Origin: Octopus bimaculoides
Taxonomy: Eukaryota
NCBI RefSeq assembly: GCF_001194135.2
Contig: NC_068999.1
Location: 49,114,076 to 49,151,418, forward strand
Direction: 5' to 3'
DNA length: 37,343 bases
Of the stretch, positions 1 through 37,343 are shown in pieces; within the stretch, counting starts at the first letter, position 1; the number at the start of each line of letters is the position of its first letter. Under the pieces are notes generated by a model. The model searched no databases and was not told where the DNA came from. It saw only the letters and a program-made list of their open reading frames with translations. Both the position numbers and the translations under genes were made by a program.

Positions 1-44
<44 letters not shown>

Positions 45-303
45 ACACATAGATAAATTCTAATCTATTTTGAGAGTTTCTCTATTGCTAGTAAGTGATC
101 ACACTACTTATGTGCTTCCTGTTAGTTTGACTCTTAATCAGTCTGCTATTTTCTCCGTTCTCTCCGGCTCTTTTATTGGTACTTCTCTATGACTGCGATC
201 TTTATATTTCTTCTCTAAATGGAATGCTGTTTGAATGTGTCTTATTAAGTGTGCTTGTGTGTAAAAGGTTTTTATTATTTTATTTCGGAGGTCTATATAA
301 AAT

Positions 304-806
304 TTGAATACAAAGCTGGAGATTGTTCAATTCCAGAATTATAATGGTTACAGTGCCACAGCAACCGCAACAGCAATGCGAGCATATAAGAAGAAGCATG
401 TCCTTCGTAATAATAATAATAATAATCCTTTCAGTTTAAGTGCCATAACACGTTTGATTAAACGTTTTGAAGAAACAAGTCTTCGTAATAGCTACTCGAC
501 TGGACGACTATCACTCAAAGACGATAGAATTCCTACTGCAAAAGACTCTTTAGAAAGATTACAAAGTGAAAATCCATTGGGTCATGCAAGCACCTCATAA
601 ATTCCACTCGATACAGAGATTCCACAACGAAGTGTTGTAAGAATTTCCCATAATAATAATGTTTATTATTCAAAAACCACAGACAATAACGGATCTAAGA
701 AAGAAGATAATGGACGAAACAAATGAATTTATTGAAGCTGAACTCTTATAAATTTAGAATGCTGTCATACAAAAAGAAAGAAACTTAATTTGAACACTTA
801 CTGAGA
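304..806 (+). pseudogene. Degraded, internally deleted Tc1/mariner-type transposase (DUF4817-like HTH N-terminus plus C-terminal tail)
   Basis: 304-650 reads ...SATATAMRAYKKKH...PFSLSAITRLIKRFEETS...TGRLS...*IPLDTEIPQRSVVRI, resembling the transposase HTH region. 660-806 reads KPQTITDLRKKI...FEHLL (FEHLL at 789-803), resembling the C-terminus of this family. No DDD/E core lies between them and no TIRs were found. Confidence 0.6.
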
Positions 807-1561
807 TGTTAGAACAAACCTTATTTTTATTGTTTTGTGTTAATGAAAAGCTTTCAATTGAATATTTACTGTGTAATGAAGCAAGTGAAAGGGCAGTGCG
901 TTGGTCGTGTTGTTGAGACATCTAACAAAATGCATCGAGGTGTTTGCTCAGTCTCTTTATGTATCGAGTTCAAATCCCACTGTGGTCGACTTCACCTTTT
1001 GTTCTTTCAGGTTTGATTTAATGAAGTACGAATCAAGTTCTGGGCTTGATTTAATCAACTCCTGGTCTGTATCACCATGCAATGGGGTGACATGGTATAG
1101 TAGAGCAAGTAAAAGAACATATATATATATATATATATATAATTACGTTACACTGTAAACTAGCACTTGTACCATTGAAACATTAGGAGGACCTAAGAGA
1201 GAGAGAGATGTCTTTGTATTTATGCTTTTTCTCCACCATCACTTGACAACTTGTGTTGATTTGTTTATGCTGTCTTAAATTAGTGGTTTGGCCTGAGAGA
1301 CTAATAAAAAAAGGACAAGGCTTCAAAAAAATAAAGTTTTGGGGGTCAGTTTGTTCAGCTAAACACTGTTCGTGGTGGCACCCTGGCATGCTGCAGTCCA
1401 ATGACTGAAACAAGTTAAATATAAAAGCTAAGAAAGCACGCACACACACACACACACACACTAAGAAAGTGTGTGTGTGTGGTCATACTTGCGGATGGGT
1501 GGTTAGTTTGTTTTTTTACCATTTAAACTCACACACTGTTTATTTGATCTTCCATTTAGTT

Positions 1562-1937
1562 TTTATTACCTCCGCCTTAGCGAAGGCAGAGGTATTGTTT
1601 TCAGTTGTGTTTGTTTGTTTGTTTGTCCGTGGACAAGCTATCTCAAAGATCGCTGGATGGATTCAGATGAAACTTTCAGAGAAGTTTGGCCTCGTGACCG
1701 GCACAAACTGATTAGATCTTGGGATTGATCTAGTACCAGACAAGGATTCTGGGTTATTTTTCCATTTTTTTTTTACTTAATTTTTGAGAGCAGTCGGGTT
1801 CATTTCTAGTATTCTCATTTGTGAGTGCAGTTGAGTTTATTTCAGACCTTCTCATTTTAAAAATCATCTATGGCCAATCGTTAAGAGGACATTGGTGTTG
1901 CCTTGGTAGAGGTTTGCGCTTTCTGAGTGCTCTTGTT
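1562..1937 (+). mobile_element. Non-autonomous Helentron/DINE-1-like (HINE) element
   Basis: 5' hairpin CCTCCGCCTT-agcg-AAGGCAGAGG (1569-1592), internal (GTTT)n, 3' inverted subTIR GGTAGAGG (1905-1912), terminal stem-loop GCGCT-ttctg-AGTGC (1916-1930), T-rich flanks. Confidence 0.65.
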
Positions 1938-1974
1938 CTTATCTTAAATTTTAGTTTCTATGGGGAGGGGGCCA

Positions 1975-2242
1975 TTCGATTAGATTGACCCCAGTATGCA
2001 ACTGGTACTTAATTTATCATCCCTGAAAGGATGAAAGGCAAAGTCAACCTCAGCGGAATGTGAACTCAGAATGTAAAGGCAGACGAAATACTGCTAAGCA
2101 TTTCGCCCGGTGAGCTATCCTTTCGGGGTCGATAAATTAAGTACCAGTTACGCACTGGGGTCGATGCAATCTACTTAATCCCTTTGTCTGTCCTTGTTTG
2201 TCCTTTCTGTGTGTAGCCCCTTGTGGGCAGTAAAGAAATAAG
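1975..2242. mobile_element. Composite tRNA-derived SINE (family A): minus-strand copy fused to a plus-strand 3' part
   Basis: 1975-2112 is the reverse complement and 2117-2242 the forward match of the full-length copy at 20620-20831. Confidence 0.8.
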
Positions 2243-2744
2243 AAAAGATACAATGGATAATGAAGTACCAGATAAGACTTTGTCTTGAAAAGACTGGATG
2301 GTTATAGGTTTGGTCAATAATGACAACAAACTTTTGTGGTTGCTATTTGCTTGGTAGGCCAAGCCCTTCACACAATTTCTGGTTAGATTCCTTGTACCAA
2401 GCCATTTTATTTCACTTACATGACTAATATCTTTGGGAAAGACAGACAAAAATATTGCAACATTTCCTCTCTTTTTCTCTCTCTCTCTCTCTCTCCTCCC
2501 CCGTTTCCTCTTTCTCAGTTCCTTCTCAAACAATTAAACTTTATTTCTCATTCTTATTGCTCAAAATCAATATTATTCACAAGCTTAATCCTGTGCAACA
2601 CTTTTATTTCATCGTTAACAATTGGAAACTGTGTAAAGATATTCAAAATAGTTTTTTCTGATGGATTTATGGAAAAGTCTGCAGTGACTCATTTTGCTAA
2701 AATACCTTTACTGGTCTTGAAAAATAACTGCTTGCCCATTTCTT

Positions 2745-2865
2745 CTTCTTCATCATCATATCATCTTCTTCTTTGACTTGTTTTCTTCTCCTCCTCCTTC
2801 AACTTCTGTTTTCTTCTTCTTCACCTCCTACTCTTCTTGTTCTTCTTCACCTCTTCCTTCTTCTC
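2745..2865. repeat. (CTT/CTC)n imperfect trinucleotide repeat
   Basis: Seen directly in the sequence. Confidence 0.85.
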
Positions 2866-3379
2866 CCGTGCTTGCTTGCTTGCTTTCTTTCTAGGCTTAA
2901 TGCAGATATCCAGTAGATCTTCTCAATTCTAATCCATATTGACAGCCACTGAAGAAAATGGTAAACTCCTGAGAGAAATAGCACTAGCTATTAATTATTG
3001 CTTCAGCAATGTAAGACAGAAATTGGTTATTAATTTCCAGTTGCCATCATCATCATCATCATCATCATCGCTTCTGTTCTGGTGGTAGGAGAGAGGCATG
3101 CTGGCATCCTTCACACACAAGGACTGAGAATTAACTCAAAGACAGCTATTTGACAGGTAAAATTTTATAGCTCAGGCTCTGTGGATAATGTTTAGAGAGA
3201 GAGACAGACAGATAGAGAAACAGATGGACAAAAGGACAGAGTGTAAAGAGAAACAATAGGGGAAAAAATGGTAGTGTCTTGAACATAACTTTATCAATAG
3301 ATTTATTAAAACATTTTTGTTTCCACCTGCCTCTTATTGATTACAGTCAAAAAGCTTCCCAGCTATGTGCATATGTCAC

Positions 3380-3524
3380 AACACACATATATGCATATGC
3401 ACACTTATATATATATATACATACATACATACATATATATATATATAAATGTATGAGTGTGTGTATGTTTATGTATTCATATGTGTATATATATATATAT
3501 GTGTGTGTATATATGTATGTATGA

Positions 3525-3602
<78 letters not shown>

Positions 3603-3650
3603 GTGTATATATGTGTGTGTGTATGAATGAATATATATATGTACACATGC
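3380..3650. repeat. (TA)n/(TG)n compound microsatellite
   Basis: Seen directly; it accounts for the IY/YI-repeat ORFs. Confidence 0.95.
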
Positions 3651-4119
3651 ACATAGAGTAATGTAATTTTTATTGCATGTCTGCAGTTTCTAAAATGTCT
3701 TAATCATTGGACTATAATGCTTTTAGGGGTTGTTGTTGGTGGTGGTGGTGTTGTTTCTCTCCTTTTTGCTATTTTGTTGTGGAACAGCCCCTGTCAGGTC
3801 TCTATTTTCTTTTCCAATTACTTAGAGTGGGGGCAGTTGTGGTGGGGACCGGTGTGGCTAACCTTCCATGGATAGAGTGAATGAACGAACGCAATATAGG
3901 AACATTTTTGTATTTGAGAGTAGCGATGGTGGTGGTGTGCATTAGGGGCAGGATTGGGAGGGGTTAACTGTTTAATGTCTACATTATGGTGTTGTTCAGA
4001 CACTAAGATGTGTGTGTATGGTGGGGTGGGGGGTGTTGTATTTTCCGTTCATTCGTGGTAGATGTGTATGCCTGAAAAGAAGGTGTTAAAAGTTCTTAAA
4101 GAGTTATCTATTCTACTAA

Positions 4120-4500
4120 ATGCTGCTGCTTCTACTACTGTCACCCTCACCACTACAACAGCAACATCACCTCTGCCATTACTTCTACCACCACTATAAT
4201 TTCTACGTCAACAACTACTACTACTGTTGTTACTACATCCATCTCTATCACCACTATGACGAACCACCACCACCACTACTACTAATAATAATAATAATGA
4301 TAATACTACTACTACTAACACAACTACTACTATTACCACTACCTCTGTTGCCACTACTACTACTACTACTACCACTACTGCCAACACCACCACCACCACT
4401 TCTGATACTACTACCATCACCGCAACAGTTATTACTATGACTGTTGCTACTACCACTGCCATCACCACTACTACTACTACTACCACTACTACTATCATCT
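4120..4500. repeat. Compound (ACT)/(ACC)/(AAT) trinucleotide microsatellite
   Basis: Seen directly; it accounts for the poly-L, poly-V and poly-S ORFs. Confidence 0.95.
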
Positions 4501-4845
4501 GTATGGAGATAAACAGTCAAATTCTTCTTTGAAACAACCTACAGGCCCAAAGATTTTGAGTAGTTTAAATTCATTCATTCATTTTTCTTTTTAATTAAGT
4601 TGTAATTGAATCTTTGGTAAATTGTAAAACAAATTACAACTTTTTAATTTTATTGTGGTAGCATCTTCTCTTAGATATTGTACAAACTGCTAATCTGAAT
4701 AACTAGTTTGTCTTCAAATGTTTTTAACAAATATAATCACCTTTATCTGAATAAGCTGTGCTAATGAATTTGGTTTAATTAAAATCCACTTTTTCATAAT
4801 GGCATTTTTGACAACCAGCCAAAGATGTGGACCGGATTCAGTTTC

Positions 4846-4915
4846 TTAACCTTTTTGATGCCAATCTGTCTGAGACCAACCTTGGTTTTATGATACAAAT
4901 TTCCAAATTTAAAGT
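4846..4915 (+). mobile_element. Possible piggyBac-like MITE terminus (fragment)
   Basis: Begins TTAA-CCTTTT, resembling the TTAA-CCCTTT terminus at 8295. The second end was not found. Confidence 0.3.
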
Positions 4916-5374
4916 AACGGGAACCCCTTTTTTTGTTAAAAAATTAGGTTAAAAAAATATGGGAGTTTCTTACACATGGATAGTACTATAATCCCTTACA
5001 AAACCTTTTTTCCAAATTTTAAGCCCCGCAAAATTAAGGGGTTCCCTATACACNNNNNNNNNNNNNNNNNNNNNNNNNNNNNNNNNNNNNNNNNNNNNNN
5101 NNNNNNNNNNNNNNNNNNNNNNNNNNNNNNNNNNNNNNNNNNNNNNNNNNNNNNNNNNNNNNNNNNNNNNNNNNNNNNNNNNNNNNNNNNNNNNNNNNNN
5201 NNNNNNNNNNNNNNNNNNNNNNNNNNNNNNNNNNNNNNNNNNNNNNNNNNNNNCTTATTTAATAGATCCTGAAAGGATGAAAGGGCAACGAAAAATGTTT
5301 AGAAGCAAATAATTAAATATCAGGAGGTTTTTTGTTGCTGGTCTTTTTTTTTTTTTCAGAGGGTGGGGTGGAGG

Positions 5375-5608
5375 GTCAGTTTTTATTCTTTTACTTGTTT
5401 CGGTCATTTGATTGCAGCCATGCTGGAGCACCACCTTGAAGAGGTTTTAGCTGAACAAATCAACCCCAGGACTTACTTCTTAAGCCTAGTACTTATTCTA
5501 TCATTCTCTTTTACCAAACTGCTAAGTTACAGGAACATAAACACACCAACACCAGTTGTCAAACAATGATGGTGAGGGGCAAACACAGATACAAAGACAT
5601 GCATACAT

Positions 5609-5649
<41 letters not shown>

Positions 5650-5830
5650 NNNNNNNNNNNNNNNNNATATAGACACATACATACATGCATACAATGGGCT
5701 TTTTTCAGCTTCCGGCTACAACCAAATCCACTCACAAGGCCTAGGTCGGCCCGAGGCTTATAGTAGAAGACACTTGCTCAAGGTGCCACGCAGTGGGACT
5801 GAACCCAGAACCATGTGGTTGGGAAGCAAG
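5375..5830 (-). mobile_element. tRNA-derived SINE (family B) with internal microsatellite and small gap
   Basis: Reverse-complement match to 11917-12255, including the head (gggactgaacccagaaccatgtggttgg). Confidence 0.85.
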
Positions 5831-6724
5831 CTTCTTACCACACAACCACACCATGCTAATTTTATGTTTTTATGTTAATCAAGAAATACATTATTTACCA
5901 TTTACTGCTGCTAACCATCTTGGTTCTTAGTTTTCTAATCGCAATAAAGCAATAGGATGCCAAAATTTCCTATCTAAAAGATTTGTTGGTGGTGGTGATG
6001 AGGAGTTACTTTCACCACAGAATGGGAAGGGGATATTCTGTAGCTAGAAATCTGTTAACTGTTAAATGGATTAACTTCCATGTGCTTTAGGTTGTGAGGT
6101 TTTTAGATTCTCCTCTTACATTACACAAATTTGTGTTAAATGATTAGGTGAAGTTTTTTTGTTTTGTTTTGTTTTGGGGTTTTTTTGTGTGTGTGTTCCT
6201 TAATTGAAGGCGAAATATTCTGGTGAAATGAAATATAGTGAAGGACTGTTGAAACCAGATTCTGTGTGATTGCCGAAAAACAACTAAACTACCCTTACCA
6301 ATAAAGATTATTTCCCTCTCATATATTCCTTGTGAACCAGACCTTGACACCTAACAAGTGTATTTGTCAGACCCACCACCCCCACAGAACATTAGCGTAT
6401 GATGTGTGTATCAAGCTCTCTACCGTCACAACAAAATGTTCAGAGATAATTCTGAAGTTTTCCTCCTGGATACATTATACATGATTAACTGGCAGAGTTC
6501 TTCCACACTGTTGACTGTTTGAAAAATTCTCATTTACAGAACGCGCACACACACACACACACACACTCACGCATGTGATACACACTGATATAAATCTTCC
6601 TGTAAAGTATTGAGTTGTACACCTCGACAAAGTATATTTTATATACAAGTTCAGTTAACTGAAGACTATAACTCTGCTACTACTTTGCAGTTGGAATGAT
6701 TTGTGTTAGGAAGAAAAGATATTA

Positions 6725-6990
6725 TTTATTCTTTTACTCTTTTACTTGTTTCAGTCATTTGACTGTGGCCATGCTGGAGCACCACCCTGAAAGGTTTTAA
6801 TCAAACAAATTGACCCCAGGACTTACTTTTTAACCAATGCAAACGCACCAAAACCAGTTGTCAGGCGGTAATGGTGGGGACAAACACGGACACAAAGGCA
6901 CATGTATACATAGATATNNNNNNNNNNTTTTCGGCTACCAAATCCACTCGCAAGGCTTTGGTCAGACCGAGGCTATAGTGGAAGACACTG
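6725..6990 (-). mobile_element. SINE family B, partial
   Basis: Reverse-complement match to the 3' and central parts of 11917-12255. Confidence 0.8.
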
Positions 6991-8332
6991 TCATGGTGCC
7001 CCAGTTCACTCAGCTGTAGAAACGAGTTGCGATGTCACTGGTGCCAAGCTGTATCGGCCTTTGCCTTTCTCTTGGATAACATTGGTGGCGTGAAGAAGGG
7101 AGGCTGGTATGCATGGGCGACTGCTGGTCTTCCATAAACAACCTTGCCCAGACTTGTACCTCAGAGAGAAACATTCTAGGTGCAATCCCATGGTCATTTG
7201 TGACCAAAAGGGGGTCTTTTTATTTAGTTAGTATTATAAATTTGATCACTTTACCTCACAACCACACATTGTTGCTCCATCTTAAACCCTCTCCCCTTCC
7301 CCTCCCCGTAATCCAATCAACAGATCTTCAACACCTTTGACAAACAACCAGCCAACCCATCCCCGGTGAATTAAATACATCCATTTAAAACTTTCTGCTT
7401 CCTTCTTTGCCGTTCACACTCCCGTGCGATCATTCTATCAATTATTCCAGTTGTTTAGCTTTCTCAGGTGTTACCTCTTGCTATATCAGTTGACCAAATC
7501 ATCCATAATCCGCGTCCCTCGCCGTCCTCTTTCACACCTTTTATTTGTGAGCCCAAACAATAGCTTCAGTTTTCTCCCTGTTGTCGCCTCCTCAATTACT
7601 CTGTTTGTCTAGCAGCTTCATCTCATTCACTTGAACCTTCTTGTTGGCTTTTGTATTCTGATTAAAGGGATACAAATACAACCCTGCCTCAACTTGAAAT
7701 AAGATACTGCTATTTTAGAACATTTATTCACCTTCACCTCAGCTAATGTGTTTGGTTTAAAACATACACACACAAACCAAAACACTCTCTCTCTCTCTCT
7801 CCCTCTCCCTCTCTCTCTCTCTCTCTCCCTCTCTCTCTCTCTCTATCATTATGTACCTGGATTTTATATCTCAACTTCAAAAGTTGGATGTGTGTTTGTG
7901 TATGTATAATGCGCATATATATATGTGTGTGTACATATACACACATGACATACATCTACAATCATACATACATGTGTGTGTGTGTATAGTGTACATTTAA
8001 ATGAAACTTGAAATTTAATTAGTTAACCAGGAAACGAGAAATATTCGAAAAAAACTACAAGGAAAATTTTTATTTCGGTGATATGATGGTATACATTTTA
8101 TTTTCCAATCCTTTTTCTCCCTACTGCATAAACTTTATATCTGATATAGATTTAAAAACCCTCTGTAATCCCTGCTTGGATTTACAGACATCACAACTGG
8201 ATAAAGTTCACTTCACAACCAAGTGAATTTGGTTTCAATTCTATTATATAGTACTTTGGGAAAATGTCTTCTATTATAGTGCTACAAGTGAAATTTAACC
8301 CTTTAGCATTCATATTACTCAAGTGTAATGCT

Positions 8333-8457
8333 TATTTATTACCTTCGCCTTAGCGAAGGGGAGGTATTGTTTTCAGTCCTGTTTGTTTGTTTGTTTGCCC
8401 GTGGACAAAATATCTCAAGAACCGCTGGATGGATTCGGATGAAACTTTCAGGGATGT
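8333..8457 (+). mobile_element. 5' part of a second Helentron/DINE-like element
   Basis: Close match to 1562-1685 (ttattacc..cgccttagcgaagg..gaggtattgttttcag..(gttt)n..ctggatggattc.gatgaaactttcag). Confidence 0.7.
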
Positions 8458-8544
8458 TGTTTTATTGCCATTTACTTACAAATATTATAAATTTTATAGG
8501 TAAAATATTTATCTGGGAACAAATTACAACTTATAACATTGCTA

Positions 8545-8632
8545 CTATGGAAAATTATTGCCCTGCTTAACGAGTTTTCGCTTTATGACTGGTCTCCGGG
8601 AAGAAATTAACTCATATGTCAAGGCATTACTG
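8545..8632 (-). mobile_element. Possible Tigger/pogo-type DNA transposon terminus
   Basis: The minus strand reads TA|CAGTAATGCCTTGACATATGAG..., a TA target plus a Tigger-like TIR start. Only one end is visible. Confidence 0.35.
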
Positions 8633-9664
8633 TACTTATTTTCCATGTGCTTAACCCTTGTGGGTCCCAAACTAATCCTGGCTGCTATCTCCACCTCTGA
8701 TTTTTTTTTTGTCTTCTTGTAACCTTCAAAAGATTGTTTACCTATTTTGTACTTACATGTTTTGTACTCACATAAACTTACTTTCAACATACTGTTCGTT
8801 TTCACACCCTGTTCACATTTAGTGCCTTATATCATTGTAATGTAGTTTTGTTTTATTCACACACATACACACTGTCACACGCACGCACACACATATCTGT
8901 GTTAGTCTCTTTAAAGCTGTCGTTACACACAGATCATTACAATTTCTTTGTAATAGTCTCTTTCTGATTGACACATTTGTCTCCTCGATTCCCTTCTCTG
9001 TCTTAGTGAAAGAAAGAAACCAAGCTAAAAGTATCTTAGAGAAACTGTACTGCATTATCTTGATAATCTCATTAAAACTAAATCGTAAATGAAAAATAAA
9101 ATGGGATAAAAGACACGGCTGTTTCTTTGATCTCTCAGAGCTAATCTCCATAATTTTGTACCATTTATCACAACTGAACTGATAAATGTGATTGTGTGTG
9201 TGTATGTGAGAGATGATGATGATGATGAAGGGAGGAGGAAGAGGTAAAAAGAGTGTGTAGAGTGGGTTATTATTTATTCATTTCTGTATGTCTTCTGGTG
9301 TTTTTAGTCTATGTATGTGTGATGAAGAGGGAAAGAGAGTGTGTGTGTGTGTGTTTATCTATTGTAGTAATGGTGATGGGTGTATTCTTTCTTGCATGTA
9401 CTTTTTACCTACCAGAAGTGATTCCTACCAAAAAAAAAAAAGGTTCATCGCTGACATGTTATCTCAGTCGCCTACACACAGCAATGAACTGTGCCTCTTG
9501 ATTCAACGTAAACCTTCTGTTTGATCACTTAATATGCTAGAAATAACAGCCGTTATTTCTGCTTCCTTCTTTGCCTAAAATCACACTCTCTATCATATTG
9601 GATTTTAAAAAAAGGATACCAGATAATTTGATCTTATGAGCAGCAGCAGCATTTAACATCCACG

Positions 9665-9803
9665 GACTTATTCTTTGTAAGCCTAGTACTTATTCTATCG
9701 GTCTCTTTTTGCCAAACCGCTACATTACGGGGACGTAAACACACCACCATCGGTTGTCAAGCAATGTTGGGGGGACAAACACAGACGCATAAACACACAC
9801 ACA

Positions 9804-9895
<92 letters not shown>

Positions 9896-10052
9896 TGCGA
9901 CAGGCTTCTTTCAGTTTCTGTCTACTAAATCCACTCACAAGGCTTTGCTCGGCCCGAGGCTATAGTAGAAGATACTTGCCCAAGGTTCCACAGTGGGAAT
10001 GAACCTGGAACCATGTGGTTGGTAAGCAATCTACTTACCACACAGCCACTCC
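9665..10052 (-). mobile_element. SINE family B, near full length
   Basis: Reverse-complement match to 11917-12255 with an expanded internal (TA)n. Confidence 0.9.
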
Positions 10053-10533
10053 TCCATGGAATTAATATATAAGTGGTTGAGTATTCCTTGAACATGTGTA
10101 CTTTTTAATATAGTTCTCCAATTGAACCAGCTTGATGCAATGTGACAACAGTTGGACCTTTGAATTACTGGTGCAATCCAAAGAAAGAAAGAACAAGAAC
10201 AATCAACACCACCACTGGACTGGTACTTTGTTTTTGACCCTGAAACTTTGAAAAGCAAAGTTGACCTTGGTGGGATTTGAACCTTAAGCGCAGAGCACCG
10301 AAACAAATGAGACATTCTTTCTGACACTGTAACAATTCTAATCAACAACATCCTTCCATTAGAAATTTCTACTTTGTGCTGGTGTCAAAAACCAGTTTTG
10401 CTTTGTTATTTTTACAAATTTTTTTAGTAATTAATGTGAGAATGTTTTAGGGGTTTTTTTTTCCCCAAAATATTATTTTTGTCATTTTAATTTCTGTCTT
10501 TTCTTCTATATTTTCAGTGAAACGTAAAAAAGA

Positions 10534-10664
10534 ATGACAACTGCTGCCCGGCCAACATTTGAACCGGCTCGAGGTGGCCGTGGGAAAGGAGACAATGACC
10601 TCAGTTCTTTGTCCAAGCAATACTCCAGCCGAGATCTACCTTCCCATAACAAGTTAAAATACAG
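10534..10664 (+). CDS. CWC15: CWC15 spliceosome-associated protein, coding exon 1
   Basis: [43 protein letters not shown](R) is the recognisable Cwf15/Cwc15 N-terminus. Acceptor ttttcag ends at 10517, implying an upstream UTR exon. Donor GTTAGT at 10665, phase 2. Confidence 0.97.
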
Positions 10665-10703
10665 GTTAGTTAAACCAGAAAATTTCTTTTTCATTTTCAT
10701 CAT

Positions 10704-11030
10704 CATCATCCTTTAACATCCATTTTCCATGCTGGCATGGGTTAGACGGTTTAACCAGAGCTGGGAAGCAGGAGAGCTTCACCAGGTTCCAATCTGATTT
10801 GGCTTGGTTTCTACCAGCGCTTTTATATGGCACTGGCTCTTGTGGGGGGGGGGGGGGGCAGCATTAACACTTTTGCCGTGGAAGACAGGTCTTCTTGAGT
10901 ACAGCAAGGTGCCAGATATCTTGGTCCTTTGTCATTTCCATAAGGTTTAGTTTCTTGAGGTCATCCTTTAGTACTTCGCCCCATCCATTTTGAGTGATCG
11001 TCTCGTCTTTATGGAGTTGTTGACATCCAT
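10704..11030 (-). mobile_element. RTE-type LINE 3' end with (GAT)n tail
   Basis: The minus frame reads GWGEVLKDDLKKLNLMEMTKDQDIWHLAVLKKT, similar to the RTE C-terminus at 36357-36581. The tail is ...ccatgccagcatggaaaatggatgttaaag(gat)n. Confidence 0.65.
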
Positions 11031-11069
11031 CTGTTGGTTTCATGTTCTACTATAGACATGGCCGTGTAG

Positions 11070-11390
11070 TTTAGAAGCTCACTTCACAACCATATGGTTT
11101 TGAATTCAATCCCACTGCACAGCACCTAAAGCAAGTGTCTTCTAATATAGTCTGAGGCTGACCAATGCCTTGCAAGTTAGACGGAAACTGTGTGGAAGCC
11201 TATCATATTTATGTGTGTCTTTGTTCTGTGTTTGTCACCACCACTTCTACTTGAAAACCAGTGTTGGTTTGTTTACATATTCATAACTTGCAGTTCAGCA
11301 AAAGAAACTGATAGAATAAGTGACAGACTTAAAAAAAAAATTCTTCAAGGTGGTGCCCCAGCATGGCCACAGTCTAATGACTGAAACATA
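11070..11390 (+). mobile_element. SINE family B, diverged
   Basis: Head, core and tail similarity to 11917-12255. Confidence 0.75.
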
Positions 11391-11916
11391 ATCTTTCTCA
11401 TTAAATTCTAATGTCATGTGTTAGTGTGTCGTGCGTATGTTTGCCGTCTGAAAACAGGTGTAGTTTATGTTAATGTGACTTTATGGCCTTTTATGAAAGT
11501 CAGTTTGAAAATTTTGTGGCCATTGAATCAATATTTGAAAAATGGTGCTAATGTTTTTATTATACAAAGAAATTAGCAGCAGTTCAACACAGTTATAATA
11601 AAATAAAAATGTGTTATAATCTCACATTACGAGCAAACACACACAAATAGTCGACTGTATTAATGCACACTTGAAATGATTTTGTAAAACATTTTATAAC
11701 AGAATCCCGGTGTTGTTTTAAGTACTTCAGCTGGTTGTTTTTTCCTTCTGTTTTTTTTTTATAAAAAAATGTATTTTATAAAATGTGGCACTATAACAGT
11801 TTAAAAAGAAATCATTTCAATATTTGTAATAATTTGATTAATTATTGATACAAACGACTGTTGCTTTGATTGTTTTTCTTTCTTCTGTCAACTGTTTTTG
11901 TTCAGTTGTCCACATA

Positions 11917-12255
11917 GGCGCAGAAGTGGCTGTGTGGTAAGTAGCTTGCTTACCAACCACATGGTTCTGGGTTCATTCCCACTGCGTGGCACCTTCGGCA
12001 AGTGTCTTCTACTATAGCCTCAGGCCGACCAAAGCCTTGTGAGTGGATTTGGTAGATGGAAACTGAAAGAAGCCCATCGTATATATGTATATGTGTGTAT
12101 ATGTTTGTGTGTCTGTGTTTGTCCCCCCAGCATCGCTTGACAACCGATAGAATAAGTACTAGGCATCCAAAGAATAAGTCCTGGGGTCGATTTGCTCGAC
12201 TAAAGGCGGTGCTCCAGCATGGCCGCAGTCAAATGACTGAAACAAGTAAAAAGAG
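11917..12255 (+). mobile_element. tRNA-derived SINE family B, best-preserved copy
   Basis: A-box-like TGGCTGTGTGG and B-box-like GGTTCATTCCC (11970-11980). More than ten related copies occur in the window. Confidence 0.9.
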
Positions 12256-12334
12256 TATATTGACTGAACAAACCTCTGATCAAAGGAGTTCTGGCTATGA
12301 CTCTCTCTCTCTCTCGCTTTCTTTTAGACTGCGT

Positions 12335-12560
12335 CTGGCTGAATGGTTAAGAATTTTGCTTCCCAACCATATGGCTTCAGGTTCAGTCTTACCTCACCTT
12401 GGGCAAATGTCTTCTGCTATAGCCATGAGCTGGCCAGAGCTTAGTGAGTGGATTCATAGATGGAAACTGAAAGAAGCCCATCGTGTGTGTGTGTGTGCCA
12501 TTGTCTTGACATCATGTGATAGTTGTAAACGAGTTTCACCATCATGCAAACAATGTTATT
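12335..12560 (+). mobile_element. SINE family B 5' half, diverged
   Basis: tRNA-like head followed by gagtggattcatagatggaaactgaaagaagcccatcg, as in other copies. Confidence 0.7.
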
Positions 12561-12953
12561 CGTTTCCAATCTTCCATTAAACAAAACGTGTCTGGCTATG
12601 GAGAAATATTACCTTGCTTGGAAACAAGTGAGGACTGGTGATCAGAAGTACATCTGCACATTGAAAATCTGCCTCAACAGATGCCCCGTGTAAGCATGGA
12701 AAAGTGCACATAAAATGGTAATGAAAGTATATACTGTATGTAAGGGATTTCCACAGTTTCCAAAGAAGGCTGTGTACAAAATGAATTCCAGTTATCCTTT
12801 TCTTGTTTTGTGTTGGAATTAATCAGTGTTTCATTGTCTCCACTTCAAGTACTTGACAACATGACACCAGAGATGAGCACCATTGATTATCAGCCAGCAT
12901 TATCTGGGCTTTGCAATGAAATAAAACTTTTTGTGATGTTTGCTATCTTTCAG

Positions 12954-13057
12954 ACAAGATGGTCAAGGATCTATCGAGGAACTGAGAAACCGTGACTTCC
13001 GTAAAGACTTGGAAGACCGTGAACGGGCAGCCAGGGAGAAAAAAGACAGAGGCAGAG
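12954..13057 (+). CDS. CWC15: CWC15 coding exon 2
   Basis: (R)QDGQGSIEELRNRDFRKDLEDRERAAREKKDRGR. Acceptor tttcag ends at 12953 and completes the AG+A codon. Donor GTATCG at 13058, phase 1. Confidence 0.95.
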
Positions 13058-13168
13058 GTATCGGATGTTCTTTCATGTTTTTGTTGTTGTTGTTGTTGAT
13101 AAGCAAACTTCTTAACCACATAGCTATATCTTTATCTGCGCGTGTGTGTATGTATGTATGTGTGTATG

Positions 13169-13207
<39 letters not shown>

Positions 13208-13320
13208 ATGTCTGTATAATATATGTATACATGTGTATGTNNNNNNNNNNTATATGTATACATGTGTATGTATGTGTGAGTATATATATATTTATATATG
13301 TATACATGTGTGTGTATGTA

Positions 13321-13366
<46 letters not shown>

Positions 13367-13774
13367 CACAGACATGACTGTGGTTAAGAAGCTTGCTTCC
13401 CAACCATGTGGTCTCAGGTTCAGTCTCACTGTATGGTAGTTTGAGCAAGTTTCTTCTACTGTAACCCAACCAAAGACACGTGCCCAAGGTGCCATGTTGT
13501 GGGACTGAACCTGGAACCTTGTGGTTAAAATGCAAACCACTTAGCAAGTCTGTACTGTGCACACTAGGTACAAATGTGTGTGTGTGTGTGTGTACATGTG
13601 TGTAGAAAGAAACAAAGAGGAAAGAAATAAGTCTGTTACAGTCTCAGCAGTGGTGGTGGTTTCTCATAGTGATTGTAGTCATGGCCGAGTACTCATTTAT
13701 CAATATCGTGGCGTTTTCCAAGTGCATCAAAGTCTTTCTTTGCCGCCACTTCATCAATCAACTGTCTCTGATTG

Positions 13775-13812
<38 letters not shown>

Positions 13813-14360
13813 ACTGCTGCCCACTGGAGTGATTCACAAAAACTATAAATCAACAACCACACAATAAAACCCATCCAAACACACACACACACACACACAC
13901 ATAGATGTGCCAAGGTCTCATCTACTTTCATTGGCACAAGCCAAAGCTATTAGCATTTTTACTGTAAGAAGAATTACTTTTAGCCATCTCTCAAAGGAGG
14001 CGTCACACATAAGTCATAGTCTTCACAAAGCAAAATGTTTGAATATATTTTGCAACCTCTAACACCTTCTCTCCCTCCTCCCCGCCTCCCACACATATGC
14101 ACTCTTTCTTTCTTTCTTTCTATATATGTATGTGTGTTTGTGAGTGTCTCTGTCTTTGTGGTGTTTGAGTGGACATGTGTGTGTGTGTGTTTTGCTTGTT
14201 ACTAAGTAAAAGCAAGCATAGTTCAGGCTGAATTATTTTAAGATAAAATGTCTTCCAATTATGTTAAATGTAACCAGTATTATTGTGTGTGTGTGTGTAT
14301 TTATGTTTGTATATGTGTGTGTGTATGTATGTGTATGTATATATATATATATATATATAT

Positions 14361-14962
14361 NNNNNNNNNNNNNNNNNNNNNNNNNNNNNNNNNNNNNNNN
14401 NNNNNNNNNNNNNNNNNNNNNNNNNNNNNNNNNNNNNNNNNNNNNNNNNNNNNNNNNNNNNNNNNNNNNNNNNNNNNNNNNNNNNNNNNNNNNNNNNNNN
14501 NNNNNNNNNNNNNNNNNNNNNNNNNNNNNNNNNNNNNNNNNNNNNNNNNNNNNNNNNNNNNNNNNNNNNNNNNNNNNNNNNNNNNNNNNNNNNNNNNNNN
14601 NNNNNNNNNNNNNNNNNNNNNNNNNNNNNNNNNNNNNNNNNNNNNNNNNNNNNNNNNNNNNNNNNNNNNNNNNNNNNNNNNNNNNNNNNNNNNNNNNNNN
14701 NNNNNNNNNNNNNNNNNNNNNNNNNNNNNNNNNNNNNNNNNNNNNNNNNNNNNNNNNNNNNNNNNNNNNNNNNNNNNNNNNNNNNNNNNNNNNNNNNNNN
14801 NNNNNNNNNNNNNNNNNNNNNNNNNNNNNNNNNNNNNNNNNNNNNNNNNNNNNNNNNNNNNNNNNNNNNNNNNNNNNNNNNNNNNNNNNNNNNNNNNNNN
14901 NNNNNNNNNNNNNNNNNNNNNNNNNNNNNNNNNNNNNNNNNNNNNNNNNNNNNNNNNNNNNN
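14361..14962. other. Assembly gap (602 N), probably containing a CWC15 exon. Other gaps: 5054-5253, 5650-5666, 6918-6927, 13241-13250, 18770-18959, 20953-21347, 29264-29273
   Basis: N runs are seen directly. The exon placement is inferred from the phase mismatch between flanking exons. Confidence 0.9.
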
Positions 14963-15049
14963 ATGTGTGTGTGTGTGTATGTGTATATGTGTGTGTGTGT
15001 GTGTGTGTATGTGTATATGTGTGTGTGTGTGTGTGTATGTGTATATATA

Positions 15050-15081
<32 letters not shown>

Positions 15082-15248
15082 CATACATACACATATCATC
15101 AATATCGTTTTGTGTATGTTTTCCCATGATAGATAGATCTCTTCTTGCACAGTGTCCTGCCATTATTTGCAGACCATCATTTTCTGATATGCTACAACAG
15201 AGAAAGATGAAAAATACCACTCTTTCATGCATATCATCTTTCTTTATT

Positions 15249-15279
<31 letters not shown>

Positions 15280-15387
15280 ATATATATATATATATATAGG
15301 GAGAATTCACGAAAAAACAACAGACAAAGACAGGTGGTGTAGACAACAAATGGATGTATTAGTATAACGCTCGGGAATAGAGAAAGT

Positions 15388-15423
15388 CTTTAACATTTCG
15401 AGCCTATGCTCTTCAACAGAAAG
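15388..15423 (-). ncRNA. Degenerate minimal (Penelope-type) hammerhead ribozyme motif
   Basis: The minus strand reads CTTT-CTGTTGA-A-GAGC(atag)GCTC-GAAA-TG-TT-AAAG, matching stem I / core / stem II / GAAA / short helix III / UH / stem I. Confidence 0.5.
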
Positions 15424-15923
15424 GAACACATGCACACACACACACATACCATTTAACGTCCTCCTCCCTTGCTGGCATGGGTTGGACAGTTAGTCAGGAG
15501 CTGGCCAAGCTCCTGTGTCTGTTTTGACACAGTTTTTACAGCTGGATGCTTTCCTGACACCAACCACCCTGCAGAGTGGGCTGAATGCTTTTTATGTGGC
15601 ATGAGCACAATGGTGCCCCAACTTAACAGAGGTGCCCCAGTTTAACTGCAGCTTTCAAGCTGAAATGGGTTTAAAGAGTTATATACACACACATACATGT
15701 ATATGCATATACATATTCTCTCTCTCTCACACACACATGCACACATATATATATGCTCCACTGTCAGCTTTGCCTTGGTTTCCGTGGCTGGCTGCCCTTC
15801 CAAATGCTAATTCGTATTTATCTGTATATTATCCTACAATTCCTGTTACCCTTCATGATTCTTGGCTGATTTTGCAAATTTTTAACGTTTTTTTTTTTCT
15901 TTCCCCCATTTTTTATTCATCAG

Positions 15924-16022
15924 GATGAAGAATCTGACAGTGAAGATGATGATGACACAATGGAATTGATGGAAGAACTCAAGAAAATTAAGAAAGAAAG
16001 ATTAGCAGAAGCTGCCAAACTG
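15924..16022 (+). CDS. CWC15: CWC15 coding exon (acidic and coiled-coil region)
   Basis: DEESDSEDDDDTMELMEELKKIKKERLAEAAKL. cag acceptor ends at 15923; GTAAGT donor at 16023; phase 0/0. Confidence 0.95.
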
Positions 16023-16141
16023 GTAAGTATTGGGCAGCAAGTCTTTACCCTTACTTCTTGGTAGAATAATGGTAATGCTAATGGATTAAAGAATTGGATC
16101 TGCATTTTTATTTATGTCTCCTTTTTGTGTGTTTTATTCAG

Positions 16142-16245
16142 GAAGCTGAAAGGAAAGTAGAAGAAGAAAGAATTCGTAAAGAAAATATTTTGAAAGGCAA
16201 TCCATTACTGAACCAAGAAAAAATAGATTTCAAAGTGAAAAGACG
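16142..16245 (+). CDS. CWC15: CWC15 coding exon
   Basis: [34 protein letters not shown](R). Acceptor ends at 16141; donor GTAAAT at 16246; phase 2. Confidence 0.96.
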
Positions 16246-16414
16246 GTAAATATTGGTCTGTTATTATTGTTTCTTGAGTAGCCATGTATCTCTTTTACAG
16301 TAAGACACTTGTTTTTGTCCCTCTTTTATACTTTAACCCCTCATCACTTGGTATAAAGCCACCTTGCTCGATAGTGCTCCCTCCTCAGTTGAGGGATTGT
16401 ATCTTGCAAGTTAC

Positions 16415-16772
16415 TTGGATTCAGTCCCACTGTGTGGCACCTTGGGAAAGTGTTTTCTACTAAAGCATCAGGCTAACCAAAGCCTTGTGAGTGGATTTGG
16501 TAGACAGAAACTGAAAGAAGCTCGTCTTATTGTGTGTGTTTGTATGTGTGCCTTTGTGTCTGTCCGTCTCCCAGTACCACTTGACAACCATTGTTGGTGT
16601 GTTTACATCCCCGTAACTTAGCAGTTTGACAAAAGAGACCGATAGAATAAGTACCTGGCAAAAGAGACTGACAGAATAAGTGCTGGGATTGATTCATTTG
16701 ACTAAAAATTCTGCAAGGTGGTGCTCCAGCATGGCTAGGGTCTAATGACTGAAATGAGTAAAAGATAAAAGA
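16415..16772 (+). mobile_element. SINE family B in the last CWC15 intron
   Basis: Match to 11917-12255 with a partly duplicated gatagaataagtac segment. Confidence 0.8.
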
Positions 16773-16907
16773 TACATATATATATAATTATAATAAAGTT
16801 TAAAGAGTTTTTTTTTTTTTTGACAGATTTAGTTACCTTATATATGTTTTATATGTATTATGTATATGTATTAATTTTTTTTTTCTCGTTTTCTGCTGTT
16901 ATTTTAG

Positions 16908-17034
16908 GTGGGATGATGATGTGGTGTTCAAAAACTGTGCCAAAGGAGGGGACGACAGGAAAGGTCGAGGTTTCATTAACGATACACTTCGCTCAGAGTT
17001 TCACAAAAAATTCATGGAAAAATATGTGAAATAA
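16908..17034 (+). CDS. CWC15: CWC15 final coding exon
   Basis: [41 protein letters not shown] is the conserved C-terminus. TAA at 17032-17034. Confidence 0.97.
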
Positions 17035-17284
17035 GGAGACGGAACTTTCAAAATGATAATTATAAAAACAGGACAGATGTCAAAAGTTAGAAATAAGAGT
17101 CAGTGGGGAGATTTTTATCATTGTTATATCATGCTTATGTCATCATTCATAACTTCCCTTTTTTTTTTCCTTTTTTTTTTTTCCACTGTTGGGATTTTAA
17201 CACTATAGAGAAGCTGTCAGTCTATGGAATATTATCATATTCCTCTTAGTCCCTTGTTGGTGTCATATCTGGAATTTAAAAAAA

Positions 17285-17300
17285 AATAAATAAATAAATA
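17285..17300 (+). promoter_or_regulatory. Candidate CWC15 polyadenylation signals (overlapping AATAAA)
   Basis: aaataaataaataaata about 250 nt after the stop codon. It could equally be a simple (AAAT)n repeat. Confidence 0.3.
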
Positions 17301-17542
17301 ATTCATGGAGGTTCATGCAGAATGGTGAGAATCCAAATAGTAATGTTTCTTTTCAATCTTAATAAGTTCTGGCAGGTTTCACCTGGATATCTGGTCGCTG
17401 TTGTTTTCCATCATCAGAGAACATCTCTCTTTAGATGATGTGTGTTCATAACACACATAGTGCAAAACAGCAAAGTTCTTATCTCATTGACCCCCTTCAT
17501 GGAATCATTGCTAACACATCAACCACAACCATGTAAATTTCT

Positions 17543-17774
17543 TATTTCTTTACTGCCCACAAGGGGCTATTCACAAAGGGGACAAACAAGGACAGACAAA
17601 GGGATTAAGTCGATTATATCGACCCCAGTGCATAACTGGTACTTATTTAATCGACCCCGAAAGGATGAAAGGCAAAGTCAACCTCGGTGGAATTTGAACT
17701 CAGAATGTAGCAGCAGACGAAATACCGCTAAGCATTTCGCCCGGCGTGCTAACGATTCTGCCAGCTCGCCGCCT
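17543..17774 (-). mobile_element. Full-length SINE family A with 11-bp TSD
   Basis: Reverse complement of 20620-20831. TSD TGTAAATTTCT at 17532-17542 and 17775-17785. Confidence 0.92.
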
Positions 17775-18000
17775 TGTAAATTTCTAAAATATAATTAAAA
17801 AGTACAATTAATAAAAATTCTTTCATTTGTGCATATCAAGACTGCTTTTTAATAATAAATATTTTGAGAAATCTAATGTAAAGTACTTTAAAAAATTGAT
17901 AAAGATCAATAAAATACCAGACATATACTGATAGAATATTCAATGTAAAATATGTGTTTGTTGAATACAAGTCATTACATTGATATTTGGTTGGAAATTA

Positions 18001-18200
18001 AGGCTGTGAGCTGGCAGAATTGTTAGCACGCCAAGCAAAATGCTTAGCAGTATTTTGTCCCTCTTTGAATTCTGCTGAGATTGACTTTGTTTTTCATCCT
18101 ATAGGTGTTGATAAATTAAGTATCAGTTAAGCACTGGGGTCGATGTAATTGACTTACCCCCTCCCCCGAAATTGCTGGCCTTGTGCCAATATTTGAAACC
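18001..18200 (+). mobile_element. SINE family A variant
   Basis: The head gagctggcagaattgttagcacgcc and core match 20620-20831; the 3' tail differs. Confidence 0.8.
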
Positions 18201-18393
18201 AATATTTGGCTGCAAATTAGTAAGTTTTTAGGCTTAAATTACTGCATTCTCCCAGATTCAGCTTGCTAATAATTCAATGCCCTTAATGCTCAAAATTGTT
18301 TCAGACGTTTATCGACCTCTTGGATGGCCATGTAGATCTCCCTCATCCTCATAGGGGTCTATATTAACCACTTTGCCAATCCTTAATCTTAAG

Positions 18394-18650
18394 CAGTGGT
18401 TCCCAAACTGCTTCCCCCTTAACACCCAGGCCACATTCCTAGCACCCCTGCCCCAATTAACCATCACAAACATAGACCTTTTTCTGAAGCAAATTCAAAG
18501 CAACTGTATTTCGCAAACAAAACTTAACCTAATGAACCCATTATTTTGTTTGTTTTTACATGAATCGCTGCCCCATTATTGCCCCACTTGGAATTTTCCA
18601 ACACCCCCCCCCCCCCAGGGGTGCAATACTGCCCACTTTGGGAACCACTC
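18394..18650. mobile_element. hAT (Charlie-like) MITE
   Basis: TIRs CAGTGGTTCCCAAA and TTTGGGAACCACT(c). The 8-bp flanks ATCTTAAG and GTCTAAAG match at 6 of 8 positions. Confidence 0.75.
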
Positions 18651-18959
18651 GTCTAAAGGAAGAGGATGTTCTTTGATAACAAACAACAACAGCATTAAGG
18701 TCTTTCCATCCGGTTCTGTCAGAAACATATTGAGAATGAAGATATTTTATTTTATGAAAAATAAAATTGNNNNNNNNNNNNNNNNNNNNNNNNNNNNNNN
18801 NNNNNNNNNNNNNNNNNNNNNNNNNNNNNNNNNNNNNNNNNNNNNNNNNNNNNNNNNNNNNNNNNNNNNNNNNNNNNNNNNNNNNNNNNNNNNNNNNNNN
18901 NNNNNNNNNNNNNNNNNNNNNNNNNNNNNNNNNNNNNNNNNNNNNNNNNNNNNNNNNNN

Positions 18960-19300
18960 ATTATCATCGTTTAACATCCGCTTTCCATGCTAGCATGGGT
19001 TGGACGATTTGACTGAGGACTGGTGAACCAGATGATTACACCAGGCTCCAATCTGATTTGGCAGAGTTTCTACTGCTGGATGCCCTTCCTAATGCCAACC
19101 ACTCCAAGAGTGTAGTGGGTGCTTTTACGTGCCACCGGCACAAAGGCCAGCCAGGCCGTACTGGCAACGGCCATGCTCGAAATGGTGTATTTTACATGCC
19201 ACCTGCACAGGAGCCAGTCCAGCGGCACTGGCAACAATCTCGCTCGAATGTCTTTACACATGCCACTGGCACAAGTGCCAGGAAGGCGACGCTGGGCACT
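18960..19300 (-). mobile_element. RTE-tailed SINE-like element (family C), copy 1
   Basis: Same tail as 10704-10800 (atcatcgtttaacatccgctttccatgctagcatgggttgg) followed by about three 66-bp subrepeats. Confidence 0.7.
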
Positions 19301-19334
19301 AAAAAAAAATATATTTAATAATACTCTACAAGGT

Positions 19335-19494
19335 GCAGGCATGGCTATGTGGTTAAGAAGCTCACTTGCCAACCAGATGGTCCCAGGCTCAATCCCAATA
19401 TGCAGCACCTTGGACAAGTGTCTTTTACAATAGCCCTAAGCCCACAAATGCCTTGTGAATAAATTTAGTAGGTGGAAATTATGTTGAAGCATAT

Positions 19495-19500
<6 letters not shown>
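19335..19500 (+). mobile_element. SINE family B 5' half
   Basis: tRNA-like head ggcatggctatgtggttaagaagc...ggctcaatccc. Confidence 0.7.
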
Positions 19501-19524
<24 letters not shown>

Positions 19525-19527
<3 letters not shown>

Positions 19528-20034
19528 TCATCATTTAATGTCTTTTCCATGCTAGCATGGGTTGGACGGTTTGAGTGAGGTCTGGAAAGCCAGCAGCTAC
19601 ACCAGGCTCCAATCTGATTTGGCAAAGTTTCTACAGCTAGATGCCTTTCCTAATGCCAACCATTCCGAGAGTATAATGGGTGCATTTTACGTGCCACTGG
19701 CATGGGAGCCAGTCAGGCGGCCCTGGCATCAATCATGTTCAGATAGTGCTTTTTACGCGCCACCGGCACAGGAGCCAGTCAGGCGGCCCTGGCATCAATC
19801 ACATTCAGATGGTGCTTTTTACGTGCCACTGGCACAGGCATCGACCACATTTGGATGGTGCTTTTTACGTGCCACTGGCACAGGCATCAACCACATTCGG
19901 ATGGTGCTTTTTACGTGCCACCAGTACAGGAGCCAGTCAGGCAGCCCTGGCATTGACCACATTCAGATGGTGCTTTTTACATGCCACCGGCATGGGAGCC
20001 AGTCAGGGGACACTGGCATCGACGACGTTCAGAC
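19525..20034 (-). mobile_element. RTE-tailed SINE-like element (family C), copy 2, with internal tandem array
   Basis: Parallels 18960-19300 and contains six subrepeats at 19679-20034. Confidence 0.75.
19679..20034. repeat. Minisatellite with 66/66/46/46/66/66-bp units
   Basis: Units start at 19679, 19745, 19811, 19857, 19903 and 19969, each beginning (g/a)gtgc(t/a)ttttac. Confidence 0.95.
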
Positions 20035-20619
20035 AGAGCTTTTTATGATATACAGATTACTATTTTGGACTAATACTGCCTCCATCACTAATAACGAATT
20101 TTTATTCAGCCTGCTGGCTAATTGCGACATCAATAATTTTTTTATAACTATATATCAGTAACAGCCTGGAGTAGTACTTTTATCGAGCCCCAGAAGGATG
20201 AAAACAAAGTTGATCATAGAAGGAACTGAACTTAGAACATGGAGAATCAAAACAAAATACAACAATGCGTTTTGTTTTACGCTATAACGATTCGGCCTCC
20301 TTTCCTCCTGATATATATATCTATCATTACTAATTTCTTTGTCGTGTCAGTTATGTGCGAATACAGCAACAGTAAATCTGTATAAAGGATTCGAAGATGG
20401 AAGTTTAGTCATTTATTTCGCTAAGATAAATATCTGCCTCCGATTTAACCACAAATAATATCTGTACCAACACAGTTGTTTCCCTTACATCCAGTGATGA
20501 AAATTTCATTAATCTTTTCCTTGTAAGATATTTATATATTCAATGCTGTATTAACCATTTAGCAAAACAAACACGTGCTTAGTGCATCGAGGGATATAGG
20601 GCTCCACAGAAATGGTAAA

Positions 20620-20831
20620 AGGCGGCGAGCTGGCAGAAACGTTAGCACGCCAGGCGAAATGCTTAGTGGTATTTCGTCTGCTGCTACGTTCTGAGTTCAA
20701 ATTCCGCCGAGGTCGACTTTGTCTTCCATCCTTTCGGGGTTGATTAAATAAGTACCAGTTTCGACTTAATCCGTTTGTCTGTCCTTGTTTGTCCCCTTTG
20801 AGTGTAGCCCCTTGTGGACAGTAAAGAAATA
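20620..20831 (+). mobile_element. Full-length tRNA-derived SINE family A with 12-bp TSD
   Basis: B-box-like GAGTTCAAATTCC. TSD AGAAATGGTAAA at 20608-20619 and 20832-20843. Confidence 0.92.
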
Positions 20832-23231
20832 AGAAATGGTAAATGGTTTATGGTACAAAAGAAATCACCTTAAATTTACTAAAATAATCGAATTATGATT
20901 GGAAATATAATCTTAAAGTGTTCACTGTATCGTAGTGAGGATCTGATCAAAGNNNNNNNNNNNNNNNNNNNNNNNNNNNNNNNNNNNNNNNNNNNNNNNN
21001 NNNNNNNNNNNNNNNNNNNNNNNNNNNNNNNNNNNNNNNNNNNNNNNNNNNNNNNNNNNNNNNNNNNNNNNNNNNNNNNNNNNNNNNNNNNNNNNNNNNN
21101 NNNNNNNNNNNNNNNNNNNNNNNNNNNNNNNNNNNNNNNNNNNNNNNNNNNNNNNNNNNNNNNNNNNNNNNNNNNNNNNNNNNNNNNNNNNNNNNNNNNN
21201 NNNNNNNNNNNNNNNNNNNNNNNNNNNNNNNNNNNNNNNNNNNNNNNNNNNNNNNNNNNNNNNNNNNNNNNNNNNNNNNNNNNNNNNNNNNNNNNNNNNN
21301 NNNNNNNNNNNNNNNNNNNNNNNNNNNNNNNNNNNNNNNNNNNNNNNTTTTTTTTTTTTTTTTGTTATTATTTAATTCCAATATAATCGTAATCTACACC
21401 ATCTGAAAAGTATTTGTAGAAAATTTCATTAAAAAATACCACTTTACTGACGATATGATAAAACAAAGCTGACTCGTGTGAATTTTCCGATACTTCTTAC
21501 TCCATCCTCGGAAATTTTTTTTTCTTTTTCTTTTTCCCCACCAAATTCCGATATAATTGGAATCTAACACCATCTGATGCGTATTTGTGGAAATTTTCAT
21601 TAAAAAATTTTTTTTTATTTTTCTGAAAGTTATGAGGAAACAAAATCGGGACAGGGGTACACTTATGTAGGTATGCCTATATATAAATAAACATAAACCT
21701 AAATAAATAATCTTGAGTTCGGAAATCAAATTCACATTTCATAATTTGGAGAAACGAAGGAATCGAAATTAAAAAAAAAAAATCTGAAAGCCAGCGTGCA
21801 ATTGTACGGTGAGTGATGAAACAGTTAGGCTGTGATATTATATCCGGGGAAACACCTCTCCTCAGTGCTTTGTCTACTTATTCTCCTTCGTTTTAACTCT
21901 TATATTTTCGTTTTTGCTGTTTATAGTTCCTTTTCTCAATTTCACTCTTTACGTCTATAATTCGTTTTCTCCTTCCTATTAATAATTCGTTTTCTTTTTT
22001 TTTCTATTTACAATAGTCTATCTCTTTTTCTGTCTCACTCTCTCTATTGTTTTCTCTACATGCACGCACACCAAATATTTACCAGTGTGCGTGAATGTAC
22101 ATTAAACAAACCTGGTTCGCCCGCTGTTATAGGCTCTTGACTTAAAAGAGGGCATTTAACATTGCATCATGGATGTCTTTCGTAAAACATGTAAACTTTG
22201 GTCCTCGTGGTTCTACCTCGTATCGAGGAAACGGTATGTTTACCTCTTTGTCTTCATTACAAGACGCATTCGCACACGTCATTCTGTGATGTGAGTGTGT
22301 GCATGCGTTTACTTATCTATATTTTCTTTTATTATATTACTGTTACAAAAAGTTATTTATTCAAGGTCTTCGTGCGCCATCACTTTGACTAATTGGCCAA
22401 AAGATTAATAGGGTCTCAATCACAGCTTTTAACCAACGAGGGAATCTCTACACCTGGAGTGGGAGAATTTCTCCATCATCAAACTTAAAACTGCCCGCTG
22501 ATGAGGTCCGTAAAAATCCACGTGGAAAAAGAAAGAAAACAAATTGAAAGCCATTTTAAACCAAAACATTAATTTAATATAAATTGGATAATTATGAAAT
22601 TGTAAAATTAAAGATTAATAATTTTTTTTATCAACAGAGATGTGTCCCACAACCTGCCATAGTCCCCCGATAACTGAAAAAAAGGCTCCTCATTCGATAT
22701 GGCCACTCTATCTGCTAGAAATAATAACCAAATCGCTTACAAATTACACTTTACCGTCTTAAATAAAGAAAGGACATTAGATAATTGAGCAACTTTGATT
22801 AGCAATCTGTCCCATCACGATTGGAGCTAAAGGGGTATTGAGATTACGCAACGTTCGTGTATTTTCAATGACGTTAGTGACAAATGAAATGAGTGGCTTT
22901 AATCAGAAATTAAAATTTCGTCGAGGGTATACACTTAAGTAAGCTAATTTTTCAAACCGATTCTGTTGTTTCGCCCGTCCGTTAAGTTTTTACTGGACAT
23001 TTTTATGGTCTGTAGTATTGTATAACATAAGTTTTTGCTCTGAGGGTAGGTACAAATGAATTTGTTTTCTTCTAACCGCAAATCTTAATCTGAAAATTCT
23101 TTTTAAAATGTAGTTTTGCATGCTGATGACAAATATCACAGTTATTATTTTGGAAAGTTTATAATAAAGAAGTTAGAAGCAGTTAAATTTATGTATTTTT
23201 ACCCAATGAATTCCAAGCCAGTGTCCTCGCA

Positions 23232-23264
23232 GCGGAAGTCGAAACTATTTGTTGTCATGGCAAC
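23232..23264. promoter_or_regulatory. Candidate promoter: ETS-like GCGGAAGT plus RFX X-box GTTGTCATGGCAAC
   Basis: The X-box at 23251-23264 differs by one base from the palindrome GTTGCCATGGCAAC. The ETS-like core is at 23232-23239, in a locally CpG-containing stretch. Confidence 0.4.
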
Positions 23265-23479
23265 TCTAGTGTAGCGTGGGTGAAAGGATTGACAGCAACT
23301 AGGTTCTGTAAGGTGAAATTAGGAGTCAATATCACTACCATAGTAAACTATAAAAATTATTTACAGATCTGCGCGGAAGATTTGCCCAACAATCCAATGA
23401 AGATTTACAACCGGGTTTCAATTCCCATACAAGGCAAAAAGACACTTAGTGGAAGGGGTTAGGAAGAAGGAGAAATTAA

Positions 23480-23735
23480 GACAAGGAATGTATTTACTTC
23501 AGACTTGAAAAGAAGAAAACAATGAGATGGAAGAGAGTTCCAAAGTCTGGCAGTTCAAGATAAGAGCTACAACCATAGAAAGACTTCCATATTCATGGAA
23601 GCACAACAGCATTTGGATGAAGAAGCTGTGAGTTTCGAGTCAGGCGAGATGGCACAAAGTGATCTCGGACTAAGAGAGAAAGTTCATCAGAGCACTTCCT
23701 GTGGTAGTAATCATAGAAAAGACAAAGAACGGTGA
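23480..23735 (-). mobile_element. CR1/L2-group LINE, degraded 3' end of the RT ORF
   Basis: Minus frames read VLCLFYDYYHRKCSDELSLLV...RLTRNS..LHPNAVVLP and *TARLWNSLPSHCF, typical C-terminal motifs of this group. Confidence 0.7.
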
Positions 23736-24324
23736 CATTGCGTCACCGTGACAAGGCTTGCAGAGTTGAAGCAAGAAAGGGACCAGTCAAATTAAGAGAC
23801 TCACTTCTGAACCCATCTGAGGCAACCCAAGGCTTTGATCAGCCTGGGGTTATAATAAAAGACACTTGTCCAAGGTGCCATGCGATGGGACTGAACTCAA
23901 GACTACATGGTTTGGAAGCATGCTTTTCAAGCACACAGCCACACCTACACCTAATTGTTTGTGTTTTAATCCCAGATGAACCTTATTGAAGGAAACCTAT
24001 GAACAAAGACAGTCCAATATTGACAACACCGTCTTCTTGTCTTAGCACTGTATTCTGGGTTGAATTATTATCCACTGTCATTTGTTTAGACATTATGAGG
24101 GAGATTCAGGTGTTATTTCTAGCAATCAGTGACTACATGGAATTGCAACATCAGTTGTCGTCGTTGTTGTTGTTGTGGTGGTGGAGATAATGAAGGTGTG
24201 TCACACTTGTTTATTCTTTATCATTTAATGTACTACAAAGGAATTAAACATGTTACATAATACTGTAGTTATATAATAAGTTGTAATATATTATATAACA
24301 ATAGTAATAATCTTTTCTACTCTA

Positions 24325-24530
24325 GGCACAAGGCACAAAATTTTGGGGGGGAGGGGAGCCAGTCAAGTAGATTGACCCCAGTACGCAACTAATACTTAAT
24401 TTATTGACCCTGAAAAAATGAAAGGCAAAGTTGACCTCAGCGGAATTTGAACTTAGAATATAAAAACAGATGAAATACTGCTAAGCATTTTGCCCGGCAT
24501 ACTAATGTCTCCTCCAGCTTGCCACCTTAT
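24325..24530 (-). mobile_element. SINE family A variant
   Basis: Reverse-complement match to 18001-18200 and 20620-20760. Confidence 0.8.
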
Positions 24531-24840
24531 AACAATAGTAATCTTATTATATAACATAGTGTTAAAATTTCATTGTCATTTTCTCTCAAATTCATACATA
24601 AATACTTTATTTGGACACACACCTAATTAGTGTAAACATTCATACACACACACACACATACTTGAAGTTAGGTTTTTTAGACAAATTATAACAAACATAA
24701 CATGCTCAGGAAGAAGACATCAATATGTGTGTAGAGTGTAAATAATTTATTAGGCAGAAGTATAGAATGACAGTAAAACTATGTGCTTATGTGTGTGTAT
24801 TAATTGATTTTATGTCAAGTTGTATCTAAAATTTGGTTTT

Positions 24841-25265
24841 CATGCTATCCTCACCTATGGTCATGAATGTTGGATAATTACCAAAAGAGAACAATCGCAA
24901 ATACAAGTGACCAAAATAGGGTTCTTCCAAAGGATCTCTGGTGTAATGTTACTTAGCAAGGTGTGTAGCTTGGAGGACAGGGAGTCTCTCTAGGTCAAGC
25001 TGCCATTTCTATGCATTGGGAGGTCACAGCTTCAGTACTACAGGTATGTAGTTAGAATGTCATAGGAAAGAACCACAAGACAGATTCTTCATGCCAAGTC
25101 GACCAGCAGAAGACCTTGAGGTAGACCAAGAACGAGATGGTTGGATAATATCCATTGTCTCAGTTGGCCATGGCGGTTGCTTCTAATAGAACCCTATGGA
25201 GAAGGTGTCTGAGGACCCTACCCTGACAACCCTCCCAGGAATAGGGGACAGAAAATGGATGGATA
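24841..25265 (+). mobile_element. RTE-type LINE 3' fragment (dead RT C-terminus plus tail)
   Basis: HAILTYGHECWIITKREQSQIQVTKIGFFQRISGV...RSQLQYYRYVVRMS*ER...RRP*GRPRTRWLDNI, with three in-frame stops. Confidence 0.8.
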
Positions 25266-25599
25266 GATACTACAATACACACTTTATTACAAGATTAAAA
25301 AGACTCGAGATTTCTTTTCATTTTTTTTTTTTTTTTAAATTTTATGTGGAAGTACACAGGCTTTTTAGCTTATAACATTCGTGCTTTATTCAAAGTTAAC
25401 AACTATGTAAATGTAATGGAATTCAAACCAGGTAATGCAATCTGGTCACCAACATAACCTGTTGCAAACTTATCTCTTTACAACCATGAAATTCTGCTTT
25501 CTTTCAACTTGATAAAACACCCTAATTATTTAATTTTGCATAAATTAGATGTCTTATTCATGTCTTTTTCATTGGTAGTATTAACAGTATAAGAAAGCA

Positions 25600-25855
25600 G
25601 TGACGGAAACTGAAAGGAGCCTGTTGTATATATATACATATATATGTATATATATGTATATATTGCTTGACAACTAGTGTTGATATGTTTATGTCCCCCG
25701 TAACTTAGCACTTCGGCAAAAGAGATCAATAGAATAAATACTAGGCTTACAAAGAATTAGTCTTGGGGCTGAGTTCTTCAGCTAAAAAACCTTTTAAGCG
25801 GTGCTCCAGCGTGGTTGCAGTCAAATGACCGAAACAAGTAAAAGAATAGAAGAAA
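25600..25855 (+). mobile_element. SINE family B 3' part
   Basis: Match to 12056-12255. Confidence 0.75.
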
Positions 25856-28254
25856 ACATACATGTGTGCGTGTGTGGCGCTCCAGCATGGCCACAGCCTT
25901 TGGGCTGAAACGTATGTATGTATGTATATTAATGTTTTTTTTTTATGATGAATTATAAGAAAACCACTTTTACATTAAACTGAAGAATTACTCAATACTT
26001 TTTAGAGATTATATATATTTACAAGAAGAGCGGTGACTGTGACTCTGCCTTCGTCAGACAGTCCAACGAAGGCTAGCACGTCATACCTTCGAAGTCGCTG
26101 TCAACCCTCGTCTTGTAAAATTGTGTGTGTAGGACGGGCTTACACAGTTTCTATCTATCAAATTCGCTCCCAGGGCATTAGCCGGCCGGGACCTTAATGG
26201 AAGACGTATGTATGTGATTATGTGTGCGTGCGTATATGTATGTATGTGTAAATATATGTATGTATATATGCTTATATGTGTATATATATATATATATATA
26301 TACGTGTATGTATATATATATGTATGTGTTTTAATTTACGTATCTATGTGTCCGTCTTCCTGTCTTCGCATGTATTATGTAACACAGTGTATGCGTTTAT
26401 ATAACAGTGGGCACTGACATAAGGTGTATTTTGTTCGTATATTTCATTACATCGTAAATAATACCCCTTTTATCACTAACTCTAAACCCATATTTTTTCA
26501 TTATTTCAAGTTATCGGTCCCTATTATCACAGAACCCTTCTAAACCAACTACGTTAATTAATAACAACGACGGAAAAGGCCAGCAGAAACGTCAAATAAA
26601 CAAACAACACTTGTTTTGTTTACATTTTTTATAACTGATTCACTCTGTTGCCGACCGCACCTCCTACTTGTCTCTCTCTCTCTCTCTTTATCTCTGTCAA
26701 TCATTCTCGCTTTTTCTTTATCTCACATTCTCTCTCTCATTCTCTCTTTCCCCTCTCTCTCGTTCTCTCTTTCTCTCTGCCGTCTCTCATGTATGTATGT
26801 ATGTATGATTGTGTGTGTGTATGACTCTGAAAGAATGTGTATGTATGAGTGTGTGAGAGAGAGAGAAAGAGAGAGGGGGAAGAGAGAAGTAGATTGAGTG
26901 AGAGAAATAACTAGATAAGAGATAGTAAAATAATCCGTTTACTATTATATAACAAACCAAGCTACCCGGTGACAATGTAAAAAGAAGAGGCTCCGAAGGT
27001 AGTAATGAGATTTAGTTTGGAGAAAGGTAATCAGTACAAGTGAAATAATAATTCTGAATGCTTATAAACTAGGAATTGGTTTTCTTTCCCTTATCGCCAG
27101 ACCGGTTTTCGCCGATATTTCCTCGCTTGTCTCAATTTGTAACCCTTTAGCTAATAGTACATATCACACACATACACTTAAACACACATGTCAGTTACAC
27201 ATACGGATCCCAGTTTCCCGGTGGGAGATTTGTAGGAATTCTTACTGTATTGGATAGGTGACTATATTAATATTTATTTATTTTCCTCTTTTATGCACAT
27301 TTGATATATATATTTCTTTCTTTGACACACGCATACGCATATCATTTACACATACGGAGCCCAGTTTCCCAATGGGAGATTTGTAGGAATTCTTATTACT
27401 GTATTGAACAGGTGACTATGAAAACTGATTTCTTTTCCCCTTTCATCCACATTTCATAAATGTATCTCTCTTTCTTTGAGATTTATTTGGTTTTTATTTT
27501 TATTTTCTTTCGGTGAATCCAAGCCGGCCTCAACAAAATAATGTGGCTGAAGTTGCCAAAGATGTTACGTAAACGACCATCTCCGGTGACAAAACGATCG
27601 GAATATCGCATGGAAACGACATGCCACGTTCACCAAATTTACAAATAAATTAAATTGAGTTAATTAGTGTTTAATGGTATATTTTATTAACATCAACAGC
27701 ACAACTTAAATTTTTTTTTGTAGACATTCAGAGATTCCAAACGTGTAAATAATAGTTTCAAATTTTGGTACGAGCAAGGAATAAGAATGCCAGTCATATG
27801 CCAGCCTAGGGAGAATGCCCAAGGGACATTCATTCGATAGAGATACAAAAGAATGCCGATAAGTCGATTAGATCGACCTCAGTGGTCATCAGGCCGCTTG
27901 GCATTTTGTCCGACGCGCTATCGAGTCTGCCTAATACTCTTATGAACTAATGAAGGAGCTTATAATTACTAAGACTTAACTTTAATTAACAAGTTGTATG
28001 GTATATTCTATAAACAATGGAATCTCATACTTTTACATTGTGGGGAAATCTTTGGGGATTCCAGCTTCTTGTTTCAACGTAGTTCCTTCTGTTTTGCACT
28101 GGAAGGCGACAATTTTATCTAAAAAAAAAAATTTTTTTAAGAGTTATTGTAAGTAAAACTTGTTTCAGGAATTAATGAATATGTGAATGAGTTAAGTTGT
28201 ACTTGCGTGCGCGTGCGCATGTGTGTGTATGTATGAGTTGGGGTGTGTGTGTAC

Positions 28255-28445
28255 TCTTTTACTCTAATTTGTTTGTCATTTGACCGCAGCCATATTGGAG
28301 CACCGCCTTTAGTCGAACAAATCGACCCCAGGAATTATTCTTTGTAAGCCTAGTACTTATTCTGTCGGTCTTTTTTGCCGAACCTCTAAGTTACGGGGAC
28401 GTAAACACTCCGATATCAGTTGTCAAGCGATGTTGTGGGGGACAA

Positions 28446-28485
<40 letters not shown>

Positions 28486-28610
28486 CTGTGCACGATGGGC
28501 TTCTTTCAGTTTCCTTCTACCAAATCCACTCACAAGGCTTTGGTCGGCCCCACGCAGTGGTTGGTAAGCAAGCTATTTACCACACAATTTTTCCCTTCAC
28601 ACATACAGCC
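28255..28610 (-). mobile_element. SINE family B (internally deleted)
   Basis: Reverse-complement match to 11917-12255. Confidence 0.85.
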
Positions 28611-28814
28611 ACTCTATCTATCTCACTGGCAATATATAAGGTGCATGTATGAAATATTGGTAAAATTGCATCAATTTGCCTCTTCCTTTCATTTCTTTAA
28701 ACTAAGATGAGAAAAAAAAGGAACGACTTTGAGTTGACACAAAACAAAAGCTAGGAAAATTATTTACAATTTGTGTTGTCTACCGTTGTGCACCTAGAAA
28801 AGTTCTTCAATTTG

Positions 28815-29075
28815 GAGTGGCTGTGTGGTAGGTAGCTTGCTTACCAACCACATGGTTCTGGGTTCAGTCCCGCTGTGTGGCACCTTGGACAAGTGTCTTC
28901 TACTATAGCCTCGGGCAACCAATGTTGGTGTGTTTATGTCCCTGTAACTTAGCCGCTCGGCAAAAGAGACCAATAGAATAAGTACTAGGCTTATGAAGAA
29001 TAAGTCCTGGGGTTGATTTGTTTGACTAAAAGCAGTGCTCCAGCATGGCCACAATCAAATCACTGAAACAAATAA
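28815..29075 (+). mobile_element. SINE family B (central deletion)
   Basis: The head ggagtggctgtgtggtaggtagcttgc...ggttcagtccc is joined directly to the 3' half. Confidence 0.85.
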
Positions 29076-29717
29076 AATACATGTCCTTTAGGACATATCT
29101 GAATATCGCAGCAGCTTAAAATTTTGGCTTCTCTTAAAATCTTAAGTTTCGTGTTTTTCATATATAAAATGTTAAGTCATGTGTCAGGTTTGTTTGTATT
29201 TCTCTCTCTCTCTCTCTCTTCCTTTCCCTCTCTCCTCCCTTTATCCCTCCATTCTCTCTTCCCNNNNNNNNNNCTCTCTCTCTTCCTTTCCCTCTCTCCT
29301 CCCTTTATCCCTCCATTCTCTCTTCCCCCCCTCTCTCTCTCCCTACCTACTCTATCATAATAGCAAGAGGAAGCAGTGGCTATACTGAGAGACGTGCAGG
29401 AGAAAGAAAGTATTATTAAGGAAGGTAGCGGATTAGATACATAAATAGATTTACAGAGTAAGAGTGAGTGCATGAGTGACAGAGAGAGGGGGGGAGAGAT
29501 TGTTAACACTTGCCTATAAGTTAAGCAAGAAGACAATGTGGTGGTGGGGTAGAAAGAAAGTAAAAGAGGAGTGGTAGGAAAAAAGAAAGCAAAATCTCTA
29601 CTGTGTGTGTGTGTGAATGCTTATTTCTGTGTGTCATTGCATAACACCATTTGGACATCAATGAGGCTATGTTTACAATTTCTGTAAACATGAGGTGAAA
29701 TAAACACCAGAGATGCT

Positions 29718-29815
29718 ATGCTCCGAGTAGAAACTGCAGGAATTAATCAGAAAAAAAATTGCAAGCTTTTCTTTTTAATCCATTATCAATGTTGGAGGCA
29801 CTTCCCTACCAGCAG
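29718..29815 (+). CDS. ARH-family gene, predicted coding exon 1 (putative transit peptide)
   Basis: First ATG after an in-frame TGA (29691-29693): MLRVETAGINQKKNCKLFFLIHYQCWRHFPTS(R). Donor AG|GTATCT at 29816 is phase 2 and joins in frame to the acceptor at 30048. Confidence 0.5.
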
Positions 29816-29930
29816 GTATCTCAGGGTCACATGCATTTCTCCCCTTGGCCTGTACACTTCATGTGAGTAAAGGTAAAGTTACCTTTCCATATCATATTGA
29901 CTCTCTGTTCTATACTCTCCTCCACACTTA

Positions 29931-29975
<45 letters not shown>

Positions 29976-30047
29976 CACTCTCTTCCCCCCTCTCTGCTTC
30001 CTTTACATTTAAACATTTTTTCCCTTTCTCTACTGAAATTTTGCCAG

Positions 30048-30373
30048 AACCAACCAGAACTTCATGCGTTGCTTTCAAACCAGCGCTTGTTGCCAACACA
30101 AAGATATGAACTCCAATGAACTCAGTGAAGACAGCTCGACAACACCAACCACTAAAACACCCATCACCAAAACTCCAAAACCAATTTCAGAGAGTGTGAA
30201 GAGGGCCAAGTGTGAAGCATTATGGGGGATGTTTATTGGAGATGCTTTGTCCATGCCAGTCCACTGGTACTACAACACCAATGATATCCTGAAGAACTAT
30301 GACAGGTGGATATCAGACTACACAGCTCCAAAGACATTTTACAGTGGATCTATTCTTCCATTGTCTGCAGCTG
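30048..30373 (+). CDS. ADP-ribosylglycohydrolase-family protein, exon 2
   Basis: ...KRAKCEALWGMFIGDALSMPVHWYY... is the ARH/DraG first helix with a GDAL motif. Acceptor ttgccag ends at 30047; donor GTAAGT at 30374; alternative in-frame ATGs at 30064 and 30106. Confidence 0.9.
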
Positions 30374-30594
30374 GTAAGTATTCAATTCAGATTTTATTCT
30401 TTTTTATCTTCAATGTATTTTTTTCTCCTCCATGTCTTCACCATTTAAAAAAAAATATTTTCGATTATTTGTAGAAATAAAAGAGTTTGTAGATGTGGTA
30501 TTAAGCTACCAACTCATAAACCTTGAGTTCATTTCCATTACATATGTCTCATTGCATATTTGAGGGCAGTATACTCAACTCTAATGAAAATGTA

Positions 30595-30830
30595 AAGCCT
30601 AGTGGTTAAGGTGTTGCACTCACAATCATGAGATTACAATTTCAATTCCTGGATCAAGGAGGCTATCGTGTCTTTGAACAAAACACTTCATTTCATGTTG
30701 CTCTAGTCCATTCTGCTGTACATGAGTAACCCTGCAACACACCAGCATCCTGTTCAAGAGGCATGTTGTAACCTTGGTTACTTATAGACCATGGAAGCCG
30801 AGTCACTGGTGTGATGAGCCTTAGGACTCA
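30595..30830 (+). mobile_element. tRNA-derived SINE of a further family
   Basis: A-box-like TAGTGGTTAAGG and a degenerate B box, followed by gtgtctttgaacaaaacacttc, a central-domain-like sequence. Confidence 0.5.
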
Positions 30831-31071
30831 AGACGACACTAGCACTTGATTCTGTATGCTTCACCTACAAAAATAAACACTAGATCACCTGAGTTAGACT
30901 AGCATCCCATCCTGGGTGAGATTTGTCTCACATTTACTTCAAACCATAAAAACTAAGGCTGAGTACTACTGACAAAAATAGAATAGTGACAGTGAAAAGT
31001 CTCAGATTTGAAGGAGAGTGAGAGAAGGGGAAGAGATGAGAGAGAGTGAAAGAGAATGAGGAGAAAATATC

Positions 31072-31103
<32 letters not shown>

Positions 31104-32097
31104 ACGATAATTTAAAATAGATACGTAATGAAAAAAAAACTGGTTAATTAAGGCACAACAACGCTTTTTAAAGATTTTCTAATTATTTTTATTCCTTATT
31201 AATTTTTTTAATCATTTGTAACCAATATAATATCGTTCTTATAATCAACATTAACTTCACCGTTATCATTTTCATCGTCTTAAACACCCTCTTTAGCCTC
31301 TTCATTTAAAGTTTGCTTTCCACTCTACTGTGCTACTTAACAACCTTTTAATTAGATGCAAGGTCCTTGATGCTTTAATAGAGACTGGGAAGTTGCAGCA
31401 TTTATGCTGATTTCAAGGTCATTTAATAGCGACTTGGATTTCCGTCTGCAAACTTATATAAGCATTTCTATGGGAGATAACTTTGTAATTTATTACTCTG
31501 TAATATAAAGATTTACTTCCCTTCGGTGTTTTATCCTTAACGTATAATAATAATATTCAACCAACATTCACTTTTCCATGCATGCATGGATTGAGCGGAG
31601 TTTTTGAGGCATATTTTTTACGACCTGATGCCCTCCTTTTCGCCAACCCCCACTTGTTTCCAAGTAAGTTGATATTTCCCTATAGCCAGACATGATTTTG
31701 CAGAATATTGGAAATGAATAACATTGCATGTATGACTGGCATTCATTTACAACTATCGTGCATTGTCAAGAAAAAGAAACAACAAACATACATAGACGTT
31801 CACGCACAGAAATAAAAACAAGCGCGCGCGACGAACTTCTTTGTGAATGGATTTAGTATACCGAACTTCTTTTTGAATACTAAATCCATTCACAAGGCTT
31901 CTTTCAATTTCCTTCTGATAGCTAGACAAGCTGTGATTTGTAGAGTTATATTTCAGGCCCATAAACACAGTGCAACACCTGTGCAGGATACGAACTCACA
32001 ACTGACGATACGGTAGCCTGACGTACATTATGGTAGCCTTGTACCTGTAAAAGACAGACATAGATATGAAATTGCCTCTTTTTTAATCTGTCTAGTT

Positions 32098-32364
32098 CAG
32101 TGTTTCTCAACTGGGGTTCACACAACAAAATGTTAAATTGGGGCCCCTGAAAAATTCTGCTTTATATGTATGTATTAGTATGTATTGCGAGAAACAGCTA
32201 GGTATCGTTTTCTAGCGTTTTACATATTCAACATACACAAGTTAATGTGTGAAATACAAAATAGTAATAGCTTTTAAACATCAAATGGCTAGTGGGGGAG
32301 GAGGCAACTGAATAAAATAGTAATCAAAGGGGTCTGTTGGTAAAAAATGTTTGAGATCTCCCTG
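32098..32364. mobile_element. hAT MITE with perfect 8-bp TSD
   Basis: Ends CAGTGTTTCTCAA and TTGAGATCTCCCTG. TSD GTCTAGTT at 32090-32097 and 32365-32372. Confidence 0.85.
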
Positions 32365-32446
32365 GTCTAGTTTAGTATTCAGACCAATGAACATCACTCA
32401 TATTTCTATTTCTTTATGATGCTTCTATTTTTCATCCCTCTCTTAG

Positions 32447-32563
32447 ATGACAGTGGTCGCAAATCTTCAAGTAATAATCAAACCAAAGCCATTATAGGCC
32501 AAGTAATTTTACATGACAAACTTAAATTCTGGACAAGTGGAGATCCATATTTTTACCACCAAG
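32447..32563 (+). CDS. ARH-family protein, exon 3
   Basis: (D)DSGRKSSSNNQTKAIIGQVILHDKLKFWTSGDPYFYHQ(G). tcttag acceptor, GTAAGA donor, phase 1/1. Confidence 0.88.
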
Positions 32564-33074
32564 GTAAGATATATTTCAGGTTCATTAACTTAAGATTGTT
32601 GTCTAAATTGTTTTCACTGCAAAACTTTACTATTTATATTTGGGGAAAAACAGTGAGCTAGTGGGATAGTTAACATGTTGGACAAAATGCTTAATGGCAT
32701 TTTGTTTGTCCTTATGTTCTGAGTTCAAATTCCTCCAAGGTCAACTTTACTCTTCATGTGTGTGTGTGCGTATGTGTAACGGCATTCACCTGTGAGGGGT
32801 TAAGCCAGCTCCTATTGAGTTCACTGCATCACAGGTCAAAGCAGTCCATGCACATCTGTTGGTGGGTGATTCTGCAGTGTGTTGAAGCCATTCCTGGTTC
32901 CATGCTAAAGACTCAAGGGCCAGAAACAAGCTCCATGTCTGCTTTGACTGTCATCAAACTCTTATGAACTCACAACGAGACAGTCTACCCTTCGTACTTT
33001 CAGGACCAAAGAAATAAGTACTATAGGCCTTGTGCTTATAGTAAAAAGGAATATTTGGAAAAAAAGTAGTGAAC

Positions 33075-33260
33075 TAGCAAAATATTTAACATGTCGGACA
33101 ATATGCTTAGCAGCATTACTTTCTGGGTTCAAATTCTGCTGAGGTCAACTTTACCTTTCATCTGTTTAGGATCAATAAAATAAATACCAGTTATGCACTG
33201 GGCTCAATGTAATCAACTTAGCCACTCTCCCTAAAATTTCTAGCTTTGTGTCAAAATTTG
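33075..33260 (+). mobile_element. SINE family A variant, diverged
   Basis: Match to 18001-18200. A further head fragment lies at about 32658-32757. Confidence 0.7.
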
Positions 33261-33425
33261 AAATTATTATTATTTTTTGGAAAAAAGATGTTTTGCAGTA
33301 TTCCTTCTAGCTCTTAATATTCTGAGTTCAAATCCTACTTAGATCTAACCTACTAAATACTTTCTAAACTTTCCATAATTTACTCCTATCGCACCCTTGC
33401 CATCATGCAAAGGGAGCCCTTTTAC

Positions 33426-33510
33426 CAGTGGTTCTCAACTGGGGTCTGTATGACCCCTGAGGGTCCATATAAGACTTTTGGAGGTCCACATAATAAAATA
33501 GTAAATAGGT
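33426..33510 (+). mobile_element. hAT MITE 5' fragment
   Basis: CAGTGGTTCTCAACTGGGGT, similar to the start of 32098. The second TIR was not found. Confidence 0.5.
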
Positions 33511-33732
33511 GCTACCTTGTCTATGAATTGAACCCAAATGTTATCAAAATCAGTCAGCCCAACAACAACAACAAAAACGATTTATATAGTTTCTTCTTCT
33601 TCTCCTTCTTGAATACTTTCAACAGTTTTGTATAAGATGCTTGTAAAAGTACAATTTTTCTGAATAAAAGAAATTATTTTCTTTTTTTTTTTTTCCCCTT
33701 TTCTTTTCTCTTTCTCCTTACCTGTCATGAAG

Positions 33733-33997
33733 GGATGGAGCCAGGTGACAATACTCTTAATATGTTGGTCGCTCTGAAAATCCTTCAGACCATGCAAGAA
33801 ACTGACCCATGGGCACTAAAGTCCGACCAAGAAGTCATGGCCAGTGTACTGGAGTCCTATGTCCATTTCATGACCACACCCGACACTCACAATGACACTT
33901 ATGCAGAATCTTTCCATCGGCTGTTCTTCAAAGACTGGAATGCCGTTCCTGACCCTCCATTAAGGGGACAAGACATTTTTGATTTTGCTAAAAGAAG
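33733..33997 (+). CDS. ARH-family protein, exon 4
   Basis: (G)MEPGDNTLNMLVALKIL...YVHFMTTPDTHNDTYAESFHRLFFKDW...FAKR(R). Acceptor aag ends at 33732; donor GTAAAA at 33998. Confidence 0.9.
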
Positions 33998-34022
33998 GTA
34001 AAAGAATATATATATATTTCTA

Positions 34023-34065
<43 letters not shown>

Positions 34066-34380
34066 TCAAGATTAATGTAATATAAAGCTGAAAAAAAAAA
34101 TTAACACCAAATATACAGTGCGTGTGTTTTTATTGGCTAAACTGGCAATATGACCATCCCCAAGTACAACAACATCTGTTTCAACACACGATTTCACATA
34201 AAAAATCTTGCAAAACAAATATGTAAACGGAATATATCATCATCATTATCATTTAACATCCGTCTTCCATGCTTGCATAGATTGTATAATTTTACAGGAG
34301 CTGGTAAGCCTGGGGATAGCACCAGGCTCCACCATAGATGGATTGATAGATAGATAACAAAATGCATAAATCTATTTCAG

Positions 34381-34695
34381 GTCGCGGCAAATGTTATCTC
34401 AACCACCTGATAGCCAACTGTCGGGCATTGGAGCTTTGGTATTGGTTTTGCCTTGGGTTCTACGCAATGCTGGCAAAACTGAAGATGAGTGTGCGCAGAC
34501 AGCAGTTGAATTCATCAAGCTAACGCACCCAGTTCAATCCCTGATACCCTTCGTTGACATCTACTCCAGACTGTTTCACGCCACCTTGAATGGGTTTGAT
34601 TTGGGATCTGAAGTAAGAAAAATACTGGCACATGCTTCTTTGGGAGGCCATGACAACAGACACATGATGTTACATTTAGCAGATCAAGTAAGCAG
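34381..34695 (+). CDS. ARH-family protein, exon 5
   Basis: SRQMLSQPPDSQLSGIGALVLVLPWV...AVEFIKLTHP...LADQVS(S). The 'LTHP' motif is typical of ARH folds. tttcag acceptor; AG|GTAAGA donor at 34696. Confidence 0.9.
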
Positions 34696-35209
34696 GTAAG
34701 ACCCATGCCCGTCGCTAAGGGTGTGCACTGGACGGCACTGCCCCTTCGCTATTCAATGGTGCTCCCTCATATTTACAGTGATACACTTATTTTGAAACTC
34801 CACTTTAGCATTATTACAAATTAGTGACATGATTTCTACGGCTGGATGCCCTTCCGAATGCAAACCACTTTACAGAGCATGCTGGTTACTTTTTTCATGG
34901 CACCAGCACTGGTGAGGTTACCAAGTAACCCACAAGACAGAACCCTACAACTGAGTAGTGGGGTGTAGTATTGAGGGAGGTGGTTTTATGTTGGGTGATG
35001 AGAGGGTTAAAATATGAAAAAGGGACTGGAATTGGTGCCTTCAGCCTTTTGAGTCTGACGAGATGCCTATACTGCTAAGCACTTTATAGGTCCAAGACCA
35101 ATGGTCACTCTATGACCAGCCATAACTTTTAACTTCCTAAAAAAAATATATATTACTGCCCTAATGTTTTAGAGTGTGTTTTTTTTTGGATATATGAACT
35201 ACTGGTGAT

Positions 35210-35291
<82 letters not shown>

Positions 35292-35707
35292 GAGTCGCCC
35301 ATAATGCAATGCACTTTATAGGTGTGAAACCAATGGTCACTCTGTAACCAGTCATAACTTTTTACTTTCTAAAATTATATTATTGCTCTAACACTTTCAA
35401 ATGTACTTCAGTTTCACATATATGAACTACTGACGATGTGTGTGTGTGTGTGTGTGTAAATGCTTATATGTATGTATGTGTAATGCATGTGTATAAATGT
35501 GTATGTATTCATGTATATATATATATATATATATATACACATAAATACAATGAGTTTTCGGAGCATGGAAAGTGGATGTTAAACGATGACAATATATACA
35601 TACATGAGCAATCTAATTTCTTAGCACTAATCTGGACTGGGTTATGTTGAAATCTTAATGTTTCAAATAGAAATATATCTCTTCTTATTGTTTCATTTAT
35701 TACCCAG

Positions 35708-35859
35708 CTCTGAAAACTCGTTAAAAGGTCACCAAAGAAACACCAGTTTACTTGGATTGGCATGCTACATTGAATCTTCCATGAAAACCCTACTCTACCT
35801 GATGCTGTGTTTTGCTGAAGACTTTAACAGCGGTACATATGTCAACACCAATAGTGGAG
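35708..35859 (+). CDS. ARH-family protein, exon 6
   Basis: SENSLKGHQRNTSLLGLACYIESSMKTLLYLMLCFAEDFNSGTYVNTNSG(G). cccag acceptor; GTGTGT donor at 35860. Confidence 0.88.
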
Positions 35860-35927
35860 GTGTGTAACCATTGCTGCTTTATATATATTTTAAAATGTAT
35901 AACAGTAGCAATACATCTTTTGGGGTT

Positions 35928-35959
<32 letters not shown>

Positions 35960-35960
<1 letters not shown>

Positions 35961-36345
35961 TCTTTTACTTGTTTCAGTCATTGCACTGCAGAGCCATGCT
36001 GGGGCACCATCTCAAAGGGTTTTTCTTATATTTATAGGTTTTATTTAGCATTTATGTTTTTTTTTTTTTTTTAAGTCTGGTATTTATTCTGTCAGTCTCT
36101 TTTGCTGAACTGCTAAGTTACAGAGATGTAAGCAAACCAATACTTGTGGTCAAGTGGTGGGTGGGTGACAAGCACACACGCACACACACAGATATACACA
36201 CTCGACAGGCTTCCATGCAGTTTCCATCTTCCAAATTCACTCACAAGGCATTAGTTGACCCAAGGATACAGTAGAAGACATTTGTGCAAGGTGTCACACA
36301 TCAGGGACTGAACCTGAAATCACATGGTTGCAAAGCAAGCTCCTT
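35960..36345 (-). mobile_element. SINE family B, diverged
   Basis: Reverse-complement match to 11917-12255. Confidence 0.75.
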
Positions 36346-36384
36346 AAATTTATGTTTTATATGCCACCAGCACAGGTGCACTTG

Positions 36385-37040
36385 GTTTCACAGGTCCCCT
36401 TAAGCAGAGCACATCGCCAAAGGACTTGGTCACTAGTCATTGCCTCTGTGAGGTTCAAAGTTAGAAGGTCATGCTTCACTGCCTCATCCCATGTCTTCCT
36501 GGCTCTACCTCTACCACAGGTTCCATTCACAGTTAGAGATCGGCATTTCTTTACCCAACTGTCCTTGTCCATATGCATCACATGACCATACCAGCTCAGT
36601 CATCTTTCTTGCACATCCAGCAAAGCATACTAACTTCATTTCTCTCAAGCCTATGCATGTCCTTGGCTGTCATAGCTATGTTTCACTGCCATGCAGTGTA
36701 GCTGTTTGCACGCAGGCATCAAACAGTCTGCCTTTCACTCTGAGAGAAAGGTCCTTTGTTGCCAGCAGGGGTAGGAGCTTTCTTAACTTTGCTCAGCCTA
36801 ACCTTATTCTCACAGCTACACTCTCGGAACAACCACCTCCACCTGGTCACCTAAATACCAGAAGCTGTTAACTATCTCTAGCTTGCTCTCCTGGCAATTG
36901 ATGGAGTCTATTTTCCATGCATGTTCAGCATTTATCACTAGGGCTACATCTGTTTCCAAGCAAGGTAATTTTCCCCCATAGCCAGTCCATATTTTTACGG
37001 AAGATTGGAAACGAAGAACCCCCACTTGAGTGATGGTGAT
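36385..37040 (-). mobile_element. RTE-type LINE, degraded RT C-terminal fragment
   Basis: Minus frames read LEIVNSFWYLGDQ and MDKDSWVKKCRSLTVNGTCGRGRARKTWDEAVKHDLLTLNL...DQVLWR. Confidence 0.85.
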
Positions 37041-37239
37041 GCTCTTTTACGACTATCACATGATGTCAGGCAAAGGAGACAGTAAAACACACAGGCACAT
37101 ATACACACAAACATATGTACACGCACAAACACACACACACATACACGCATATATATAAACACGTTGTAAAAAAACTAAATTATATAAATGCTTTTTGTTT
37201 CTTTTTCAAATCTTAAATTTTTATCCTCTTTGATTGCAG

Positions 37240-37343
37240 GTGAGAACTGTCATCGTGGTGCAGCATTAGGAGCTGTTTTAGGTGCAGCTTCGGCGCAGGG
37301 AAAAAGTGAGAAGATCAAAAACGTCTGGAAAAGTGGCTTGACG
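37240..37343 (+). CDS. ARH-family protein, exon 7 (runs off the window end)
   Basis: (G)ENCHRGAALGAVLGAASAQGKSEKIKNVWKSGLT corresponds to the C-terminal GGDxD...GAxxGA motif. Acceptor ttgcag ends at 37239. Confidence 0.92.

Follow-up and report, generated by a model that had tools for sequence, protein, structure and literature searches.

Gene structure and coding sequence

The window, a stretch of 37,343 nucleotides from Octopus bimaculoides, contains a forward-strand gene whose encoded protein is 100% identical to the public O. bimaculoides UniRef entry A0A0L8GEA0. The coding sequence is distributed over seven exons with GT-AG boundaries at every junction, and the exons join without stops, as the earlier note had read them (Table 1). 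That note had placed the gene within 30048-37343. The first coding exon was found upstream of this interval, and approximately 28 C-terminal residues, as estimated by comparison with Argonauta, lie beyond the window because the last exon runs past its end.

A stop-free path of 459 codons does exist as claimed (34695 > 34878-34954 > 35671), but it carries approximately 38 extra codons that are found in no homologue, and the count supported by homologues within 30048-37343 is 426. The direct join of 34695 to 35708 matches Argonauta and 80 other orthologues in spacing. The homology-supported frame has 421 codons when counted from the ATG at 30064, 426 from 30048, and 448 with exon 1. The codon for G414 is split over the exon 6/7 junction (35859 and 37240-37241), and no Sec codon is required to read the octopus gene. 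The three strings quoted earlier, GDALSMPVHW, PGDNT and GGENCHRG, are all present, at residues 86-95, 173-177 and 413-420.

Table 1. Coding exons and conserved motifs of the octopus gene.
Feature	Position	Strand	Residues	Content and support
Coding exon 1	22169-22233	+	1-22	MDVFRKTCKLWSSWFYLVSRK; exact N-terminus of P0001, near-match to Argonauta P0002; GT donor
Coding exon 2	30048-30373	+	22-131	Low-complexity linker, helix alpha-1, motif 1; AG/GT boundaries; Pfam PF03747 match begins
Motif 1	30238-30267	+	86-95	G86-D-A-L-S-M-P-V-H94-W95; alignments to MJ1187 and DraG
Coding exon 3	32447-32563	+	131-170	Family-specific insertion with ILH153-D154-K155 and F166-Y167-H168
Coding exon 4	33733-33997	+	170-258	Motif 2 and H222-x-D224-T-Y-A-E228-S-x-H-R232 block; AG/GT boundaries; conservation
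Motif 2	33741-33761	+	173-179	P173-G174-D175-N176-T177-L178-N179 (PGDNT, 33741-33755); HMMER and hhalign
Conserved polar block	33888-33920	+	222-232	H222-N-D224-T-Y226-A-E228-S-F-H231-R232; aligns with DraG Asp97 loop (hhalign)
Coding exon 5	34381-34695	+	258-363	I274-G275-A-L-V at GNGaaMR position; T306-H307 'TH' motif
Coding exon 6	35708-35859	+	363-414	A-C382-Y383 and N409-x-N411-x-G-G, invariant; 34695>35708 junction reproduces P0001
Coding exon 7, cut by window end	37240-37343	+	414-448	Motif 3, G414-E415-N416-C417-H418-R419-G420

Fold and distribution

Enzymes with the ARH fold are seen as glycohydrolases that use two metal ions and undo ADP-ribosylation. The assignment of the octopus protein to this fold was borne out by a Pfam PF03747 match of 99.7 bits (E=3.1e-28; gathering cut-off 26.2 bits) that covers profile positions 2-278 of 287, and by an AlphaFold2 model with 19 helices, a mean pLDDT of 88.3 and values above 95 over most of the domain. 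The top Foldseek matches in the PDB were MJ1187, DraG, Tri1, Lmo0067 and ARH3 (probability 1.0, target TM about 0.6-0.7), and the best 35 PDB matches were all ARH-fold proteins. The protein is a member of a widespread clade of the ARH (PF03747) superfamily in which the all-helical scaffold is kept.

Homology searches gave 576 matches at E<=1e-5; among cluster representatives there were 209 at E<=1e-30 and 1079 at E<=1e-10. Members of the clade occur in bacteria, protists, algae, marine invertebrates and ray-finned fish, and no tetrapod was among the best 120 matches. Conservation was scored in an animal set of 82 orthologues (38-75% identity to octopus) and in a broad set of 43 diverse relatives including protists, algae and bacteria. 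The 'TH' motif is conserved across the ADP-ribosylglycohydrolase superfamily (PMC9503650). T306-H307 aligns with the LTH of DraG and ARH3; in animals the Thr is present in 82/82 and the His in 81/82 sequences, and in the broad set the His position is occupied by His in 27 and Arg in 13.

Residue map of the canonical site

DraG and archaeal MJ1187 are the closest solved ARH-fold proteins (Foldseek probability 1.0, target TM about 0.7; profile matches at E=9.4e-14 and E=2.7e-18, respectively), and they share with the octopus protein the motifs GDAL, P-G-x-x-T, L-T-H and GG-acid-x-x-x-x-G...G-A. In contrast, identity to these two proteins is only about 14-16%, Glu is replaced by His94, T-D-D by T-L-N, D-x-D-T by E-N-C-H and GNGaaMR by IGALV, and the octopus protein has an insertion of approximately 45 residues. 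The residue map was built from alignments to both proteins using HMMER and hhalign, the latter reaching a probability of 98-99% for DraG (E=1e-14). In ARH3, the Mg ligands are Thr76, Asp77, Asp78, Asp314, Asp316 and Thr317 (PMC8141533).

In motif 1, His94 occupies the position of ARH3 Glu41 and of the DraG Glu, seven residues past the Asp of GD(A/C), so the earlier reading of His for the catalytic Glu after GDAL stood; His94 was found in 82/82 animals and 42/42 members of the broad set. In motif 2, P173-G174 paired with the P-G of DraG in both HMMER and hhalign (hhalign posterior 0.8-0.9), and T-D-D therefore falls on T177-L178-N179. The string PGDNT is thus present as described, but its G-D-N does not correspond to T-D-D, and Asp175 as the equivalent of ARH3 Asp77 is ruled out by this register. 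In the AlphaFold model, helix 178-193 has Thr177 as its N-cap. Because T177-L178-N179 are the equivalents of T76-D77-D78, the canonical Thr is retained as T177, with both Asp residues lost. In the broad set, T177 was found in 43/43 and L178 in 41/43 sequences, and position 179 was N, E, D or T.

E415-N416-C417-H418 lies at the position of D314-x-D316-T317 and aligned to GGDTDS in MJ1187, GGDADT in DraG and GGDTDT in ARH3, which agrees with the substitution proposed earlier for motif 3. The position of the bridging Asp316 is Cys, Val or Ala in the clade. Thus, from the seven ARH3 residues Glu41, Thr76, Asp77, Asp78, Asp314, Asp316 and Thr317, only the Thr (T177) and an acidic residue (E415) are retained, and the canonical two-metal site is, as judged from the aligned residues, absent and replaced as a block. 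The GNGaaMR loop, which contacts ADP-ribose in the ARH3 and DraG structures, aligned to S-G-I274-G275-A-L-V in hhalign comparisons with both DraG and ARH3.

An ordinary metal-dependent ADP-ribosylhydrolase would still be obtained if D175/E, D154, D224, E228, D268 and E415 filled the metal positions in three dimensions. Several conserved acidic residues do lie near the canonical motifs in sequence, and D87 and T177 are kept along with the TH and GG-acid motifs. However, positions 154, 228 and 268 are not always acidic in the broad set, and neither is position 175 (E in 25, D in 14, Q in 2, G in 1 and M in 1); the bridging Asp position has become Cys, Val or Ala, the ADP-ribose loop is replaced, and the Glu at the Asp314 position corresponds to the ARH3 D314E change, which loses MgB (PMC8141533). 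The DraG equivalog model TIGR02662 gave 24.1 bits for the Argonauta orthologue and 43.1 bits for a bacterial relative, far below its cut-off of 337, and scores with the Tri1 model NF041672, which has a cut-off of 490, did not exceed 18.9 bits. An ordinary hydrolase is therefore improbable.

ARH3 (ADPRS/ADPRHL2) is a Mg-dependent hydrolase of Ser-ADP-ribose, PAR and O-acetyl-ADP-ribose. It belongs to the same superfamily and has the same fold as the octopus protein, and its C-terminal half aligns at LTH and GG(D/E), with the acidic residue at position 314 being Glu in the octopus protein. The family profile did not match ARH3 directly at a significant level (E=0.04-0.08).

A conserved residue set specific to the clade

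Among the 82 animal orthologues, 41 columns were invariant. H94, H168, G174, T177, D224, R232 and F234 showed no substitution in the 43 relatives, and D87, H222, Y226, C382, E/D415, N416 and R419 were fixed or almost fixed in members ranging from bacteria to animals. In the polar block, D224 and R232 were each found in 43/43 members of the broad set, H222 in 41/42 and Y226 in 42/43. The family-specific insertion lies between motifs 1 and 2 (end of exon 2 and exon 3) and has no DraG counterpart in hhalign; it contains H168 (43/43 in the broad set) and K155 (82/82 in animals). C382 was present in 82/82 animals and 42/43 of the broad set, in which position 415 was E or D in 39/43, and N416 and R419 were found in 38/43 and 39/43. 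From their positions relative to the canonical motifs, we infer that the conserved residues cluster at the active site.

The substituted residues differ in their conservation: His94 is invariant, but Cys417 and His418 are not. In animals, C417 was found in 77/82 and H418 in 61/82 sequences, position 418 being Asn in fish and position 417 Ala in Capitella and others; in the 43 relatives, position 417 was Cys in 19, Val in 16 and Ala in 6, and position 418 was His in 23, Ala in 9, Asn in 4 and Gly in 4. This bears on the proposal that His94, Asp175, Glu415, Cys417 and His418 form a new metal site. All five residues are present in octopus, and Cys417 and His418 are mostly present in non-fish animals. 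Nevertheless, positions 417 and 418 vary among relatives, which excludes both as essential ligands, and Asp175 lies outside the canonical ligand positions in the corrected register. Such a His/Cys site is now highly improbable.

Enzyme or scaffold

The ARH fold is also known from proteins in which it would serve binding or structure, including ADPRHL1/ARH2, trypanosome mt-SAF23, the chloroplast Orf2971-FtsHi ARHL subunit and jellyfish J1-crystallin. The octopus protein could likewise be a pseudoenzyme, a scaffold or a ligand-binding protein that keeps the fold for ADP-ribose, another ligand or structure and performs no catalysis. Consistent with this, substitutions affect 6 of the 7 canonical residues for catalysis or metal binding, the non-catalytic subunits 6sga_FP, 8xks_Q and 8xqw_G were among the structure and sequence matches, and cephalopod copies have extra substitutions at conserved positions. 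ADPRHL1, mt-SAF23 and the chloroplast ARHL resemble the octopus clade in that the canonical catalytic residues are substituted; they differ in being lineage-restricted and in belonging to specific assemblies, whereas the octopus clade spans bacteria to animals with its own invariant polar residues. The invariance of H94, H168, T177, D224 and R232 from bacteria to animals, at or adjoining the canonical active-site motifs, is evidence against a pseudoenzyme in decay or a crystallin, and the stand-alone genes in hundreds of bacterial genomes have no fixed partner, so an enzyme fits better than a scaffold. Nor did any observation point to expression in the lens. The non-catalytic alternative, which the earlier note had offered as one of two, is thereby weakened, and we regard it as rather unlikely.

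SELENOJ has been found in ray-finned fish, sea urchin and amphioxus (PMC13134290). J1-crystallin and SELENOJ are ARH-superfamily proteins with an aquatic-animal range that resembles that of the animal members of the octopus clade. No clade member was named as SelJ or as a crystallin by any source, including the curated RefSeq entries of Salmo, Takifugu and Oryzias. Database names were all generic, and no functional description or paper on the clade was found in databases or the literature, in agreement with what had been noted earlier.

In bacteria the clade was represented at no fewer than 579 loci, most of them stand-alone genes, and among the 70 loci examined no consistent partner gene was found. 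The commonest neighbours were genes for flavin amine oxidases, which lay within 5 kb in 16/70 loci; the gene immediately upstream encoded a lipoprotein in approximately 10 loci and an SDR in 5. Given the lack of a consistent partner, any assignment of the substrate stays a guess.

Proposed function

The reading that we favour, with a probability of roughly one half, is that the protein is an active ARH-fold hydrolase in which the scaffold was kept and the canonical site was replaced as a block. Because the two-metal site is replaced by other strictly conserved residues, ordinary ADP-ribose removal is probably not its function. The predicted enzyme would most likely act as a hydrolase on a ribosyl or other glycosyl conjugate bound in the same pocket, with His94 as general acid/base instead of Glu, and with either no metal or a single metal held by His and carboxylates in place of the binuclear Mg/Mn centre; its substrate is probably other than the standard protein-ADP-ribose linkage. 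More tentatively, at roughly one chance in three, it may represent a kind of ARH-fold enzyme unrecognised before, without a binuclear Mg/Mn centre, in which H94, together with H168, D224 and perhaps C382, would break a ribosyl or glycosyl conjugate other than the classical protein-ADP-ribose linkage.

The exchange of nearly all catalytic and metal residues for another strictly conserved set in a large clade is what gives the gene its importance. If active, the clade would represent a second catalytic solution on the ARH fold and would probably act on a new class of substrate within NAD/ADP-ribose or nucleoside metabolism, and animals would have a further ARH-type gene besides ARH1-3. The corrected map identifies H94, H168, T177, D224, R232, C382, E415 and N416 as targets for mutagenesis, with C417, H418 and D175 of lower priority.

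Cephalopod divergence and the N-terminus

Among the animal members, the cephalopod copies diverge the most: of the 92 columns conserved at 90% or more, 9-10 are changed in them, compared to a median of 1. H120Y is one such change and H166F another, the latter at a position occupied by His in 80/82 animals but by Phe in octopus and Argonauta. Given this divergence, activity could be altered or diminished, especially in the octopus protein.

The N-terminal 22 residues are basic and hydrophobic, and residues 2-18 form a low-confidence helix in the AlphaFold model. The segment encoded by exon 1 possibly has a targeting or anchor role. A basic/hydrophobic N-terminus is missing from fish orthologues and many invertebrates have a longer hydrophobic segment, a variation that may point to organelle or membrane targeting.

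Superfamily membership

The octopus gene on the plus strand is a divergent, uncharacterised variant inside a known superfamily. Its product matched the Pfam family ADP_ribosyl_GH (PF03747) with an E-value of 3.1e-28, and an AlphaFold2 model made from an 82-sequence alignment had a mean pLDDT of 88.3 and a pTM of 0.85, with disorder limited to residues 1-50. The top matches of a Foldseek search against the PDB were all ARH folds (probability 1.0, target-normalised TM 0.56-0.70, 11-16% identity), namely MJ1187, DraG, the ARHL subunit of the chloroplast Orf2971-FtsHi motor, Tri1, Lmo0067, the Thermus TTHA-type ARH, and ARH3. Together, the Pfam, AlphaFold2 and Foldseek results make membership in the ADP-ribosylglycohydrolase (ARH) superfamily secure, and the ARH fold proposed in the earlier note holds. 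By sequence, the solved structures are all far from this protein's family. A phmmer search with the octopus protein alone gave no relevant match in the PDB, a profile of animal members reached only MJ1187 (E=4.7e-5) among solved structures, and the animal-only profile was uninformative against ARH3 with both hhalign and hmmsearch.

Comparison with the canonical active site

The catalytic residue of ARH3 is Glu41. Its MgA is bound by Thr76, Asp77, Asp78 and Asp316, and its MgB by Asp314, Asp316 and Thr317 (PMC8141533). A broad profile of 43 sequences, which included protists, algae and bacteria, matched MJ1187 (E=2.7e-18) and R. rubrum DraG (E=9.4e-14), and hhalign of this profile to DraG gave Prob 98-99% and E=1e-14 over 279 columns. 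The residue map rests on DraG and MJ1187 because the alignments with ARH3 or with single sequences were uninformative or, as when the broad profile was aligned globally with ARH3 in hhalign, trustworthy in the C-terminal half only. The human ARH3 sequence used for the map was checked against PDB 6D36 and brought into line with it at two N-terminal residues, the only differences.

Table. ARH3 site residues and motifs and their predicted octopus counterparts (numbering includes exon 1)
ARH3	Octopus	Remark
Glu41	His94	D87+7; spacing equals ARH3 D34 to E41
Thr76	Thr177	canonical T of P-G-x-x-T kept
Asp77	Leu178	
Asp78	Asn179	
Asp314	Glu415	
Asp316	Cys417	
Thr317	His418	
GNGaaMR loop	S-G-I-G-A-L-V (272-278)	
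L-T-H	L-T306-H307	kept

Of the seven canonical residues, the octopus protein keeps two, a Thr and an acidic residue. The earlier note was right that the canonical site is lost (His94 for Glu41, and E-N-C-H for D-x-D-T). Its reading of G-D-N in place of T-D-D was off by three positions. The T177-L178-N179 register is backed by the HMMER alignment and by hhalign posteriors of 0.8-0.9 at those columns, and Thr177 caps helix 178-193 in the AlphaFold2 model, in line with this register. An ordinary two-metal ADP-ribosylhydrolase is unlikely, because both vicinal Asp residues, the bridging Asp and the GNGaaMR loop are lost. The same losses argue against canonical activity that is rescued by other acids, as does the observation that Glu in place of Asp314 causes the loss of MgB in ARH3 (PMC8141533), and we regard such a rescue as improbable.

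Conservation and a candidate new site

Among 82 animal orthologues, 41 columns were invariant. Across the 43 sequences of the broad set, H94, H168, G174, T177, D224, R232 and F234 had no substitutions, at least 90% conservation was found at D87, P92, W95, Y97, H222, Y226, C382, G413-G414 and R419, and E/D415 and N416 were 88-91% conserved. Position 417 was Cys in 19 sequences, Val in 16 and Ala in 6; position 418 was His in 23, Ala in 9, Asn in 4 and Gly in 4, with Asn in fish; and position 175 was Glu in 25, Asp in 14, Gln in 2, and Gly and Met in 1 each. Because positions 417 and 418 both vary, C417 and H418 are dispensable as ligands, and D175 is in the wrong register. The His/Cys ligand set that the earlier note had put forward does not survive these results, and a metal site of that kind is hardly credible.

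A family-specific insertion (residues ~107-170), with ILHDK and HYH, lies directly upstream of motif 2 (PGDNTLN), and an H-x-D-T-Y-A-E-S-x-H-R block lies in the loop that hhalign aligned with the Asp97 loop of DraG. The invariant residues appear to define a different site, carried in part by this insertion and in part by this block.

We give a probability of about one half to the reading that the octopus protein is a hydrolase whose active site has been rebuilt around His. His94 would have a catalytic role, and statements on metal status and substrate are likewise inferences. A working enzyme is favoured because the polar residues of the canonical pocket are deeply conserved, both in the stand-alone genes of hundreds of bacteria and in animals. 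This depth of conservation, from bacteria to animals, also counts against a pseudoenzyme that serves in binding or as a scaffold, which is a possible but doubtful alternative, and neither a decaying pseudoenzyme nor a protein recruited as a crystallin would be expected to show this conservation.

Distribution and relatives

At E<=1e-5, 576 database proteins were matched. The best 120 of these 576 came from molluscs, annelids, a brachiopod, a nemertean, a hemichordate, amphioxus, echinoderms, a sponge and many ray-finned fishes, and none of these 120 was from a tetrapod, an arthropod or a nematode. An exhaustive profile search of cluster representatives found 209 at E<=1e-30, 1079 at E<=1e-10 and 2687 at E<=1e-3, including a tandemly duplicated ichthyosporean protein, protist and algal-looking sequences, and bacterial members. 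At least 579 prokaryotic loci (one genome per species) were found, mainly in Desulfobacterales, Verrucomicrobiota and Methyloversatilis. Some protist relatives (P0123 and P0128; e.g. Creolimax fragrantissima) carry two tandem domain copies in one protein, and in one copy of P0128 motif 3 is degenerate (GGKT).

Among the 82 animal members, the two cephalopod sequences deviated most: at the 92 columns with conservation of 90% or more they carry 9-10 changes, compared to a median of 1. These changes include H120Y, P121S/N, G132D, H166F, G386S and L407Y/F, two of them at a His. The positions substituted in both octopus and Argonauta, given as octopus residues, are Y120, S121, D132, F166 (32551-32553), F323, S386, T390, M395 and Y407. 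The core invariant set is intact in cephalopods, and the function of the cephalopod protein may have shifted.

Bacterial neighbourhoods, names and literature

Bacterial neighbourhoods were analysed for 70 of 80 fetched loci. No universal partner gene was found in these 70, and no partner occurred in more than about one quarter of them. Flavin amine-oxidase-family genes (PF01593) lay within 5 kb in 16 of the 70, and these genes fall into two clusters of unrelated sequence, from two phyla (Verrucomicrobiota and Desulfobacterales); the bacterial loci are L026, L027, L060, L062, L067, L071, L072, L080, L006, L019, L033, L040, L042, L050, L057 and L058. In about 10 Verrucomicrobiota loci, an uncharacterised lipoprotein gene (290 aa) and the start of the ARH-like gene overlap. 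An SDR gene is directly upstream in 5 bacterial loci, and a SOUL haem-binding gene is upstream in 3-5. As clues to function, these recurrent neighbours are leads only.

The long relatives carried no informative fused domain, with only ADP_ribosyl_GH found; the other matches were artefacts of gene models (Gla/EGF/transposase) and an RAI1 match below threshold. NCBIfam gave only DraG and Tri1 matches, far below threshold. The earlier note knew of no functional description for this subfamily, and we concur: source names were generic ('uncharacterized protein', 'ADP-ribosylglycohydrolase') or automatic mislabels ('ARH3', 'DraG', 'coagulation factor VII' fusions), and no account of the clade turned up in the literature that was searched. 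The aquatic distribution of SELENOJ and J1-crystallin (PMC13134290) is similar to that of the octopus clade, and neither label occurred among the source names of clade members.

Gene structure

The DNA of the window is AT-rich, repeat-rich and eukaryotic, and six-frame reading of 30000-37343 placed the strings reported earlier in stop-free blocks on the plus strand. Enumeration of AG/GT sites and comparison with homologues gave a coding model of seven exons in which every junction is canonical. The product has 448 residues inside the window and matches the Octopus bimaculoides entry UniRef A0A0L8GEA0 with 100% identity (alignment over 98% of the draft query); it is 75% identical to a 482-aa Argonauta hians protein; measured against the latter, about 28 C-terminal residues are absent from the window.

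The gene as first observed was partly confirmed. Its proposed start at 30048 is the exact acceptor of exon 2. Coding in fact begins in an exon 7.8 kb farther upstream. The 459 codons counted earlier were reproducible only when 34878-34954 was added and exon 6 was begun at 35671, and the ~38 extra codons had a counterpart in none of 81 orthologues; the homologue-supported count from 30048 is 426. This path, and the many other stop-free combinations with an extra exon within 34700-35560, were rejected because no homologue has the added residues.

Intron 1 contains an assembly gap and many microsatellites. Beyond ...KSEKIKN, the public model A0A0L8GEA0 no longer follows the conserved frame, and its last 29 residues are unrelated. 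The window (37300-37343) continues KIKNVWKSGLT, in agreement with the family consensus (WK-GL) and with Argonauta (AAWKSGLT). A gene-model error, or else a minor splice form, probably accounts for the public C-terminus.

Table. Positions of features in the window
Feature	Position	Strand	Basis or remark
Coding exon 1	22169-22233	+	GT-AG, homologue comparison
Intron 1	within 22234-30047	+	
Assembly gap (N run)	29264-29273		in intron 1
Coding exon 2	30048-30373	+	GT-AG, homologue comparison
Coding exon 3	32447-32563	+	GT-AG, homologue comparison
Coding exon 4	33733-33997	+	GT-AG, homologue comparison
Coding exon 5	34381-34695	+	GT-AG, homologue comparison
Coding exon 6	35708-35859	+	GT-AG, homologue comparison
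Coding exon 7	37240 to window end	+	cut by window end
Stop-free stretch, 80 aa	36360-36599	-	in intron 6
Stop-free stretch	301-597	+	
Repeat copy	35981-36300		in intron 6
Repeat copy	~16431-16655		
Repeat copy	~11132-11340		
Repeat copy	~28335-28550		
Repeat copy	~11983-12144		
Repeat copy	~9898-9992		
Repeat copy	~5477-5562		
Repeat copy	~25666-25756		
Repeat copy	~28874-28993		
Repeat copy	~19406-19478		

Other elements in the window

The minus-strand stop-free stretch (…WYGHVMHMDKDSWVKKC…GRGRARKTWDEAVKHDL…) has the look of a C-terminal tail from a reverse-transcriptase ORF of LINE type and is probably what is left of a decayed retroelement. The plus-strand stretch near the start of the window (…AMRAYKKKHVLRNNNNNNPFSLSAITRLIKRFEETSL…) may correspond to the helix-turn-helix region at the N-terminus of a mariner/Tc1-type transposase. 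The window also holds at least 10 copies or fragments of an interspersed repeat family (~200-300 bp), which lie on both strands and are 70-85% identical.
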